This document shows, piece after piece, positions 1 to 64,000 of a stretch of DNA of 64,000 nt (positions are counted from its first letter, which is position 1; the number at the start of each line of letters is the position of its first letter). The position numbers and the translations under genes are program-made. Below the pieces are notes generated by a model. The model was not told where the DNA came from. It made no database searches and was given only the letters and a program-made list of their open reading frames with translations. The DNA is from a virus (taxonomy: Duplodnaviria > Caudoviricetes): IMG/VR virus record IMGVR_UViG_2645727757_000001, positions 32,001-96,000 of that record; one strand, 5' to 3'.

Positions 1-3000
1 AAAGCTAGTGGAAGTCCTCACGGAGATTTAGGCGGAGCTAGTAGTGAATGGTGGAATTTATCTTATGGAGATACTACATCACATTGGACTTATGATTACT
101 CTCTTGCTGACAAAATAGTTGGTAGTGGAAAACATAATAGAGGTAATGCATGGATATTGGCTAGTAATACAGTTAGCAAAGCCTTTTCTCAAATAGGACA
201 ACCACAAGCTGTAGCTAAATATTTAAGGTGTGAATCAATATACGATCCTCAAAAAGTAGGATATAAAACTATAACTGCTAAAAATTACGGGAAAATTATA
301 ACTAGTACAGCACAAGCCTATAACAGTTTATGGTGGAGAGCGTCTAATGGTCCTGCATCACAAGTTACTAGAGCTGTTGCACAAGATATAATGCGTAGAA
401 GACCTGGTGTTATAGCTAATGCTAGTAATGTATTCTTTAGAGATATAATATCATTCTACAGAGGAATCATAACGTCTTCTTATACAAAGTATGCTTGTAA
501 TAAAATAACGGCAGGAAGTATAAAATATAATATCGAGGGTGATTATGAAGGTATAGTTAAGAAAACTATAACTGATACATCTAGCAAACCTGTCAAATGG
601 AAAGCTATAGTAACATATGCAGGTACATTAAGTGGAACATTAAATGACTGGAATGGAACTGTAACATACAAAGGAACGGTAACTAAAAGAAATGTTATAG
701 GTAATATAAATCCTGTAGGTTCAAATACTTTAGTTATGTACCCTAATGAAGACAGTTATTTAATGGAAGATTTAAATAATAAGCAATCTATGAATGTAGA
801 AAGTGAATTATTTAGAATAACAAATATATTTAAAGATGGAGTTCCTTTATTTTATTCATATAGATTAAAAAATAAAGTTTATAGCAATATAACTCCTAAT
901 GAATTTGGACTTCTTGAAAAAGATAATATAGTTTTACTAGATAATCTAAGAAATAAGTTACCTAGCAAATACAAATACAGAGCAAAATATACTCCTACAG
1001 AAAAGGAAAATGTTTATTATGTAGATGTATTAACTAGCTTTGAAAATAATTCTGGAAGAAAGATTTATTGTTCATATATAGCTTATGATGAATCTAAGGT
1101 TAGTAAAGTAAATCCAGAAGTTTTTGAAGAAATTTTTGTACAACCTCATTTCCAAAGAGATATAGAGTATTCAACAGAGGAAGTTCATAAAATTTCACGT
1201 AAAAATAATATTAAAATTACTAAACCTGCTGTAATAGAAGATAACAGAAGGAAAATTAATTTTGAATATAAAGTACAAAAAATAGTTGATGGAACTGTAG
1301 TAGGTGAATCAGCTCCTATAAATGCAAAAGGAATAAATTCAAGATATGCTTTGGATTTAGAAAAGAACTATTTTATAGATAGAGCTAATATTGTATCTCC
1401 GAGAACAAATACAGGATTCAAAACTGCTAAACAACTAGTAGAAGATAATAGAGGAAGTAGAAATATGCTGTATAGAACAGCTCAAATGTCACAGGAAGTT
1501 ATAAATTTAACTCAAAATCAAAAGGCAGCGTTAGGAATAGCTTTAGCTGCTGCTAGTAGAGTGACAATTGATGATGTTTTAGTTGGAGAAGATATTGGAT
1601 TAAAAATTTATGAGCATGTTGAAAGTTTAGTTGTATTCCATGATTGGGATAATAACGGAGTAACTTACTTAATTACAGAACAATTAAAAAATAAGGTATG
1701 GGATTATATAACTAAAGTTGGTATTCCTAATAGACCTATTATTAAAAGAATAGAAAGAGAATCACTAGACCATCCACTTAGAGTTAGGGATGATAGTTAT
1801 GATTTATTAAAAATAAAGTTTGATCCTATAACAGCTAGTGGAGTTAATTTAAATTTTAAATTAAATGGTGGTTCACATCCTAATGACCAAACTCATTTAG
1901 AATATACATCTAAGATAGGAAATTTAGCTTTTGAACAACTAAATGAAATAACTTATAGAATAGAAAAACAAGCTAATTCCAATAGATTTAATTTAAGAAG
2001 TTTTGGTAACGTACCTAATGAATCAACTGATTTTGGTAGATATACATTAACAAATCCAACATTACCTTATTATTTAAGAATAGATGAACCTAAGTTCTAT
2101 AGAAGTTCTCCAGATAATTATATAAGACTTAGTAATGTTAGATATGAGTATGATCTATTTATAAATTACAATGATAATAATGGAGCAACAGTATCTAAAA
2201 TACAATTACATGAAGAATTAACTAATGATTGTACATTATATATAAGCAATAGTTTAATTGAAAACTTAAAATATCATATAACTATAACTTCATTATCAAA
2301 TTTATTGCCAGATATAATTATTCATCACAAGAACTTACCACCTGTAATTAATAATGTTAAGGATAGAACAATACCATATGGTATGGAATTTAATCCATTA
2401 AGTGGAGTTACAGCTATAGATAATGAAGATGGGGATATAACATCAGAATTAGTTGTAAAAGGATATGTTAATGAATATATTCCTGGAGAATATGTTCTTG
2501 AATATTCGGTAGTAGATAGTGAAGGTGTTTCAAGTAGAAAAACTTGTACTATTACTGTAGATAAAGAACCTAATATTAAACCAGTAATATATGGAATAGA
2601 AGATATTAAAATATTAAAATCATCTGTATTCGACCCTATGTTTGGAGTAACTGCATACGATAGGGAAGATGGCAACTTAACAGATTCAATTATAGTTAAT
2701 GAAGATGTAAATACTGAAATAGCAAATGATTATCCTGTAACTTATAAAGTAACTGATAGTCAAGGAGCTACAACTACTAAAACTAGAATAGTTACTGTAT
2801 CTGAATATATTGATCCAGAATATAAAGTAGAAGATGTAGTATATAAAGCTGTATTAACAAGTACCTCTTCTAATGAAAATATAAAAGATGTAGTTAATCT
2901 ATATACTGATACAAGTGGTAATATGCCAGTATTAGCAGAAATACTAGCCGATACAGGATTCATGGTTGAAATAGGAGAAGAAACCAAATATACAGGGAAA

Positions 3001-5871
3001 ATAGTTACACCTGGTCCTTATTTAATTGATGGAGATTATATAAGATGTGCATATGCAGTAATGTGTATTGATGCTAGGGAAATTAGTTTAAAGAAACCTA
3101 GAACAAATAATTTATTAATGAATTGGTATCCTTGCGTACAGTTTGGTCATGCAACTAGAGTATTCTCTTATAGGGGTGTTAAGAAGAAAATAATATATGA
3201 TATCCCAGAATATAATGACCAATTATATGGAACTTATAAAAGACCTTATGTAGATATGGTTAATGATGAAGTAGAATTTATTAATGAACATTCAGTAAAA
3301 ACAAGATTATTCCCACTATATGTTAGATTAAATAAAGATAAAATACCGACCAATCTTTCATTATATATTTTATATAATGATGGAACTAAGAAAGAATTAA
3401 CTGTAGATAACTGGCTATATAACGAAGGAATAATAAAAGTAAAAGAAGTTATAAGTGAATATGATAGTATCTATGCTAATTATACTTATGAAGAGCAAAT
3501 GTATATATATAGAGGTTATTATGATGAAAGAGGATTTAAAGATTTAGATTTAAACATAAATCAATATCATAACTTCTATGATACAAGCATAGTTCCTAAT
3601 AAAGAAAATAAGGTATATAACCTATTAAATAAAACAATTTATTTCTTCTTAAAACCAGCTATGATAGTAGAGGATTTTGTTACTGATAGTGACCAAGTGG
3701 AAGTATCGAAGGTAATAAAAAGGATGTTAATTAATGAAACTAATATGTTCCCAGAAACAGTTTCTATTGATGCTGATATTTTTAAAGGAGAGATACCTAA
3801 AGATGGAGCATCATATGTTATAAAAGGTGATTATAAACCTATAGAAACTAGAAGTTTCGAAAGAGAAAAAACTGATTTATTAGTTAATCTTCCAGACTAC
3901 TATAAGATAGAAGAAGATGGTTTCTTTGGGTATATACCAAAAGCAGGAGATCCAGTATATGTATCTGGTATTGAAGCTCCAGAGAAAAGTATTGAATTTA
4001 CTAAAGAAGTAATTCAAGATACTGATAATTTTGCTGATGAATATGAGATAAATGAAGATGGCTATATCGGGTTCATACCTAAACTTGGAGAACATGAACA
4101 AATAGCTGGACCTAAAGATAGTGAATTATATAAAGAAATAAAAATAACAAATAAATATGATTCAGAGGAAGAAATACCAGAAACAATTGAATATAGCGAA
4201 AATGGCTATACTGGAACTTTAACTTTAATTGAAAAAGAACATGAAGTATTAGGGTATAGAACAAGTGAACAGGAAAGCGAAGCAGAAGTTGTAATAAGTA
4301 ATGAGATACATTACAAATGGTATCATAATGGAGCGTGGAACAGTTCTCCTTGCTCTGAATGTACAGATAATTTACCGACTAGTGGAGTAGAGTACAATAT
4401 AAATGAATCATATGATTTGGAATTAAAAGAGTTTAAAGATTCTGGATATAAAGTAATGGGTGAAAGAACTGTAGGTACAGAGCCATTATTTGATATGACT
4501 ACAGAAGTTGGTGAAGAACATGAAAAAATGGTATATATGGATGTTCAAAAGGTAACTTATGTATACAGAAAAGGAGTATTCCCAGACTATGACCAACCAA
4601 TATACGGAGATTGGATTGCAATATACGAAGGTGAAGTTGTTAATGATAGAATTGATGAAAGAAGATGGAAACAAGTTTATCAAGGATTATTAACAAAAAC
4701 TCTTCCTGATGCAAGAAAGTTTAAGCAAGTATATAGAGGTGATGTAACTTGTAATGGTTATGATACTAGAGTATTTGCACAAAACTATAAAGGAGTATTA
4801 ACAGGGTATCAAACTGCTGAAAGTGGTCTTGATGAAATAGAAGTAGTTTATGTTATAGATAATAATGTTAGTATAAATGCTATAAGAAAAACTATAGTAA
4901 AGAGTATAGATAAAATTCATACAAGTTTAGTTGATACTGGAGTTAGTAAAATAAGTTATGGTTTTGTATCTGTAAGTGGTAATGTAAATAAAGTAATAAA
5001 GTTTAATAATAAAAACTTTACTGAAAATATAGAATCATTAAAATCAGAAGTTAAAGAGTTCTTAAATAATTCCTATACTGGAACAGTATCTTCAATAGAA
5101 GGTGTACGCAAAGCTTGTACTGAATATGAATTTACAAGTAATTCAAGACAAGTAGTGTTAATTACAAATAGTGTTCCTAGTGATTTAAGTAATCTTTATG
5201 AAACTACTTCTTTAGCTAGTGCTGGAGCTATAAATATCCATGTTGTTACTGATACTAATGAGTTCCATTGTAAGACATTATCTGTACTTTCCAATGAAAG
5301 TGGAGGAAATGTATGTGAAATGGTAAATGCTCTTTGGGAAGATCAAATAATTCTTGCTATAGCAAGAATAAGTTTATATGGAATAGTAAGTATGGTTAAT
5401 AAAGATTCTATATACCATAAAATAGATGATGAAATTCCAAATCAAAAATACGATTTGTTAATAGGCTCTATATTCTTGGCACACCATACTTCTTTAGAAT
5501 CTACTGAAATTGTAGATGCTAGAAAGATTGGCGGAGGAATCAAAGAAGATATAGCTGATAATCTAAGAAGAGAATTAGAAATAGAAAGTGATAACTACTT
5601 AGATATCGGGTACTACGATGGAGAAGTTTACCCAGAAAATGCTGTAGTTATTATAAGATTAAATAAATCTATATTAGTTAAAAATGGTGGAAGATTTACT
5701 GAAAATGATGTTGAGAATATAGTTAAGAGATGGATAGCTGCGGGTACTATTCCTTTAATTGAATATATAGATGTACATGATAGCAGCTATATTAATGAAA
5801 ACTCTGAATTAACTGTAGAACCTAAAGATAAGATTGATATTAAACCAAAAATATCTATAGAAATGAAGTAA
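1..5871 (+). CDS. Very large virion-associated protein (5' end outside window) with two Ig-like DUF5011-type repeats and a vWA-like domain
   Basis: Frame 1 is open from base 1 (KASGSPHGDL...), so the TTG at 157 is not the true start. Two repeats of pattern FNPLSGVTAIDNEDGDIT / FDPMFGVTAYDREDGNLT. Several G-Y-x-G-x-L and W/F-KQVY-x-G repeats. vWA-like segment VVYVIDNNVS...RQVVLITNS near the C-terminus. Confidence 0.7.
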   Translation, partial: KASGSPHGDLGGASSEWWNLSYGDTTSHWTYDYSLADKIVGSGKHNRGNAWILASNTVSKAFSQIGQPQAVAKYLRCESIYDPQKVGYKTITAKNYGKIITSTAQAYNSLWWRASNGPASQVTRAVAQDIMRRRPGVIANASNVFFRDIISFYRGIITSSYTKYACNKITAGSIKYNIEGDYEGIVKKTITDTSSKPVKWKAIVTYAGTLSGTLNDWNGTVTYKGTVTKRNVIGNINPVGSNTLVMYPNEDSYLMEDLNNKQSMNVESELFRITNIFKDGVPLFYSYRLKNKVYSNITPNEFGLLEKDNIVLLDNLRNKLPSKYKYRAKYTPTEKENVYYVDVLTSFENNSGRKIYCSYIAYDESKVSKVNPEVFEEIFVQPHFQRDIEYSTEEVHKISRKNNIKITKPAVIEDNRRKINFEYKVQKIVDGTVVGESAPINAKGINSRYALDLEKNYFIDRANIVSPRTNTGFKTAKQLVEDNRGSRNMLYRTAQMSQEVINLTQNQKAALGIALAAASRVTIDDVLVGEDIGLKIYEHVESLVVFHDWDNNGVTYLITEQLKNKVWDYITKVGIPNRPIIKRIERESLDHPLRVRDDSYDLLKIKFDPITASGVNLNFKLNGGSHPNDQTHLEYTSKIGNLAFEQLNEITYRIEKQANSNRFNLRSFGNVPNESTDFGRYTLTNPTLPYYLRIDEPKFYRSSPDNYIRLSNVRYEYDLFINYNDNNGATVSKIQLHEELTNDCTLYISNSLIENLKYHITITSLSNLLPDIIIHHKNLPPVINNVKDRTIPYGMEFNPLSGVTAIDNEDGDITSELVVKGYVNEYIPGEYVLEYSVVDSEGVSSRKTCTITVDKEPNIKPVIYGIEDIKILKSSVFDPMFGVTAYDREDGNLTDSIIVNEDVNTEIANDYPVTYKVTDSQGATTTKTRIVTVSEYIDPEYKVEDVVYKAVLTSTSSNENIKDVVNLYTDTSGNMPVLAEILADTGFMVEIGEETKYTGKIVTPGPYLIDGDYIRCAYAVMCIDAREISLKKPRTNNLLMNWYPCVQFGHATRVFSYRGVKKKIIYDIPEYNDQLYGTYKRPYVDMVNDEVEFINEHSVKTRLFPLYVRLNKDKIPTNLSLYILYNDGTKKELTVDNWLYNEGIIKVKEVISEYDSIYANYTYEEQMYIYRGYYDERGFKDLDLNINQYHNFYDTSIVPNKENKVYNLLNKTIYFFLKPAMIVEDFVTDSDQVEVSKVIKRMLINETNMFPETVSIDADIFKGEIPKDGASYVIKGDYKPIETRSFEREKTDLLVNLPDYYKIEEDGFFGYIPKAGDPVYVSGIEAPEKSIEFTKEVIQDTDNFADEYEINEDGYIGFIPKLGEHEQIAGPKDSELYKEIKITNKYDSEEEIPETIEYSENGYTGTLTLIEKEHEVLGYRTSEQESEAEVVISNEIHYKWYHNGAWNSSPCSECTDNLPTSGVEYNINESYDLELKEFKDSGYKVMGERTVGTEPLFDMTTEVGEEHEKMVYMDVQKVTYVYRKGVFPDYDQPIYGDWIAIYEGEVVNDRIDERRWKQVYQGLLTKTLPDARKFKQVYRGDVTCNGYDTRVFAQNYKGVLTGYQTAESGLDEIEVVYVIDNNVSINAIRKTIVKSIDKIHTSLVDTGVSKISYGFVSVSGNVNKVIKFNNKNFTENIESLKSEVKEFLNNSYTGTVSSIEGVRKACTEYEFTSNSRQVVLITNSVPSDLSNLYETTSLASAGAINIHVVTDTNEFHCKTLSVLSNESGGNVCEMVNALWEDQIILAIARISLYGIVSMVNKDSIYHKIDDEIPNQKYDLLIGSIFLAHHTSLESTEIVDARKIGGGIKEDIADNLRRELEIESDNYLDIGYYDGEVYPENAVVIIRLNKSILVKNGGRFTENDVENIVKRWIAAGTIPLIEYIDVHDSSYINENSELTVEPKDKIDIKPKISIEMK

Positions 5872-5881
5872 TTAATTATAG

Positions 5882-5902
5882 GTGGCGTAGCTTATACGCC
5901 AC
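5882..5902 (+). terminator. Intergenic GC-rich hairpin (terminator or processing/stability hairpin)
   Basis: GTGGCGTA-gctta-TACGCCAC just after the stop codon; the U-tail is weak. Confidence 0.45.
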
Positions 5903-5926
5903 TTGTAATAGAAATGAGGCAAATAT

Positions 5927-6943
5927 ATGATACCTAGATTAAAAATAACTAGAGATTCTAGGATAAAACAATTTTTAGTATATAGGGAATATACAGAGTA
6001 TCCTAAATATAATCTAGCTCATTATAAAACAGTTAATGCTGATATTATTGCTAATAATGTAGGTTCTAGTGATGTATTGATAATAAATGATTCTATGAAT
6101 ATAGAAGAGGAAAATATAATAAAAAAGACATCACCTAAGTTAACAAATCCTTATAAAGTTGAATATGAAGTAGTTTATAGTGATGGTCAAAATCCTAAAA
6201 TAAAATTTAGAACAATAAACGATAACTCTCTAATAAATATTTACTATTTACTAATAGGAATTGATAATACTAAAACTTCTTTAGCATCTGCAAGAACCAA
6301 GATACAGTTTAGAGTTAATAGTAAAGATATTAAAAATCAAGTATTTATAATAGACAACCTATTATTAGATGATTTATCTTTCACAGATTGGAATGAAATA
6401 GATGTTATTCTTAAAGATGTTATAAAAGAACCAGTAAAATCAATGAATAGTGATGATATAACAGCAAATTTAAAATATATAAATTCAAATATAATTAATC
6501 TTAATTTAAAAAATATATGGAATGATAATTCTTATAAAGAAAGAGCTACTAATCAAATAGAAATTAAAAGCAAATATGAATGTTCTTCTGTTTTAAATGA
6601 TGTAATAGAAACAAAAGTAAATATACCAATAGATAAGTTAATTATCCTTAGAAAAGAAGATGATGGAACTAGCGATCACATATTAATTAATGATGAAGCA
6701 GCTAAAAGTATAACTTTAGTTAGAGCAGAAGGTAAGTATGATAATTATGAAAATAATAAAGATTTTATCACAGATGGTATATGTGAAAAGACATTATATT
6801 TAGTTTCTGAAAATTTAGATATTGATGTATTTAGATTGTGTGATACAGGAGTTTTAAAAAATAAAACTTACAAATACACAGTAATATTATATGATAACTT
6901 AGGCTTTATATCGGAGCCATACACATTTAAAGTTGTAACGTAA
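5927..6943 (+). CDS. Hypothetical protein, virion module
   Basis: 338-aa ORF with GAGG RBS; fibronectin-like YKYTV ending. Confidence 0.6.
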   Translation: MIPRLKITRDSRIKQFLVYREYTEYPKYNLAHYKTVNADIIANNVGSSDVLIINDSMNIEEENIIKKTSPKLTNPYKVEYEVVYSDGQNPKIKFRTINDNSLINIYYLLIGIDNTKTSLASARTKIQFRVNSKDIKNQVFIIDNLLLDDLSFTDWNEIDVILKDVIKEPVKSMNSDDITANLKYINSNIINLNLKNIWNDNSYKERATNQIEIKSKYECSSVLNDVIETKVNIPIDKLIILRKEDDGTSDHILINDEAAKSITLVRAEGKYDNYENNKDFITDGICEKTLYLVSENLDIDVFRLCDTGVLKNKTYKYTVILYDNLGFISEPYTFKVVT

Positions 6944-6959
6944 GGAGATAAGATAATAT

Positions 6960-7451
6960 ATGAATGAATTTTACTCAATACAGACTGAAAGTTTTAAAAA
7001 TACATTAATGTTTCCTAGACATAAAAGTACAAATGTAGATGGCTATGAAATAACAATAATGGAATATAGACCAGAAGGAACAGTATTATTGGATAAAGTA
7101 TTTATAAAGCAATTATATGAAGAAAATCCAATACAAAAGGTATTTGAATTCACTCCAACTGTAGAAAATGTTTATGAGCTACCTAAAAATATAATCCATA
7201 CAGAATATTATAATATTATAGTTGAATTAAATAGTAATTACCTTGATAAAAAGGATTACCAATATGATTCAAGTGCTAATACTATCAGTATTAAAAATTC
7301 AGTGCAAATTTTAGGTTCTGATACTATAAAGGTTTATTGCTATGTAGATTCTATGACATACGAATTTGAAAGTGAATATGAATGTTCATTAAATATAGAT
7401 ATTAAATATAATAAGAGCCATAAAATAGGCAACCATAATATATTAATATAG
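6960..7451 (+). CDS. Hypothetical protein, virion module
   Basis: 163-aa ORF with AAGGAG RBS. Confidence 0.6.
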   Translation: MNEFYSIQTESFKNTLMFPRHKSTNVDGYEITIMEYRPEGTVLLDKVFIKQLYEENPIQKVFEFTPTVENVYELPKNIIHTEYYNIIVELNSNYLDKKDYQYDSSANTISIKNSVQILGSDTIKVYCYVDSMTYEFESEYECSLNIDIKYNKSHKIGNHNILI

Positions 7452-7461
7452 GGGGTAAAGC

Positions 7462-9585
7462 ATGGCATATGATATTAATTCCTCCATAAAGGAAGTTCTT
7501 AAAGAAGAAGTAACAAAAGAATATGAAGATAAAATATCTATAGAAGAGCTTTATGAAAAAATAAATAAATTAGAAAAATTTCTAAAAACTCCAATGCAAA
7601 CTGAAATAAAAGAAGTTGGAGATATTATAAAATCAGAAGAAACTAAAAAGACAATTAATGAATTAATCTTTGATATTAAAGTTGCATTTAAGCATTTTTC
7701 TAATGTTGAAAATGAAGTAATGCTCAAGCTAAAGGAAAAAGAATCTGAATTTACAAGAATAATTAAAAACATAGAAAAACAAAATAGAGTTCTTGAAAAT
7801 TACGAATCCTATATAAAAATAAATACAGAACCAATAGTAATAAAAGAAGATTTTACATCAACAAATAATATAGAAACTGATCTTACTTTATATAAAGAAA
7901 GATATGGAACACCAGTTTCTAAAATGACAGCAACAACATTAGTTACTGATTGTTCTGCATTAATGTTACCTAAGACAAGAAGTCTTAATTTAGCTTTTAA
8001 CAACGGAGTTATATCAGCAGATGTTAATATAACAAAACAATATTGTAGTGAAAATGCTAATAAGACTACCTCTTCTAATATACCTAAAAACATTCTAATA
8101 CCTAATTCCGCAGAGATATGGATGGAAGATATATATACAGATGAACCTATAAAGATTTCAGAAATAAACAACAAATATGAAATAAATACTGGAGCTTTAT
8201 GTGAAATAGAAATAAATTTTGAAGCTGTAACTGTTCTTAATGAGATAATATTAAAACCTTGTAGCAAATATCCAGTAGATTTACTTGCAATCGAATATGT
8301 AAGAACTGATTCAGCAAAGGAATCAAGAAAAAATCTTTATATACAAAAGCAATTAAAAAGAGAATATGATTCTAATTTTATAGAAGCTCCAATATCGTAT
8401 AGATTCCCTAATGTATTAGTTAAAAAGATTTATATAACAATAAATCAACTACATTATGAGAGAGTAAATATAAAAGAAGATATTAATACTAAGCTCATAG
8501 AAAGAGCTAAATATAATTTAGAGAATCCTAAATATAATTATGATAATTGCTTATTTAAACCAACATATAAAGATATGATAAGAAAAGATCCAAAGACACC
8601 TATATTTTCTTTAAATGCTGGTGATGACAAGTTAGATGACCTTGAAGCCTTATTATTCAATACAGATAACACCTTAAAAAATAAAATTAAATATAATTAT
8701 AGCTATGGATTAAGGAACGTTACTTTAAATAATAATGAGTTTGATAATACAGGCATTTATGTAAGTAAACCAATAAAAATATTAGATGGTATAAAAGCTG
8801 TAAGTATTATAGTTGATGAAGAGCATAACAAAAATGAAAATGATGAATATGTAACAGATATAGAATATTATATGACAACATCACTTACTCCAGATTTTAA
8901 AAGCTGGAAGTCTATATTACCTACTAATAAGGCTTATATCTATAATGAACTACTACAAGACTATGATGGAAAATGTTATTTAAGATTCCCTGCTACAAAA
9001 GTAACTACAGTTAAAATGGATGGTGTTGACCTTGAAGCTGGGCTTGATTACTTTTTAAAGCATAATGATGAAGGATATATTGAAGCTATTGAGATACCAG
9101 ATATGGATTATATATCTCTATACACAGTAAGCTATCAACCTAATCCAACTGATAATATCATAGAACTTAAAGAGTTAAGTGACGTTTCATCTTATGAAGA
9201 ATTTAATTCAGAAGGAAGATCAAGTTTTATTTTAAAGAATAAAATATATGCAAACAATCTTAAAAATGTACAAGTTAAAATTATTGACGCTATAACTGGA
9301 AAAGTAATAGCTACTGAAGGAGAATCAGTCTTTAATGTAACTAATATGTATAACGTTGAAGAGAGTTATAAAGATTTTACTATAACTGATAAATACCAAT
9401 ATTATGTTAATGGTAAAAATATTTATTTTAATAAAGCAATAAAAGAAAATTATAAAGTAGTTGTCTATTATATTTATGAAATAAATACTATCAGATTTAA
9501 AGCTATTTTGAGAAGAAATACAAAATATGATAAGTATTTAACTCCTGTAGTTAAAAAGCTGGAGTATAAATTTATAACAAAATAA
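7462..9585 (+). CDS. Putative baseplate/tail structural protein
   Basis: 707 aa; N-terminal coiled coil, beta-rich body and C-terminal TPVVKKLEYKF motif shared with neighbours. Confidence 0.5.
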   Translation: MAYDINSSIKEVLKEEVTKEYEDKISIEELYEKINKLEKFLKTPMQTEIKEVGDIIKSEETKKTINELIFDIKVAFKHFSNVENEVMLKLKEKESEFTRIIKNIEKQNRVLENYESYIKINTEPIVIKEDFTSTNNIETDLTLYKERYGTPVSKMTATTLVTDCSALMLPKTRSLNLAFNNGVISADVNITKQYCSENANKTTSSNIPKNILIPNSAEIWMEDIYTDEPIKISEINNKYEINTGALCEIEINFEAVTVLNEIILKPCSKYPVDLLAIEYVRTDSAKESRKNLYIQKQLKREYDSNFIEAPISYRFPNVLVKKIYITINQLHYERVNIKEDINTKLIERAKYNLENPKYNYDNCLFKPTYKDMIRKDPKTPIFSLNAGDDKLDDLEALLFNTDNTLKNKIKYNYSYGLRNVTLNNNEFDNTGIYVSKPIKILDGIKAVSIIVDEEHNKNENDEYVTDIEYYMTTSLTPDFKSWKSILPTNKAYIYNELLQDYDGKCYLRFPATKVTTVKMDGVDLEAGLDYFLKHNDEGYIEAIEIPDMDYISLYTVSYQPNPTDNIIELKELSDVSSYEEFNSEGRSSFILKNKIYANNLKNVQVKIIDAITGKVIATEGESVFNVTNMYNVEESYKDFTITDKYQYYVNGKNIYFNKAIKENYKVVVYYIYEINTIRFKAILRRNTKYDKYLTPVVKKLEYKFITK

Positions 9586-9600
9586 GCGAGGAAAAATAAA

Positions 9601-11307
9601 ATGGATTTTTTTATAAATGGTAGCGATTCTATCGCTAATGAAGGTAAAAAAATACTAGATGATATTAATAATAAAGTTAAGTTAGGATTATTCAACAACA
9701 ATACTGAATTAACTTATAAATATAAAGAAAAAATCTTAGGTCTTTATGATGATATTCACCTAGCTAAATTTAAGCCTTGTTATGCTAAAGACACATTATT
9801 AAAAGATGAATATATGCAAATGATAACTACACTAGCGTTAGATATTGAAGATACATTAAATGAAGTTGAAAACATATCTAAAACAGTAGACACAAAAACT
9901 GATGACATAGATTTAATTAAGAAAAACTTATTAAACACTAGCAGATTAATAAATATGGATATAGATAATCTAAAAAAGAGTGTTGAGGACTATGCAGAGG
10001 TTGGTCTAAGTAGTTTTATAGATAGTTTTAATGAAGATGAATCAAATTCCTCAAACAATATTAAAAATCAAAAAGGTTTTTTAACTCTACCATATAAATC
10101 ATATCAAGACTTATCTTCATCATCTGTAATTGAGGTCTTAGAAACCAATGCATTACCAGGTAATACTCACGTAGCTACTGAAAGTTATTCAAATATTGTT
10201 TATGATGGAGAAATAGATCCGATGTTATCATTAGCTAATATTCTTGATAACAACAATGAAACTAGGTTTGAATGTGAAATGTTTGAAATATTAGATTCTA
10301 CTTATGAAGAATGTAACGGAGCAGGATTTAGGTATAAAGAAGGTGTAAGTTGGGTTACAGAAGATAATAAAATATATTTAAAGATAAGACTAAGCTTATC
10401 AACTAAACAGGTAGCTAATTGGTTTAGCATAACTCCTTATATTCCACCTACAAGCACTTATATTAATAGTGTTATTAAAACTATTATAATATCTGATGGA
10501 AACAATGATATTAAAAAAATGATAGAGGATATTGATTTTAATGATACTATAATTATTCCATTTAAAGAGATGGAAGTAAAATATGTAGATATTTTAATAG
10601 AACAATCAAATGCCTATGATGTAGAGGTTGCACACGATGTTGTAACCAAGCTAAATTCAAATAAAAATTATCTTGATACAAAAAGTATTAAGGTTTATGA
10701 GAGAGAAAATATAAGTATAAGAAATTTATCAAGTTTAGGTGTTAAATATGATACAAGAACCAAAAAGATAACTATTCCAAAATCAAATGAAAAGTCAAAT
10801 GTTAATGTAAATAACCTAAATAATATTTTTGGTGAAATAATGACTGATAATTCATATGATTATAGAACTGAAATAATAAAAGCTAAAAGATATAATATTT
10901 CAATATTAAACGCTAACTTAGGAAATTATTCTTTTGAGGATGAATATACTTATACTTCAAAAGCATTTAGCTGTTCTAATGATATAAATAGCATAATATT
11001 AAATGCTAATGATTCATTAGATGATGACAATATAAAATATTATGTTACTTTAGATAATGGTTCTACCTGGATTAGAATTTATCCTAAAGAAAGAGCTTAT
11101 AAAGGTGCTTGTTGTATAAAAATAAATTCTACAACTCCATTATATGAAAGAGATCCAAAGATTATATATGTAGATAAATTAACTAATGTTAGGTCTATAA
11201 TACTTAAAATAGAACTTACTAAGCCAACTGATAATAGCAGTATACCTATTGTATATAATTATAGGCTCAATGTATCAAGCGAGGTGGATGACAATGATAA
11301 TAGATAA
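9601..11307 (+). CDS. Putative baseplate/tail structural protein
   Basis: 568 aa; coiled coil, discoidin-like NILDNNNETRF segment and C-terminal IPIVYNYRL. Confidence 0.5.
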   Translation: MDFFINGSDSIANEGKKILDDINNKVKLGLFNNNTELTYKYKEKILGLYDDIHLAKFKPCYAKDTLLKDEYMQMITTLALDIEDTLNEVENISKTVDTKTDDIDLIKKNLLNTSRLINMDIDNLKKSVEDYAEVGLSSFIDSFNEDESNSSNNIKNQKGFLTLPYKSYQDLSSSSVIEVLETNALPGNTHVATESYSNIVYDGEIDPMLSLANILDNNNETRFECEMFEILDSTYEECNGAGFRYKEGVSWVTEDNKIYLKIRLSLSTKQVANWFSITPYIPPTSTYINSVIKTIIISDGNNDIKKMIEDIDFNDTIIIPFKEMEVKYVDILIEQSNAYDVEVAHDVVTKLNSNKNYLDTKSIKVYERENISIRNLSSLGVKYDTRTKKITIPKSNEKSNVNVNNLNNIFGEIMTDNSYDYRTEIIKAKRYNISILNANLGNYSFEDEYTYTSKAFSCSNDINSIILNANDSLDDDNIKYYVTLDNGSTWIRIYPKERAYKGACCIKINSTTPLYERDPKIIYVDKLTNVRSIILKIELTKPTDNSSIPIVYNYRLNVSSEVDDNDNR

Positions 11308-13318
11308 AATTCACAGAGAAAAGATTAAAGAAAAGTCTATAAGTAGTTCTGTTAAAAACGGAATTGTACCAGCTTCTAAAAACGTAAAGAGCATAATTAA
11401 AGATTATCTTGCTAATATTAATCCTGGAAAATGCAATATAGATTTTATAGACATAGAGAGTTATTCAAAATCTAATCCAGAAAAATGGAATACTATAATT
11501 AAACAAATAGATTATGAAGTAGATACAATGATTAAAGCTCAAAAGACAATTAAAGATGAAATAAATTATTTGGGGAATAGGATAGCAGAACTACAGGATA
11601 AAGCTGTAGCAGAAACTCAAAAAATAAATCAAAGAATTTTAAATTTAAAAGAGATTCTTGCTAACTCCACTACTTATACAAATAAAAATTATATTTTTGA
11701 TGATTTTAAAAATATAGAATTTTATTCGGATAAGGAAAGAAATTTACCTTCTACAACAGCATTTATAGACTTACTTAATAAAAGAGTATCTAATATCAAG
11801 AAAGATTATGAGTTTTCTAACATAAATTTAGAAAGTGCATCTATAAAAATTAATATAGATACAAATGGAGAAGGTTCTGTAATTGGTGATATTAAAAATA
11901 TTATAAAGAATGATAACAAACCTGTTTTAATATCTTCTGAAAGTAATATAAACTTATATTTTAATGCAGAAATAGAGGTAGCACTACTTATACCAACCTT
12001 TATGAATAATATAAAGATTAATTTAAGTAGTGTATCTAAAATTAAATGTTCTCTTAGGATCGTAGACGAAGATGGAATTACACATACACTAAATGATATA
12101 GAAACTATAAACTTAGCAGAGTGGAGCTTTATCCAAAAGAAGGTATCTAAATTTTATATAACATTTGCAGCAGATAAACAAAGTGGGGTAACGGAACAAA
12201 AAATATACACTAGTAGCTTTATGTTAAATAAGATTGAAGCATTTAATGATTTCTTTGAAACAACTTCAACTTTTGTTACTAAAACAATGAATTTCCCACA
12301 AATATTGGATGCTGTAAAGCTAGAGGCTAATGATGTATTAATGCCTAAAACAAACATTGAATACTTTATTGCCATAGATAATGGAATAGCACCTTTAAAT
12401 TGGGTAAATGTTAAAAATAATTGTGAAACTAGTTTAAATATGCTAAATGAACAACAAGAAATACTCAACAATACTATTCCTTATTTTGGTCATGCTATAA
12501 ATAATGATTGCTATTTGATTGGAAGCTTAAATAAACATTATAATTCAAATTCTTTAATGCTTTTATCTGGCTATCAACAATGGAATGTAGAAGTATTAAA
12601 CTCTACTAAGTTTGATAGTAATTATACTTTAAATATGAATGATTATAGTAAAGATAAAATAATTGAAAGAACTAGCATAGATTATGAGAGCTATAAGATA
12701 AATATTAAGCAAAATAAAATGTATGCTATGAGTACTATAGTTTATTGTGATAAAGACTTTGAATCAAAAGAATTTTATATTAATAGTAATGTTCCTAAAG
12801 GAAGTACATTCCAAACTATAGTTATTTTTAATCATAATATAGTTAAAAAGACTAAAGGAACTTATAAATTTGCTTTTAGAAAAGGAAAAAATATAATTAA
12901 TATTTTATTATTCACAAATAAAGATTGTAGCTTTACTCACAATTTAAACTTTAAAACAATATCTCAAAATTGTGGCCACGGTGGAAAGCTAAAACAAGTA
13001 AGTGAAAGTTATCTAAAAAATAATCTTTATAAAAATAATGATGAATATTTTTGTGTAGATAGCAGCAATAATATTTTAGTTAAAATAAATCCTCTTCAAT
13101 TATCAGAATATTTTAAAAGTGATATAGAGAAAAGCGATTTTAACTTCCAAGACTATACAAGATACTATCTATCATATAAATATCTTCCAAAAGAAAATTA
13201 TCATTTATGCTTAAAAAATAATATTCCAAACACCAATATTAGGTTAATGGCTGTATTAAATAGTGAAAGCATATATATATCACCAGAGCTTACAAGCTAT
13301 GTTCTGAAAGGTAGGTAA
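11294..13318 (+). CDS. Putative baseplate/tail structural protein
   Basis: ORF track starts at 11249, but GAGGTGG at 11281-11287 favours the in-frame ATG at 11294. C-terminal SPELTSYVL. Confidence 0.5.
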   Translation: MIIDKIHREKIKEKSISSSVKNGIVPASKNVKSIIKDYLANINPGKCNIDFIDIESYSKSNPEKWNTIIKQIDYEVDTMIKAQKTIKDEINYLGNRIAELQDKAVAETQKINQRILNLKEILANSTTYTNKNYIFDDFKNIEFYSDKERNLPSTTAFIDLLNKRVSNIKKDYEFSNINLESASIKINIDTNGEGSVIGDIKNIIKNDNKPVLISSESNINLYFNAEIEVALLIPTFMNNIKINLSSVSKIKCSLRIVDEDGITHTLNDIETINLAEWSFIQKKVSKFYITFAADKQSGVTEQKIYTSSFMLNKIEAFNDFFETTSTFVTKTMNFPQILDAVKLEANDVLMPKTNIEYFIAIDNGIAPLNWVNVKNNCETSLNMLNEQQEILNNTIPYFGHAINNDCYLIGSLNKHYNSNSLMLLSGYQQWNVEVLNSTKFDSNYTLNMNDYSKDKIIERTSIDYESYKINIKQNKMYAMSTIVYCDKDFESKEFYINSNVPKGSTFQTIVIFNHNIVKKTKGTYKFAFRKGKNIINILLFTNKDCSFTHNLNFKTISQNCGHGGKLKQVSESYLKNNLYKNNDEYFCVDSSNNILVKINPLQLSEYFKSDIEKSDFNFQDYTRYYLSYKYLPKENYHLCLKNNIPNTNIRLMAVLNSESIYISPELTSYVLKGR

Positions 13319-13323
13319 CTAAT

Positions 13324-13554
13324 ATGATATTTCCTAAAATGACTAATAGAAACAATAGATATAGAGGACCACTAGAAAGTGAAAAAGAAATAAAATCAGA
13401 TCTTGAAGCAAGAAATGCTGTAAAAGAGCTTTCTGCTGAACTAAATAAATTATTTGATATGTATGATTATTTAATCCAGGATAATCAAAAAAATAAATAT
13501 TTAGATTATAGTAATGTAGCAAATTTAAATATAAAAATTAATGGGGTGAAATAG
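13324..13554 (+). CDS. Small structural-module protein (RYRGP motif)
   Basis: 76 aa, AGGTAGG RBS, NRYRGPLESEK motif followed by a short coiled coil. Confidence 0.55.
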   Translation: MIFPKMTNRNNRYRGPLESEKEIKSDLEARNAVKELSAELNKLFDMYDYLIQDNQKNKYLDYSNVANLNIKINGVK

Positions 13555-14732
13555 TGAACAATTTTTTTACGTCAGTACCGACATCGAAAAATAAAACTGC
13601 TTCTTATAGAAGAATTATTAAAAGTTCTGATATTAATGAAAGACAAGAGAATTTATTGCATGACATATTAGAGCTTTATAATAAATCAAATACCTTAAAT
13701 AATAAATTAAACCATACAATTACGCTTATGGATTATGAAAATAAATTTTTAAGAAGAAAAATTGAGGCATTGGAAAATAAATTTAATGATAAATTTGATG
13801 AAGGAAAAATTAATAATATAAAGATATTTCCATCTGATATGAACAGCAATGAAGACTATCCAGTAGAAATTAATTATATGTCATATGATTTATCACAAAA
13901 TATTATAAAAAGAATATCAAAAATAAATATTTATGATGAATTAACAGATAAAACAATTGTCCCTGCATCTCTTAATGCGACATATAATATATTATATAAA
14001 ACTAATTCTTATTTAAGATTTAGTTCCAATGATTTACTAAATGCTTTTGATGGTAAGCATGAAACAGGATGGTTATGTAATGTAACTACAAATAATTCTG
14101 TAAATAGTGTACAAGCAGAAATAATTGTTACATTACCAGTTACAGCAGTAACATCTTATCAAGTTAATGAAATAATAGTAGAATCATTCCCTGTAGCATC
14201 AGTAAATATAAAAGCTATTCAATATTCCTCTTCATACATTACGTGGACTGATATTCCTTCATTTGACGAGCATTACTTAAATACTGGTGATGGAATAAAA
14301 GAGAGTACTGTTGCTAGGTTTAATTTTAAACCTGTAGAAGCTAATAAAATAAGAATTGTATTAGAACAACCGTACTTTACTAATAAAAATAACCTAAGAG
14401 AATTTTGTTTTGGAGCAAAAGATATACAAATTAATTATACAAAGCCTAGTAACCAAGAAGGATTCTTTAATTTCACTTTAAATATTCCAGATACTATTAA
14501 TAAACCAACATTAGATAGTGTGAATATAATATACAATAACCCAAGCCAAATTGATGATAATGTTATAGAGCTTGAATATTTTTATAAAGATAATGAAGAT
14601 ATACTTCATAAGATTAATGGTTCATTACCATTAGCATTACCTTGTAATGAAATAGAAGTAAAAGGCAAGATTTATCAATGTGATAATACAGTTAATTTAA
14701 GTCATATTGACTTTAATATAGGCAACCAGTAA
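13554..14732 (+). CDS. Putative structural protein with discoidin-like domain
   Basis: 392 aa, GTG start overlapping the upstream stop; NAFDGKHETGW and FKPVEANKIRI motifs typical of F5/8-type folds. Confidence 0.5.
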   Translation: MNNFFTSVPTSKNKTASYRRIIKSSDINERQENLLHDILELYNKSNTLNNKLNHTITLMDYENKFLRRKIEALENKFNDKFDEGKINNIKIFPSDMNSNEDYPVEINYMSYDLSQNIIKRISKINIYDELTDKTIVPASLNATYNILYKTNSYLRFSSNDLLNAFDGKHETGWLCNVTTNNSVNSVQAEIIVTLPVTAVTSYQVNEIIVESFPVASVNIKAIQYSSSYITWTDIPSFDEHYLNTGDGIKESTVARFNFKPVEANKIRIVLEQPYFTNKNNLREFCFGAKDIQINYTKPSNQEGFFNFTLNIPDTINKPTLDSVNIIYNNPSQIDDNVIELEYFYKDNEDILHKINGSLPLALPCNEIEVKGKIYQCDNTVNLSHIDFNIGNQ

Positions 14733-14733
14733 A

Positions 14734-14762
14734 TTGACATAAGACCTTGGAAGATTTATAAT
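14734..14762 (+). promoter_or_regulatory. Consensus sigma-A promoter for the replication operon
   Basis: TTGACA-17 bp-TATAAT, a perfect consensus 35 bp upstream of the 14798 ATG. Confidence 0.9.
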
Positions 14763-14797
14763 TTTTATAAGAAAATATTTACAGAAGAGGTAATATT

Positions 14798-15433
14798 ATG
14801 GAAATATCTGTGCATGATTTATTATATGATTTAAAGAAAAAACAATGTAAAGATTATAGGCTTTTTGCAACTAAAATATTATTCTTATTGGAAATAGGAT
14901 ATACAGGAGAGGATATTTTAGAAATGCTTAACAGCGATAATTACATTGATGAAATTAATAAACATTTAGAGATAGAAAAACAATCGGAAGTAGAGTACAA
15001 CTTATTACAGGAAGTTGGTACTATCTATTATCACAATGAACTTAAAATTAGTACGCCTCCAGTATTAATTAATTATGATATTAATACTGGAGAGCTTATA
15101 AAAGTAGAAGAAGAATATTTCCTTGAAATGAAAGCTAGTTACTGTATTAAAGATTTATTTAATTATATAAAGACAAAGAACTGTTTTTATGATTTAGATA
15201 ATGAAAATACAGTAATAGGATCATTAAAGTGGCTTCTTAAAAATTATAATTTAGAAATCATTCTGTATATGATAGATACAGCAAATGATATTATACAAGT
15301 TCAAAATAAAAAAAGAATAAAAATAATTGATATAAAAAATTATTATGAAGAAGCTATTGAGGCTAGAAATAGAAAGAAAAGTGAATTAATTATAAACGGA
15401 GCTGATAAAATTGTGCCAAGAAAAAGAAAATAA
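14798..15433 (+). CDS. Hypothetical protein, possibly replication initiator/loader
   Basis: 211 aa, GAGG RBS, first gene of the primase/helicase operon. Function inferred from position only. Confidence 0.5.
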   Translation: MEISVHDLLYDLKKKQCKDYRLFATKILFLLEIGYTGEDILEMLNSDNYIDEINKHLEIEKQSEVEYNLLQEVGTIYYHNELKISTPPVLINYDINTGELIKVEEEYFLEMKASYCIKDLFNYIKTKNCFYDLDNENTVIGSLKWLLKNYNLEIILYMIDTANDIIQVQNKKRIKIIDIKNYYEEAIEARNRKKSELIINGADKIVPRKRK

Positions 15434-16427
15434 TTTAATAGAGATAGGTTATTGGAAAGATATAAAAAATAAATTCTTTAAAAGAAGTATTTATATATCT
15501 CCAAAAGACTTTAGAAAATCTATACCTAGTGAAATTACTAAAGGTATTTTTAAATCAGTATATGTTTATAATTCAAGTAATATTGATGAATCTTTAGCTA
15601 TTGGAGATTTTTATTTAGACTTTGATAGCCCAGATGATTTTGAACTTGCTAGAACTGATGCAATAAAGGTCTTAGCATATTTAAAGATAGTATTTAAAAT
15701 ACAGTATGAAGAATGTAATATATTCTTTTCTGGAAGAAAGGGAGTTCATATTACAATTCCTTACTCGATATTAGGTATTAAACCTAGTAAAGACATAAAT
15801 ATAGTATTTAAATACATTGCAGAAAATGCTTTTAATTATACTAAAAATAAAACAGTTGATTTACAAATCTATGATAAGAAAAGACTATTTAGAGTTCCAA
15901 ATACACTTCACGAAAAGTCAAACCTGTATAAAATTCAGATAACCTATGAAGAATTAAGAGATATGTCGTATGAAGATATAAAATCTCTTGCAAAATCACC
16001 AAGAAAATTAATAAGAATAGTTAATGATACTAATAGTTTTGCTAGTAAAATGTATAAGCAATTTGAAGAAAAAGCTATTGAATCATTAAATACAAAAAGC
16101 AATATAAAATCTAATCAAACTTTATCTTACACTCCACCTTGCATTATAAGTTTAATGGAAAATGGCGCTAAAGAAGGTTTTAGAAATAATAGCATAGCTG
16201 TTTTGGCAAGTTTTTATAAGGCTTGTGGTAGCGATTCTGATAGAACTAAAGAAATAATATCAGAATGGAATTCAAAATATAACAGTCCACCTACTGATAG
16301 TATTGAGATTGAAAAAACAGTTATGAGTATATATTCGACTAATAAGCCTTTTGGATGCAATAAAATAAAAACTTTATCTGATTGCAAGGAAAATGAATGT
16401 AAGCTTGTAAAAAATAGAAGAAAATAA
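15411..16427 (+). CDS. Archaeo-eukaryotic primase (AEP) with PriCT-like C-terminal domain
   Basis: Motif I DFYLDFDS, motif II SGRKGVH, RLFRVPNTLH. C-terminal PPCI...EGFRNNS...WN and a Cys cluster. Confidence 0.85.
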   Translation: MCQEKENNLIEIGYWKDIKNKFFKRSIYISPKDFRKSIPSEITKGIFKSVYVYNSSNIDESLAIGDFYLDFDSPDDFELARTDAIKVLAYLKIVFKIQYEECNIFFSGRKGVHITIPYSILGIKPSKDINIVFKYIAENAFNYTKNKTVDLQIYDKKRLFRVPNTLHEKSNLYKIQITYEELRDMSYEDIKSLAKSPRKLIRIVNDTNSFASKMYKQFEEKAIESLNTKSNIKSNQTLSYTPPCIISLMENGAKEGFRNNSIAVLASFYKACGSDSDRTKEIISEWNSKYNSPPTDSIEIEKTVMSIYSTNKPFGCNKIKTLSDCKENECKLVKNRRK

Positions 16428-16473
16428 TACAAAAATCTAAAAAATAGATTAATCAAATTTTTAGGGTGTTTTT

Positions 16474-19400
16474 ATGGCATTAAAATTTCAAAAAATAATA
16501 ATGAAAAACGGTAATAAAATAAAATTACCAAAACTAAATGTTGCAGAATTTGGATTTTGCAAAGATACTGATGAAATATTTATAGGAAGTATTAATAACA
16601 ATATAGAGATAGCTAAAAAATCTCATGTAGATGAAGTAGAAAAAACCTTAATTGACAAAATAAATAAATTACCAAAAGTGCCTAGAATAGTTAATAATTT
16701 AACTACTGGTGGTGAAGATAGTGCATTATCAGCAGAACAAGGAAAAGTTTTAAATTCACAACTTACTGAAATTGCGAATGATTTTGATGAGGCAGTCGCA
16801 AATGTGACCAATGGAAATGAAAATGCTACAAATAGTGAAATTGTACAGGCAAGAGGTGGAAAAGTTAATCTAAATAAAAGATTAGATGATTTTGATTCAC
16901 AATTGTCTGATATTGAAACTAAAAAAGCAAACTTAGATACCGTTTTTACCATGGCTAATATGGGTCAAGATATTAAAGAATCTATGACTGGTGGAAGTGT
17001 TGCAGTAGTTGGTATAGATTCGGTTTTAACAGAGAATATTGTGGATAAACAAGTTACAGCTGAAAAAACAAATTTTATAAACGTAACAAAGTCTATAAAT
17101 GTATTTAATCAAGAAGAAGCAGTTTTAGGAAAATATCAACAAAATGCAACTCAAGTAATAGTGAATAATGAAAGATATATGGTAGCAATCTATGTTAAAG
17201 AAGGAGATGTTATTAGAGCAACATATAATTCAACTTTGGCAGATAATCCATGTCAGATATTTGATAAAGATGGTAATAGAGTTGGATATAAAAATACGCT
17301 TGAAGATTATACTGTGGTTAGTAATTCAAATTGGCAAAAATCATATTGGCAAGCAACGATGCCGAGTGGAAGTTATAAAATAATAATAAATGGAAAAATA
17401 TCACAAATGCCTTATAATATGGTTACTATAAATAATAATTTCCCAGGGGAATATATTGAATATTTTAAAAAATTAGGGCTTGATGAAGATATTGAAATAA
17501 ATGCTATTAAACCACTTAAAGAAGATTTAATCTCGATGAAAGAAAATATTTTTAATATAGAAGATAGGTTATCGGAAAAACAACAATTACCAATGATTGA
17601 AATCGATAATTCTTATATGTCTATCTTAGATATGCTTAGCGATGTAAAAATACAAAATGGGGAAGAAATCACTATAACTATACCTCCTAGAGATGAAGTT
17701 TTGAAAAATGCTACTATAAGATTAGGACTTCATAAATCTGAATTAGTTAATAATAATGATTGGAATGAAATTTATAGCGATGCTTTTGATAAAAATTTTA
17801 ATGGAATAAGATTTTTTGATGGAGAAGAAGAGCTTGAATACAATATATTAAGCTATGGCAACTATGATTTTATAAAAGAGTATAATTTTTTTACTCAAAG
17901 TAGAGCTGGAATTAAATGTTTCTCTGATAATTCTTTAGTTATAAATAGAGGCACAAGTGGTATTTGTAAGTCTAATGATAACGGAGCAAGTTGGATACCT
18001 TTATGCGGTGGTATTAGTGGTGCTGGAAGATTACTTATTTTTATAGATAGTAAAGATAATATGTACGTAATGGATACAAATGATTTTAAAGTATACAGGT
18101 ATAGTCCAGATGATAATCACACTAACGGGATTGTTTGTTTGGATTTGAGTGAAAAAAAACAAGTATGTGGTGATATACAAGAAGCACCTAATGGTTATTT
18201 ATTTTTCGGAACATATCAAGATGCGTACGGATTAGGAGGAACTGTATATCGTAGTATAAACAATGGATTAACTTTCCAAAAGGTATTTCATAATGCAGAA
18301 GTTCAACATGTTCATAATATTAGTATTAATAAATATACAAATCCTGTTGAAATTTTCGTGGGATTTGACCATCAAGATGTTAGGGGGGCTAGATGTTTTG
18401 TATCTAAAGACCTTGGAGAAACTTGGACGGATGTAGATATACCTTACAGAAATAGAGATTACGCCTTTGACTATTGTGAAGAAAATCTTTATTTAGGTTG
18501 TGGTGAAGCGAATATACTTGGTGGCGTTACAATATACAAAACAACAGACTATAACGATAAAAGATTGTATAAAACTGTTGCGAACAACAAACAAGGTATG
18601 AGGACTATTATTAATATAGGGGATGGTAGATTATTAGCAGGTGGTTGCTCTGGAGGCACTAACCAAATACCACAACTATACTTATCACAAGACAAAGGGG
18701 ATACTTGGAAAACAATTTGGTGCGAAGATTTACAAAGCAGTGGTTCGGCTGGTAATTACGTGCGATTCTTTACACCTCATATAGTGCCTAAAGGAGCAGA
18801 TAAAAAACAAATTTTAATTAGCGGCTTTGGGCAACCATACACTTTAAGATGTTTCTTTGGTGAAGATAATTACTATGCTATTGCTTACGTTAATGTAGGA
18901 GATATACCTACGAGCGGAAAAACAATTAAGTTGAAAACAGGATATGTTATTAATAAAGATTGCTCCAAGGACATGAAAGTAGAACCAGAAGGATTGGCTT
19001 TTAATGTTAAGTTTGATAAACCTAATTCGTTACAAGACAGTGTGAGTGGTAAGGAAGTTTTTGTTGAAAATGCTTTAATTGATAGTGCTGATTTATTCGA
19101 AGATAATTTTTTACCTCGAAAAATATATCAAAATAAAGTGTTATGTCTTAAAAATAATTCTATTAATTTAGGTAAGTTTAAAAACCTAAGCTTCAACAAA
19201 GGATTCACATTTAGTTTTTGGATGAAAGCAAAAGAATATGCAGATATGAGAGAAGATAATACTAGACATCCTATTATAAGATTTGGTAATTTCAAAATAG
19301 TTATAAAAAGTAACAAATTAGTTATTTATAATAATAACAATCTTTTAGCTTCAGTGGATTTATATATAGCTTCCTTGTGTTCAGAAGGTTATAACTTATA

Positions 19401-19647
19401 TACTTTCACAATTTCAAATGATGATTTACCTGTTATTTCACATAGAAGTTTTGATAAACTTATTACGAGTACAGTCACATCAAGTAATTGGATTAACTTC
19501 AATTTAAGTGATTATGATTGTGTTTTTGGAAATAATGATCCCACTTTCTACAGTGATATGTATAATATTGCAGATTTTAAGATCTATAATAAAGTATTAA
19601 CAGACAGTGAAATAATGGCTATTTTTCACAAAAGAAACTATATATAA
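16474..19647 (+). CDS. Receptor-binding/tail-fibre protein with BNR (Asp-box) propeller and LamG-like domain
   Basis: N-terminal EFGFCKDT, IVNNLTTGG...ALSAEQGKVL and EIVQARG tail-fibre motifs. Asp boxes SNDNGASW, SINNGLTF, SKDLGETW, SQDKGDTW. C-terminal FTFSFWMK...IADFKIYNKVLTDSEI. Confidence 0.75.
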   Translation: MALKFQKIIMKNGNKIKLPKLNVAEFGFCKDTDEIFIGSINNNIEIAKKSHVDEVEKTLIDKINKLPKVPRIVNNLTTGGEDSALSAEQGKVLNSQLTEIANDFDEAVANVTNGNENATNSEIVQARGGKVNLNKRLDDFDSQLSDIETKKANLDTVFTMANMGQDIKESMTGGSVAVVGIDSVLTENIVDKQVTAEKTNFINVTKSINVFNQEEAVLGKYQQNATQVIVNNERYMVAIYVKEGDVIRATYNSTLADNPCQIFDKDGNRVGYKNTLEDYTVVSNSNWQKSYWQATMPSGSYKIIINGKISQMPYNMVTINNNFPGEYIEYFKKLGLDEDIEINAIKPLKEDLISMKENIFNIEDRLSEKQQLPMIEIDNSYMSILDMLSDVKIQNGEEITITIPPRDEVLKNATIRLGLHKSELVNNNDWNEIYSDAFDKNFNGIRFFDGEEELEYNILSYGNYDFIKEYNFFTQSRAGIKCFSDNSLVINRGTSGICKSNDNGASWIPLCGGISGAGRLLIFIDSKDNMYVMDTNDFKVYRYSPDDNHTNGIVCLDLSEKKQVCGDIQEAPNGYLFFGTYQDAYGLGGTVYRSINNGLTFQKVFHNAEVQHVHNISINKYTNPVEIFVGFDHQDVRGARCFVSKDLGETWTDVDIPYRNRDYAFDYCEENLYLGCGEANILGGVTIYKTTDYNDKRLYKTVANNKQGMRTIINIGDGRLLAGGCSGGTNQIPQLYLSQDKGDTWKTIWCEDLQSSGSAGNYVRFFTPHIVPKGADKKQILISGFGQPYTLRCFFGEDNYYAIAYVNVGDIPTSGKTIKLKTGYVINKDCSKDMKVEPEGLAFNVKFDKPNSLQDSVSGKEVFVENALIDSADLFEDNFLPRKIYQNKVLCLKNNSINLGKFKNLSFNKGFTFSFWMKAKEYADMREDNTRHPIIRFGNFKIVIKSNKLVIYNNNNLLASVDLYIASLCSEGYNLYTFTISNDDLPVISHRSFDKLITSTVTSSNWINFNLSDYDCVFGNNDPTFYSDMYNIADFKIYNKVLTDSEIMAIFHKRNYI

Positions 19648-19720
19648 TATTATATATAGTTTAAATTTAATGATTAATTGAAATAAATTGCGAATCAATA
19701 TCTAATTTAAATAAAGTAGG

Positions 19721-20836
19721 TTGAAAATGAATAATAAGAATTTAAATAAAAATCTTAATAATGGTATAACAGGACCTTCTATTTTGAATAATGAAGAAGA
19801 ATATATTGAAAATATAGTAATTGATATACCAGACAAAAAACCAATAATAGCTAAGTTCAAAATACCTGCAAAGCCTAAACATGAACACGAAGTAAAAATG
19901 TGGGATAAGATAAACAAGTTTGAAGAAAGAACTTGGGATAAAAACAAAGTAGGATATAAGACAGGCTTTGAATCATTAGATAAAGCATTTGACGGAGGAT
20001 TAAAACCTGGATTTATAATTATAGCTGCCGATAGTAATATTGGAAAAACTGCCGTTATTTCCCAGATGGCTGAACAGGTAGCCCGTTTAAATAATAATGT
20101 TTATGTACTTGATTTTAGTTTAGATGATCCTATGGTAGATAAGCTATCAAGAGTAGTAAGTTGTGCCAATAAAGTAATAATTAATGCTGTAAAAAGCCCA
20201 TTAAATTATACCCAATTTCCTGATATGTTAGCTAGAAGAAAGAACGGTATAAATAAGCTAAGAGCTATGACATCATCGTATGCTGCTTATGATGCAAATG
20301 ATACTACTTTTATTGAAGATATAGAAGAAATAATAACAAGTACATTAATAGATTTTGAGGCTAATGGAATCAAAAAGAATCTAGTTATTTTTATTGATAA
20401 CTTCCATGATCTTAATATAAAAAATAGACCAGACCTACAAGATAAAAATAAATATGACTATATAGCTCAATGGGCTGCTGATATATCTATAAAATATGAT
20501 ATTCCTTTTGTATGTTCAGCGGAGTTAAAGAAATTAAATTCTACTCGTAGACCTGTTTTGGATGATATAAGAGAGAATGTAAAGATAAAATATGAAGCAA
20601 AAGCAGTAATGCTAGTTTATAACGAAGTTCACTATAAGGGTGAAGGAGCGGAAGTTTATTATGAACGAAGTGATGTTAATGGTAAACAACCAGTATTAGA
20701 ATTACATTTTGCCAAAAATAAAATAAGTTCATTTAAGGGAAGATTATTTTTTGAATTCTTTCCAGAAATGTCTTATATAAGTCCATCGAGTGAAAAAGCC
20801 TCTAAAGCTTATTTGAATAATATTTATAGTTCTTAG
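19721..20836 (+). CDS. dnaB: DnaB-like replicative helicase (C-terminal ATPase domain)
   Basis: TGFESLD, Walker A ADSNIGKT, Walker B IFIDNF, RPVLDDIRE and AKNK motifs; N-terminal domain is short. Confidence 0.85.
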   Translation: MKMNNKNLNKNLNNGITGPSILNNEEEYIENIVIDIPDKKPIIAKFKIPAKPKHEHEVKMWDKINKFEERTWDKNKVGYKTGFESLDKAFDGGLKPGFIIIAADSNIGKTAVISQMAEQVARLNNNVYVLDFSLDDPMVDKLSRVVSCANKVIINAVKSPLNYTQFPDMLARRKNGINKLRAMTSSYAAYDANDTTFIEDIEEIITSTLIDFEANGIKKNLVIFIDNFHDLNIKNRPDLQDKNKYDYIAQWAADISIKYDIPFVCSAELKKLNSTRRPVLDDIRENVKIKYEAKAVMLVYNEVHYKGEGAEVYYERSDVNGKQPVLELHFAKNKISSFKGRLFFEFFPEMSYISPSSEKASKAYLNNIYSS

Positions 20837-20847
20837 GGAGGGATGTT

Positions 20848-21228
20848 ATGAATAGAATTAAGCCTAAAATAAGTAAAGAAATAGAATGTGATAAACATAT
20901 AAAAGAACTAAAAGAATATTTAGAAAACATGGATAAATGTATTCAAAATATAATTAAAGAAATTATAGAAGATGTCATAAATGATAAAGGAAAGTTGAAT
21001 ACATTGTACCTTAAAACTGACTTTGGAAAAATGACTTATAATATTAGACTTTATTCATCTGAAACTAAAAATACTGTATGTAAATCTTATTCATTAGATA
21101 TGCTACTTAAAAGTTGCATTAATGAAGATCATTTTAAATATGAGTTTAATAAAGTAGTTAGGCAATTAATATTAGAAGTAGAATCAAATAATCCATCAAA
21201 TAATAAAAATAATATATGGATAGGGTGA
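20848..21228 (+). CDS. Hypothetical protein
   Basis: 126 aa with GGAGG RBS. Confidence 0.6.
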   Translation: MNRIKPKISKEIECDKHIKELKEYLENMDKCIQNIIKEIIEDVINDKGKLNTLYLKTDFGKMTYNIRLYSSETKNTVCKSYSLDMLLKSCINEDHFKYEFNKVVRQLILEVESNNPSNNKNNIWIG

Positions 21229-21623
21229 TAAAAATGAGTAATATAGAAATGCAAAAAATAGGTGATTTAAAAGAAATTCACGAAAAACCACTTTTTTCAT
21301 CTTATGAAAAAAGAAGAATTACAGAAGATATGCTTTTAGACAAAAGCGTTGGTAGGACAAATTTAGATATTTTTTCAGAGGAAGAAAAATTTTATACTTG
21401 CTTACAATATGATCCGTGTCCTATATGTAGGAAATGTTTAAATAAAGCTAGTAATTTATATGTAAGATGCCAAAACTGTGCAATACCAATATGTGCACAC
21501 TCACATGATGTGAAAGAAAAAATGATTAAAAGAAAGAATTTTGAAATTAAACTTCCAGATAGGGATTTAGAAAATATCGAAAAATTTATAGAAGGGAGTA
21601 AAATTAAAAATGGATTATTATAA
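21216..21623 (+). CDS. Cys-rich putative zinc-binding protein
   Basis: CLQYDPCPICRKC...CQNC...C-x-H. Confidence 0.55.
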   Translation: MDRVIKMSNIEMQKIGDLKEIHEKPLFSSYEKRRITEDMLLDKSVGRTNLDIFSEEEKFYTCLQYDPCPICRKCLNKASNLYVRCQNCAIPICAHSHDVKEKMIKRKNFEIKLPDRDLENIEKFIEGSKIKNGLL

Positions 21624-21885
21624 GGGAAATGATACTAGTGTATCTCAATTTTTAAATGGTAAAGATGGTGTAATTCCAAAACCACCAAGAAAAGGCGAAA
21701 TAATTAAATGTCTTGTATGTGGTGAACCAATGCCTCCAAGTGCATTTTCTAAAATTCCATCAGTAAGAAAAAGAGAGTTTAAATGGCAATGCCATGAAAA
21801 ATGTATTAATTATATGTTAGATGTATGCGATAGAGAAACTACAGGATTACTAGCGGAAAGAAAAAATGATCCTACATATAAATAA
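21610..21885 (+). CDS. Small putative zinc-finger protein
   Basis: CLVC...CHEKC. Confidence 0.55.
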   Translation: MDYYKGNDTSVSQFLNGKDGVIPKPPRKGEIIKCLVCGEPMPPSAFSKIPSVRKREFKWQCHEKCINYMLDVCDRETTGLLAERKNDPTYK

Positions 21886-22600
21886 TATTATTGATTATTC
21901 TATATGTCCTATGAAATATTTTCTTTCTCAAAAAATAAATATAAATGAAATAAATATAGATGAAAAATATAATAATGCAGTTAAAAGCACTATATTTTCA
22001 TATTTTTATAAAATACAAAACAAAGAAAGTGCTAATTATTCAAGTCTTAAAAGAATATTCGGTAATCTTTGGATAGGAGAAAAGAGCATTGATGAAATTA
22101 TTTTTAAAGAGCCTACATCCTGGAGAGATAAAGAAGATTTCTATAGGAAAAGAGGTATAAAAGCTTTCTATAAATTCCATGAAAGTTTTAAAAATGATAT
22201 TAAATATCCAATACTAATTAACCATGATTACGAGGTTAAAGTAAATAAAAATTTAACTATAAAAGGCACAATAGACTTGATAAGAGAAGATAATGGAGAT
22301 TTAGAGCTTTTAGATATTAGGACTGGAGATACTGTAAGTGAAAATTCTTATATAAATAAAAATTTAAGAATAATATCTTCATGTTATGCCTTTGAAAAAC
22401 TATTTGATATTAAACTAAAAAAAGTTTATTCATATGGATTTGATAAAAATTCATTAACTATAATATCTAAAAATAATGATTATACTGAATTTGAAAAAGC
22501 AATAATCAATATAGCTAAGTGCATATACAATAATTTAGTTTATATTTCTCCAGGATCACATTGTATTAAATGTGCTTATAAAAATAAATGCAGAATATAG
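21866..22600 (+). CDS. PD-(D/E)XK superfamily protein (RecB/AddB/Cas4-like, Fe-S Cys pattern)
   Basis: N-terminal YSICPMKY, GTIDLI, LLDIRTG and C-terminal CIKCAYKNKC. Confidence 0.7.
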   Translation: MILHINNIIDYSICPMKYFLSQKININEINIDEKYNNAVKSTIFSYFYKIQNKESANYSSLKRIFGNLWIGEKSIDEIIFKEPTSWRDKEDFYRKRGIKAFYKFHESFKNDIKYPILINHDYEVKVNKNLTIKGTIDLIREDNGDLELLDIRTGDTVSENSYINKNLRIISSCYAFEKLFDIKLKKVYSYGFDKNSLTIISKNNDYTEFEKAIINIAKCIYNNLVYISPGSHCIKCAYKNKCRI

Positions 22601-22616
22601 GAGTAAAAAATATATT

Positions 22617-22763
22617 ATGATAGAACTAAAAATGAATGATGGTAAGAAATTAGTCATTAGTGATGACAACACTATTTATTCAAATACAAAAACAATTTCA
22701 ACACTTGAAGATGAAAATAATAAAATTATTGATATAAAAGATATATCTGAAATTCAAAAATAG
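22617..22763 (+). CDS. Small hypothetical protein
   Basis: In-frame ATG at 22617 downstream of AGGAG; fills the operon gap. Confidence 0.4.
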   Translation: MIELKMNDGKKLVISDDNTIYSNTKTISTLEDENNKIIDIKDISEIQK

Positions 22764-22773
22764 ATATATAATT

Positions 22774-23313
22774 TTGCGAGGGTTTTTAATGAAGAAACAA
22801 ACAAAAACGGTTCTTGCATTAGATGCTTCTTTATCATCGACTGGTTATGCAATAATTGATTATAACTTAAAACCAATATTAATAAATAGAATTTGTACTG
22901 ACACAAGGGTTAGTGAAGAAGAGAGAATAAGAACTATAGTTAACGATATTGTTGGCTTATGTGTTGTTTATAATATTAAGGAAGCTGTAATTGAGGATCA
23001 GCATTTTAGTATTAATAAAAAAACTGCGATGCAATTATCAAGGCTAAGAGGTGCGATAACTTATGCCTTGATGGAAAAGAATATAACAGTTAGCACCATA
23101 GCACCTACTACCACTAAAAAGGTTTTTTGCGGACGTGGAAATGCAAGTAAAGAAGATGTTGCTGCGGAAGTTTTAAACAAATATCCTAATAACACTTTAA
23201 TAAGAAAAATAGGTCCATTTTCAGACAAATCAGGCAAAAATAAAACTAGTGATATGTATGATGCCTTATGTATAGGGTATTCATATATAGTAGGGAATAG
23301 AAATGAAAAATGA
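22774..23313 (+). CDS. ruvC: Holliday junction resolvase RuvC
   Basis: VLALDASLSSTGYA, AVIED, KKVFCGRGNASKE and DMYDAL catalytic pattern. Confidence 0.85.
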   Translation: MRGFLMKKQTKTVLALDASLSSTGYAIIDYNLKPILINRICTDTRVSEEERIRTIVNDIVGLCVVYNIKEAVIEDQHFSINKKTAMQLSRLRGAITYALMEKNITVSTIAPTTTKKVFCGRGNASKEDVAAEVLNKYPNNTLIRKIGPFSDKSGKNKTSDMYDALCIGYSYIVGNRNEK

Positions 23314-24142
23314 TTTAGAAGTTTATAATAAAATACACAATTTAGTTATTGAATTTCAAAATGGGAACAAGGATAGCGGATTAGAGCTTTTAGAGTGTTT
23401 TAAAAATTATACTAATAAATATGTAGATTTAATTAAATTTGGGATATTTGAAACAAAAAATAAAAGTTTAAAAAAGTTTATATCAATATTTTTTAGAAAT
23501 ATTAACTGGAAACTATACAAAGATTTTAATAATCCAGATAACTTAAACTTCTGGAATAATAGAGCACAAAGAATCTCTTCGATATTTGGGGATATATCAA
23601 AGGAAGAGGTTACTTCAATAGTTCAGTATTCAATATTAAAAATGGCCAAGATTTATAATTCAAAGAATCCTACATTCCATACTTATATAAGCAGATGCTT
23701 ACATTATTTTATTTACAATGAAGTAAAGAAATTAATTAAAGATCCTGTAGCAAATTCAATAGATTTGTATTGTGATAATTTAGATAAATGTACATTAGCT
23801 GAAATGATTATGCTTAATAAGACTAATTTTTATGAGGATTCATACCAAAGAGATCAGATAGATGAAAGAATTAATATTGAATTTGAAATAAACAAATCCG
23901 ATATATCAATAAAATCTAATAACTTAGAATCTATGGAAGACAGCTTTCTTGATATAAATTGGATTAATGGTATTACTTGTAGTGAACAGTTTAAAGAACT
24001 TACTCCTTTTGAAAGAAAAATAATATTAGATCACACTATTTACAAGAAAACAGATACTCAAATAGCTAATGAGTATGGATGTGTTAGAGCAACAATAAAT
24101 AGAAAAAGATTAAAAGCAATCAGTAAAATAAAATTGCTTTAA
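23303..24142 (+). CDS. Phage RNA polymerase sigma-70-family factor
   Basis: LVIEFQNG start, region-2-like AKIYN...TFHTYI, region-4 HTH LTPFERKII...TDTQIANEYGCVRATINRKRLKAISKIK. Confidence 0.7.
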   Translation: MKNDLEVYNKIHNLVIEFQNGNKDSGLELLECFKNYTNKYVDLIKFGIFETKNKSLKKFISIFFRNINWKLYKDFNNPDNLNFWNNRAQRISSIFGDISKEEVTSIVQYSILKMAKIYNSKNPTFHTYISRCLHYFIYNEVKKLIKDPVANSIDLYCDNLDKCTLAEMIMLNKTNFYEDSYQRDQIDERINIEFEINKSDISIKSNNLESMEDSFLDINWINGITCSEQFKELTPFERKIILDHTIYKKTDTQIANEYGCVRATINRKRLKAISKIKLL

Positions 24143-24170
24143 GTATTATTTAGAAAGGAGAAAGTAGATT

Positions 24171-24674
24171 ATGCCTAATGTAGAAAGCAATAAAGAAGTA
24201 GGAAGTCAAGATATTTACAAAAATGCTTTACAAGTTGCATTAGTTGGGGGAGCATTATTTGCTGGAGTTAAAGGAAGTAAAGCAATAAAAAAAGCTTTTA
24301 GAAATACAAAGACTAATTTTCAGAAGACTAAAGCAGGAAAAATTGTAAATGGTATTAAAAATAGCGGAAAAGATTTTACTCCAGGTAAAGCAGACTTTGT
24401 TGGCCCACTTAGTAAATCACAAGCTAATGAAATTAATATGGATGCTATGTTTAAACAAAGAGGTGGATTTACCCCACATGATCCAAAAGCCAAAGCTGTT
24501 GATACCGATAAATTCTTAAAAAGATGGGCTTCAGAAGAAGAACTTAGTAGAAATGCTGTATTTGAAAAAAGAGGTGGATTTAGCCCACACGATGCAAGTA
24601 TTAATCCTAAAACTTACAACAATTATGTTGATAGGTGGGGTGGAGCTGATAATTTGAGTTTTAGACAAAAATAA
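24171..24674 (+). CDS. Hypothetical membrane-anchored protein with internal repeat
   Basis: Hydrophobic ALQVALVGGALFAGV segment followed by basic residues; duplicated F-x-x-RGGF-x-PHD...RW unit. Confidence 0.6.
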   Translation: MPNVESNKEVGSQDIYKNALQVALVGGALFAGVKGSKAIKKAFRNTKTNFQKTKAGKIVNGIKNSGKDFTPGKADFVGPLSKSQANEINMDAMFKQRGGFTPHDPKAKAVDTDKFLKRWASEEELSRNAVFEKRGGFSPHDASINPKTYNNYVDRWGGADNLSFRQK

Positions 24675-24678
24675 AAGT

Positions 24679-24706
24679 AGGTAGGTTCATATGAACCTAC
24701 CTTTTT
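24679..24706. terminator. Bidirectional terminator at the convergence of the two genome arms
   Basis: 24-bp perfect palindrome AGGTAGGTTCATATGAACCTACCT with a T-run on the right and an A-run on the left. Confidence 0.75.
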
Positions 24707-25644
24707 AAATAGAATTTTCTTGCATTAGAAAGAGAATTATTTCCCAAAAATTCTTTTAATTCTATAGAGGACATACCTTCTTCTATAGATTTCATTGCCT
24801 TAGTGTTTCTTAGCATACTTGGATTACATTTTTTATTGAAAGGTAGTTTACTTTTACCCATATTAGATAATAAACGTTGAACACCTCTAGGTCCAAGCCT
24901 ATCTCCACGTTCACCTAAAAATAGATATTCAACTTTAACATCTCTACCTTTTTTTAATCCCCTTGCTACAGCTCTTCCTCTTTCTCTGTAGTAAGGTTCT
25001 AATAAATTAGTGCAATATGAACTTAATTTAAATTTCCTATTTATTTTATCATTTTTTACTATGTACAAGGTATTTTCTTGCAAATCATCTAATTTTAAAT
25101 TACATAATTCACTTAATTTTATTCCTGTATTTATTAAAATAGCTGCTACAAGTCTATCCCTATATGGATATCTACTTTTTATGTAATTAGATAATAATAA
25201 TTCTATTTGCCAATCTTCCATTAGCTTAAAATTAAATCTTGTATCTACAATTTTATTATATAATTTAACAGGATCATTATTTATTTCTTTATATTCTTCT
25301 CTTAAAAAAGAATAAAATAAATCCAAACTACATATCTTTCTTGAATTAGTTGTATCTGAATTTCTTCTTTTATCAAATGAAAAATCAATATAATTTAGTA
25401 TATATTCATCCGAAATATTTCCCAACTTTTCTAATGAAACATTGTAATAATCTACATCATTAAACAATTTATCTTCATCTTCTTTGTATCTAATATACTT
25501 TAAAAATAATACTAAATCAGAAACATAATTCTTAATTGTCAAATCCTTATAGTCTTTTTCTTCCATATAATTTATGAATTTATTAAAATAAGTAGGATAG
25601 ATTAATTTAGTATGTGTACTATGTACATTATCCACAATACTCAC
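24697..25644 (-). CDS. XerC/D-like tyrosine recombinase-fold protein with degenerate active site
   Basis: SAM-like N-terminus (TIKNYVSDL, TNSRKICSL), RDRLVAAILINTGIKLSEL, LFLGERGDRL, PSMLRNTKA, FLGNNSL...FY. Confidence 0.8.
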   Translation of the reverse strand: MSIVDNVHSTHTKLIYPTYFNKFINYMEEKDYKDLTIKNYVSDLVLFLKYIRYKEDEDKLFNDVDYYNVSLEKLGNISDEYILNYIDFSFDKRRNSDTTNSRKICSLDLFYSFLREEYKEINNDPVKLYNKIVDTRFNFKLMEDWQIELLLSNYIKSRYPYRDRLVAAILINTGIKLSELCNLKLDDLQENTLYIVKNDKINRKFKLSSYCTNLLEPYYRERGRAVARGLKKGRDVKVEYLFLGERGDRLGPRGVQRLLSNMGKSKLPFNKKCNPSMLRNTKAMKSIEEGMSSIELKEFLGNNSLSNARKFYLKR

Positions 25645-25685
25645 CTCTTATTTATTAGTCTATATTTTATACAAAATATTATACC

Positions 25686-25720
25686 AAAAAAATTAGACTA
25701 ATCAAATGATTAGTCTAATT
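25686..25720 (-). terminator. Intrinsic terminator of the candidate sRNA
   Basis: AATTAGACTAATCA-aa-TGATTAGTCTAATT plus an A-run on +. It overlaps a TTGATT-16-TATAAT (extended -10) promoter for the recombinase gene. Confidence 0.75.
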
Positions 25721-25805
25721 TCCACCACTCACAAAAAGGTAAGAATTGAAATAAAGAATTTGTTTTAACTCCGCAAGAATTTATAACACACTCTATGCAC
25801 ACGTC
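25686..25805 (-). ncRNA. Candidate small RNA of about 120 nt, crRNA-like layout
   Basis: Bounded by a TTGACA-17-TAAACT promoter and a 14-bp hairpin with U7 tail; no ORF of note inside. The start coordinate is approximate. Confidence 0.55.
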
Positions 25806-25811
25806 ATAATA

Positions 25812-25840
25812 AGTTTAACATTTTAATACTTAATTGTCAA
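25812..25840 (-). promoter_or_regulatory. Sigma-A-type promoter of the candidate sRNA
   Basis: Minus-strand TTGACA (25840-25835), 17 bp, TAAACT (25817-25812). Confidence 0.65.
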
Positions 25841-26234
25841 TAATTTCAAAATAAAATTTAATCAAATTAATTTTATAATTTACCATTTTCTAGAATTGCA
25901 CTAAATCTACATTTAGCGAAATTTATCGAAAAAAATACATAAGACAAGAATGGCTCAACCAAGCCATTTGTAAGCTTTTTTACATATAGTGGAAAATGAT
26001 TTACCGTAATTGAATTTCATTGTGCAGTATGTACAGTATGTAAATAGGAAATTTTTTTAAGAAACTTAGACCTGATTCATTAAGAATTTTTACTGGAATT
26101 ATATGTATTTTATATTAAAAATTGCAATTTAGATTTCTATAAAAAAATAATTTCAAGAATTTTTTAAAAGCTATAATTACACAATTAAAATTAACTTAAA
26201 ATATTATTTTCGACAAAAAAGATATTAAAAAACC

Positions 26235-26277
26235 AAAAATACCTAGTAAAATATAAAATTATATTTCACTAGGTATT
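26235..26277 (-). terminator. Intrinsic terminator after the Cas11-like gene
   Basis: AATACCTAGT...ACTAGGTATT extended stem with a U-run on the minus strand. Confidence 0.75.
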
Positions 26278-26296
26278 AAGGAAATTAATATTGTTA

Positions 26297-26560
26297 TTAG
26301 CATTTTAACTTTTCTACATTAGCATTTTGTAATCCCATAGCTATAATGAAACTATATCTAGTGACAATAACATCATCTAAATCAGTTGGTATTTTAATAT
26401 TATTTGCAAAAGATATTCTAAGAAGCATATCTAATATTTGATCTTTATATGCTACTTTATTTTCAGTCATCAAATAAATAAGCCTTTGAATTACATTGTA
26501 GGATTCTTTGCTGCCTACTGCTAAACCATAATTATAATACTTTTTTTCTTCATTCTTCAT
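26297..26560 (-). CDS. Cas11-like (Cas8b1 C-terminal domain-like) small protein; candidate anti-CRISPR
   Basis: 87 aa, AGGAG RBS. The pattern YNYG...YLMTENKVAYKDQILDMLLRISFANNIKIP...F..GL resembles, from memory, the helical C-terminus of clostridial Cas8b1 (Y..G...Y.MLN..K..NK..F.D...R.......P...F..GL). CRISPR-like repeats lie directly upstream. Confidence 0.55.
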   Translation of the reverse strand: MKNEEKKYYNYGLAVGSKESYNVIQRLIYLMTENKVAYKDQILDMLLRISFANNIKIPTDLDDVIVTRYSFIIAMGLQNANVEKLKC

Positions 26561-26589
26561 GTTTTATCTCTCCTAATTTTTATTAATAT

Positions 26590-26653
26590 AATTACATTCC
26601 ACATAGTTAAACTAAAAATTATTTTAATAAACTCCGCATAGTTAAGATAAAAC
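26590..26653 (-). CRISPR. Pair of degenerate type I-B-like CRISPR repeats (29 nt each, 6-nt gap)
   Basis: Minus strand: GTTTTATCTTAACTATGCGGAGTTTATTA-aaataa-TTTTTAGTTTAACTATGTGGAATGTAATT. The copies are 21/29 identical, and the second differs at about 4 positions from the C. difficile-type repeat GTTTTAGATTAACTATATGGAATGTAAAT as recalled. Confidence 0.75.
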
Positions 26654-26658
26654 TATAT

Positions 26659-26688
26659 TTCAAACAAATTATACTAGATAAGTTTGAA
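26659..26688 (-). promoter_or_regulatory. Putative -10 box flanked by an inverted repeat upstream of the repeats
   Basis: Minus-strand TATAAT at 26673-26668 lies inside TTCAAAC-N16-GTTTGAA; no clear -35. Confidence 0.4.
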
Positions 26689-26715
26689 TACATAACTATT
26701 ATACACTAAAATACA

Positions 26716-27207
26716 TTATTCTACAATATCAGTTATGTTTTTAAGAATAAAATCTCTAAATTCTTTTTGAGGTAAAGAAAGACTATATCTTATATCTAGC
26801 TTATCTATTTTGTTGCAAATTAAATAAGCATCTTCACGTTTTTCAAGTATTCTTTGCAACATAATTTTCACATCTAATAGAAATTTAAAATTATTTTTTA
26901 TATTACTAATAGTTTCTTTGCTAGGATGATCTTCTCTTTCTTTTAATATACTATATACAGCAACAGGTCTGTTTAACCCCCTAGCTTCTACTAATATAGT
27001 ATCTCCAGTATTTAAATTTTTATAATAAACTGAATCATTTTCTACTATAGCATCAAAGACAAAACTAGTAGAAATATTTTCATTAACTCTATTTGCTACA
27101 TCTTCTTTGACACTTATCCATATTCCTTCTCCATTACCGTTTTGATAAGATTCATAATCGTAAGGTAAATTTGCTTTTATTAGTTTTTCATTAGATTTAT
27201 TCATCAT
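26716..27207 (-). CDS. Hypothetical protein
   Basis: 163 aa, AAGGGA RBS, GNGEGIW motif. Confidence 0.6.
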   Translation of the reverse strand: MMNKSNEKLIKANLPYDYESYQNGNGEGIWISVKEDVANRVNENISTSFVFDAIVENDSVYYKNLNTGDTILVEARGLNRPVAVYSILKEREDHPSKETISNIKNNFKFLLDVKIMLQRILEKREDAYLICNKIDKLDIRYSLSLPQKEFRDFILKNITDIVE

Positions 27208-27239
27208 CTTTTATTTCCCTTCTTCTCTGTGCAATTTAC

Positions 27240-27578
27240 TTATACCATAAAATCTGGTGGCATTTTGATTTTATCTTTTACTGGTCGCCACATATGTAAA
27301 CAATGTTCATGTATATTTATATAATCCTCTTTTGGTGGGTGTAATTGCATTACTGTTTCATTGTCTTCAAAAAACATATCTTTAATCTTGCACATCGTGT
27401 CCCAAGATGGTGTTACATTTTTATGGCTTACGCTTACGTGTTCCCATTCATCTGTTTTAGCTGCAATTACGAATGTTTCTATATCATCTATTAACAGAAA
27501 AAAAGCACCATTATATTCATCACCAATTTCACCAAAAAGTTTAACTCTATAGTTGTTTAAATAATTTAAATTCTTCAT
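27240..27578 (-). CDS. Conserved phage hypothetical protein (WEHVSVS family)
   Basis: WEHVSVS...PSWDTMCKIKDMFF...HPPKEDYINIHEHCLHMW, a widespread phage family. Confidence 0.75.
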   Translation of the reverse strand: MKNLNYLNNYRVKLFGEIGDEYNGAFFLLIDDIETFVIAAKTDEWEHVSVSHKNVTPSWDTMCKIKDMFFEDNETVMQLHPPKEDYINIHEHCLHMWRPVKDKIKMPPDFMV

Positions 27579-27970
27579 TTTGTTTCTCCCATCTCAATTA
27601 AATTCTCTTTTATACTAAAAAATGCAAATTCATATTTACATAATTTTAAGTTCTCATTTATATGATTATGTAAATCTAATTCAAAATCTTTAATACTTTC
27701 GTATTTTTTCCACCCTCTAGGTAAATAAATATAAAATAATTTATCAAGAGGATTTTCAAAAATAATGCCTGTTCCAGTTGATGATATGTTACAATTCAAC
27801 ATTTCTTTAGGCATAATTATAGATTTTTCTCTCCAATTACATATAGATAACAATTCATTTAAATCAAAATTATCCTTTAAAATATATCCTCTAGGAGATA
27901 TTTTATAACTAATATTTTCATCATCAAATCTAAAGGTATATACATTTATCTTCATTTTATTATTCTCCAT
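27575..27970 (-). CDS. Hypothetical protein, paralog of the adjacent gene
   Basis: Shares FDL....CNW...P..M.NC..S..G.G...EN......LP.GWK.Y with 27960-28364. Confidence 0.7.
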   Translation of the reverse strand: MENNKMKINVYTFRFDDENISYKISPRGYILKDNFDLNELLSICNWREKSIIMPKEMLNCNISSTGTGIIFENPLDKLFYIYLPRGWKKYESIKDFELDLHNHINENLKLCKYEFAFFSIKENLIEMGETK

Positions 27971-28364
27971 ATCCAGTTTTTATGGTTGGTTCTAGCATAA
28001 GCAAAGAAGCCATTAATGCTGTACGATCCATTTTTCCTATAATATTTTCTTTTATATCTTTTATTATTTCTTCAAATGTATTATATTCTTTCCATCCAAA
28101 AGGTAGTGATAAATATATTTTATTAGTAACTGTATTTTCAATTACTAAACCACTTCCTACCTGCGATAATGAACAATTTTTCATTATGTTTGGTCTTTCA
28201 CTACACCAAGCATCCCAATTACATAAATTAAATATTTTCATTAAATCAAATTTTGAATCTTCAACAAATCCATAATTTTTTATACTTATTTCTTTATCAG
28301 TAAACTCAACTTTAGATATATTTATTAGCATTATAATACCTCTTTCCCTTTTGTAAAAGTCCAT
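27960..28364 (-). CDS. Hypothetical protein, paralog of the adjacent gene
   Basis: Same motif set as 27575-27970. The true start is probably the Met after the GAGG RBS. Confidence 0.7.
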   Translation of the reverse strand: MDFYKRERGIIMLINISKVEFTDKEISIKNYGFVEDSKFDLMKIFNLCNWDAWCSERPNIMKNCSLSQVGSGLVIENTVTNKIYLSLPFGWKEYNTFEEIIKDIKENIIGKMDRTALMASLLMLEPTIKTGYGE

Positions 28365-28582
28365 AATTTTTTATCAGTTTCTATGATGATTTTATTATCA
28401 TTTTCATTAATATTTTTAATTACTTCATAATGAGTAAAGCCACCACCGTTCTTATATTTAACACGTAACTCTTCTCCTACGGAACTTAGTATATCACACT
28501 TTTTACCATTTACATATGATTTACATACTTCCTGCCTAGTCATAATACTTATAACAGATTCTAATATCATATTAATCTCCAA
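28331..28582 (-). CDS. Hypothetical protein
   Basis: 83-aa ORF in the co-oriented cluster. Confidence 0.55.
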   Translation of the reverse strand: MEINMILESVISIMTRQEVCKSYVNGKKCDILSSVGEELRVKYKNGGGFTHYEVIKNINENDNKIIIETDKKLWTFTKGKEVL

Positions 28583-28707
28583 TCAGTGTATTAAAATTAT
28601 ATCTACAGTATATATAATTCTTTAAAAAACTTGAAAATCCTTCTAAATGGAAAAAAATGTTGATATAATTATATTGTAATTATGTTGTATAAACGGGGTA
28701 AAGTACT

Positions 28708-29040
28708 ATGGATTTTGATAAAAGCTTTGGAGAATTATTAAATGAATATAATCATATAATAGATAAAGATAAAGAAAAAAAAGAATATTATAAGCATAAA
28801 TGGGATTCATATGATATAGGTAATCTTACTATTATGAAATGTAAAGGAAACAATGGTGACGATTATTATACGATACTAAACCATGAAAACAATGTTCATG
28901 TGCATTCAGTAAGCTATAGCCTAACTAAAAGAATATGTAGAGTATATTTTGATATAAAAAATAATAGACCTGTAAAAGAAAAGATTAATATAGTTAGAAA
29001 GAAAGCTCTTAAATTATTTGGTACTAAAGTATTATATTAA
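28708..29040 (+). CDS. Hypothetical protein, lone + strand gene
   Basis: 110 aa, GGGG RBS, extended -10 TGATATAAT at 28661-28669 and its own terminator. Confidence 0.65.
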   Translation: MDFDKSFGELLNEYNHIIDKDKEKKEYYKHKWDSYDIGNLTIMKCKGNNGDDYYTILNHENNVHVHSVSYSLTKRICRVYFDIKNNRPVKEKINIVRKKALKLFGTKVLY

Positions 29041-29043
29041 AAA

Positions 29044-29071
29044 ATGAACCCTAAAAATTTTTAGGGTTCAT
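29044..29071. terminator. Bidirectional terminator
   Basis: 28-bp perfect palindrome ATGAACCCTAAAAATTTTTAGGGTTCAT between convergent genes. Confidence 0.75.
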
Positions 29072-29397
29072 AATTTTTCATCACCTATAATATCAAAAAT
29101 TATTTTATCACGAATTTCATCAAGCATTTTATCAATTACATATTTCTTAGTAGATTTACTTAATTTATATTCTAATATATAGTTAATATTACAATCTTCT
29201 GCTAGTTCTTTTGATTTTATTCCTATAGGACATTCCGAACAGACATTTAAAAATTCATTGCCAGATACATATTTTGATACTACTTCTAAATCTCCATAAT
29301 CAGTTTTATTATAATCAGCTACATACTGATTTAATTTCTTTTTAGATATATTAAGTTCTTCAGCTGCTCTGTCAATATCAAATAATTTATATGCCAT
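29068..29397 (-). CDS. Hypothetical protein with N-terminal HTH-like segment
   Basis: IDRAAEELNISKKKLNQYV. Confidence 0.55.
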   Translation of the reverse strand: MAYKLFDIDRAAEELNISKKKLNQYVADYNKTDYGDLEVVSKYVSGNEFLNVCSECPIGIKSKELAEDCNINYILEYKLSKSTKKYVIDKMLDEIRDKIIFDIIGDEKL

Positions 29398-29584
29398 TTA
29401 ATCCACCCTCTGGTACTATACAAGTTTTTCTTTCTATATCATTTACAGCTAATCTATTAGCAATCTCAAAAAGAAATGTACCTGCTTCTTCTTTTGCAGT
29501 AGTATATCCATGTAAGTTTTGTTTCCAATAATGAACTGTTCCTGTTGCAATAGTTCTATCTAGATCAACAATTAAATATTTCAT
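29387..29584 (-). CDS. Small phage hypothetical protein
   Basis: 65 aa; YWKQNLHGYTTAKEEAGTF motif. Confidence 0.6.
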   Translation of the reverse strand: MKYLIVDLDRTIATGTVHYWKQNLHGYTTAKEEAGTFLFEIANRLAVNDIERKTCIVPEGGLNGI

Positions 29585-29598
29585 AATATCACTCTCTT

Positions 29599-30162
29599 CT
29601 ATTGTATAGTTTTTACTAAATAATTATCACTAAGTCTTGTGATTCTAAGCATTTCATCATGCGTAAATTCTTTTGCTTCATCAATATTATCAGTAAAATT
29701 ATCTTTATCTTTCATATAATATATAATATTATTTTCTAATTTTATAATATTATATTTAACTCTTAATCTCATTTCTAATTTGTCTAATTCTCTAACTAAA
29801 ATTAATTTTTCTTCTGCATTATGTTTAGAATAATCAATACATTCATCTACTATTTTAAATACTTTACTAAGTTCTTGTGAATAGTTGAAAAGATTTGTTT
29901 TTGACATTTTAATAGTATACATTATCATAAAAGAATAAATTATTATTATTATTATAGATAATATATAGCTTCTTCTGCTTATTTCATAATCATTAATTAA
30001 AGTTAGAATTAAAGATATAACAAACATACCAATACTAAAACTATATCCTAAAAACATAGTTTTTAAACTTTTGTCTTTTTTATAATTGTAATTTTCGTTA
30101 TTACTTACAATACCATGTATTTTATCAATAAATACTAAATCATTTGATTTTTCCACTTTCAA
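29599..30162 (-). CDS. Membrane protein (two transmembrane segments)
   Basis: Two hydrophobic stretches, AGGAG RBS, C-terminal FTDNIDEAKEF motif. Confidence 0.6.
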   Translation of the reverse strand: MKVEKSNDLVFIDKIHGIVSNNENYNYKKDKSLKTMFLGYSFSIGMFVISLILTLINDYEISRRSYILSIIIIIIYSFMIMYTIKMSKTNLFNYSQELSKVFKIVDECIDYSKHNAEEKLILVRELDKLEMRLRVKYNIIKLENNIIYYMKDKDNFTDNIDEAKEFTHDEMLRITRLSDNYLVKTIQ

Positions 30163-30245
30163 AATATGTTATCTCCTTTTTGTAAATTTATTCTACAAAA
30201 TAAATTTTAACATAAATACTTACAAAATAACAATAAATATGTAAA

Positions 30246-30280
30246 ATGAGAAGGTATTATAAATTCAAATACCTTCTCAT
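30246..30280 (-). terminator. Intrinsic terminator
   Basis: ATGAGAAGGTATT...AATACCTTCTCAT stem. Confidence 0.7.
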
Positions 30281-30285
30281 AAAAA

Positions 30286-30498
30286 TTAATCATCAATTTC
30301 AACATGATCTTCATCTATATCAAAACTTGCAGTATTAAAAATTTTAGACATAGAATAATAAGCTTCATCTATAGCCTCATTTTTAGATTTAGCTTTTATT
30401 CTTTTATAGCATTTTACTGGAACTATAAAAGAGTGAACTATATCCTCATTATGTGCTTTAAGTTCTTCATAATCTATCTTTTCAATCATTGTCATCAT
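30286..30498 (-). CDS. Hypothetical protein
   Basis: 70 aa, AAGGA RBS. Confidence 0.55.
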   Translation of the reverse strand: MMTMIEKIDYEELKAHNEDIVHSFIVPVKCYKRIKAKSKNEAIDEAYYSMSKIFNTASFDIDEDHVEIDD

Positions 30499-30967
30499 CC
30501 TTTTCTATAAGTTTGTTTATTTCCACGAAGTTTTTAATAATATCAAATTTTGATTTTTCTAATGAACATTCTTTTATGAGAATATCAATAGGCTTATCAA
30601 AATGTTTCATAGAACCACTATAAACAAGTGAACGATTAGATATATTTTTATAAAGATATATTAATTCATCTTTAGGTATAATAAATATACTTGATACTGT
30701 ACTTTCATTTGCAAATCCTAAATTTTGCGAAATTATTATTTCATCTACGTTATAACATTCTGTTTGGTTGTAATTGCAATTAAAATTATATTCGTATTTA
30801 TTAAATATAGATGATAAATTATCTCTTCTATATAAGTTAGCACTATCATAAGTTGTAAATAATTTTACTTCATCTATAAATAAATTTTGTATAGGATTTG
30901 AAATTACGCTTTCGTATACTGGGAATTTTCTTGATTTTACATATAAATATGCTACGTCATTAGACAT
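30482..30967 (-). CDS. Hypothetical protein
   Basis: 161 aa, GAGG RBS. Confidence 0.6.
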   Translation of the reverse strand: MSNDVAYLYVKSRKFPVYESVISNPIQNLFIDEVKLFTTYDSANLYRRDNLSSIFNKYEYNFNCNYNQTECYNVDEIIISQNLGFANESTVSSIFIIPKDELIYLYKNISNRSLVYSGSMKHFDKPIDILIKECSLEKSKFDIIKNFVEINKLIEKDDDND

Positions 30968-30994
30968 GATTTAATCATTCCTCTCATTTGTTAA

Positions 30995-31597
30995 TTAACA
31001 ACTAGCCCATCCATAGAATAGGTATTTGTGTATAGGTACTATTTTTCTATTAGGTAAGTCTTTTAATTTAGGTTTAGTTTTATATCTTTTTGTTTGTACG
31101 CTTGTATAAGAAATATCTGTATTAGAAGAATTTTTACTGCAATATTCTTTTTTTACTGTACACGTTATTCCATGTTTTAATGAGTAATTTAATGCTTCTT
31201 TGTTAGCTAATTCTTTTTTATCAAAAGAATTTACAAAAGAATCTGTACCACTAGTTCTTACAACGTACTTTAATTTAGCTGCTTTTTGATTCTTATTATT
31301 AACAACCTTTACAGTTCTAACATCGAAGCCTATAACTCCTAAATCAACATATTGAGCTTTCCACTTAATTCCATAGTCTTCATCTTCTTCTATGAATTTC
31401 ATAGCTTTCTTTTCATTTGTTTTACTCCATTTATCAAATTTCATAGTGCAACCTGATAAAGAACAAGTGTTTATGCTACCATTGTAATCTTGAAGTCCAT
31501 AATCATAATTAGCTTCCTCTACAAGTACTCTAAATGCTTTTTTAGCACTTTCACTTTCTATTTCGTGTAAAAAATTTGTTGCTCCCATTGTCATCAT
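30995..31597 (-). CDS. Conserved phage hypothetical protein
   Basis: 200 aa; GATNF...YNGSINT...YLFYGWASC. Confidence 0.65.
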   Translation of the reverse strand: MMTMGATNFLHEIESESAKKAFRVLVEEANYDYGLQDYNGSINTCSLSGCTMKFDKWSKTNEKKAMKFIEEDEDYGIKWKAQYVDLGVIGFDVRTVKVVNNKNQKAAKLKYVVRTSGTDSFVNSFDKKELANKEALNYSLKHGITCTVKKEYCSKNSSNTDISYTSVQTKRYKTKPKLKDLPNRKIVPIHKYLFYGWASC

Positions 31598-31696
31598 CCT
31601 TTCTCATTTTATAATCTTATGTTAATTATTTTCTATATAAAAAAAGACAGAAACAAATCTGTCTTTAGTGTCAAAAAATATACTATATATCGGTAA

Positions 31697-32260
31697 TTAT
31701 TTTTGCAACTTGTTTAGTTGCTTATTTAATCTTTTAATTTCTTTGTCTTTTAATTCATTATCAAGAACATAGCTTTTATACAATGTTACAAGGCTTGATA
31801 AATCATCAAAATCTATGACAGTATAAATATTACTATCACCTTTAAATCTGAATGGTAAACACATAAATTTTGATGTATTAATGCATTCAGATTTAGCTTT
31901 TTCAATCCAGCTCTTGTGGATAGTTAAAGATTTTTCACCACTTTTTAGTAAAGTACCTATTCTTTCTTTACATTCGGGGTGTAGGACTGTATCTTTAATA
32001 TCGCCCTGCTCGAACCATAGGCCACCGCTGCGCCTTGTACGCCTTGCTTCATTTACGGTTGGGATGCAGTTTAATTTATCAGCTACATCCTGTTCTAACT
32101 TTTTCCATGACTTTTCATCATTATTATCCTTAAAAGAATTCAGATTACGTTTTTTCATGCTTTTTAATTTCTTATCAATAGGTAACTTCAATAAGCTATT
32201 ATCAAAGCATCTATAACATTTTTCTGAATTTAAACATGAGGAATAATATTCACAATCCAT
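31697..32260 (-). CDS. Hjc-like PD-(D/E)XK nuclease/resolvase
   Basis: WKKLEQDVA...SGG...GDI...HPECKER...WIEKAKSE...PFRF, plus an N-terminal Cys cluster. Confidence 0.6.
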   Translation of the reverse strand: MDCEYYSSCLNSEKCYRCFDNSLLKLPIDKKLKSMKKRNLNSFKDNNDEKSWKKLEQDVADKLNCIPTVNEARRTRRSGGLWFEQGDIKDTVLHPECKERIGTLLKSGEKSLTIHKSWIEKAKSECINTSKFMCLPFRFKGDSNIYTVIDFDDLSSLVTLYKSYVLDNELKDKEIKRLNKQLNKLQK

Positions 32261-32769
32261 TAGCTTCTAATATTACCTTCCAATTTAAGCATAGCATTGT
32301 CAGCTATAAGTGCTGTTTTCTTTTCGCTTAATAGCTTAACAACAGCATCTATAAATGTACACCTATTTTCGGCTAATAAAACTAATGTATATATATCATA
32401 ATCCTGATCTTCATAAGGAGTATATCTTAGATAATTAGTAACATGGCATTTTATATCATCTGTAGTAACCTTCGCCATAGGAATAGGACCTAAAGCTTTT
32501 TCTTTAAAATTCTTTTCTTTTATGTTTATATGCAACTCTTTTTCGGATAACATTAGCTTATTTTTAAGAATATTTAAATCCTTTTTTAAATAAGCCTGTT
32601 CAATAATAGCCTCACCTAATATGGTGTCTATTTCACTAGTTAACCTCATAATAGTTCTTTCATCTGGTTGTGGTGGGATTAAGATTTTAGAACACTCCTT
32701 TATATAGTATTCTTCTTTCTCTTCCCATTCTTCATTACTATAATTAGAATTAACATATAGCATACTCAT
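32260..32769 (-). CDS. Hypothetical helical protein
   Basis: 169 aa, translationally coupled to its neighbours. Confidence 0.6.
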   Translation of the reverse strand: MSMLYVNSNYSNEEWEEKEEYYIKECSKILIPPQPDERTIMRLTSEIDTILGEAIIEQAYLKKDLNILKNKLMLSEKELHINIKEKNFKEKALGPIPMAKVTTDDIKCHVTNYLRYTPYEDQDYDIYTLVLLAENRCTFIDAVVKLLSEKKTALIADNAMLKLEGNIRS

Positions 32770-33438
32770 TTATTTACTACCTTCTTTCAGATCATTTATA
32801 TAATTCTTAACTGATTTATATATACAATTAGATATATAATCAATATTTTGACAAGCATCTATTGTTATATATAATCTATTAGAATCGTCAAGCATAGGAA
32901 TCATTTTATATGAGTTTCTAATTCTTGACATAAATTTAAAATTTGATTCAAAAGAATCTAAATCTTTTTTTCTTTTTACAACTTCCGTAGCTGGAAGATC
33001 CAAAATAAATGTCATATTTGGTTTTGGTAAATCTTTTTGAAGTTCCTTTATGAATCTGTAAGCTTCATCAAAATTTTCTTTACTAGCCATATAGTACGCT
33101 AAAGTAGACATTTCGTATCTATCTATTAATAGAACATCATAATTCTTAATAATGTTATCAAATTCTTTATTCAGCGTTATTTGCTTACTCTGAATTGTAT
33201 CATCCAAAAAGAATCTTAATTGATCTAAAATATATAGATGCTGAATGAAATTTTTATCGCCTAAATGTAGCTTTTCTTTAATTAATAAACCTTCTTTAGA
33301 ATCATAATTAGGAAAATGAATAGATTTTACTCTTATTCCATCAAGTTTTAATCTCATTTCAAGAGCTTTGATTTGAGATGATTTACCACTTGTATCAAGA
33401 CCTTCAAAAGATATTATAAGTAGACTATTTTTATCCAT
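32770..33438 (-). CDS. tmk: Thymidylate kinase
   Basis: FEGLDTSGKSSQ P-loop, DRY motif and LPKPNMTFILD. Confidence 0.9.
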   Translation of the reverse strand: MDKNSLLIISFEGLDTSGKSSQIKALEMRLKLDGIRVKSIHFPNYDSKEGLLIKEKLHLGDKNFIQHLYILDQLRFFLDDTIQSKQITLNKEFDNIIKNYDVLLIDRYEMSTLAYYMASKENFDEAYRFIKELQKDLPKPNMTFILDLPATEVVKRKKDLDSFESNFKFMSRIRNSYKMIPMLDDSNRLYITIDACQNIDYISNCIYKSVKNYINDLKEGSK

Positions 33439-33439
33439 G

Positions 33440-33958
33440 TTATTCCCCTTCTAGTAATTTTCTGTACTTACTTAATACCTCTTCGGAATTGTAATAATTT
33501 TTGTCTTCCTTAGAACGAGCAATATCATCTGAAATATCTAAAAAATATAGTACTTTGGGGATTGTCACATTATTTTTTTTGAATGATATAACTCTTTCTG
33601 GATTCAAAAGTTCTAATTCCTTTTTTAATATAATGTTATCAAGTATATTATTATCGGTTTTGGTGTGAAAAGTAACATAATAATCGCTTAGGTTTTTACC
33701 TAAAGAATTAATAACATTAGTAAAGAAATTTAATCTTTCAGAATCTTTTTCAGAATCAAAAATTATTACTATACTAGATAATACATTTCCATATCCTATT
33801 GTTATAATAGAATCTGTTTTTGTTCTAGCATATTCCCAAAGATCATATAAGCAGCAACTTCTATTATATAAAAGCCATGCAGTATTTTTATCTACTTCAT
33901 GCCTGTTTATATGCTTTTTGAAAATTTTATTTGCTTCTAAATTTTTGTTTCTATACAT
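33440..33958 (-). CDS. Degenerate uracil-DNA glycosylase (family 4)-like protein
   Basis: IGYGN...SIVIIF, YYVT and ELELLNPERVISF echo UDG4 scaffold motifs, but GEAPG and HP are absent. Confidence 0.4.
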   Translation of the reverse strand: MYRNKNLEANKIFKKHINRHEVDKNTAWLLYNRSCCLYDLWEYARTKTDSIITIGYGNVLSSIVIIFDSEKDSERLNFFTNVINSLGKNLSDYYVTFHTKTDNNILDNIILKKELELLNPERVISFKKNNVTIPKVLYFLDISDDIARSKEDKNYYNSEEVLSKYRKLLEGE

Positions 33959-34020
33959 AATTAAATTATAAATAACCTTTCTTTAATGTATTATTTATAG
34001 ATTAATAGTATGTTTAAATA

Positions 34021-34503
34021 TTATAATTTATATGAATACTTACAGTTACACAGGTCAAACTGTGATTCTGGAGCATTATGTGCATTTAATACATTATATA
34101 ATTTACATTCTCTCCAGGATGTTTTACATCCATTGCAACGTATATCCATTATTTCCTCTGCAAAATCGCAGAATGTGTCATAATCCATATATACCTTACT
34201 TTCGGCTTCTATTCTTCTCTTTTCAAGTTGATTTAATTGATGAATGTCATAGATACATATTGTATTATTATCTATCTTATTATTTATTTTCTTCAATTCT
34301 TTTTGGTCAAGATTATCAAATACAGTTTGAATAACTTCATTTATTGAAATTTTCGCCTCACTAAGCTTAGTTATCGCATCATTAGTTAAAATTTTTCTTT
34401 TACCCCATTCATTTATAATTTCATGTAGGTTATTATTTAAAGCTGTAAGGAACATTATTTGCATAGATTCACTAGAATTTAAATAATTTTTTCTGTACTT
34501 CAT
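34021..34503 (-). CDS. Conserved Firmicutes phage protein (DUF5651-like, Cys-rich C-terminus)
   Basis: KNYLNSSE...CNGC...CKLY...C. Confidence 0.6.
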   Translation of the reverse strand: MKYRKNYLNSSESMQIMFLTALNNNLHEIINEWGKRKILTNDAITKLSEAKISINEVIQTVFDNLDQKELKKINNKIDNNTICIYDIHQLNQLEKRRIEAESKVYMDYDTFCDFAEEIMDIRCNGCKTSWRECKLYNVLNAHNAPESQFDLCNCKYSYKL

Positions 34504-34583
34504 CTAAAAAACCACCTTTTTGCTATTTTTATTAATATTAGTATAATTTTACCATATTTATTTAGATAAGTAAAAGTAAAAAA

Positions 34584-34615
34584 AAGTTCTGATTTAAAAT
34601 TTTAAATCAGAACTT
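34584..34615 (-). terminator. Palindromic terminator
   Basis: 32-bp perfect palindrome AAGTTCTGATTTAAAATTTTAAATCAGAACTT with an A-run to its left. Confidence 0.7.
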
Positions 34616-34619
34616 ATTT

Positions 34620-35702
34620 TTATATTGCAACACCTTTTTCTCTTAACCTATATATTTTAGAATGTATATTAGAAGTACATCTATTTAAATTTTTTGCTAT
34701 TATAACTATATCAACTTTTTCTTTCAATGAACTAATAAGATACTCTTCTTCTTTTTCAGTCCACTTCGTTCTTTTCTTTTGTACTATAAAAGAAGTATCT
34801 AGACCTAGCTCCCTAGCTTTAGCAAGAATAGCTCTATCTGTTCTATCAAAATCATTAGAAAGTTGTAATAAAGTATATCTTCCACTATAAATTTTACTTC
34901 TTAATAGTAATTCTTCGTTTTTAGTCCAGTTAAGCTTCTCTCTTGATTTAACAGGTTTTTCAAAGTCAATACGTCTTTTTTCCTTAACCCAATCTGGCTC
35001 TTCTCCTAAAGAAAACTCTTTAAATCTAGCAAAATTAAAAAAATTTTTATTTTTTTCGGCCCATACCCAAAATTTATTTAATTTAACATAATAAAAATTT
35101 TTACGTTTTGATTTTCTTGTTACAATAGGAAAACCATTTTTGACTAGTCTATTGAAAAGACCTCTTCCGTATTTTCCATTATACCCTAATGCTATTAATA
35201 GCTCTTTTAATCTTAATTCTTCTCTTGCTTCTGTAAAAGAACCTAAGCCAAGTTTTATGGCTTTGCTTCTAACTGATAATTCTGTTCTACCTAATTTTCT
35301 GCATATAGTCAAAACAGAAGTAGCACCCCATTTTGCTTCTAAATATTCTACCTCTTCATTTGTCCACATATTCTTTGCAGACATATAGTTTAACCCAAGT
35401 CTATTGGCTTTGTTTCTTATAGCTATATCAGTTCTATCTAGTTCTTCCGCTATATCTAAAGTTGGCATCTTTTCGCAATTTTTACGCAAGTATTCAACTT
35501 CTTCATCAGTCCAAGGTCTACTTATTAATGAACAGTTTAAATTAAGCAAAAAAGCTTTTCTTCTTATTGCTTCTGGGGTTCTATTTAATTTTTTAGCAAT
35601 TTTACCTACAGATACTAACCCACAATTATCTTGTAAATATTTAATCTCTTCATCAGTCCAGAATCTTCTTTTATTATTTTTCTCACAATACCCTTTAACC
35701 AT
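34620..35702 (-). CDS. Myb/SANT-like HTH repeat DNA-binding protein
   Basis: Five W-T-x-x-E-x-x-x-L...(L/F)-x-R-(T/C) repeats. Confidence 0.7.
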   Translation of the reverse strand: MVKGYCEKNNKRRFWTDEEIKYLQDNCGLVSVGKIAKKLNRTPEAIRRKAFLLNLNCSLISRPWTDEEVEYLRKNCEKMPTLDIAEELDRTDIAIRNKANRLGLNYMSAKNMWTNEEVEYLEAKWGATSVLTICRKLGRTELSVRSKAIKLGLGSFTEAREELRLKELLIALGYNGKYGRGLFNRLVKNGFPIVTRKSKRKNFYYVKLNKFWVWAEKNKNFFNFARFKEFSLGEEPDWVKEKRRIDFEKPVKSREKLNWTKNEELLLRSKIYSGRYTLLQLSNDFDRTDRAILAKARELGLDTSFIVQKKRTKWTEKEEEYLISSLKEKVDIVIIAKNLNRCTSNIHSKIYRLREKGVAI

Positions 35703-35713
35703 TTAAGATAAAA

Positions 35714-35992
35714 TTATTTGTTTACTTTTTCTTTAAATGATTTTCCTGGTTTAAAGAATGGAGTATTACAAGCTTCTATTTTTATCACTTCTTTAGTTCT
35801 AGGATTTCTACCTTCTCTTGCAGCTCTTTCTCTAACGCCAAATGATCCAAACCCTATTAAGTTTACAGTTTCGCCTTGCTCTAAAGCTTTTTCTATAGAA
35901 TCAGTAAATATTTTTATAATATTTTCAGCTTCCTTTTTAGTAATCTCTTTATTGTTTTCTGTTATAAAATCTACAAATTGTCCTTTATTCAT
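35714..35992 (-). CDS. hup: HU nucleoid protein
   Basis: MNK...GFGSF...RAAREGRNPRT...PFFKPGK. Confidence 0.95.
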   Translation of the reverse strand: MNKGQFVDFITENNKEITKKEAENIIKIFTDSIEKALEQGETVNLIGFGSFGVRERAAREGRNPRTKEVIKIEACNTPFFKPGKSFKEKVNK

Positions 35993-36045
35993 TTAAAACA
36001 CACCTTTCAATATAGTATAAACCCTGATATATAGGGCTTAATGCT

Positions 36046-36075
36046 ATTTTAGGATATATTATATAAAGGTGTCAA
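36046..36075 (-). promoter_or_regulatory. Sigma-A-type promoter upstream of hup
   Basis: TTGACA-18-TAAAAT on the minus strand. Confidence 0.55.
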
Positions 36076-36119
36076 TAATTTTATTACATTTTTAAACATA
36101 ATTGTTTTTTTATGATAAT

Positions 36120-36326
36120 TTAATTTTTTCTTTTCTTAATTAAATCATAACTTGAATCAGTTTTATTTATTTTTATAGTTACATTCATATAATTATCATC
36201 ACTATTATCTGTTGCAAGTGAAGAAACTACTAAATCAAGATATTCATTTAGTTCCTTCTCTGTTCTGCCTTTATATCCTGTAATTGTTATTTTATATTCG
36301 TTTGTTACTATTGTTTGTTTATTCAT
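36120..36326 (-). CDS. Hypothetical protein
   Basis: 68 aa, AAGGAG RBS. Confidence 0.6.
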   Translation of the reverse strand: MNKQTIVTNEYKITITGYKGRTEKELNEYLDLVVSSLATDNSDDNYMNVTIKINKTDSSYDLIKKRKN

Positions 36327-36394
36327 TATTTTAACTCCTTATAAATTATTGATATGTATAAAACCCAGGATAATAGTTCCCCTGGGTTATTTAA

Positions 36395-36697
36395 TTATTT
36401 ATACTCACATGAAAAAGCAACTGCTAATGTTTTTTCGTCTATACTAATAACACCATATTCTTTATATCTATAAGCATAATAAGTTTCTATTAATTGATCC
36501 ATAACACATTCAACTTTGCTTTTAAATGTAATATTTGAATTTTTAACTTTATCAATCCAGTATTCAGTATTTGATTTGTAATTTTTATCAATAAGATAGT
36601 CTTCTCCATTTTCTCCACTAGCATCAGCATCAAATGAAGCTATATAATCTATCATATCTTTTTCCCAAGTATCTAAATTTATTATTTTCATTTCCAT
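36395..36697 (-). CDS. Hypothetical acidic protein
   Basis: 100-aa ORF followed by a hairpin at 36362-36388. Confidence 0.55.
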   Translation of the reverse strand: MEMKIINLDTWEKDMIDYIASFDADASGENGEDYLIDKNYKSNTEYWIDKVKNSNITFKSKVECVMDQLIETYYAYRYKEYGVISIDEKTLAVAFSCEYK

Positions 36698-36733
36698 TTT
36701 ATCAACGCCACACTTTCTTCCATATAATACTAA

Positions 36734-37585
36734 TTATATATTAGATACATTCTCTAGTATATAGTCACAAGCTTTTTGAGATTGTTGAGCTGCTGAAACT
36801 ATTACGTTTCCACCTTCTTTTTTGATATAGGAATACCATCCTTTTAGGTAGCTAATAGAGTTATTGTCGCAATTAGAATCATTAACATTTAAATATGCTC
36901 TAAGAATACAACTTCCTATTTCAGCAACCAATTCTTCTTTACTATATTCAGTATCTCCAAATCTAGTTCCTTTAGTTAATCTATCTAGCCTATCTTTATG
37001 ACCTGTTGAATGTACCATTTCGTGAAAAGCTGTTGCATAAAATCCATTCAAAGAATTAAATTCTCCTTTTGTTGGTAAAGTAATACTATCACTTGTTGGA
37101 GAATAAAAAGCTCTATTTACTCCTTCCCTATACAGAATAGGACAAATTGAACTATATTTATCAATTACATTATTTGCTTCTAATATTTCATCTTCTTCAA
37201 ATTCATTTATATCTACATCAAAGTCAATACCTTCAATATCTGATTGATGAAATACTTTATAATATCTAAATATAGGAACAGTCTTTACTTCATCTGGATT
37301 TTCTTCATCTTCAACTTCGTTGAACTTCCAGAAAAAAACAGGAAATCCTTTTGATCCTTTTCTTATTTTACCTTTCTTATCCTTAATTTGATTGAAAGTC
37401 ATATAATAGCCACCGAAAGGTAGTGTAACTAAATTAATTCCATTATATCTTTTTTTAGATACAAAGTTATAAGGGAAAGTCATTCCATTCCAAGGCTTAA
37501 CCCATTGGAAAGGCTCGTTATTTTTAATAGCTTCATTTAATTTATCAAGTATTGTACTTTTAACTATATCAAATACTTTGTTCAT
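36734..37585 (-). CDS. ardC: ArdC-family antirestriction / ssDNA-binding protein with zincin-like domain
   Basis: WVKPW, YNGIN, RKGSKG, AFYSP..D.I.LP, FHEMVHSTGH, YSKEELVAEIGS. Confidence 0.9.
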   Translation of the reverse strand: MNKVFDIVKSTILDKLNEAIKNNEPFQWVKPWNGMTFPYNFVSKKRYNGINLVTLPFGGYYMTFNQIKDKKGKIRKGSKGFPVFFWKFNEVEDEENPDEVKTVPIFRYYKVFHQSDIEGIDFDVDINEFEEDEILEANNVIDKYSSICPILYREGVNRAFYSPTSDSITLPTKGEFNSLNGFYATAFHEMVHSTGHKDRLDRLTKGTRFGDTEYSKEELVAEIGSCILRAYLNVNDSNCDNNSISYLKGWYSYIKKEGGNVIVSAAQQSQKACDYILENVSNI

Positions 37586-37610
37586 TACACGTTCCTCCTT
37601 AGTAAATAAA

Positions 37611-37640
37611 AAAGGAATATGCAGTTTTGCATATTCCTTT
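37611..37640 (-). terminator. Intrinsic terminator
   Basis: AAAGGAATATGCA-gttt-TGCATATTCCTTT. Confidence 0.7.
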
Positions 37641-37660
37641 AATATATATTTTAATTATTA

Positions 37661-38416
37661 TTATTCTATAATCTTGTCAACTACTTCAAAATATTCAGTT
37701 GAATCTATTCCAAAAGGAGATTCACTTAATTCATAATCATTTATATCACCATTTATAAAAGAATTTATTTCTTTTTCAGTACTTATTATAATTTGATTTC
37801 TATAAATTAAGGTTCTTTCTCCTTCATAAATTGGATATTTTTCTGTAATCTCATTTGTTCCAATTTTATATTTTATAAGTGTTTTTACCTGTTTAGGTCC
37901 TAATGCTGCTTTAGGTTTTTCCAAGATAGTGATACAATCTAATTTATATTGCTTAATTTCCTTCTCCACGATAGATTTAGGTATATTACTTAGTTTTAGT
38001 TCTATTCCTTCAATATCTCCTATTCGTGGATTTGCTCTTGAACCACCTCTACTTTCAAAGTTTCCATTAGTTACTATACAATTGTTAACCATTTTAACAT
38101 TACTATCTCTTGCTGGTCTTCTAACAACACTTACATTAAATATATCTATCTCGTCATCAATTCCATTTGGGTATTTTGCTTCAACATATTTTTTCAAATC
38201 AATCAGCATATCTACCCTTTCAATTTCATTAGTTCCATCTTCACCGAAAATATCTCTTAATGCTTTTAAAACATATTCTTTATTTTCAAGTTTAAATTTC
38301 CACTCACTTCCAGTCCAATTACCGTTAAGACTTCTTGCTTTTTTTATAAAAGGATAGGAATAATCAGTTAATGTATATAAATATCCATTTTCTTCTCTAG
38401 TTTTTACCATTTCCAA
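37661..38416 (-). CDS. Hypothetical protein
   Basis: 251 aa, GGAGG RBS, FIKKARSLNGNW motif. Confidence 0.6.
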   Translation of the reverse strand: MEMVKTREENGYLYTLTDYSYPFIKKARSLNGNWTGSEWKFKLENKEYVLKALRDIFGEDGTNEIERVDMLIDLKKYVEAKYPNGIDDEIDIFNVSVVRRPARDSNVKMVNNCIVTNGNFESRGGSRANPRIGDIEGIELKLSNIPKSIVEKEIKQYKLDCITILEKPKAALGPKQVKTLIKYKIGTNEITEKYPIYEGERTLIYRNQIIISTEKEINSFINGDINDYELSESPFGIDSTEYFEVVDKIIE

Positions 38417-38468
38417 AAACCTCCTCTTACCTCCACATCTAATATAAAGTTTGAAATAGGCATTAAAC

Positions 38469-39701
38469 CTATTTCAAACCTATTCTTTTTAATAAATAAT
38501 CTTTATAGACTAATTTATCATTTTTATTAGAGATATTTGAAAATATCTCTTCCATTTCATTTAATATAATAGTTTGTTGGTTAACTATTAATTTATTTAA
38601 ATATTTAACCTTATCATCTATTACATCAATCATAGCAATAGAGCTATTTACTGAAATATAGTTTCTAACTTTAATAGTGTCAAAGTTTAATTCATTACAT
38701 ATATCAGCAGGATCATCACCACACTTTTCAGCTTTTACAAATTTAACGTTAAAACCTTTTGATAGCAGCATAGGTAATATTCTAAGCATATTTCCTATAC
38801 CAGCTTTATCTCCATCTAAAAAGAAGAAGAGGTTCTTAGTTAATTTAATTAGTAAGTCAGCTTGTTTTTCAGTAAATGCTGTTCCACATATACCAACAGT
38901 ATTAGTTAAACCAGCTTCATGTAATGAAAGAACATCAAAATATCCTTCAACTACGATTGCAGAATCTACTTTCTTTATAGAATCTCTAGCTTGGTTGTAT
39001 CCAAATAAAAGACTTCCTTTATTAAATACACCATATAATTCGCTATTAGAATCACTATGGTTTGCATCATTGATGTATTTAGGTTCTATACCATCTTTAA
39101 TGCCTCTATAAGCCATTCCTAAGCATCTTGATGTATTATCACTACCTATCTCTAAGAATGGGAATGATATTCTTCCTTTTATGCAATTTAGGAATTTTGG
39201 ATTAGTATTCGCAGTAATAGAATTTTTAGGTACATATCCTAATCTAAACTTCTTTATAGTTTCTTCTGATATACCTCTTGAAGTTATATAGTTTAAAGCT
39301 TCCTCATTATTGAGTAACTTTTTCTCATAAAGTAAACAAGTACTATTTTTTTTATTTTTAAAATCCTCATGCTTATGATTAACATTAATCTCAAAATTAA
39401 TATTTTCATTAGCTGCTATCTTCTTACAGGCTTCCTTAAAATCAACTTTTTCATATTTCATTACAAAGTCAATTAAACTTCCACCTTCATTGCAACTATA
39501 GCAATGAAATCTATTTGAATCACTATATAAATTAAATGAACCATTAGTTTCATTTACAAGAGGACAAAGAGCGGTTTCTCTTTTTCCAGCATGATGTAGT
39601 TTTATTTCAGGATAATTTCTTTTAAAATATTCTATTATGCTAACATCTCTTGTTATAACCTCTGCTAATTCCTTATAATTATTAATACACACGTTGATCA
39701 C
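38469..39701 (-). CDS. dnaG: DnaG-type DNA primase
   Basis: Zinc-finger region CPL...FHCYSC, PKYIND, TOPRIM VEGYFD and DGDKAG. Confidence 0.92.
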   Translation of the reverse strand: MINVCINNYKELAEVITRDVSIIEYFKRNYPEIKLHHAGKRETALCPLVNETNGSFNLYSDSNRFHCYSCNEGGSLIDFVMKYEKVDFKEACKKIAANENINFEINVNHKHEDFKNKKNSTCLLYEKKLLNNEEALNYITSRGISEETIKKFRLGYVPKNSITANTNPKFLNCIKGRISFPFLEIGSDNTSRCLGMAYRGIKDGIEPKYINDANHSDSNSELYGVFNKGSLLFGYNQARDSIKKVDSAIVVEGYFDVLSLHEAGLTNTVGICGTAFTEKQADLLIKLTKNLFFFLDGDKAGIGNMLRILPMLLSKGFNVKFVKAEKCGDDPADICNELNFDTIKVRNYISVNSSIAMIDVIDDKVKYLNKLIVNQQTIILNEMEEIFSNISNKNDKLVYKDYLLKRIGLK

Positions 39702-39763
39702 CTCTTCTTCTGTAGTTAATAATAAAAGCCTATAGAATAGCTCTACAGGCTTTTAAATAGCTT

Positions 39764-40174
39764 CTAATTAAGTTTGCTGACTTCTACCCAGTCAGCATAG
39801 ATCCAAACATCGTCAATACATTTATTTGTTATATTTAAATCTTCATCTAAAATTTCCAAATAAGATGCTAACATACTATTCATTTGATTATCGAATAATC
39901 TTGAATCTAATAGATATTCATTCTTTTCCTGATCTTTGTATAATATAATATCTAATATATTTTTATTGTCCGTGATACATCTAATAGAATTTGTATCTCT
40001 TTTATCTGCTAAATTAAAATATTCAGTATTATTTAAATTAAAAGTATTATTTATATTTTCTTGAATATCTTCTTTACTTAATATATTGCTTAGTAAACTC
40101 ATTTTATCATCATCCTTTATAAAATAAATATTTAACTTATTTTGCAATATAGTATTCTGTAGAACACTTATCAC
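39764..40174 (-). CDS. Hypothetical protein
   Basis: 136-aa ORF followed by a hairpin at 39724-39754. Confidence 0.5.
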   Translation of the reverse strand: MISVLQNTILQNKLNIYFIKDDDKMSLLSNILSKEDIQENINNTFNLNNTEYFNLADKRDTNSIRCITDNKNILDIILYKDQEKNEYLLDSRLFDNQMNSMLASYLEILDEDLNITNKCIDDVWIYADWVEVSKLN

Positions 40175-40889
40175 ATTTTACTTTTTCATTGATATTTTTA
40201 ATATCGCCATTGTCATTTGAACATACAGGACAAATATTCTTATTAACTATATCAGAATATTTATCATTCCACTTATCCATAGTATTTGTATTTCCGCAAT
40301 TTATACAATAACCTTCTCTTTCTGGACTTGCTTCATATTTAATATATTCTGATAATATTAATTGAGATAATTCAATAGGACTTATTTTAGAAATATCTTT
40401 GTTATTTTTAAAATTAGCTGTGCTAATAAGCAAATGTAAATTTGGTTCTCTTTCATCATAATCTCTAATAATGAAATTATCTTCCACTTTAACTGAACAC
40501 CATTGTCCGCAATCAGGACAAGCAAATACAACACTTTCCCCGTATTTTGGTGTATCATCCTCTTCTTCTTCTATAACTTTACTATTAGAAGAATCATATC
40601 TAGCTAATATTTCATCATCAGAAGTTTTAGGAATACCATCATTACTATCTGTAACACAAATCTCTTCTGTATCAGATTTAGTTGGTATAATTTCATAAGG
40701 TAGATTTTTAGCTTTTTTATCATCTTTAGTAATTATATTGTCTTCTGCTTTACTTATTATTTTATTAGCAAAAGATATTAGTTTATCAACTGAATTATCG
40801 TTGCAGCTGATTTCTACATCTATATTACCTAATTTTTTATTTAAACTAATCTTTAGATAATTATTCATATCTGACTTTGCTTTCTCCAT
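40137..40889 (-). CDS. Zinc-ribbon protein
   Basis: CPDC, CINC, CPVC and CDKC pairs. Confidence 0.6.
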   Translation of the reverse strand: MEKAKSDMNNYLKISLNKKLGNIDVEISCNDNSVDKLISFANKIISKAEDNIITKDDKKAKNLPYEIIPTKSDTEEICVTDSNDGIPKTSDDEILARYDSSNSKVIEEEEDDTPKYGESVVFACPDCGQWCSVKVEDNFIIRDYDEREPNLHLLISTANFKNNKDISKISPIELSQLILSEYIKYEASPEREGYCINCGNTNTMDKWNDKYSDIVNKNICPVCSNDNGDIKNINEKVKCDKCSTEYYIAK

Positions 40890-41508
40890 CTACATCACCC
40901 TTTTCAATTATTATGCTGTTATCTGCAACAGCTTTTAAACTCTCTGAATGAGTTATTAGTATTGTTTGCTTATTAAACAATGAACATAATTTTTGAATAA
41001 ATTCAGCATATTTAACACTTGCATATTCTGAAATCATTGATCCAGGTTCATCAAGTAAAATCGCATTATTTATACGAGGATGATTGAAAGCTTTAAGATA
41101 TGCAAACCTAAGAGCTGTAGATATTACATTAATATATCCACCACCACAATCTTCCTCTGGAATCTGTTTAGATTCTATTCCGTCAATTGTAGTTACAACA
41201 TAAAATTCAGCAGATGGAACACCTCTTTGGTTATCAAGTTCAATAACAAATTTGCTATCATTACCGTAAACTTGATTTAAAGCCATTGTAACAATATTCT
41301 CTAAATGACATTTAGCTTTTTCTCTAGCTAGTGAAGATGCTTTATTTAATAATTCTTGTGTTTTTAATAACACTTGATAATTATTAGATATTTCATCATA
41401 TTTTAAAGAATATGACTTCATAGTTTCATAGATTTTCTTTTCACTAGATTCTTTTACTAGAATCTCATTTCTAAGTTCATCTATTATATTGTCTAGCATA
41501 TCACTCAC
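40861..41508 (-). CDS. sbcC: SbcC/Rad50 C-terminal half (ABC signature, Walker B)
   Basis: CGGG signature, ILLDEPG and LITH. Confidence 0.85.
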   Translation of the reverse strand: MSDMLDNIIDELRNEILVKESSEKKIYETMKSYSLKYDEISNNYQVLLKTQELLNKASSLAREKAKCHLENIVTMALNQVYGNDSKFVIELDNQRGVPSAEFYVVTTIDGIESKQIPEEDCGGGYINVISTALRFAYLKAFNHPRINNAILLDEPGSMISEYASVKYAEFIQKLCSLFNKQTILITHSESLKAVADNSIIIEKGDVDGESKVRYE

Positions 41509-41510
41509 TC

Positions 41511-41774
41511 CTAGTCATTTTTATTTGAAAGTATTGTATCTATTTGCTCCATAAGAACATTAAGGTTATTTTCCAAGTCTAATATAGTATTATTTAGCTC
41601 ACTTGGTTCAAAACCTTCTGCTTTTATTTCATTAATTAATTCATCACGCCTGGTTTGTAAGCTTTTTATATTTGTTTCTATAACAAGCTTTTTCTTTTCA
41701 AGATCACTATAAGCTTCCTCATAATTTTTAAGCTTATCTTTATATTCTTTTAATTTTGTTACATTGTTTTCCAT
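41511..41774 (-). CDS. Small coiled-coil protein of the SbcCD locus
   Basis: 87 aa, heptad-rich. Confidence 0.65.
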   Translation of the reverse strand: MENNVTKLKEYKDKLKNYEEAYSDLEKKKLVIETNIKSLQTRRDELINEIKAEGFEPSELNNTILDLENNLNVLMEQIDTILSNKND

Positions 41775-44113
41775 CAGTTTACCTCCGCATCATCTAAAAT
41801 TAATTTAGCATCTATAACTTGATTACATACAGGACATACATTTATTTTAGAAATGTATTCTTTAAATTCTTTCTTTAATGAATCTATTAATACTTTTCCT
41901 TTTGAAATCCTAGTTTCAAGCTCATTTTTAGATTTATCTTCTATTTCTATACTTTTACTATTTTCTTCAACTAAATTAGTGTATTTATATAAGGTATTCA
42001 GCATATCTATTCCGTTATTAATCTTTAATATAAAATCTTTAAGCTTATCTATATCATCTTGATTAATAGCTTTAGACTTTAATGATTTAATATTATTAAT
42101 AACCTTATCTAAATCATCTTTTAAATTATTTATATTTTCATATGAATTTAAAGTTTCCTTATATTCATTAACTAACATCTTGTTATCAAGAATATTAGTT
42201 ATATCAAATAATTTATCATTATCTAATTTAATTAAATTAACTATATGCCTAGCTTCCTTTAACATAGAATAATATTTATCTATTCTAATATATTCTTCAA
42301 GACAGCTTGAATATTCTTTTATTTTTATATTCAATGAATCCATATAGTCAAGATTAGCAAGTTTAGAATTTAAATCTGAAATTTCATTTTCTATAGCATC
42401 ATATTTATGCTTTAGATTTTTAGCTAAAGTTAATAAAGTTTCTATATTATTTTTTTCTTTAGAAAACATCTCTAATGTTTTTAGTAAATTCTTCTTTTCC
42501 TCTAGGTCTTCAAACTCTTTTAACTTTTCATTCTCTTTATTTATAAGATCAACGTAAAAGTTCATTTCTTTTGATGCATTTAAAGCATCTTTGCTACATT
42601 GTTTTATAGCTATATCCATAGTTTGTGCACCTATAAGCCTACCTAATGCACTTGCTTTAACTGAAACAGGTTCAGTTATAAGAAAATGTGGATGTAGCTG
42701 ATCTGCTACATTTATTTTATATTTTCTATCTTTAGCTAAAGTTACATTAAGCATTTGATGGGTATTTATAACCTCAATAGGAATTTCAGAACCAAATCCT
42801 TTGAATACTTCTACGTTACCATTAGTATCAGTTACCTCATAAGTTCCAGAAGAGGTTCTTGTCCTACTTCTTTTTATGCTGCTACCATCACTAAAAGTTA
42901 CTTTTACTTCACAGGAATTTTGATTTGTTCTAATGAAATTAGAACCTTTAGGCTCATTAAATAAACACCATACAAGTGCTCTTAAAGAGGAAGTTTTTCC
43001 ATTTCCAGATTCACCTACAATAGCGTTTAATCCTTCTGTATATTTAATTACTTCATGTTTATATGATTGGAAGTTTTTAATTTCAAGTTCTGTTATTCTA
43101 AGCTCATAAGGTTTCTCTACAAAGCCTTTTAAAACATCATTTTCTTCATCTGACATTTCTTCGGCTCTTGTTATTAACTCTATGGCTTTGTTCTCTACAT
43201 CTTTTTCTACTTGATTTTTTGAAGTTATTTCTTTAACTATATCAATAGATGAAGAGTGACTTTGTATATTAGATAAGTCTTCAATACTTTTTTGGAATTC
43301 ATTAATTAAGGAAATTTTATCATTTTTATTGATAATCTTTTTAAGATCGAATACTTCTTCTCTTTTTCTTGCTGTTTTTAAATAGATATACTCATGTTTT
43401 TCTTCTATCTTTCCATTAACATTATTAAAGTCTAGTAATAATACTTTTGGCATATCTTCTCTTGATGATTCAACTCTTATAGTACTACCTGGATTAATAA
43501 AAGTAGTATTATCTATAATTGTTTCTTTCCAACCATCGTGATAATGTCCCGCAAGTATAAGATCAGCATCAGTTTTTACATCTTTGATTAATGTATGAGG
43601 TATTCCAGGATAAAATGGTCTATCAAGCAACATACTATGTGTTGCTAAGATATTATAATCTCCTTTATAGCTCATAGCGTAATCATCAAATCTGCAAGTA
43701 TCAATATCTTTATAATAATGTTGACCTTCTATAATAAGCTTTAATCCGTCAATGTCATATTCTTTATATTTACCTCTATATAATAATTCAACTACTTTAG
43801 TTTTATTTAGTAATCCTAAAGTAGTTTGGTCTATAGTTGATATATTATATCCATATAAGTCGTGATTTCCTACTACAACAATAACGGGAACTCCCCAAGA
43901 CTTTATTATTTCGGCAATTTTTCCTGTATATCGTAAACTTACCTTTGGGCTATGAAACATATCTCCCCCGTGCAGAACTAAATCTACATTGTTTTTCTTA
44001 ATGATTTCACCTATTTCATTTAATTTGTCATAGGTTACAGTTTCATATACATCAAGTCTACTTGCAGGATTTTTAGCTGTTAAATGAGTATCTGTTATAT
44101 ATAGTATTCTCAT
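41774..44113 (-). CDS. sbcD: SbcD (Mre11) nuclease fused to SbcC (Rad50) N-terminal half
   Basis: DTH, GGDMFH, GNHD, GHYH and NPGS phosphoesterase motifs, then IKNFQS, Walker A GESGNGKT, a coiled coil and a terminal CPVC hook. Confidence 0.88.
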   Translation of the reverse strand: MRILYITDTHLTAKNPASRLDVYETVTYDKLNEIGEIIKKNNVDLVLHGGDMFHSPKVSLRYTGKIAEIIKSWGVPVIVVVGNHDLYGYNISTIDQTTLGLLNKTKVVELLYRGKYKEYDIDGLKLIIEGQHYYKDIDTCRFDDYAMSYKGDYNILATHSMLLDRPFYPGIPHTLIKDVKTDADLILAGHYHDGWKETIIDNTTFINPGSTIRVESSREDMPKVLLLDFNNVNGKIEEKHEYIYLKTARKREEVFDLKKIINKNDKISLINEFQKSIEDLSNIQSHSSSIDIVKEITSKNQVEKDVENKAIELITRAEEMSDEENDVLKGFVEKPYELRITELEIKNFQSYKHEVIKYTEGLNAIVGESGNGKTSSLRALVWCLFNEPKGSNFIRTNQNSCEVKVTFSDGSSIKRSRTRTSSGTYEVTDTNGNVEVFKGFGSEIPIEVINTHQMLNVTLAKDRKYKINVADQLHPHFLITEPVSVKASALGRLIGAQTMDIAIKQCSKDALNASKEMNFYVDLINKENEKLKEFEDLEEKKNLLKTLEMFSKEKNNIETLLTLAKNLKHKYDAIENEISDLNSKLANLDYMDSLNIKIKEYSSCLEEYIRIDKYYSMLKEARHIVNLIKLDNDKLFDITNILDNKMLVNEYKETLNSYENINNLKDDLDKVINNIKSLKSKAINQDDIDKLKDFILKINNGIDMLNTLYKYTNLVEENSKSIEIEDKSKNELETRISKGKVLIDSLKKEFKEYISKINVCPVCNQVIDAKLILDDAEVN

Positions 44114-44154
44114 TTTTTTTGCCTCCTGTATAATATTTTTATATCTTTTGTTTT

Positions 44155-44886
44155 TTAATATTTCTTATAATTTTTACATCCGCAACTTGGACATTCTATT
44201 TCTTCGTCATCACTTAATTCATCATCTTTGAAAATATAATCACAATCATCACATACATATGCTATAACTTCATCACCAAGTGCTCTAAGATAATCTATTT
44301 CATTTTCATATTCTTCAAGAACCGTTGTTATTTCATCACTACCTTCGTGATATTGTATTTTTCCAATGTCATATATTCCACAACCAGATTCCTCTGCTGA
44401 AAACTCGCAATCAACTTTATACTTTTTACATATAAGGTCTAAAATAGGTTTTGGATAAGTCCAAGGACTTTCAAAATTTACAAACGCTTCCGTATCGAAA
44501 TATTCTTTATAAAATGCAGAAGAATTCTTATCTACATCCCATTTTACACCGTAGTTGTCTATCCTCCATTCATACCAGTTAATAACTGTATAACCTTTAG
44601 GTTTTATAGAACAACCATGAATATGTCTTTCAGTACCTTGGCATATATATGGCTTAATATCATCAGTTATATCTTCATCTTTTATTACGGATATTTCATT
44701 TACTTCATTGTGTTCAATTAGATTACCTTCATCATCGAATGTTAAAAATTCAAATGGTTCTGGTATTAATTTTGTATATGAAAAATCATTTTCGTTTAGT
44801 AATTCTTCTTTTAGTTTTTTTATCCTGCTGTTTATATTTGATTTAAAAGTAGCGCATACGAAGCACCAATTTGGCATATTAATCAC
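44155..44886 (-). CDS. DUF1281/YubB-like ferredoxin-fold protein with zinc ribbon
   Basis: MPNWC, WYEWRIDNYGVKWD, FESPW, C-terminal CDDC...CPSC. Confidence 0.7.
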   Translation of the reverse strand: MINMPNWCFVCATFKSNINSRIKKLKEELLNENDFSYTKLIPEPFEFLTFDDEGNLIEHNEVNEISVIKDEDITDDIKPYICQGTERHIHGCSIKPKGYTVINWYEWRIDNYGVKWDVDKNSSAFYKEYFDTEAFVNFESPWTYPKPILDLICKKYKVDCEFSAEESGCGIYDIGKIQYHEGSDEITTVLEEYENEIDYLRALGDEVIAYVCDDCDYIFKDDELSDDEEIECPSCGCKNYKKY

Positions 44887-44904
44887 TTTCCCTTCTTTTG
44901 TGTA

Positions 44905-45402
44905 TTATTTATTTCCAGAACTTCCGAAGCCATTATCACCTCTTGAAGTTTTTTCAAGACTATTTACTTTTTTAAAATCTACATCGTGATAATCAATAAT
45001 AATCATTTGGGCTATTCTAGTACCTTTTTTAATTTTTCTAGGAAATAGACCAATTCTTGTCATTATTGCACTTATTACACCTGTATAATTGCAATCAATT
45101 ATTCCAGGAACAACGAAATTTCCTTTAAGACTTTCACCACTTCTGCTAGTAACAATACCAAATTTCCCTTTTGGTAAAGAACATCTAAAATTCAAAGGAA
45201 CCTTTTTAGTTCTAAAAGGAAAAATCCAAGTATCTTCTACAGCATACAAATCATAACCAGCATCACCTTTTTCGTGTTTGTAAGCTGGAACATCGTCTAT
45301 AACCTTCATAAAATCAGCTTTAACGATTTCCTTATTAGTTATTGTATGCTCCATATCTTCAAATGGATTTGTTTTTAAATTTTCTAACAAATTTACTACC
45401 AC
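44905..45402 (-). CDS. dut: Trimeric dUTPase
   Basis: AGYDL, SRSG, GIIDCNYTG, RIAQ, RGDNGFGSSG. Confidence 0.93.
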   Translation of the reverse strand: MVVNLLENLKTNPFEDMEHTITNKEIVKADFMKVIDDVPAYKHEKGDAGYDLYAVEDTWIFPFRTKKVPLNFRCSLPKGKFGIVTSRSGESLKGNFVVPGIIDCNYTGVISAIMTRIGLFPRKIKKGTRIAQMIIIDYHDVDFKKVNSLEKTSRGDNGFGSSGNK

Positions 45403-45504
45403 CTTCCAATTAATATAATAAAATTATACTAATTAATTATAGCAAATTCTAGTAATAATGTTAAAATAAGTCAGAATAATGGATAACTATTCTGACTTAT
45501 ATTT

Positions 45505-46326
45505 TTACATAGCAGTAAGATATTTAATTAATTTAAATCCATCAGTAAGCGTTACGTCTTCTAGATTATTTACATGGAATTCATTGTTTAATATAGACGT
45601 AAAATCTTCATTGGAAATATTCTTTGCATTTAATAGTTCTTTGATTTTCATTACTTGTGAACTATTAACATTCAAAGTCATTCTTCCTTTGTTATTACTA
45701 AGAGAATTTAATGTAGGATTAACACCTTGATTATTATTTCTCTTTTCTTCATTTTGTTTATTATTTACGTTACTTTTATTTTGATTATTATTGTTTCTAC
45801 TATTATTATTATTTTTAATATTTCTATTGTCATTATTATGATTAAAACTATCATCTTCCTCATATAGTTCTTCTATTGAAACTAAGCCTGTATTAGTATA
45901 AAGCTTTAATGCTCTTGATATAGCTCTAGTTTCTGCCATTCGGATGAAATGAGGTGCTACCATCTTGTTTGTATTTGATTGGTTTGCATCTCCTATGCTT
46001 GTGTAAAGTACTTCAATCAATTCATCAGTTTTTGGATCAATGTCATATCCAACTAATGTTGCTTTCATAATACATACACCTGCATTTTCTTTGCTAGGAT
46101 ATTGTAATATTTCAGTTGTTAAAGACTTTATGCCTTTTATATTAGCTAATATCCTCAATCCTTCGCTTGTGATAGCTTCACTTGCTTTTCCAGAATCTTT
46201 TCTTCCAAATGAAACAATGTATTTATCCCTAAAATCCTTAGAGTTAAATACATTCTTAACCTTTTCGTCTATTAGTTGTTTATTAGTCTTTTCTTCTTCT
46301 TTACCGTTTACTTTTTTATCTTCCAT
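45505..46326 (-). CDS. Putative single-strand annealing protein (Rad52/Erf-like fold)
   Basis: GLRILA, GDAN and RMAETRAISRAL motifs, an Asn-rich linker and a small C-terminal helical domain; located in the recombination cluster. Confidence 0.5.
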   Translation of the reverse strand: MEDKKVNGKEEEKTNKQLIDEKVKNVFNSKDFRDKYIVSFGRKDSGKASEAITSEGLRILANIKGIKSLTTEILQYPSKENAGVCIMKATLVGYDIDPKTDELIEVLYTSIGDANQSNTNKMVAPHFIRMAETRAISRALKLYTNTGLVSIEELYEEDDSFNHNNDNRNIKNNNNSRNNNNQNKSNVNNKQNEEKRNNNQGVNPTLNSLSNNKGRMTLNVNSSQVMKIKELLNAKNISNEDFTSILNNEFHVNNLEDVTLTDGFKLIKYLTAM

Positions 46327-46338
46327 TGAAAATCCTCC

Positions 46339-46638
46339 TTAAAAAATTATTTCAATTTTGTTGTTCTCAAAATCGAATATATCTTTTTTTGCTAATATAT
46401 ATCCAATTCTTTCAGCGTAGCTACACCCTCTAACTAAGAAATAATTTTCACCCTCATAAATGATGGTATAAAAGAATAACTCTTCAATATCATCACCATC
46501 ATATAATTCGTCTAAATATTCTGTCAATTTGTAATAATTATCCCAGATAACGTCATATATAGAAAAGTTTCTAGGAATATTTTTATCGGGAAAAACTATA
46601 TCTTTTTTGTGTTTTTTCAGTTCTTGAAGTAGTTCCAA
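46339..46638 (-). CDS. Hypothetical protein
   Basis: 99 aa, GAGGA RBS. Confidence 0.55.
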   Translation of the reverse strand: MELLQELKKHKKDIVFPDKNIPRNFSIYDVIWDNYYKLTEYLDELYDGDDIEELFFYTIIYEGENYFLVRGCSYAERIGYILAKKDIFDFENNKIEIIF

Positions 46639-46686
46639 TGTGAATATCCTCCTATACTTATATTAACCTTAAAAAGAACATAGAAA

Positions 46687-48546
46687 TTAGTCTGAATAAG
46701 CTAAATATTTAGAAGGAATCTCGCTTATGAACTCTGTCGCTTTTAAAGTGTCGGTCATATGCTTAGTTTTCTTCAAAATAGAGTAGGATATATAGACTTT
46801 TTTCTTTGCTCTTGATAATGCAACATAGAATAATCTTCTATTCTCATCCGTCTTACTTTCATTACTGTATTTACAAAATGTTTTGTTGTCAGCTCCTATT
46901 AAAAATACATTAGTATATTCAAGACCTTTAGAAGAATGAACTGTAGATAATGTAACGCAATCTATTTTTCTTCTAGTAGGTTGAGGTAAATTTACAGTAA
47001 CATAGTCTATAAATTCATTTATACTTGCATTGTTTTCTGTACAATGAGTATCACATAAATGAATTAAATCCTTGATGTTTTCTAATTCCTTAGTAGACCA
47101 GTTACATTTATAAACTCTCTCTTTTAAATAATCTGCAACATTTTTAATATAGATGTAGGGTTTAACTTTGTTATATATATTAACAAGTTCAATGAACTTA
47201 TTAACTTCATTAATAAAACCAGTTTCAACTCTGCAAGTTTTTAAAGCTGTAAGATAATCAATTTGTTCTAATCTTGCTTTAGCTACAGCAGAATCAATAA
47301 CTGTATCATTTGTACCTGGTATAAGTTCAGCTACATTTTTAAAATACCTTTTATCTTGCCTGTTAACAGCAAATTTAATGATAGTAAGAATATTTTTTAT
47401 TTCCATATAAGAATAGAAAATATTATCTCCTTTTACATTATAAGGTATTTTATTCTTTCTGAATACTGTTTTAATAACTTCACATTGCTTATTATTTCTA
47501 TATAAAACGCAAAAATCACTATACTTAGCATCACTATTTTCTTTTGCTTTTTCTATCATAGCCTTAACAAAATAAGCTTCATCAGTTGAATTTTTGCACT
47601 TTTTAACTATAATAGGATAACCATATTCATTTTCAGTAACGGAATTTTTTATAAATCCCTTTGAACTATGATTTATTAAAGCATCACAAGCCTTAACTAT
47701 AATTTTTGTTGATCTATAGTTTTGATTTAGTTCTAAAATTTGAGTATTTTTAAAATTCTTTTGGAACTCTATCATATATTCTGGGCTTGTGCCTCTAAAG
47801 CCATAAATTGCTTGTGCTTCGTCACCTACTAGGAATAGGTTATTTCCTTCGTATATTAGTTGTAGGAACTTAAATTGAGCGTAATTACAGTCTTGTACTT
47901 CATCACACATAATATATTTAAATTTATTTCTACAGTAATCCAAAGCTCTTTTACTGGTTCTTAGTAAAGTAACTGTATACATAATTATGTCATCATAATC
48001 AACCAAAGAATCTTTTATTAGTAATCTTTGATAACGTTCATATACAGTTGCAAACTGATGTTCTTCATCACAAGTGAACCTCTTCATTAAATGTGTACTG
48101 CTTTTTAAATTTCCTTTCAATATACTTATTTCAGATTTATAATCTTTAAAAGTATGAGAATCACATATAGCTCCTTCATTAGCTAAAGCTTTTCTTAGCA
48201 TATCTCCGCTTTCAGTAGAGCTTAAAACAGAAAGCTTTTTAAAATATAAGTCTTTCTTGAATTTCTTTAGTAAATTAAGACATACACTATGAAAAGTCCC
48301 AATAGTTATTTTGTCATAGTCTTTAACCTTATCTTTAATTTTCTTTTTAAGTTCATTAGCTGCTTTAACAGTAAATGTAATTATCATTATATTTTCCTCA
48401 TTTACTTTAAGTTCATTAACTATATATTTAGTTCTTTCAGCTAATGTTGAACTTTTTCCACTACCTGGACCTGCAAGTAATAATGTATTTTTATCTATAC
48501 TTTTAGTAACAGCATTTAATTGTTTTTCATTTAATTTCATTGTCAT
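46687..48546 (-). CDS. uvrD: UvrD/PcrA-family SF1 helicase
   Basis: AGPGSGKS, TFT.KAA, GTFHS, DEVQD, GDEAQAIYGFRG, NYRS, HSSKGLEY, LFYVALSRAK. Confidence 0.93.
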   Translation of the reverse strand: MTMKLNEKQLNAVTKSIDKNTLLLAGPGSGKSSTLAERTKYIVNELKVNEENIMIITFTVKAANELKKKIKDKVKDYDKITIGTFHSVCLNLLKKFKKDLYFKKLSVLSSTESGDMLRKALANEGAICDSHTFKDYKSEISILKGNLKSSTHLMKRFTCDEEHQFATVYERYQRLLIKDSLVDYDDIIMYTVTLLRTSKRALDYCRNKFKYIMCDEVQDCNYAQFKFLQLIYEGNNLFLVGDEAQAIYGFRGTSPEYMIEFQKNFKNTQILELNQNYRSTKIIVKACDALINHSSKGFIKNSVTENEYGYPIIVKKCKNSTDEAYFVKAMIEKAKENSDAKYSDFCVLYRNNKQCEVIKTVFRKNKIPYNVKGDNIFYSYMEIKNILTIIKFAVNRQDKRYFKNVAELIPGTNDTVIDSAVAKARLEQIDYLTALKTCRVETGFINEVNKFIELVNIYNKVKPYIYIKNVADYLKERVYKCNWSTKELENIKDLIHLCDTHCTENNASINEFIDYVTVNLPQPTRRKIDCVTLSTVHSSKGLEYTNVFLIGADNKTFCKYSNESKTDENRRLFYVALSRAKKKVYISYSILKKTKHMTDTLKATEFISEIPSKYLAYSD

Positions 48547-48561
48547 TACACCTCACACAAA

Positions 48562-48588
48562 AAAGCCTAGTCATTAAGACTAGGCTTT
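48562..48588 (-). terminator. Intrinsic terminator after groEL
   Basis: AAAGCCTAGTC-attaa-GACTAGGCTTT with an A-run on +. Confidence 0.75.
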
Positions 48589-48592
48589 ATTA

Positions 48593-50191
<1,599 letters not shown>

Positions 50192-50258
50192 TCAAATACA
50201 CCTCAATCTTTAAACTTTTGAATTATAATTTATTATCTTATGTTTTATGTTTAAAGTA

Positions 50259-50943
50259 TTATTTCAGTTCCTTGAATTCTTTTTCGAGTTCTTTTTCTTC
50301 TTTCATTATTTGCTCTATTTCATCATTAGATAGTGATTTTGTCTTAATATCACCTAATAATGATTCAAGCAAACCATTTATATATTCTTTAACAGCGTTA
50401 TTATTTTTAAAACTTTCTGTAAGATTATTTTTTCCTTGCCAAACACATTCAAATCCATCTAATATTAATGTATTTCCTTCTTCGTCTAATAATCTAAACC
50501 AAGCACCCTTTTTAGATATAAGATTTTCTCTTTCTAAGATATTAATTACTTCTAATTCTCTATCTATTCCTTCATTATATCTTGCAAAGTAATCACAAGT
50601 TGTAAATGGATTTCCTTTTGCAAATCTGTTTTTAATAGTTTTGCAATGTATTTTTACACCTTCTTCTAACGTTATTGGATCATTAGAGTCCTGTTTAATT
50701 CTTCTCATATGGATTCTTTGAGAAGCATAAAAGCCTAATGCTCTTCCCCCTGTTGTAGTTTCTGGATTTCCAAACATAACTCCAACTTTTTCTCTTATCT
50801 GATTTATGAATAATAATGTGCAATTATTTTTAGATGCAGAACCAGTTATTACTCTAAATAATCTTGATAAAAGTCTTGCAATTAATCCAACATTTTGTTT
50901 ATCCATTTCATCTGACATTTCTTTTGAAGGACATAAACCTGCA
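50259..50943 (-). CDS. recA: RecA, exon 2
   Basis: AGLCPSKE...ARLLS, FINQIREKVGVMFGNPETTTGGRALGFYAS. Joins exon 1 to give NSIAGLCP (381-aa spliced product). Confidence 0.93.
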
Positions 50944-52296
50944 CTTAATTTATTAACGTATAGCTCTTTATCTATACATCTAGAGATTACTCTCATTGGT
51001 AGCTCGTCCTAAAAGCTACTTCATCGGTTGGTCATTTCCAACCTAGCTTAGACTATATCATTCACCTATAAAGGCATTGCCCCGTTTTCGTGGAAGTTTT
51101 TATTGCCATATCATTAGACTTAGGCTCACTTCTAGTCGTTGAACCTCTCCAATATATTTCTATACTGGCTTGGTAACTGATTGTCCTTTAAGGAGTTCCC
51201 AGTTTTTACGGAGTTTTACTTCGACTACAGGATTTATTCATAAAATACTCTTTGAATTTATCTTTTTTCCTATTAAGATATATACTAGAACCATCATATA
51301 AGTAATCATATATTTTTTTTATTGAATTATGACCTCCATATGAAAGTATTTTTATATTCTTTGAGTTTATTAATTTTGTTTTATTTAAAGAACAGTTGTT
51401 AATAAGTTCTTCTTGGATGGATTCTAGTAATATTTTATTACCAGCTATAGAAAATATACATGCATATGATTTATAAATACCATATTTTCTTTTTATAACT
51501 CTTTCTGAAAAACTTATGCTTCCATCGCCATCAAAATAACCTCTTATAAAATGTCTTTTTAAGTCATTATTTATATTTGGGAATTTAACATTTTTAGTCT
51601 TATTTTCAGTAAAACCAAATTTTTTTAAATCCATTGTTAATTTCCTTGAATATAGATTTAATGTAGCTATATCATACGCTTCTTCTTTGATAGGCGCATT
51701 GCTATTTAAAAATTTTTTAAAATAGTGCAATATATCAATATCTCTTTTATTTATAGAGATTCTTGTTATTCTATCTCTTGAATTGCATCCATCTGCAAGT
51801 AAAAATCCTAGAAGATATGCTTTTATTTCTGTATCTATTTTTTCAAAGAAATTTTCATTTAAACTATATTTTCTATATTCATTAAGATTTCTTTTTTTAA
51901 CACCATATCGCTTTAATATATCATAAAACATTAGCTCTTTAATGTTTAAATATCTTGATATTTTAGTTCCACCTATATTTGTATTTGTATAAAATTTTAT
52001 AGCTAACTTTTCTTGGGATTTAGTACACTTCCAATTATTATTTCTTTCTTTTAAATAATTATTAACTATAGCTCCAATTATAGGTTCGCTTTTTAGAACT
52101 ATCTCTGATATTTCTTTATGCGTTTTACCTCTACAATATAGTACAACTACTCTTTTTTTAAATTCAAAACTATAATTTGATAAATTCGGTTTCCATGTAG
52201 GCATTGAATATCACCTCTATATTATAATATCGGATTAATATTATAATATAGTAATCACATATAACGCTAGTATATTATGAAAAAAGTTTTTGTTTA
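50944..52296 (-). mobile_element. Group I intron in recA (1353 nt) carrying a LAGLIDADG endonuclease in the P1 loop
   Basis: The 5' exon ends in U and the intron ends in G. R element GTTCAACGACTA (51144-51133), S element GATATAGTCT (51059-51050). Guide CCTGTA-GTCGAA (51231-51220) pairs with both exons. Confidence 0.92.
51206..52204 (-). CDS. Intron-encoded LAGLIDADG homing endonuclease
   Basis: AYLLGFLLADG and FIRGYFDGDG motifs, N-terminal HTH, YLNRKKDKF. Confidence 0.92.
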   Translation of the reverse strand: MPTWKPNLSNYSFEFKKRVVVLYCRGKTHKEISEIVLKSEPIIGAIVNNYLKERNNNWKCTKSQEKLAIKFYTNTNIGGTKISRYLNIKELMFYDILKRYGVKKRNLNEYRKYSLNENFFEKIDTEIKAYLLGFLLADGCNSRDRITRISINKRDIDILHYFKKFLNSNAPIKEEAYDIATLNLYSRKLTMDLKKFGFTENKTKNVKFPNINNDLKRHFIRGYFDGDGSISFSERVIKRKYGIYKSYACIFSIAGNKILLESIQEELINNCSLNKTKLINSKNIKILSYGGHNSIKKIYDYLYDGSSIYLNRKKDKFKEYFMNKSCSRSKTP

Positions 52297-52757
52297 ATCG
52301 AATTTATTACCATCATATCAAATTTACCAGAATCAACTAAAGCTCTTAATACATCAAATCCTTGCTCTGCTGGAATATTTGCTTGATCCCAATAAGCTAT
52401 ACATGATATATCAACACCAAGGCTTTCTAAGTATTCTGGATCAACGGAAGATTCAGTTTCATACCATCCTACCATAAATGTTCTTCCTTCTTCTTTAGCC
52501 TTTTGTTGATTCTTTTTTATAATCTCAATAGCCATAGAAGTTTTTCCACTACTTTCTGGACCAAATAATTCTATTATTTTTCCTTCCGCTACACCTCCGT
52601 ATAGCATTAAGTCAAATTCATAAGAAGGAGAACTTAACCTTTTAACTGTCATTTTATCTTTTATATCACCCATAAACGATACTGTATTGGCTCCAAATCT
52701 TTTATTTATATTGGCCATAACAGTATTTAAATTTACATTTCCTTTACTAGCACTCAT
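52297..52757 (-). CDS. recA: RecA, exon 1
   Basis: GGVAEGKIIELFGPESSGKT (Walker A), LGVD, EQGF; ends at the Walker B region MMVINS. Confidence 0.93.
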
Positions 52758-52769
52758 ATATAAATACCT

Positions 52770-53081
52770 CTATACTTTTAATACCCTTTTTTTAAGGTCA
52801 TTTAAAGATGATAGTAATGTATCTTTAGCACCTTTAATTTCAGTATCTTTTAATGTGTTGGCTAATATAATCATATCATCTATAATTTTTTCAAGGTCTA
52901 TGATATTGCAATCATATAAAAATTCTGATTGTTCCTTGCTTAATTTCAAAGATAAAGCTACATCAGTAGTGATTTGCTTTTTTATATCTTCACAACCTTC
53001 TAGTTCTAAAGCTCTATAATAATATAATATTGAAGTTAAGAGAGCATTTTTAGCTCCCTTAACCTTATTATCATTTATCAA
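52770..53081 (-). CDS. Hypothetical protein
   Basis: 103 aa, coupled to ssb. Confidence 0.55.
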   Translation of the reverse strand: MINDNKVKGAKNALLTSILYYYRALELEGCEDIKKQITTDVALSLKLSKEQSEFLYDCNIIDLEKIIDDMIILANTLKDTEIKGAKDTLLSSLNDLKKRVLKV

Positions 53082-53551
53082 AATGGCATATCTCCTGCAT
53101 CATAATTATCATAATAATCATCTGGAGGCATATCTCCTCCATTATTATAATTATTGTTGTTATTATAATTATTGTTATTGTTATTATTGTTATTATTTGA
53201 ACCAGAATCGCTTAAAGTAAATGAAACTTGTTCTACATTCAAGTAAGAACCAAATGTTTTATTACCGAAATCATCAGTTTTTTCGTATGATCTATAAGAT
53301 GCAAGTACTTTAATAGGTTTTCCCTTAGAGAAATATGAAGCAATAAAATCAGCAGATTTTCCATAAGCTATTAAATTTATAAAATCAGCATCTTGTGCTC
53401 CATTTTGTTTTTGCTTTGTTGTTAAATTTCTTGCTACCGCTATAGTAATTGATACTTTAGAGAAAGCATTTTCTCCTGTACCTACAACCGATTTGTTTGG
53501 ATCTTTTACAAGTCTACCCTCAAAAGAACAAAAATTATTAATATTTAACAT
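53078..53551 (-). CDS. ssb: Single-stranded DNA-binding protein
   Basis: GRLVKDP, ADFI, YFSKG, acidic tail ending DMPF. Confidence 0.92.
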   Translation of the reverse strand: MLNINNFCSFEGRLVKDPNKSVVGTGENAFSKVSITIAVARNLTTKQKQNGAQDADFINLIAYGKSADFIASYFSKGKPIKVLASYRSYEKTDDFGNKTFGSYLNVEQVSFTLSDSGSNNNNNNNNNNYNNNNNYNNGGDMPPDDYYDNYDAGDMPF

Positions 53552-53575
53552 GATATCACCTAACCTTTCTTTTTA

Positions 53576-53830
53576 TTAATCAGCATCACCAAAAATGCTA
53601 TAATTATATATGCTTTCAGCTATAGCTGCCGTAATTAAATAAGCATCTTTCATCGTTGCATTTTCCTCAATAATAATATCTATTATCTTGTCATAAATTC
53701 TTAAAGCTTTTTCTAATTGTTCATCTTCTTTATTTATACTTTTATCAACGATGTTTTTAATTTCACTTTTATCTACTCTTTTTTCAACTAAAGTATTGTT
53801 CATTTTTTCACTTTGATAAGTAATATCCAT
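53576..53830 (-). CDS. Hypothetical protein
   Basis: 84 aa, GAGG RBS. Confidence 0.55.
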   Translation of the reverse strand: MDITYQSEKMNNTLVEKRVDKSEIKNIVDKSINKEDEQLEKALRIYDKIIDIIIEENATMKDAYLITAAIAESIYNYSIFGDAD

Positions 53831-53848
53831 ACATTTATACCTCGCTTT

Positions 53849-56137
53849 TTAATCTAATGTGAAATCAAAATTATTGCTTACTTTTGGAGCTTCTTTAATT
53901 TCGATATTGTTGTTATATTTTTTAGTAGGTTCTTTAATGTCAGATACTTTTTTGGAAGTATCAACTGAAATATTTTTGAAAATATTGTTATATTTTCCTG
54001 TGAAGGTTAAAACAGAACCCTCCAAGAACTGATTTTTAAACTTATGAAATGCTTTTGAGAATAAATTAACTCTAAATAATGTTCCATTTTTATCTTTTAA
54101 TATAGCAGCTAAAAATTGTTTGGAATTTTTAGTGTATTTAATTTCTGAACTTATTACTATTCCTGATGTAGTTACCTTGCTATTCATTTTACAAGCACTT
54201 AAATCTGTATATGGTAATCCATCCGCAGGATTGGAAGAAATAAAATCTCCTAAATAATCAAATTCATATTTAAACTTATCTATATCACTATAGGAAGCAA
54301 CATTTAGTAGTTCTTTGCCTTTATTTTTCTTGCTTTTAATATACTCATTGTACAATTCATGTCTGTTGCTGTTTATTTCATCGAAGCAACCAGATAATAT
54401 TAAGCTAACTTCAACTTTCATATCTACGGGGCATTTTTTATTGCCACTGGACGTATAATTATCGGCAAACAGATTAATATTTTCCTTTGAGTGCATTTCA
54501 TCGTAAAATTCTTTGAAGGAATTAAATTTACCAACCTTTTTTCTTATATTTAAAATATAGTTTATTGCACTTAATCCAACGTTTTTAATGGCAATAAATC
54601 CATATCTTATTTCATTTTCTTTATTTGAAGAGAATCCAGCTATGCTATGATTTATTGAAGGAGGAAGTACATCAACACCTCTTCTTCTACATTGTTGCAA
54701 TGTTGCTGATATTTTTTCACTATCATCTAAGTTCTTTAGACAACCTAAAGCCCATTCTACAGGGTGATGGAAACTTAAATATGCAGTTTTATATCCTACA
54801 AAGCCATAGGCAACACTATGAGATTTATTAAAAGCATATTTACAGAACTCTTCCATAATATCGAAAATATCTCTAGCTAATTTTTCATCAAAGTTATTGT
54901 TAATAGCTCCTATACACCAGTCACTATCTTCTTCACTTAAACCAATAACTTTTTTATCTTTTCCAATTCCTTCATATATAGATTTTTTACCATATATGAA
55001 TTCATTACGAATTTCGGGAATCATAGAAAGTTTCTTTTTTGCAAGAGGTTTTCTTATTCTGCTATCGGCTCCGCCTAAGTTATATCCTGCCATTACTTGT
55101 CCTAATCTCATACAATCTTCTTGGTAGAGAATTGTACCGTATGTTTCTTCTAAAATCCAGTCAATTCGTTCATCTAATTCTGGTACATCACCAGTTCTTT
55201 TTCTTTCAGCATACATATCCGCCATTGAAAGCCCAGTTTGCTTATTTTTAGCTAACGGTCCAGGGCGATTTGAGGCGTTAACAGCAACTAAATCCTCAAA
55301 TTTATTTACATTATAATCATATAATAATTTTATAGCTCCTTGTCCTGCCATCTGGAAGATATTAGTTGTGTCTCCATTACGAAGCATTTTATAAATCTTC
55401 TTATCACTTACATCTTCACTATCATACCAATCCCAATCTAAACCTGCTAAATCCATAGCATCTTTAATCTGATCTAATGTTCTAAGACCTAAAGCATCTA
55501 TTTTAAGTAACTTATAAAAGTCAACATCTGCCATATCAGCTTGTATTATAGGAAGTACTGCTGTATTGGAACCTGTTTCGATAGGTAAGTGATTTCTTAA
55601 TGGTTCATTTGAAATGATAACTCCACCAGCATGAATACCTTTTGAAGCAATAGCTCCGCCTAAATTTTCTAAAGCTAAACCTACCTCTGGATATTTTTCT
55701 ATCATAATTTCAAGTTTTTCTACAGTAGAAACTATGTTATCAAATTCAGCTTCGGTAAGCTCATAGTCATTAGGATTCTTATAAGCATTTAATAATGTTT
55801 TATAAGATAAAGGTTCTTCCCCTATAAAAGAAGGAGCATATTTCGTTAAGTCATTTACTTCATCAAATTTATCTGGAGCAAGAACTGACATAACTGCTTT
55901 TATTAAATTTTTAAATTTATATTCAGTAAAAGTTATAATTTGAGAAACATATTCTATACCGTATTTCTCTTTAAGATATAATATAGCTTTAGCTCTATCT
56001 CTCTTGGAAATATCGGTGTCTATATCAGGAGCTTCCATTCTTAATGGATTTAAAAATCTCTCAAATAATAAATTATATTTTATCGGGTCTATTTTAGTTA
56101 TATCTAATACATAAGCTACAATTGATCCAGCTCCACT
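53849..56137 (-). CDS. dnaE: DNA polymerase III alpha, exon 2
   Basis: SGAGS.VAY, LLFERFLNP, PDIDTD, HAGG, KIDALGL, YAFNKSHS and a C-terminal OB fold. Spliced product is 1134 aa. Confidence 0.95.
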   Translation of the reverse strand, partial: SGAGSIVAYVLDITKIDPIKYNLLFERFLNPLRMEAPDIDTDISKRDRAKAILYLKEKYGIEYVSQIITFTEYKFKNLIKAVMSVLAPDKFDEVNDLTKYAPSFIGEEPLSYKTLLNAYKNPNDYELTEAEFDNIVSTVEKLEIMIEKYPEVGLALENLGGAIASKGIHAGGVIISNEPLRNHLPIETGSNTAVLPIIQADMADVDFYKLLKIDALGLRTLDQIKDAMDLAGLDWDWYDSEDVSDKKIYKMLRNGDTTNIFQMAGQGAIKLLYDYNVNKFEDLVAVNASNRPGPLAKNKQTGLSMADMYAERKRTGDVPELDERIDWILEETYGTILYQEDCMRLGQVMAGYNLGGADSRIRKPLAKKKLSMIPEIRNEFIYGKKSIYEGIGKDKKVIGLSEEDSDWCIGAINNNFDEKLARDIFDIMEEFCKYAFNKSHSVAYGFVGYKTAYLSFHHPVEWALGCLKNLDDSEKISATLQQCRRRGVDVLPPSINHSIAGFSSNKENEIRYGFIAIKNVGLSAINYILNIRKKVGKFNSFKEFYDEMHSKENINLFADNYTSSGNKKCPVDMKVEVSLILSGCFDEINSNRHELYNEYIKSKKNKGKELLNVASYSDIDKFKYEFDYLGDFISSNPADGLPYTDLSACKMNSKVTTSGIVISSEIKYTKNSKQFLAAILKDKNGTLFRVNLFSKAFHKFKNQFLEGSVLTFTGKYNNIFKNISVDTSKKVSDIKEPTKKYNNNIEIKEAPKVSNNFDFTLD

Positions 56138-57116
56138 CATTTATACCCTGGTTTTCACCATATTTACATTCTATAAAAGAATAGGGATTAGACTATATCT
56201 TCATCCTATTTCTAGGAGCAACGCACTTCAAAGGGTAGCATCTCCCTCTTACATAATAGTCGTTTGACTTTTTTATTTGTTGTAAGTTTTATAATCTATA
56301 ATTTTTTTCACAGATTTCCATGTCATATTATATTTTTTACTTAAAGATGATATAGAGTAACCTTCTTTATGTCTTTGTCTTATATCTTCTGCATCTTGTA
56401 ATGTCAATTTTCTTTGTGTCTTCTGCATTTTTATAGGCTCTTTATCTTTATCAAAATTATAATATCTACAATTTAGAATATCTGCTATAGTTGTTTTAGA
56501 AACATTATATTTGATAGCTAGTTTTCTTTGGGAAGTATTTGAAGTTAAATATTCTTTTCTTATTTCATCAGCTTGTAAATCAGTTAAACTTCTATTTTTA
56601 GGTTTTTTTGCTTTATTTAAACCTGTGGCAAAAGCGTGTAACTGATTTTCACCGTTTGTACACCATTCTAAATTAGAAACATTATTATTACTCTTATCTC
56701 CATCCTTATGATTTACTTGTGGTAAATTATTAGGATTTTCTATATAAGTTATTGCTACTAATCTATGAATTCTGTACGATTTTTTATTCAACTTTATTCC
56801 TTCATAACCTTTTCTATTTATAGATGTTTTTAAATACTTATTTGTAATTGTTGAATAAATTCTACCGTCTTCATCTATTAAATATTTTTCTAAACCTTCT
56901 ATATTTATAGTTTTCACAATAATCACCTCTGATTATTAATTATACAACAAATAAACTTAGCACAGGATAGGCTTGTCGTATAGATTTAGCTTTCCCTGTT
57001 AGCATAACTTCTATTACTCATTTCCTAGTAATCCTAACCGTAAGTTATACACCCTCTTGCAATAAAGGTTCACGTTGTTTTACTTAGTAAATTACTCTAC
57101 TAAGGAGGCCATATTA
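56138..57116 (-). mobile_element. Group I intron in dnaE (979 nt) carrying an HNH endonuclease
   Basis: The exon ends GGT and the intron ends G, restoring GRG-SGAGS. P1 GAGGU/GCCUC. R element GTCAAACGACTA (56268-56257), S element AAGATATAGTCT (56201-56190). Confidence 0.93.
56273..56926 (-). CDS. Intron-encoded HNH homing endonuclease (I-HmuI/NUMOD4-like) with C-terminal HTH repeats
   Basis: HRLVA...VNHKDGDKSNNNVSNLEWCT..EN..HA; two LT..A..IR HTH modules. The start may be the GTG at 56917. Confidence 0.9.
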   Translation of the reverse strand: MIIVKTINIEGLEKYLIDEDGRIYSTITNKYLKTSINRKGYEGIKLNKKSYRIHRLVAITYIENPNNLPQVNHKDGDKSNNNVSNLEWCTNGENQLHAFATGLNKAKKPKNRSLTDLQADEIRKEYLTSNTSQRKLAIKYNVSKTTIADILNCRYYNFDKDKEPIKMQKTQRKLTLQDAEDIRQRHKEGYSISSLSKKYNMTWKSVKKIIDYKTYNK

Positions 57117-58232
57117 ACCTCTTCCTGGACCTAAAGGTATACCAGCTTTTCTACAATATAAAAACCAATCCCAAAGTATTAAGAAATATCCAGCATATCC
57201 TTTAGAACAAATAACATCAAGTTCATAATTAAGTCTTTTAAGTCTTACTTCATAATCTTTTTGCTTTTTGTTTATATACTTTTTATTTAAACAATCAAAG
57301 GCTAGTTCTCTTAGATAAGTAGATTCATCATAGCCTTTAGGACATTTAAACTTAGGATATAACCCATTACTACTCTTTGGTTTTGGATCAATTTTGCATT
57401 GTTCTGAAATCTTTACTGTATTATCTATAGCTGATAATGGTATATCGTATTCTATACAATAATCTTTTAATTCATCATAGCTCATAAGATAATTTTCAGT
57501 ATCCATTCCATTTGGAAAGCCATCCATCTTTTTTAATATATTATGATATATTTTATCTTCCTTTTTTAAATAATGTGTATCTGTAGTAATAACCAGTTCA
57601 ATACCAGTTTCTTTTGATATTTGTACTAAGTCATTATTTACAAGTAGCTGTTGTGGAATTATATGAGGTTGAACCTCTAAATAAAAAGAATCAAAAATAG
57701 AGTTATAATAAATAGCTTTTTCTTTAGCTTTTTGATATTCTCCATTTAAGATTAATTTAGGAATTAAGCCACCTATACATCCACTCAAAGCTATTATTCC
57801 ATTTCCGTATTTCTCTAAAACACTATCTTCTGTTTGTGATTTACCTTCCGTTTTTGCGGATTTACTTTTCCTTTTTATTTTATGTGTTCCTGCATCGGAA
57901 GCTATATTATAAAGATTCTCTAATCCATCATTATTCTTGGCCAATAAAACCATGTGAAAAGAATCTCTATTTCCTTCTTCTCTTTCTTCACAATGATAAA
58001 TTTCGCATCCAATTATAGCATTAGTATACGTTGATACTTCACTATAAAATTTAACTAATGAATAAATATTTCCATGATCCGTTAATGCTATTCCAACAAT
58101 ATCATCTTTTGAATCATCTTCATTAGATTCTTTTGCTACTTTCGCATATTGATATGGTGCTACTATAGAATCTTTAATTGAATAAACAGTATGATTATGC
58201 AAATACGCAATTTTACCTAATGTTCTCACCAC
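57117..58232 (-). CDS. dnaE: DNA polymerase III alpha, exon 1 (PHP domain)
   Basis: HNHTVYS, ALTDHG, GCEIY, ALSGC, TDTHY; ends GPGRG. Confidence 0.95.
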
Positions 58233-58251
58233 TTTACTTCATAAAGTTATA

Positions 58252-58701
58252 TTAATAATGTTTAGATAATTCTTTAAGTTTTTCTAATTGAGTGTCGCTA
58301 ATATACATATATTGTTGTCTATTCTTATAGATATGATTAACATATTGTTTTAGTGTTCTAGCTCCTTTGTCTTTATTGCATCTTTTGCAGCAACATTTTA
58401 AATTGCTAGGTAAATCAGAACCTCCATTTTTGTAATAGCTCTTAGGAATTACATGGTCTATAGAGGCTTTACTTGACTTTTGATTGCAAATATAACAAAT
58501 GTTATTACTTTTTTTTATGATGGAATCTTTTATATTTCTTCTATCTTTTTTACTTAAAGCTAGACATAATTTATTTTTTCCTATCCAATAAGCACATTTT
58601 CTATCTATTAGTTTATTTGCTCTAATTAAACTTGTTTTACTTAAAAATTTACCCTCATTATCAAAAACTGAAATTATTTTTTTATTATCTTCATTATACA
58701 A
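58252..58701 (-). CDS. Free-standing HNH endonuclease with RRXRR/PLMP-like N-terminus
   Basis: CYIC...SIDHVIPKS..GG....NLKCCCKRCNKDKG; N-terminal VFDNEGKFLSKTSLIRANKL. Confidence 0.75.
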   Translation of the reverse strand: MYNEDNKKIISVFDNEGKFLSKTSLIRANKLIDRKCAYWIGKNKLCLALSKKDRRNIKDSIIKKSNNICYICNQKSSKASIDHVIPKSYYKNGGSDLPSNLKCCCKRCNKDKGARTLKQYVNHIYKNRQQYMYISDTQLEKLKELSKHY

Positions 58702-58746
58702 AATATCCCACCTTTTATAAATTATAACATTTAGAAATTCATTTTG

Positions 58747-59358
58747 CTACTCTTCTGTATCGTAAAGTATTTTCAACATATCATTATCTAAACTAAGTTT
58801 ATCTTTAATAAAGTTTTTAAATACTGAATCTTTTAAATTTTTTAATTCTTTTTCAATTATTTCATTAAATCTTTGAGATGACTGAACTAATGAATTTAGT
58901 AAATTTAATTTTTCTGTATAGCTTTCTTCTCTGGATAATAGTTGTTTAATTCTTGTTTCTTCATCTATCCATGTATATTGTGCATCTTCATATGGATCAT
59001 CCATAAATTTTTTTACATATACGTTACAATGTTTGCAATATAATATATCTATACAATATACAGGATGTAAAAAATATTCTTCTGAAATCATTATTTTCCC
59101 ACAATGTTTACATAAAGTTCCATGCATTTCTTCTTTAGTTAAAAGTGCACCATCTTTGTTAAACCAATTATTTTCTGCAATATCATTCTTACCAAGCTTA
59201 GGTGAGGTACAAATAGTTCCACAATGATTACATATATAAGTAGAATCATCCTCACGTCTTTTTACTAAATTCATTATCCTATTACAATTTTCACACACTA
59301 ACATAAAGTTACCTCCTAAAATTTTATTAAGCTTATAATGAATAAGCTCCATGTGCAT
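58747..59358 (-). CDS. Multi-zinc-ribbon protein
   Basis: CENC, CNHC, CKHC, CKHC; likely start MLVC after GGAGG. Confidence 0.6.
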   Translation of the reverse strand: MHMELIHYKLNKILGGNFMLVCENCNRIMNLVKRREDDSTYICNHCGTICTSPKLGKNDIAENNWFNKDGALLTKEEMHGTLCKHCGKIMISEEYFLHPVYCIDILYCKHCNVYVKKFMDDPYEDAQYTWIDEETRIKQLLSREESYTEKLNLLNSLVQSSQRFNEIIEKELKNLKDSVFKNFIKDKLSLDNDMLKILYDTEE

Positions 59359-59414
59359 AGCACTATGTAAAAAAATAAGGTCCTTAATAAAATTAAGAAC
59401 CTTATCTAAAATAT

Positions 59415-59792
59415 TTAATTTAATATATATCCAGTATCTCTTTCAATTTGTTCTATAGCTAATCTCTTTTGTTCCTCCAACATTTCTGTATCAAAACTAA
59501 ATTTTAATCCAGTTATTTCTTCTGATGATTCTTCTAACTCGTCTGTTTTTGAATTTAACTCTATAGCTAATCTAGGATCACAACAGTTAAGTAACATATT
59601 TCCTATAGTATCTAATACAAATAAATCTAACATAGTAGTAACTGTTACCTTACCATTTAAAGGACATTTTAATATAAACTTTGCTAAATTCTCTACATTA
59701 TTTTCTAATAAAATTTTATAATATGATCCTTCTCTATCATATATAATCCCATATACAAACTTGTCATTTTTAAAATCATCTCTGAAATCCAT
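59415..59792 (-). CDS. Hypothetical protein
   Basis: 125 aa, GAGGTG RBS. Confidence 0.6.
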   Translation of the reverse strand: MDFRDDFKNDKFVYGIIYDREGSYYKILLENNVENLAKFILKCPLNGKVTVTTMLDLFVLDTIGNMLLNCCDPRLAIELNSKTDELEESSEEITGLKFSFDTEMLEEQKRLAIEQIERDTGYILN

Positions 59793-59795
59793 ATA

Positions 59796-60335
59796 TTACA
59801 CCTCATTACCTTTAAGATTTTCTAATTCTTTTTCTAAATTTTTAAGCTTTTCTTTTTTCTTTTCAATACTTTCTATTTGTGATTTTAAATCCACTATTTC
59901 ATGCTCTAATTCAGAAGCTATTTTATTGTTATTATTTGTATTAAATTCTTTATATGATTTTTCTAAAACTTCTAACATAAATGATTGTATTATTTTATGT
60001 GCTTTTTCTTTATCTAATAAATATGAAAAATCTTCACTAATTATTTCGAAGCAATTATCACAAGCAGCACATGAACCTTCATATTTTAGTTCATATATTT
60101 CTGATATTAATTCATCCTTTGATTTATCTTCATATATTTTTTCTATAAACTTTCTATATAAAGTTGATTCATAGTATGATAAAGTGCTAATAAACTTTTT
60201 TTCAAATTCTGACTCACCAGTTGAATCAATGTATTTGTAATAATTATTAACACAATTTAATACTGGTAAATTTTCTATTGCTTCCTTTATTTCTTTATAG
60301 TTGTCTTTAAATATTTCATTAATTTTCATGTTCAA
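59796..60335 (-). CDS. Hypothetical coiled-coil protein
   Basis: 179 aa, GGAGG RBS. Confidence 0.6.
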   Translation of the reverse strand: MNMKINEIFKDNYKEIKEAIENLPVLNCVNNYYKYIDSTGESEFEKKFISTLSYYESTLYRKFIEKIYEDKSKDELISEIYELKYEGSCAACDNCFEIISEDFSYLLDKEKAHKIIQSFMLEVLEKSYKEFNTNNNNKIASELEHEIVDLKSQIESIEKKKEKLKNLEKELENLKGNEV

Positions 60336-60383
60336 TTCCTCCCTAAGCTCTTTTTATTTTACTCATATAGTTCTCCTTATATA

Positions 60384-60425
60384 AAAAGGATATGACTTTT
60401 AAATATTTATAAGTCATATCCTTTT
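60384..60425 (-). terminator. Intrinsic terminator
   Basis: AAAAGGATATGACTT...AAGTCATATCCTTTT. Confidence 0.7.
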
Positions 60426-60453
60426 AGTAAATATATTAATTTTTAATGTTACT

Positions 60454-60909
60454 TCATACTACTGAAATATTTTCTATTCTGACTATAACATCTTTTATAT
60501 TTTCAGAATCTTTTACTAGAGAAAATTCAAATAAAAATTTACCTTCATTATAAGTTATAACAAAGCTTTCTTTTATATCATCATAATTAAACATATCATC
60601 ATCAATAACATAGTAATTATTAAAATCTTCTAATGAAGTTTCTAATCCAAGTAGCTCTTCACCTAAAGATTCAAGTTTTTCTTGGATGATGAAATCTCTA
60701 TATACATCATATGGAATAAGTGTAATAGAATATATATAATTATTAAACCTATAACAATCTAATAATAAAAATTCTTCATTATCTTTGTTATATACAGTTT
60801 TATTTTTATTAAATATTACCTCATTTCTTGATATTTTATATCCAGAATTTAAAATAGCTCCTTCAATAGTGTTAAATTTTTTGTTAATTTCTAATTTTGT
60901 TGTACGCAT
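60454..60909 (-). CDS. Hypothetical protein
   Basis: 151 aa, GGAGG RBS. Confidence 0.6.
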   Translation of the reverse strand: MRTTKLEINKKFNTIEGAILNSGYKISRNEVIFNKNKTVYNKDNEEFLLLDCYRFNNYIYSITLIPYDVYRDFIIQEKLESLGEELLGLETSLEDFNNYYVIDDDMFNYDDIKESFVITYNEGKFLFEFSLVKDSENIKDVIVRIENISVV

Positions 60910-60965
60910 TATAACCCTCCTAAAATATTTTTTACGCTATTAACGTAATACATCTTATGTTAAGG

Positions 60966-61412
60966 TTAATTCTTTAATATTATAACTGAATATGGGGATA
61001 TATATAGCTTACCTATAAGCAAATCTGCATATTCAACCTTCTTTAATTGAAGGAAAATCTTATCTTTTCCATTGCTAGTATAGACAATGTAATTTTCATT
61101 ATCAATCATTTCATTTGAAACTCTATGAGCTTCTTTTGGATCAATATATAACATATCCATATTAGCATTTATAGAATCAAATTCTATAAGAGGACCATAA
61201 TCCCCTATAACTATCCTGTCTATCTTACTAATAAGAGGGATGTTATCAGAATTATTAACTTTATAGTTTTTAAGATTATCTAAATCTATATCATTTATAA
61301 TATCTTTAAAAAACCATTCCCTTACATTAGCAGATAAATCATCTGGTAGCTTTTTATATTTATAAGATACAATTAATCTTTCAATCATTCCTAAAGCTTT
61401 ATCTCTTCTCAC
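60966..61412 (-). CDS. Hypothetical protein
   Basis: 148 aa, GGAGG RBS, RIVIGDYGPLIEF motif. Confidence 0.6.
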   Translation of the reverse strand: MRRDKALGMIERLIVSYKYKKLPDDLSANVREWFFKDIINDIDLDNLKNYKVNNSDNIPLISKIDRIVIGDYGPLIEFDSINANMDMLYIDPKEAHRVSNEMIDNENYIVYTSNGKDKIFLQLKKVEYADLLIGKLYISPYSVIILKN

Positions 61413-61483
61413 ACAATCCCTCCTATTATAAATAAAAGTTATTTGAAATAAACTTATATCAAATAACTTTTAATCTAATATTT

Positions 61484-62344
61484 TTACCAAGAAGCGTAGT
61501 AATAAACAATATCTTTATCAAAATCTACTTCATTTAATACTTTTATACAAGTTTCTATTGTAGATTCCCAATCTTCTATTAATGATTCTCCCCAGAAGAA
61601 TCCTGTAGCTTTTGGAATGTTTAATACTACATTATTTTCTTTATTATATTTTTCTTCAAGTTCGTTTAGCCTATCATTATATTCATTTTCAGAAGATCCA
61701 ATAAATTCTTTAGTAACAAATGGTCCAATATCTTTTTCGATAATTTTATTATCTTTTTTAAACTCATTTGTAAGTTCTTCTTCAAACTTTGCATAATTAA
61801 GATGATGAGGCATATCTTTTTTGACTTTCTCTAATAATGTTTCAAAGAACTGTTTATCTAAGATAACAGTATCACATGATTCAAGTCCTTTTGGAAATAA
61901 AACATTACTTTCCATATATCCATGTAAATCTGAATGTTTTCTCCAATATTTAACTTCTTCAAAATTGATATTATCATAATTACCATTCTCTATATTATCA
62001 TATATTAATTTTAATGCTTTATATTCTTTTTCAGCATCTTTTTTTAGTTTATTACGTTTATCAACATCTTCACAATCATTTAATCCATAATTCTCATTTA
62101 AGAAAGCTTCAAAACTTTTTAATGAGTTAGCTAATTTTTCACCATTTTCATAATCCCAAGCAAATAAAAAATCATCTTCTCTTTTTTTAATTTCTTCTGG
62201 TTTGTCTTTGAAATTGTGATAAATTTTAAGCTTATTCAAGTAATATGCAACACTAAAAACTCCACCTACATCTTCTAAAATAGATAATAATTTTTCATCA
62301 GTTTTTACATTTTTTATCTTTCTTAAGTACATATCTAATCCCAT
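61484..62344 (-). CDS. Conserved phage hypothetical protein (MGLDMY...YWRKH...YYASW family)
   Basis: Characteristic terminal and central motifs. Confidence 0.7.
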   Translation of the reverse strand: MGLDMYLRKIKNVKTDEKLLSILEDVGGVFSVAYYLNKLKIYHNFKDKPEEIKKREDDFLFAWDYENGEKLANSLKSFEAFLNENYGLNDCEDVDKRNKLKKDAEKEYKALKLIYDNIENGNYDNINFEEVKYWRKHSDLHGYMESNVLFPKGLESCDTVILDKQFFETLLEKVKKDMPHHLNYAKFEEELTNEFKKDNKIIEKDIGPFVTKEFIGSSENEYNDRLNELEEKYNKENNVVLNIPKATGFFWGESLIEDWESTIETCIKVLNEVDFDKDIVYYYASW

Positions 62345-62444
62345 AACCGTTCACCACTTTCTATAACCTTACTGTTCCCATAAAATGAAAAAACAGTATA
62401 ATTATATAATATCATAATCATACTGTTCATTGTTATTCATTTTC

Positions 62445-62696
62445 TTAATACTTGTGTAAATTTTTATTTTTTATATCAGATAAATATATTCCTTCATCCA
62501 TTTCTTTGTTATATAATTCTTCTCCATCTATAAATATAGAATCATATTGAGATACCTCCCAACTGTCTACATAGCTAAGATTAACACCTTCTACATCTGG
62601 AAGTCCACTACATACATTTGAAATAGCATTTTCTAAATTATCTGCTTCAATTTCTGTATAACTTATAATCTGCATTGGTATTCTATACTTAGGCAT
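62445..62696 (-). CDS. Hypothetical protein
   Basis: 83 aa, GAGGA RBS. Confidence 0.55.
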   Translation of the reverse strand: MPKYRIPMQIISYTEIEADNLENAISNVCSGLPDVEGVNLSYVDSWEVSQYDSIFIDGEELYNKEMDEGIYLSDIKNKNLHKY

Positions 62697-62727
62697 AAAT
62701 TATCTTCCTCTCTACCTGTCATTTGAA

Positions 62728-63090
62728 TTATAAAAATTCTTTAGATGGTTTCCAGTCATCAACATCATCACCATTAATGTTAAAGTATGCTTTATCATCT
62801 ACAATTTTAACATTACCATTATTTATAAGTTCATCTAAATAAGTTTCTGGTGATTGCCAATCAACAACATCAAATAATTCTTTAGCTAATCTCTTATTGC
62901 CTAATGCAATATTAAAAAAATCATGGTAGTTATATTTATAATCTGATAGTTCTGGGATGTAGCATACTTCTTTTGACTTTTTATTAAATTCATTATAGTC
63001 TTTATACACTTTTCCCTGTGCACTATACCCTCTTGTATATAAATATTCTCCATCATTTTGTAATTCTTTTGATCCTATAACATTATTCAT
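62728..63090 (-). CDS. Conserved phage hypothetical protein
   Basis: VYKD...VCYIPE...LFDVVDWQSPET. Confidence 0.65.
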   Translation of the reverse strand: MNNVIGSKELQNDGEYLYTRGYSAQGKVYKDYNEFNKKSKEVCYIPELSDYKYNYHDFFNIALGNKRLAKELFDVVDWQSPETYLDELINNGNVKIVDDKAYFNINGDDVDDWKPSKEFL

Positions 63091-63790
63091 TGTTATTACC
63101 TATTGAACTTTCAGTATTAATTTTGCTTAAGTCAATAAAACTTGAATAATCAATATATTTTTTATCTATTTTCTTAAAGATATTATCCATATCTTTTTCT
63201 GATAAAGTTTCAAAACTATCAATATATTTAACCATTTCCATATAGTCATTGTATATCTCTTCGTATTCTTCATCAGAATCGGAAATTACACTATTTTTAA
63301 AGTTTTCCTTAATGTCATTATCAAAGTAATGATTTAAATATTCTAAAGCACTAACTTTAATAAATCCATAATGCTCTTTTTCATCAATATAATCTGATTT
63401 AAATAATGCAAATTTAGGTCTTTTATATCTATAATCTATTACGAATACTCCATCATTATTATCGAACTCAAAAGGACTATCATATTCTCCTTCTAGTTTT
63501 TTATCTGTGTAGTCAAAATCTTTTTCTAAATCACCTGCATATACAAAACTATTATTGTATATGTTAAGAGATACAAGTGAACGTATTAATGTTTTTACTT
63601 CTACTATACGTTTATACGTTCCTTTTAAATTACTATATACCCTTGCACAATTTTCCTCACCAAATTTTAACATTTGATAAAGCCTAGATATTGAATAATG
63701 TCCCCAACTCCATTGAAGATGATAGCCATGAGTATATGAATTACCTTCATTATCACTTGTTATTGCAAATATCTGAAATCTTTGTCCCAT
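63083..63790 (-). CDS. Conserved phage hypothetical protein
   Basis: MGQRFQI, HLQWSWG, DNNDGVFVID. Confidence 0.65.
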   Translation of the reverse strand: MGQRFQIFAITSDNEGNSYTHGYHLQWSWGHYSISRLYQMLKFGEENCARVYSNLKGTYKRIVEVKTLIRSLVSLNIYNNSFVYAGDLEKDFDYTDKKLEGEYDSPFEFDNNDGVFVIDYRYKRPKFALFKSDYIDEKEHYGFIKVSALEYLNHYFDNDIKENFKNSVISDSDEEYEEIYNDYMEMVKYIDSFETLSEKDMDNIFKKIDKKYIDYSSFIDLSKINTESSIGNNNE

Positions 63791-63823
63791 TTTTTTTCAC
63801 CACTTTCTTGTCTTTTTAATTGA

Positions 63824-64000
63824 TTACATTATTATTCCTAGTTTTTTAAGACTAGTGTTCCTTACATTATTTCCATCTTCATATACTATTACATGATCTA
63901 GTAGCTTAATACCAAGAAGTTCACTACATTCAGCTATTTTTTTTGTAACTTCTATATCATTAATAGATGCCTCAGAATCGTTTCCTGGATGATTATGAGC
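63824..64000 (-). CDS. radC: RadC/JAB-domain protein, 3' end (not in the ORF track)
   Basis: Manual translation AHNHPGNDSEASINDIEVTKKIAECSELLGIKLLDHVIV...*: HNHP-S-D JAB motif and LLDHVI. Confidence 0.85.
   Translation of the reverse strand, partial: AHNHPGNDSEASINDIEVTKKIAECSELLGIKLLDHVIVYEDGNNVRNTSLKKLGIIM

What the first reader, a model, noticed from the sequence alone, without database searches (positions are those of the whole stretch)
26235..26690. Phage transcription unit coupling CRISPR-repeat RNA to a Cas11-like gene: candidate dual RNA and protein anti-CRISPR system
Seen: on the minus strand, in order, a -10 box, two 29-nt CRISPR-like repeats, a 29-nt leader with AGGAG, an 87-aa ORF and a strong terminator. 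There is no cas1/2/3/5/6/7 gene in the window. Known: phages carry solitary-repeat RNAs (Racrs) that titrate Cascade subunits, and separately carry cas-derived Acrs (in Listeria type I-B, AcrIB4 resembles Cas11). Inference: both strategies are combined on one mRNA here, aimed at a clostridial type I-B system. I do not know of a description of this arrangement. The two weak signals support each other because both point to the same subtype.
Basis: partly seen in the sequence, partly recalled or inferred. Interest (0 to 1): 0.92.

Follow-up and report, generated by a model that had tools for sequence, protein, structure and literature searches.

The report
Phage CRISPR-repeat decoy plus Cas11 mimic
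A large phage from an AT-rich, probably clostridial host carries two copies of a bacterial CRISPR repeat directly in front of a small gene whose protein is shaped like a subunit of the CRISPR surveillance complex, most likely a combined RNA and protein way of jamming the host's CRISPR defence.

Summary
On the minus strand lie two TATAAT boxes, a degenerate repeat R1 (26653-26625), 6 nt, repeat R2 (26618-26590), a 29-nt leader with AGGAG, an 87-aa ORF (26560-26297) and a terminator hairpin.

R2 matches a genuine 29-nt type I-B array repeat at 26 of 29 positions. None of 100 simulated genomes came closer than 5 mismatches. The whole 185-kb phage record has no other copy and no cas1, 2, 3, 5, 6, 7 or 8b1.

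ORF87 has no family and only three sequence relatives. Its confident model (pLDDT 93) has Cascade small-subunit (Cas11/Cse2) entries as its top four neighbours among 48,161 solved chains. A genuine Cas8b1 C-terminal domain, used as control, gives nearly the same list. Its profile aligns to that domain (hhalign P 1.5e-4; 0 of 200 shuffles reach the score).

Best reading: a Racr-like repeat decoy joined to an AcrIB4-like Cas11 mimic, aimed at Cas8b1/Cst1-type I-B systems.

Function, transcription and host are untested. Racr-acr operons and a Cas11-like Acr are already published, so this is a new variant, not a new principle. The scan has noted lone phage repeats before on other DNA, but not this pairing.

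The parts
26698..26703 (-). Upstream TATAAT box (candidate -10), 12 nt after the stop of the preceding ORF163
   Evidence: Read directly from the sequence. No matching -35 at the scan's threshold. Transcription not tested.
26668..26673 (-). Second TATAAT box (candidate -10), 14 nt upstream of R1
   Evidence: Read directly from the sequence. Not listed as a full promoter by the scan.
26625..26653 (-). R1, a degenerate type I-B CRISPR-repeat copy. The first 17 nt match real repeats and the 3' third (the would-be 8-nt crRNA tag) has diverged.
   Evidence: 21 of 29 identical to R2. At best 7 mismatches to real repeats. Rfam CRISPR-DR14 20.9 bits, E 1.2.
26619..26624 (-). 6-nt linker (AAATAA) between the repeats, far too short to be a spacer
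   Evidence: start-to-start spacing 35 nt. Real arrays of this family have 35-40-nt spacers (PMC4556805).
26590..26618 (-). R2, a near-canonical type I-B CRISPR-repeat copy. The predicted Cas6b cut lies between 26598 and 26597, leaving the 8-nt tag ATGTAATT on the downstream RNA.
   Evidence: 26 of 29 to the real array repeat in L002 and 25 of 29 to eight genome arrays. Rfam CRISPR-DR14 31.9 bits, E 0.011. 0 of 100 simulated genomes reach it. The cut position is inferred from the 8-nt 5' tag rule of I-B Cas6b (PMC3479195).
26561..26589 (-). 29-nt leader of ORF87 with Shine-Dalgarno AGGAG (26574-26570). Its last 9 nt are complementary to the first 9 nt of R1.
   Evidence: The complementarity is and is not significant: 309 of 5000 shuffles reach it.
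26297..26560 (-). ORF87, an orphan Cas11-like (Cas8b1 C-terminal-domain-like) five-helix protein and candidate AcrIB4-like subunit mimic
   Evidence: ORF. Relatives at 80% and 43% identity. AF2 pLDDT 93.3. Top four structural neighbours of 48,161 are small chains of I-E, I-A and I-B Cascade entries and CasB, and the control gives the same neighbours. hhalign against the Cas8b1 C-terminal domain gives P 1.5e-4, with 0 of 200 shuffles reaching the score.
26228..26277 (-). Intrinsic terminator: 18-bp hairpin with a 4-nt loop, then a T-run
   Evidence: inverted repeat I3, 95% complementary.

Best explanation
This is a compact anti-CRISPR unit aimed at type I-B (Cas8b1/Cst1-type) Cascade. It has an RNA part and a protein part that mimic two components of the same complex.

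Inferred course of events:
1. The unit is transcribed leftward, from one of two TATAAT boxes or by read-through from the gene upstream.
2. The host's Cas6b binds and cuts the two repeat copies.
3. The released piece (the R1 tag, 6 nt, then the first 21 nt of R2) is too short to build a Cascade backbone. Like a Racr, it ties up Cas6b and perhaps Cas5 and Cas7 in dead-end particles.
4. The RNA 3' of the cut in R2 is the ORF87 mRNA.
5. ORF87 is a shortened, fast-diverged copy of Cas11b, the small subunit made from the 3' end of cas8b. It takes Cas11b's place next to the Cas8b C-terminal domain and the Cas7 backbone. The result is a Cascade that assembles but cannot hold an R-loop, as proposed for Listeria AcrIB4.

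Shown here: the repeat identity and orientation, the orphan status of both parts, and the Cas11-like fold and weak profile homology of ORF87.

Inferred: transcription, Cas6b processing, binding to Cascade, and inhibition.
For: Repeats.
- R2 is 26 of 29 identical to a genuine array repeat, and both copies are in crRNA-sense orientation, the same as the ORF.
- R2 is unmatched in 100 simulated genomes.
- There is no other copy within 6 mismatches in the 185-kb record.
- There is no array and no cas gene in the record.
- The 6-nt gap excludes a working spacer.

ORF87 is a real gene.
- It has an AGGAG placed 9 nt before the ATG.
- Relatives at 80% and 43% identity share 33 invariant columns.
- The AF2 model has pLDDT 93.3 from only 3 sequences.

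Fold.
- Cse2 2zca, 8bmw_A, the Csm1 C-terminus 6ifk_A, Csa5 3zc4, 8d9g_B, 8yb6_K and 7zoq_B also fall in the top 50.

Control.
- It has the same order of five helices as ORF87.

Sequence.
- hhalign of the ORF87 family against 60 Cas8b1 C-terminal domains scores 27.4, P 1.5e-4, over ORF87 residues 25-84.
- 0 of 200 column shuffles reach that score (mean 11.5, maximum 22.4).
- Against full-length Cas8b1 the best hit again falls at residues 500-554 of 566.

Precedents.
- The acr-racr operon (PMC10651486).
- AcrIB4, 38% identical to the last 90 residues of Cas8b (10.1101/2023.06.24.545427), proposed to replace Cas11 (10.1101/2025.06.06.658234).

Conservation.
- Relatives about 91% identical keep the unit collinear. 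In run X2 all 5 gaps of the aligned piece lie at 25996-26051, so repeats, leader and ORF have no indel.
Against: - No functional, expression or binding data exist.
- The host is unknown, and 0 of 539 spacers from arrays with this repeat family match the phage (best 19 of 36 nt).
- BLASTP finds no similarity to Cas8b.
- hhalign probability is only 52% at best. It falls to P 0.033 against the full-length profile and to nothing against Csx8-type C-terminal domains (score 12.1, at the level of shuffles).
- R1 alone is no better than chance and its tag region is degenerate, so it may not be bound or cut.
- No -35 box was found and no promoter passed the scan.
- No other spacerless repeat pair of this family was found in IMG/VR or JGI metagenome contigs. 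No DNA of the more distant homologues could be fetched, so conservation of the pairing beyond 91%-identical relatives is unknown.
Confidence: 0.55

Rival explanations
1. Hijack rather than blockade. The repeat-bearing RNA acts as a crRNA-like regulatory guide (Cracr-like). R2 supplies the 5' tag and the RNA downstream of it (the leader and start of ORF87) serves as the guide. Host Cascade, modified by the phage's own Cas11, would then repress a host promoter such as that of cas or of a CRISPR-guarded toxin.
For: Viral crRNA-like RNAs that reprogram Cas proteins, often with co-encoded Acrs, are described and include predicted I-B cases (10.1101/2024.10.29.618823). R2 keeps the tag region almost intact, 7 of 8 nt.
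Against: Described Cracrs carry a pseudo-spacer (median 19 nt) between two repeat-like elements. Here the gap is 6 nt and no repeat follows the would-be guide. No target could be sought because the host is unknown. A guide that is also the ribosome-binding region of an mRNA would be unusual.
Confidence: 0.12
2. Decayed relic. The repeats are what is left of a phage-borne mini-array of the kind carried by clostridial prophages. It lost its spacer by recombination between repeats, and ORF87 is an unrelated or no longer used neighbour.
For: Prophage contigs carry true arrays of this repeat family without cas genes (L002, L003, L005, L006), and this is reported for C. difficile prophages (PMC4556805). 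R1 is degenerate, as terminal repeats are. No expression data exist.
Against: The degenerate copy lies at the leader-proximal end, the opposite of array decay. R2 is still 26 of 29 identical in a genome where nothing else resembles a repeat. The neighbour being Cas11-like by two independent measures would be a striking coincidence. The unit is indel-free in 91%-identical relatives, and ORF87 is kept at 43% identity.
Confidence: 0.12
3. ORF87 is an ordinary small helical phage protein with no relation to Cas11, and only the repeats (a Racr) are CRISPR-related.
Against: The top four of 48,161 chains are all small chains of Cascade entries or CasB, and a genuine Cas8b1 C-terminal domain gives the same list at similar Z. 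The hhalign match lands in the C-terminal domain in all three Cst1-type profiles, in register with the five predicted helices, and beats 200 of 200 shuffles. ORF87 is close in size to AcrIB4 (about 90 residues shared with Cas8b), though shorter than the 101-114 residues from the conserved internal Met to the end of Cas8b1.
Confidence: 0.15

Closest known systems
AcrIC5-RacrIC1 operon and Racr RNA anti-CRISPRs (Camara-Wilpert et al. 2023, PMC10651486; passages read)
   Same: A phage-borne CRISPR-repeat mimic outside any array and without cas genes. It is encoded next to, and there shown to be co-transcribed with, a protein anti-CRISPR against the same subtype. The decoy mechanism is competition for Cas6 and Cas7.
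   Different: Here the subtype is I-B. There are two tandem copies 6 nt apart instead of one, an arrangement that SRUFinder's 100-bp rule would set aside as a mini-array. The repeats lie upstream in the 5' untranslated region of the gene, not 11 nt downstream. The protein partner is itself a Cas mimic. Nothing has been tested experimentally.
AcrIB4 of Listeria (Katz et al., 10.1101/2023.06.24.545427; mechanism proposal in 10.1101/2025.06.06.658234)
   Same: A roughly 90-aa orphan protein on a mobile element that corresponds to the last 90 or so residues of Cas8b, which is Cas11b. It is proposed to poison I-B Cascade by taking Cas11's place.
   Different: AcrIB4 is 38% identical to its Cas8b, whereas ORF87 has no BLAST-detectable similarity to any Cas8b. 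Homologues of AcrIB4 were reported only in Listeria, and no adjacent repeat was reported in the text I read. Direct comparison with AcrIB4 was not possible because no sequence was at hand.
Cas11b, the small subunit translated from an internal start in cas8b (PMC11899642 and PMC11096372, seen only as search listing and start of abstract)
   Same: A five-helix fold with the same structural neighbours. ORF87's start aligns near the conserved internal Met found in 55 of 56 Cas8b1 proteins, 101-125 residues from the end.
   Different: ORF87 is shorter (87 aa against about 101-114), lacks the charged C-terminal tail, stands alone in a phage and has diverged beyond BLAST recognition.
Cracr RNAs with co-encoded AcrIF24 (Liu et al., 10.1101/2024.10.29.618823; abstract, section 7 and passages)
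   Same: Viral repeat-like RNA elements arranged in tandem and working together with a co-encoded protein Acr.
   Different: Cracrs carry pseudo-spacers (median 19 nt) that match cas or creT promoters. Here the gap is 6 nt.
cas-less CRISPR arrays of C. difficile prophages (Boudry et al. 2015, PMC4556805, passages)
   Same: The same 29-nt repeat family on phage DNA that relies on host Cas proteins.
   Different: Those are true arrays with 35-39-nt spacers used against competing phages. Here there is no spacer.

Membership tests
Racr / viral solitary repeat unit | Sequence closely similar to CRISPR repeats of a defined subtype, carried on a virus | tested here: met
   R2 is 26 of 29 identical to a real I-B array repeat. 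Rfam CRISPR-DR14 is the best hit, at 31.9 bits, below the gathering score of 45.
Racr / viral solitary repeat unit | Stands outside an array, with no spacers and no cas operon nearby | tested here: met
   The gap is 6 nt, there is no further copy in 185 kb and no cas family match. Caveat: it is a pair, not a single unit, and would be filtered out by SRUFinder's 100-bp rule.
Racr / viral solitary repeat unit | Own promoter, with transcription in crRNA sense | tested here: inconclusive
   The orientation is crRNA sense. Two TATAAT boxes are present but no -35 and no promoter in the scan. No RNA run was listed.
Racr / viral solitary repeat unit | Host carries the matching CRISPR-Cas subtype, and the RNA binds Cas6 and inhibits interference | not testable with these tools
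   The host is unknown and 0 of 539 spacers match. Bench work is needed.
Cas11 small subunit / Cas8b C-terminal domain | Compact all-alpha fold shared by Cse2, Csa5, Csm2 and Cas11b | tested here: met
Cas11 small subunit / Cas8b C-terminal domain | Detectable sequence homology to Cas8b1/Cst1 C-terminal residues | tested here: inconclusive
   hhalign gives P 1.5e-4 and probability 52%, with 0 of 200 shuffles reaching the score. It gives P 0.0024 with 4 sequences and P 0.033 against the full length, again in the C-terminal domain. BLASTP finds none. No match to Csx8-type domains.
AcrIB4 family | Sequence similarity to Listeria AcrIB4 | not tested
   No AcrIB4 sequence was obtained from any tool. 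The all-against-all HMMER search found only 2 true relatives of ORF87, both unnamed.
AcrIB4 family | Orphan Cas8b-C-terminal-domain-like gene on a mobile element that blocks I-B target binding | tested here: inconclusive
   The orphan status and the resemblance are met. The activity cannot be tested here.
Mini-CRISPR array | Two or more repeats separated by a spacer of about 30-40 nt | tested here: not met
   The gap is 6 nt. Real arrays of this family have 35-40 nt.
Cracr / crRNA-like regulatory RNA | Pseudo-spacer of about 18-27 nt between repeat-like elements, matching a cas or creT promoter | tested here: not met
   There is no room for a pseudo-spacer between R1 and R2, and no repeat follows R2. 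A target match was not testable without a host.

The most novel reading that the evidence does not exclude
The repeats are not only decoys but a Cas6b-operated switch. Because they sit in the 5' untranslated region, the host's own Cas6b must cut at R2 to release the ORF87 mRNA. That mRNA would carry a stable 5'-OH crRNA tag. The cut would also free it from a helix between the start of R1 and the 9 nt just before the AUG. The Cas11 mimic would then be made chiefly in cells that actually run a I-B system. The phage would be using the defence's first enzyme to trigger its own countermeasure.
Probability: 0.15. Interest if true: 0.8.

Novelty: new variant of a known kind. Interest (0 to 1): 0.6.

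Why it matters
If it works as read, one 450-nt unit attacks the same surveillance complex twice, once through its RNA scaffold and once through its small subunit. That would add a type I-B, clostridial-type example to the two published themes of RNA anti-CRISPRs and Cas-derived anti-CRISPRs, and would join them in one operon.

It also shows that Cas11-like anti-CRISPRs can drift beyond sequence recognition. Here the adjacent repeat flagged one that homology searches miss.

Tandem spacerless repeats are discarded by the published solitary-repeat finder, so such units may be under-counted.

Type I-B is the commonest CRISPR subtype in Clostridia, where few inhibitors are known. A compact inhibitor pair would be useful for controlling I-B genome-editing tools and for understanding the host range of large gut phages.

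Tried and rejected
**Family searches for ORF87**
- Pfam, PHROGs and NCBIfam gave nothing usable. The only NCBIfam row, at 15.7 bits against a cut-off of 350, was judged chance.
- ESM Atlas scores were at most 0.79, which is no lead.

**Homologue searches**
- The word-indexed search found the protein itself plus one 80% relative among 3 candidates.
- The full HMMER search found 3 proteins at E<=0.001. One of them, P0004, is an 840-aa ankyrin-like repeat protein and I dropped it as spurious.
- Loci encoding relatives: none in viral, genome or metagenome contigs.
- tblastn against GenBank phages gave only E>=1 chance rows.
- blastn of the 521-nt unit against phages gave no match.

**Structure searches and complex prediction**
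- Foldseek against PDB and BFVD gave no row at E<=0.001.
- PDB sequence search with both profiles gave nothing meaningful.

**Searches for the repeat arrangement elsewhere**
- The exact R2-like 28-mer pattern gave 0 hits in genome representatives.
- The spacerless repeat-pair pattern gave 0 hits in viral and metagenome contigs.
- The R1 core 18-mer gave one hit, inside a coding region of an unrelated high-GC phage, judged chance.

**Host and expression**
- Host finding by spacers: 0 full matches among 539 spacers.
- DNA polymerase III alpha tblastn gave about 31% identity at best, so no close cultured relative.
- No RNA holder was listed among sequencing runs.
- The variant table of the laid contigs was cut before the repeats, so per-base conservation of R1 and R2 could not be read.

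**Other checks**
- The RNA fold of the unit is not more stable than shuffles, z -1.23.
- The Cas_TM1802 and Cse2 Pfam models did not find the Cas8 of these genomes. I had recalled the wrong accessions. The Cas8 genes were located instead through Cas7.
- One genome, G002, was not scored and was left out.
- A possible third, very degenerate repeat-like stretch near 25760-25790 (18 of 29 with a gap, by eye) was rejected as chance.
Full report
**What is there**

The window is bases 32001-96000 of a 185,364-bp linear IMG/VR virus record with 27.6% G+C, estimated 86% complete.

It carries tail-fibre-like genes on the plus strand. A long minus-strand block holds replication genes: DnaG-type primase, an SbcCD-like nuclease, a UvrD helicase, a chaperonin and a split Pol III alpha. 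No cultured phage is close, with the best polymerase match at about 31% identity.

The finding lies near the 3' end of the minus-strand block. Read on the minus strand the order is:
- the stop of a 163-aa ORF (26716)
- TATAAT at 26703-26698
- TATAAT at 26673-26668
- R1 (26653-26625, GTTTTATCTTAACTATGCGGAGTTTATTA)
- AAATAA
- R2 (26618-26590, TTTTTAGTTTAACTATGTGGAATGTAATT)
- a 29-nt leader with AGGAG at 26574-26570
- an 87-codon ORF (26560-26297)
- an 18-bp hairpin with a T-run (26277-26228)

After that come about 590 nt without ORFs and a XerC/D-like tyrosine recombinase gene (24697-25644). The promoter is the weakest one: two -10 boxes but no -35, and nothing in the consensus scan.

**The repeats are CRISPR repeats**

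Rfam's best match for both copies is CRISPR-DR14. R2 scores 31.9 bits (E 0.011 in the 161-nt search) and R1 20.9 bits (E 1.2), both under the gathering score of 45.

An exact search with the 19-nt core found true arrays on four other viral contigs, with 65-69-nt periodicity and 35-40-nt spacers. It also found 41 stretches in genome representatives of Clostridium, Hathewaya, Sarcina, Caloranaerobacter, Eubacterium multiforme, Ureibacillus, Lysinibacillus, Bacillus and others.

The modal repeats compare as follows:
- R2 differs at 3 of 29 positions from GTTTTAGATTAACTATGTGGAATGTAAAT (L002, 9 of 9 copies).
- R2 differs at 4 positions from the repeat of Hathewaya limosa (99 copies), C. baratii, a Sarcina MAG, C. 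bornimense and two Caloranaerobacter genomes.
- R1 is 7 mismatches away at best.

The arrays decay at the 3' end of this orientation. GTTTT...AAAT is therefore the transcribed sense, which is the strand and direction of ORF87.

In the real genome only R2 lies within 5 mismatches of five family variants. Three sites lie within 7: R2, R1 and one other. In 100 first-order Markov simulations no genome had a site within 3 mismatches, and the mean number within 7 was 0.8.

R2 is thus certain. R1 is credible only because it lies in register, 35 nt upstream on the same strand, and because its first 17 nt equal real repeat variants.

The 6-nt gap rules out a spacer. The whole record has no match at E<=1 to models of Cas8b1, Cas7, Cas5, Cas6, Cas1, Cas2 or the Cas3 core.

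**ORF87 is a real gene without a named family**

Pfam, PHROGs and NCBIfam give nothing usable.

Among 5.8 billion clustered proteins only one cluster is related. It holds P0002 (80% identical) and a 90-aa member, P0005, seen on 7 contigs of up to 63 kb.

A HMMER scan of 1.84 billion representatives adds P0003, which is 85 aa, 43% identical and has E 3.7e-11. It also returned one repeat protein that I dropped as spurious.

The three sequences share 33 invariant columns, including YYNYG, ESY and MGLQNA. No DNA locus for any relative could be fetched.

**ORF87 is Cas11-like**

AlphaFold2 with only these three sequences gives a confident five-helix model, pLDDT 93.3 and pTM 0.85. Foldseek finds nothing at E<=0.001 in PDB or BFVD.

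The exhaustive VIA-align search of 48,161 PDB representatives gave these top ranks:

|---|---|---|---|---|
| 1 | 5u07_B | type I-E surveillance complex | 6.9 | 80 |
| 2 | 9cro_J | type I-A Cascade | 6.5 | 83 |
| 3 | 3wa8_B | M. ruber CasB | 6.4 | 86 |
| 4 | 8fcj_J | type I-B CAST Cascade | 5.3 | 81 |

Seven more entries of Cse2, Csa5, Csm, Csm1 C-terminus, gRAMP or I-E Cascade kind fall in the top 50.

The chain identities of 5u07_B, 9cro_J and 8fcj_J are inferred from size, entry title and this control. The EVADES preprint states that 8FCJ holds Cas8 and Cas11.

**Sequence link to Cas8b1**

I located the cas8b genes beside arrays of this repeat family through Cas7.

| Comparison | Result |
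|---|---|
| BLASTP, ORF87 vs C-terminal domain | no alignment |
| hhalign, ORF87 family vs 4 C-terminal domains | P 0.0024 |
| hhalign vs 60 C-terminal domains (4 plus 56 Cas8b1/Cst1) | score 27.4, P 1.5e-4, probability 52%, ORF87 25-84 on domain 38-99 |
| 200 column shuffles of the query | mean 11.5, sd 2.4, maximum 22.4 |
| Reversed query | 13.6 |
| hhalign vs full-length profile (55 sequences) | best hit again 500-554 of 566, P 0.033 |
| hhalign vs Csx8-type C-terminal domains (32 sequences) | score 12.1, equal to shuffles |

The two domain types match each other at E 6e-17. The aligned segments coincide with helices 2-5 of both models.

In 55 of 56 Cas8b1 proteins an internal Met lies 101-125 residues from the end, after a GG motif. 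Several called small proteins start there. This fits the internally translated Cas11b reported for I-B systems (PMC11899642, seen as a listing only; stated in 10.1101/2025.06.06.658234). ORF87 corresponds to that product, shortened by about 15-25 residues.

I rate "Cas11-like, probably derived from a Cas8b1 3' end" at about 0.8.

**Conservation**

One near-identical strain (X1) and relatives about 91% identical (a 1,398-bp contig in X2 and an 18.5-kb contig in X3) cover the unit collinearly. No joint falls inside it.

In X2 all five gaps of the aligned piece lie at 25996-26051. Repeats, leader and ORF therefore carry no indel.

The table of base differences was cut before the repeats, so their per-base conservation is unknown.

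No other spacerless pair of this repeat family exists in IMG/VR or JGI metagenome contigs under my pattern.

**How it most likely works**

The following points are established from the papers read:
- I-B Cas6b cuts a single repeat 8 nt from its 3' end (PMC3479195).
- Racrs bind Cas6 and Cas7 and form dead-end subcomplexes. They are enriched next to acr genes, and RacrIC1 is co-transcribed with AcrIC5 (PMC10651486).
- AcrIB4 resembles the last 90 residues of Cas8b. It blocks target binding without preventing assembly (10.1101/2023.06.24.545427) and is proposed to replace Cas11.

I infer that the unit is transcribed leftward and that host Cas6b binds and cuts R2, and perhaps R1. The roughly 35-nt product cannot carry a Cas7 backbone and so acts as a decoy. 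ORF87 would enter Cascade in place of Cas11b.

Which host is hit is unknown. The profile match to Cst1-type but not Csx8-type domains, and R2's nearest repeats, point to Cst1-type I-B systems of Clostridia.

**Rivals**

- A Cracr-like guide is unlikely because no pseudo-spacer fits.
- A decayed mini-array beside an unrelated gene is possible. It does not explain why the neighbour is Cas11-like, or why the degenerate copy is at the promoter-proximal end.
- ORF87 being an unrelated helical protein remains possible given the modest scores.

**Novelty**

Both themes are in print, and so is their co-location. New here are:
- the I-B subtype for the RNA part
- the tandem spacerless pair, which the published SRUFinder pipeline sets aside
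- its place in the 5' untranslated region of the protein gene
- the pairing of an RNA mimic with a subunit mimic of the same complex
- a Cas11-like candidate that sequence searches cannot recognise

My literature searches and the texts read found no description of a Racr joined to a Cas11-like gene. Supplementary tables of the two key papers were not seen and could list this locus.

The scan's earlier notes record lone phage repeats on other genomes but nothing on this genome or this protein.

**Verdict**

This is a new variant of a known kind, with interest 0.6.

Noticed in passing
window 26645-26653 and 26561-26569 (minus strand): The first 9 nt of R1 are perfectly complementary to the 9 nt between the Shine-Dalgarno sequence and the ATG of ORF87. 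The minimum-energy fold pairs them. This is not significant: 309 of 5000 leader shuffles give 9 or more, and the fold z-score is -1.23. It would mask the start region until the RNA is cut at R2.
   Followed up: partly
window 25645-26237: About 590 nt lie without any ORF of 30 aa or more on either strand, between the ORF87 terminator and a XerC/D-like tyrosine recombinase gene (24697-25644, minus). The stretch holds a perfect 15-nt palindrome at 25690-25721, just upstream of a TGnTATAAT-like box, and a second terminator-like hairpin at 25968-25949. It may be an attachment or resolution site with an operator.
   Followed up: no
window 27575-27970 and 27960-28364 (minus): Two adjacent small genes (131 and 134 aa) are paralogues (33% identity, E 4e-19) with no family match. 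Together with a DUF7694 protein (27240-27578) and the 163-aa ORF (26716-27207; weak Atlas leads to PUA/EVE-like or YjbR-like clusters at 0.92), they form a run of small unknown genes upstream of the unit. This could be an anti-defence island.
   Followed up: partly
window 23303-24142 (plus): A phage-encoded sigma-70-family factor (TIGR02937, E 2.5e-8, below cut-off) converges on the recombinase gene. Phage promoters may therefore not follow the host consensus, which weakens any promoter call for the unit.
   Followed up: no
proteins P0006-P0061 (Cas8b1/Cst1) and P0062-P0123: 55 of 56 Cas8b1 proteins keep an internal Met 101-125 residues from the C-terminus, after a GG motif. Many independently called small proteins (for example P0065, P0066 and the 89-95-aa Csx8-type set) start exactly there. 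This fits a widely conserved internal Cas11b start in clostridial I-B systems.
   Followed up: partly
window 26625-26653 versus loci L008, L021, L025, L044, L045: The first 16 nt of R1 equal the repeat variant of Clostridium moniliforme and Eubacterium multiforme, and the latter has a Csx8-type Cas8. R2 is closest to variants found with Cst1-type Cas8. The two copies might mimic two repeat variants.
   Followed up: no
window 53849-56140 and 57114-58232 (minus): DNA polymerase III alpha is split into a PHP-domain gene and a polymerase-core gene about 1 kb apart.
   Followed up: no

Follow-up and report, generated by a model that had tools for sequence, protein, structure and literature searches.

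A phage leader with two type I-B CRISPR repeat mimics ahead of a gene for a Cas11-like protein: a candidate anti-CRISPR unit with a possibly Cas6-responsive ribosome-binding site

On the minus strand of a phage genome, two degenerate copies of a type I-B CRISPR repeat lie in the 5' leader of ORF87, a gene whose product is modeled as a Cas11-like helical bundle, and we propose, with a probability of about 0.5, that this is the leader of a small anti-CRISPR-type unit in which a repeat decoy is joined to a protein inhibitor. The two copies appear to mimic the clostridial/bacillar type I-B repeat and lie 6 nt apart, in a layout like that of the Racr RNA decoys; ORF87 comes directly after them and a putative terminator would end the unit. 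The mimics, the second one (R2) above all, are expected to be bound and cleaved by Cas6b of the host; the product would be a decoy RNA that has no spacer and keeps Cas proteins occupied, and the ORF87 protein is expected to act as a false small subunit that poisons Cascade. Nucleotides 1-15 of the first mimic (R1) are in addition predicted to mask the ribosome-binding site (RBS) of ORF87, so that a Cas6 cut would unmask the mRNA; this coupling of cutting to unmasking follows from the geometry, provided that the leader is transcribed whole and that Cas6 cuts it. As a whole, the unit fits a Racr-plus-AcrIB4-like anti-CRISPR.

Results

Layout of the unit

The window analyzed here is the whole 64,000-nucleotide stretch of DNA, taken from a phage record of 185 kb with 27.6% GC. 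The elements of the unit follow one another in the order leader, Shine-Dalgarno sequence (SD), ATG, ORF87 and terminator, and are listed below with an upstream ORF (positions are those of the window).

26716-27207, minus strand: upstream ORF of 163 aa, candidate for co-transcription with the unit
26703-26698 and 26673-26668, minus strand: two TATAAT boxes, candidate -10 elements read from the sequence
26653-26625, minus strand: R1, degenerate type I-B CRISPR repeat mimic, GTTTTATCTTAACTATGCGGAGTTTATTA
26639-26653, minus strand: anti-SD arm (R1 nucleotides 1-15), paired in the minimum free energy (MFE) and centroid structures
26619-26624, minus strand: gap AAATAA between R1 and R2, 6 nt, far below spacer length
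26618-26590, minus strand: R2, second degenerate repeat mimic, TTTTTAGTTTAACTATGTGGAATGTAATT
26561-26575, minus strand: UAGGAGAGAUAAAAC, the 3' arm of the helix, with the SD inside it and its last base next to the AUG
26574-26568, minus strand: SD AGGAGAG, with the ATG of ORF87 at 26560
26297-26560, minus strand: ORF87, 87 aa, all-helical with a Cas11-like fold, candidate AcrIB4-like anti-CRISPR
26238-26277, minus strand: intrinsic terminator-like hairpin with a T-run, 18 pairs, 20 nt past the ORF87 stop

Both TATAAT boxes, candidates for the promoter that is looked for within 250 bp upstream of a Racr, fall in the 62 nt that separate R1 from the stop of the upstream ORF, and were missed by a consensus promoter scan because their -35 matches are poor; the same kind of scan gave a weak promoter-like site (9/12 matches) at 26645-26618, inside R1 and the gap. 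No terminator was found between the upstream ORF and R1 in a scan of 26100-27300, and transcription through from this ORF, which has no Pfam, NCBIfam or PHROG match, into the leader is possible. The hairpin behind ORF87 was the sole terminator-like site in 26100-27300, a region in which shuffles expect 0.1.

R1 and R2 mimic a type I-B repeat

R1 is identical at 23 of 29 positions to the array repeat of a Sarcina sp. MAG (contig L007), its first 17 nt being identical to real-array repeats and its 3' handle degenerate (3/8 matches). R2 agrees with the same host-type repeat at 24 of 29 positions, and here the cleavage-site region and the 3' handle (7/8) are well preserved and the 5' end is degenerate. 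R2 also matched Rfam family CRISPR-DR14 end to end at 31.9 bits (E 0.15; gathering score 45), and R1 gave no Rfam report. Similarity to a known CRISPR repeat, one of the properties by which Racrs are recognized, is found in both units. They are the sole copies of the repeat within the window, and when the whole phage record was searched more strictly, with a 19-nt pattern allowing 2 mismatches at most, R2 alone was matched. One repeat-family pattern found no CRISPR array in that record.

Real arrays with this repeat gave 136 exact pattern matches in the Sarcina MAG (78 in L007 and 58 in L023, two contig ranges that overlap) and 43 in I. porci, with repeat-spacer units of about 65-68 nt and spacers of about 35-40 nt. 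Loci of cas6-cas8b-cas7 adjoin the arrays in the genomes bearing this repeat; Pfam PF09484 (Cas_TM1802) found no Cas8b in genomes G001 and G002, and the cas operons were therefore located via Cas7. A host link through spacers was not obtained, as none of 505 spacers taken at 25-50 nt from the fetched real arrays matched the phage near full length (best match 17 nt).

R1 and R2 might instead be what decay has left of a captured array, or a crRNA-like regulatory RNA (crlRNA; CreA, CreR, Cracr) by which Cascade is directed to a promoter. Phages and prophages possess arrays built from this repeat family, as seen in our viral contigs and in the available part of PMC4556805, and viral crlRNAs of type I-B are described in the consulted portion of 10.1101/2024.10.29.618823. 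However, R1 and R2 are separated by 6 nt, whereas spacers in real arrays have about 35-40 nt, and a (mini-)array would have spacers of about repeat length or longer; a third repeat is absent downstream. A crlRNA, as defined in the same portion of that preprint, has a spacer-like segment in which at least 9 PAM-proximal positions match the promoter of a cas or toxin gene, and the 6 nt between the repeats hold no such spacer-like promoter match. We consider both versions very improbable. A search for comparable arrangements gave no tandem doublet of the repeat core in viral contigs and 5 doublet loci in metagenome contigs, the 4 examined being ordinary tandem repeats. A search for solitary repeat copies in viral contigs returned 5 loci, of which the 3 with a single match lay inside arrays and the other 2 were arrays by the regular spacing of their matches.

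ORF87 is modeled with a Cas11-like fold

The AF2 model of ORF87 reached a pLDDT of 93.3, and single-sequence AF2 was poor (51.9). When this model was compared with 48,161 chains, the top 4 matches were Cascade chains or CasB, with 80-86 aligned residues and Z of 5.3-6.9 (5u07_B, 6.9; 9cro_J, 6.5; 3wa8_B CasB, 6.4; 8fcj_J from a type I-B CAST Cascade, 5.3), and Cse2, Csm and Csa5 chains followed at ranks 8, 10, 23 and 33; all Z-scores for ORF87 are below 8, where the tool warns that a common helical arrangement can give such values. In a second fold search the top 4 matches were all Cas11-type, namely Csm1 residues 664-752 at Z 6.9 followed by three chains of type I-A Cascade at Z 6.3-6.5, with the next match at 4.8. 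The description of the neighboring gene as Cas11-like in the initial annotation thus agrees with fold matches at Z 6.3-6.9, in the tool's caution range, and on the predicted model the fold class of ORF87 is a Cas11-like helical bundle. Foldseek against PDB and BFVD returned nothing at E <= 0.001, and the ESM Atlas nothing above 0.79.

At the sequence level, the closest homologues are P0002 (80% identity) and P0003 (about 42-43%; 43% by phmmer and 42% in a MAFFT alignment), and both have N-termini conserved with ORF87. In hhalign comparisons with two Cas8b proteins from repeat-bearing genomes, the best matches fell in the C-terminal part of each (540-577 of 604, E 0.02; 381-418 of 450, E 0.15) and were sub-threshold; no significant sequence similarity of ORF87 to the Cas8b C-terminus or Cas11b was found. 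No Cas protein was among the phmmer matches to ORF87 in 1.84 billion representatives; a plant-like ankyrin protein in that list was regarded as spurious. A word-index protein search recovered ORF87 itself and P0002 only, an extended search with homologue alignment A2 found nothing, and a profile search of PDB sequences found nothing relevant. ORF87 had no match in two repeat-carrying genomes, and tblastn against 50,697 phage records gave none with ORF87 and only three weak ATPase matches (E >= 0.2) with P0003. Pattern matches for ORF87 and its alignment in viral, metagenome and genome contigs (17, 582, 596 and 416) included no confirmed relative.

ORF87 is an orphan on a mobile element, outside any cas operon: none of 19 neighboring ORFs matched a cas family above the Pfam curated cut-off, and the sole cas-related match was a weak one to Cas4 (19.4 bits, cut-off 22.7) in a PD-(D/E)XK nuclease about 4 kb away. 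The only distant homologue whose DNA was examined, P0005, for which the source names Clostridium thermobutyricum, has the domain fused to an AbrB/MazE DNA-binding domain. Its leader contains no repeat, and neither the repeat family nor Cas7 (DevR) was found in its genome with the queries used; judged from this context, the function of the domain could be unrelated to CRISPR.

A predicted helix between R1 and the ribosome-binding site

It had been proposed in the initial annotation that the 5' end of R1 pairs with the segment running from the SD to the AUG. Folding of 26660-26540 with ViennaRNA, as suggested there, recovered exactly this helix in the MFE structure: 26653-26644 pairs with 26561-26570 through 9 Watson-Crick pairs and U26644-G26570, followed by a 2x2 internal loop and then by 3 pairs between 26641-26639 and 26573-26575. 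The MFE was -19.5 kcal/mol (z = -3.55) and was equalled by 1 of 200 shuffles. In the full leader, the unpaired probability was <=0.05 at 13 of the 15 positions of the 3' arm, and the SD positions were paired with a probability of at least 0.95. The MFE structure has the helix as the closing stem of a domain, about 95 nt in size, whose apical part contains the core of R2. The idea that the RBS arm is part of a longer inverted copy of R1 was rejected by eye, with the similarity ending after 15 nt.

The C at position 8 of R1 (C8) had been described both as needed for the pairing and as a departure from the repeat family. The first part stands, since the 9-bp run requires C8. By contrast, the second part does not: C8 is found in real arrays of Sarcina, Inconstantimicrobium and Aeribacillus, where it is the majority letter. 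The case for C8 as a special adaptation fails, as several Bacillota have this letter natively in their arrays.

Conservation of the leader

Relatives of the leader were obtained from sequencing-run contigs, and comprise one full-length leader (present in two runs) of about 92% identity and one partial, more distant leader (X2 record 6), in which a 9-nt insertion beside 26561 and a few shared changes are visible; no RNA run was among the sequencing runs listed. A blastn search of 50,697 phage records with 26200-27300 as query found nothing. The listed changes in the 92% relative number 5 in the 58 nt of the repeats and 3 in the other 42 nt of the leader, and on these sequences the repeats appear not better conserved than their surroundings. 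The helix is kept in this relative, with a single change in 30 stem positions. That change, G26653A, disrupts the G-C pair at the end of the helix and is uncompensated. The covariation that the initial annotation had hoped to see among homologues is therefore missing from this one relative of about 92% identity, the sole stem change being disruptive, and its expectation of conserved pairing holds in part: the helix is retained, but one pair is broken and none is compensated. The RBS of the relative is computed to be masked (9.1 kcal/mol) and to be freed only by the predicted R2 cut (1.3 kcal/mol), because its R2 has also gained a complementary 5' end.

Chance or selection

A 9-bp AT-rich match can arise by chance, as the initial annotation had cautioned. 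In 5000 dinucleotide shuffles, a perfect complement of at least 9 nt between the RBS window (-18 to +3) and the leader appeared in 3.5% when 137 nt upstream was considered and in 1.1% with 82 nt, and among 150 SD-bearing ORFs of at least 60 aa in the phage's own 185-kb genome it was present in 2. The cost of opening the RBS of ORF87, 8.4 kcal/mol, ranked 25th of these 150 (mean 5.6, sd 2.7); masking of the RBS is not exceptional within this genome. The duplex between own leader and own RBS ranked first of 150, narrowly (-14.4 versus -13.8 and -13.5 kcal/mol). The stronger result is the energy specific to R1, an outlier: nucleotides 1-15 of R1 form a duplex of -14.0 kcal/mol with this RBS, with the next best of 150 at -9.1 (mean -4.9, sd 1.9; z about -4.9), and the whole R1-R2 segment gave -14.6 against -11.8 kcal/mol, both tests having been defined post hoc, after the observation. 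The pairing thus exceeds chance only moderately, which is suggestive only.

These figures bear on a reading in which the match arose fortuitously, R1 and R2 serve as decoys or are relics, ORF87 is expressed constitutively, and an AT-rich spacer between SD and AUG happens to match the A/U-rich end of a repeat. The frequencies among shuffles and genes are in keeping with this reading, as are the lead of only 0.6 kcal/mol of the own-leader duplex, the rank of the opening cost and the want of compensation in the 92% relative; a look-elsewhere effect adds to them, because the observation was chosen by eye in a 64-kb window. On the other hand, it leaves the R1-specific outlier to accident, together with complementarity at 12 of 15 positions plus a G-U pair, and the RBS arm is intact in the 92% relative despite 8 changes in the 100-nt leader, although zero changes in 15 nt would be expected in about 29% of cases. 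We regard fortuitous and selected complementarity as about equally likely, and put this reading, with all its parts, a little short of even odds.

Predicted Cas6 cleavage and a possible translational switch

By analogy with the 8-nt tag of type I-B systems, Cas6b is predicted to cut between 26633 and 26632 in R1 and between 26598 and 26597 in R2. The premise of the initial annotation that Cas6 cuts 8 nt from the 3' end of the repeat is documented for type I-B in the available part of Richter 2012 (PMC3479195), which also reports that Mm Cas6b cleaves a single repeat in vitro and leaves an 8-nt tag; a cleavage site for the C. difficile repeat is proposed in the consulted part of Boudry 2015 (PMC4556805). 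The further premise, that a cut would detach the anti-SD strand, is borne out by the geometry: the arm lies 5' of both predicted sites. As in known masking leaders, an anti-SD strand is present with a cleavage site between it and the RBS, the sites here being placed by analogy. In the intact leader, opening the RBS is computed to cost 8.4-11.1 kcal/mol; this falls to 0.9 kcal/mol after the R1 cut and to 1.3 kcal/mol after the R2 cut.

Some phage mRNAs become translationally active once host RNases have processed them, and Csy4 has been used likewise in engineered systems. By analogy, R1 may mask the SD until a Cas6b cut in R2 (or R1) frees it, so that ORF87 would be made mainly in hosts in which a cognate type I-B system is expressed, and the same cut would make the decoy RNA. 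We hold this Cas6-activated switch to be plausible, at odds well below even. It is favored by a helix present in both MFE and centroid structures at the z-score given above, by the near-complete pairing of the SD and the collapse of the opening cost after either predicted cut, by the 4.9 kcal/mol that separate this RBS from the next best of 150 as a partner of R1, and by the 92% relative, whose masked RBS would pass from 9.1 to 1.3 kcal/mol on the R2 cut; a single repeat sufficed for Mm Cas6b in vitro in the part of PMC3479195 available.

By contrast, several observations speak against the switch. Covariation is absent in the 92% relative, where the only stem change breaks a pair, complements of equal length arise at the rates noted for shuffles and genes, the masking cost is unexceptional, and the argument from C8 fails. 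The promoter-like site at 26645-26618 lies within R1 and the gap, and a transcript starting there would therefore leave R1 outside the mRNA. Moreover, cutting would leave the mRNA with a crRNA 5' handle, and Cas5/Cas7 might load on the 29-nt leader and block the RBS again. Finally, full-text searches found no natural case of Cas6 acting on a phage acr mRNA. The complete device, in which a Cas6b cut in a leader mimic would both free a decoy crRNA and unmask the RBS of a Cas11 mimic, with the inhibitor made only where type I-B is on, is marginally less probable than the switch as such. An effect in trans of host crRNA 3' handles on this RBS was also considered, as speculation.

The helix could also serve without Cas6, either as a constitutive attenuator of a possibly harmful Cas11 mimic or as a closing stem that stabilizes the decoy repeats and presents them. 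The 95-nt domain with the R2 core at its apex would suit such a role, as would the need for tight control of acr expression that is stated in the available parts of PMC13551039 and 10.64898/2026.07.27.740549. However, conservation gives it no support, and any Cas6 cut in the repeats would sever the helix; full independence from Cas6 therefore requires that the repeats not be substrates. We consider this use of the helix unlikely.

Discussion

Racr RNA decoys and Cas-derived protein inhibitors of the AcrIB4 type are both recent discoveries, and the two kinds of inhibitor appear joined here in one small unit directed at type I-B. The control that phages exert on the timing and amount of their anti-CRISPRs has so far been traced mostly to Aca repressors. 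If the switch is real, it would rank as the first Cas6-gated translational switch in nature and as the first device to couple a racr with an acr, in which a phage employs the host CRISPR nuclease as a sensor, a new counter-defense logic; a leader that reads the presence of Cas6 would also be a ready part for Cas6-controlled gene expression. Even without the switch, the unit offers two candidate type I-B inhibitors, a tandem repeat decoy and a Cas11-fold protein, the latter without detectable sequence similarity to Cas11.

Leaders opened by processing share with this one an upstream anti-SD strand, an endonuclease site in between, and translation freed by cleavage; they comprise phage mRNAs activated by host RNases and engineered Csy4/Cas6f designs, and full-text searches gave no natural pairing of Cas6 with a phage acr mRNA. 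As far as the sources consulted go, CreA, CreR and Cracr are likewise degenerate repeat pairs outside arrays, with which mobile elements manipulate Cas proteins, but a spacer-like segment matching a cas or creT promoter lies between those repeats, and only 6 nt lie between R1 and R2.

In the portion of Katz et al. (bioRxiv 10.1101/2023.06.24.545427) consulted, homology is described between AcrIB4 and the C-terminal 90 aa of Cas8b (38% identity), with homologues of AcrIB4 reported only in Listeria, and in the accessible part of a later preprint (10.1101/2025.06.06.658234) it is proposed to replace Cas11. By these partial accounts, a repeat mimic is not described beside AcrIB4, and the likeness of ORF87 is at the level of fold (Z 6.3-6.9) and sub-threshold profiles only, with AcrIB4 compared by description. 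Both are nevertheless small orphan proteins of mobile elements, related to the Cas11 part of the type I-B Cascade and encoded outside a cas operon.

According to the available text of Camara-Wilpert et al. 2023 (PMC10651486), Racrs are found in clusters with acr genes, the acrIC5-racrIC1 pair is bicistronic, RacrIF1 is without a 5' handle, and SRUFinder retained only matches without association to other partial repeats. Against that text, our unit differs in having two repeat units 6 nt apart, an arrangement that the published finder would set aside, and in placing the mimics upstream of the gene, in its 5' leader, rather than downstream. Cut twice, it would release an RNA in which a degenerate 5' handle is followed by 6 nt and a 3' handle, in contrast to RacrIF1, and its repeats are complementary to an RBS, a feature not described for Racrs in the same text. 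The system addressed is type I-B, a term absent from the main text of PMC10651486. What the unit shares with the Racrs of that text is its basic plan, namely intergenic CRISPR-repeat mimics of viral origin that lie beside a candidate acr gene, very likely on one transcript.

Organization of the repeat unit and its neighbours

The phage record (a virus of 185,364 bp with 27.6% GC) carries two degenerate type I-B CRISPR repeat mimics, R1 and R2, in the 5' leader of ORF87, a gene for an 87-aa protein with a Cas11-like fold. The unit is laid out as follows.

26718-26716, minus: stop codon of a 163-aa upstream ORF, read from the sequence
62-nt gap from this stop to R1, minus: two TATAAT boxes (26703-26698 and 26673-26668)
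26653-26625, minus: R1, GTTTTATCTTAACTATGCGGAGTTTATTA
6 nt between R1 and R2, minus: AAATAA
26618-26590, minus: R2, TTTTTAGTTTAACTATGTGGAATGTAATT
26574-26568, minus: Shine-Dalgarno AGGAGAG, following 14 nt after R2
26560 (ATG) to 26297 (end), minus: ORF87, 87 aa
26277-26238, minus: terminator-like hairpin, the sole one in the region

All 29 positions of R2 were aligned with Rfam CRISPR-DR14 at 31.9 bits, which falls short of the model's gathering score (45); Rfam did not report R1. No further copy of the repeat occurs in the window, and a stricter 19-nt pattern found R2 alone in the whole phage record. The 6-nt gap is too short for a spacer, and on this ground both an array and a crlRNA/Cracr were rejected as descriptions of the unit. 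We give a probability of roughly 0.5 to its being an anti-CRISPR unit made of repeat mimics and a Cas11-fold protein.

The following genes lie nearby in the window.

27575-27970 and 27960-28364, minus: adjacent, overlapping paralogous ORFs of 131 and 134 aa
27240-27578, minus: 112-aa DUF7694 protein (E 2.6e-29), phrog_7839
24697-25644, minus: tyrosine recombinase (Phage_integrase, E 6.7e-16)
21866-22600 and 22774-23313, plus: PD-(D/E)XK nuclease beside a RuvC-like resolvase (E 6.6e-16)

The two paralogues share 33% identity across 99 aa (E 4e-19) and have no Pfam or PHROG family. They are part of a row of small uncharacterized genes that precedes the repeat unit; the DUF7694 gene is two genes upstream of the unit. 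The tyrosine recombinase, some 650 nt past the ORF87 terminator, could be a temperate lifestyle marker or a resolvase. The nuclease gave a weak Cas4-family match (PF01930, E 0.0012, below the cut-off), and with its RuvC-like partner it probably serves recombination in the phage and is not a cas gene.

Predicted pairing of R1 with the ribosome binding site

The initial annotation proposed that R1 masks the ORF87 ribosome binding site (RBS) and that Cas6 cutting unmasks it. The helix is present as it was written, both on reading the sequence and on folding: nine Watson-Crick pairs join 26653-26645 with 26561-26569, next come the wobble pair U26644-G26570 and a 2x2 internal loop, and the helix ends with three pairs of 26641-26639 with 26573-26575. 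It appears in both the MFE and the centroid structure of 26660-26540, the MFE being -19.5 kcal/mol (z = -3.55), with an equally good fold in 1 of 200 shuffles.

Evidence that such pairing exceeds chance was mixed on four general tests and stronger on repeat-specific ones. When the leader upstream was shuffled and the RBS window (-18 to +3) kept as it is, perfect complements of at least 9 nt arose in 3.5% of 137-nt leaders (n=5000) and in 1.1% of 82-nt leaders. A complement of at least 9 nt between leader and RBS window was found for 2 of 150 genes in a crude phage gene set (ORFs of at least 60 aa with a Shine-Dalgarno core 5-16 nt upstream); the only other such gene, which served as a control, starts near 140389 on the plus strand of the whole phage record, outside the window. 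Opening the ORF87 RBS costs 8.4 kcal/mol (ensemble, -100 to +30 transcript), ranking 25 of 150 (mean 5.6, sd 2.7), while its own-leader duplex ranked first of 150, narrowly (-14.4 versus -13.8, and three at -13.5). In two repeat-specific tests framed post hoc, once the helix had been noticed, R1 nucleotides 1-15 paired with the ORF87 RBS at -14.0 kcal/mol (next best among the 150 RBS windows, -9.1; mean -4.9, sd 1.9), and the entire 64-nt R1-R2 segment at -14.6 (next, -11.8). We read the complementarity as suggestive, at about the 1% level before any correction for the way it came to be selected, and that the match is fortuitous remains close to an even bet.

C8 belongs to natural repeats

R1-type 5' halves were found at 32 loci when one genome per species was scanned, with long arrays in a Sarcina sp. 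MAG, Inconstantimicrobium porci, Aeribacillus and Paranoxybacillus. The two Sarcina loci, whose contig ranges overlap, hold 78 and 58 full-length matches to GTTTTATCTTAACTATGAGGAATGTAAAT, one with A at position 8, and C occupies this position in 42 of 46 I. porci repeats. The first 17 nt of R1 are an exact copy of the natural repeat's 5' half. C8, noted earlier as a departure from the C. difficile-type repeat that the pairing needs, is therefore usual in real arrays and does not represent an adaptation by the phage; if either side was fitted for pairing, it was the RBS side.

Compact putative cas6-cas8b-cas7 operons adjoin the arrays in genomes with C8 repeats, their cas7 identified by family match and the other genes assigned from order and size.

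L036:9592-10320 to 7340-8233, minus: putative cas6-cas8b-cas7 operon
L037:2305-5766, plus: putative cas6-cas8b-cas7 operon

Their putative Cas8b proteins are very unequal in length, at 450 and 604 aa; neither is recognised by Pfam Cas_TM1802.

Predicted Cas6 cleavage and RBS release

PMC3479195 describes an 8-nt 5' tag on type I-B crRNAs and in vitro cutting by Mm Cas6b for which a single repeat suffices, and PMC4556805 gives the same cut position as proposed for the C. difficile repeat. By analogy, cuts would fall at 26633|26632 in R1 and 26598|26597 in R2. R2 appears the more credible substrate, since it keeps 7 of 8 handle positions against 3 of 8 in R1.

Computed cost of opening the ORF87 RBS
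Leader starting at 26660: 8.4 kcal/mol
Leader starting at 26653: 11.1 kcal/mol
After R1 cut: 0.9 kcal/mol
After R2 cut: 1.3 kcal/mol

Given this fall in opening cost, the proposed release is sound as thermodynamics. Activation of ORF87 translation by Cas6 cutting of a masked leader is a coherent and testable interpretation, but a weak promoter-like site lies at 26645-26618, inside R1 and the gap, and a start there would exclude R1 from the mRNA. Moreover, Cas5 and Cas7 might load on the handle-bearing cut mRNA and re-cover its 29-nt leader. Full-text literature searches yielded no natural acr gene whose translation depends on Cas6, and the supplementary SRU tables of PMC10651486 may list comparable loci.

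Relatives of the leader

ORF87 relatives are very few: P0002, 80% identical and encoded on a 609-bp contig, and P0003 (43% identity by phmmer, 42% in alignment). Scans of viral, metagenome and genome contigs recovered no ORF87 locus. When contigs from four public runs were compared with 26000-27300, one relative, seen as X2 record 4 and X3 record 9, spanned the whole unit. Record 4 differs from the phage at 81 of 1017 bases, and the relative has 11 listed changes in the 264 nt of ORF87 and eight in the leader.

Leader changes in the full-unit relative (RNA sense)
A26658G: upstream of R1
G26653A: disrupts the G-C pair at the helix end
G26632A: brings R1 nearer the family repeat
G26612U and U26611C: make the R2 5' end match that of R1
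G26595A: R2 handle
A26583G and A26578U: between R2 and the Shine-Dalgarno

The 15-nt RBS arm is identical. The covariation that had been looked for in support of the helix is absent, because the sole change among 30 stem positions is disruptive, and the repeats are no better conserved (5 changes in 58 nt) than the other leader positions (3 in 42 nt). In a leader rebuilt by script from the listed positions the RBS is still masked (9.1 kcal/mol); cutting R2 lowers this to 1.3 kcal/mol, and cutting R1 alone leaves 5.5 because the relative's R2 can pair with the RBS. X2 record 6, a partial contig from a more distant relative, carries 9 extra nt next to 26561 (window 26561-26562), just before the start codon. 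This insertion supplies another in-frame AUG and resembles a duplication of codons one to three; the AGAUAAAA stretch of the arm is retained. Translational activation by Cas6 relies on a single helix whose statistical weight is modest, the relative gives it no comparative support, and its C8 argument is refuted; in our judgement it is plausible but rather unlikely.

Cas11 likeness of ORF87

A single-sequence AF2 model of ORF87 was poor (pLDDT 51.9), while a three-sequence alignment gave five helices with pLDDT 93.3 and pTM 0.85. Foldseek returned nothing at E <= 0.001 from PDB and BFVD for this model. An exhaustive aligner was run on 48,161 chains; its Z scores below 8, where all ORF87 matches fall, may reflect a common helical arrangement.

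Top-ranked structural matches of ORF87 (all Z below 8)
1: 5u07_B, Cascade chain, 161 residues; Z 6.9, 80 aligned
2: 9cro_J, type I-A Cascade; Z 6.5, 83 aligned
3: 3wa8_B, CasB; Z 6.4, 86 aligned
4: 8fcj_J, type I-B CAST Cascade; Z 5.3, 81 aligned

Lower ranks held Cse2 (2zca, 8), a Csm chain (8bmw, 10), the Csm1 C-terminus (6ifk, 13), Csa5 (3zc4, 23) and a type I-E chain (8yb6_K, 33). We take CasB, Cse2 and Csa5 to be names for Cas11-type small subunits, and chain size suggests that the unnamed Cascade chains among the top matches are of this type as well. In a second search the leading rows, at Z 6.3-6.9, were the C-terminal domain of Csm1 and three type I-A chains, and the next row was at 4.8. 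The Cas11-like reading is persuasive because one family holds the top ranks and the gene adjoins CRISPR repeats. An ORF87 profile best matched C-terminal parts of the putative Cas8b from I. porci (540-577 of 604, E 0.02) and the Sarcina MAG (381-418 of 450, E 0.15), a weak hint of Cas8b/Cas11 likeness; sequence and profile searches gave no other similarity to Cas proteins.

One clear distant homologue, P0005, was found in 386 scored genomes of the order of the repeat-bearing genome G002 (15 more were unscored).

L048:1444-1941, minus: P0005, 140-aa prophage protein, named by its source as AbrB/MazE/SpoVT family from Clostridium thermobutyricum

In P0005 the ORF87-like domain follows a MazE-type domain (PF04014, E 1.1e-5) that forms the N-terminal part of the fusion. 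The gene adjoins an endolysin-like ORF, read from sequence, and an HTH protein, and its leader is ordinary, short and without a repeat. The genome showed no arrays of the R1/R2 repeat family (15 loose matches versus 10 for a control pattern), and a Cas7/DevR family query found nothing there. The fusion fits equally well an inhibitor with its own DNA-binding autoregulator and a plain phage regulator; Acr proteins bearing HTH domains are mentioned in 10.1101/2023.06.24.545427.

Comparison with known systems

Racrs are solitary viral repeat mimics that are bound and cut by Cas6 and sequester Cas proteins. They are found clustered with acr genes, in one case as an acr-racr pair on a single transcript (PMC10651486). 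AcrIB4, a Listeria mobile-element protein, inhibits type I-B and is homologous to the last 90 Cas8b residues (10.1101/2023.06.24.545427), and a later preprint proposes that it displaces Cas11 (10.1101/2025.06.06.658234). The phage unit looks like Racr-type and AcrIB4-type elements joined. What is new in it is a tandem doublet with a 6-nt gap, the position of the repeats in the 5' leader of the protein gene, and complementarity between repeat and RBS.
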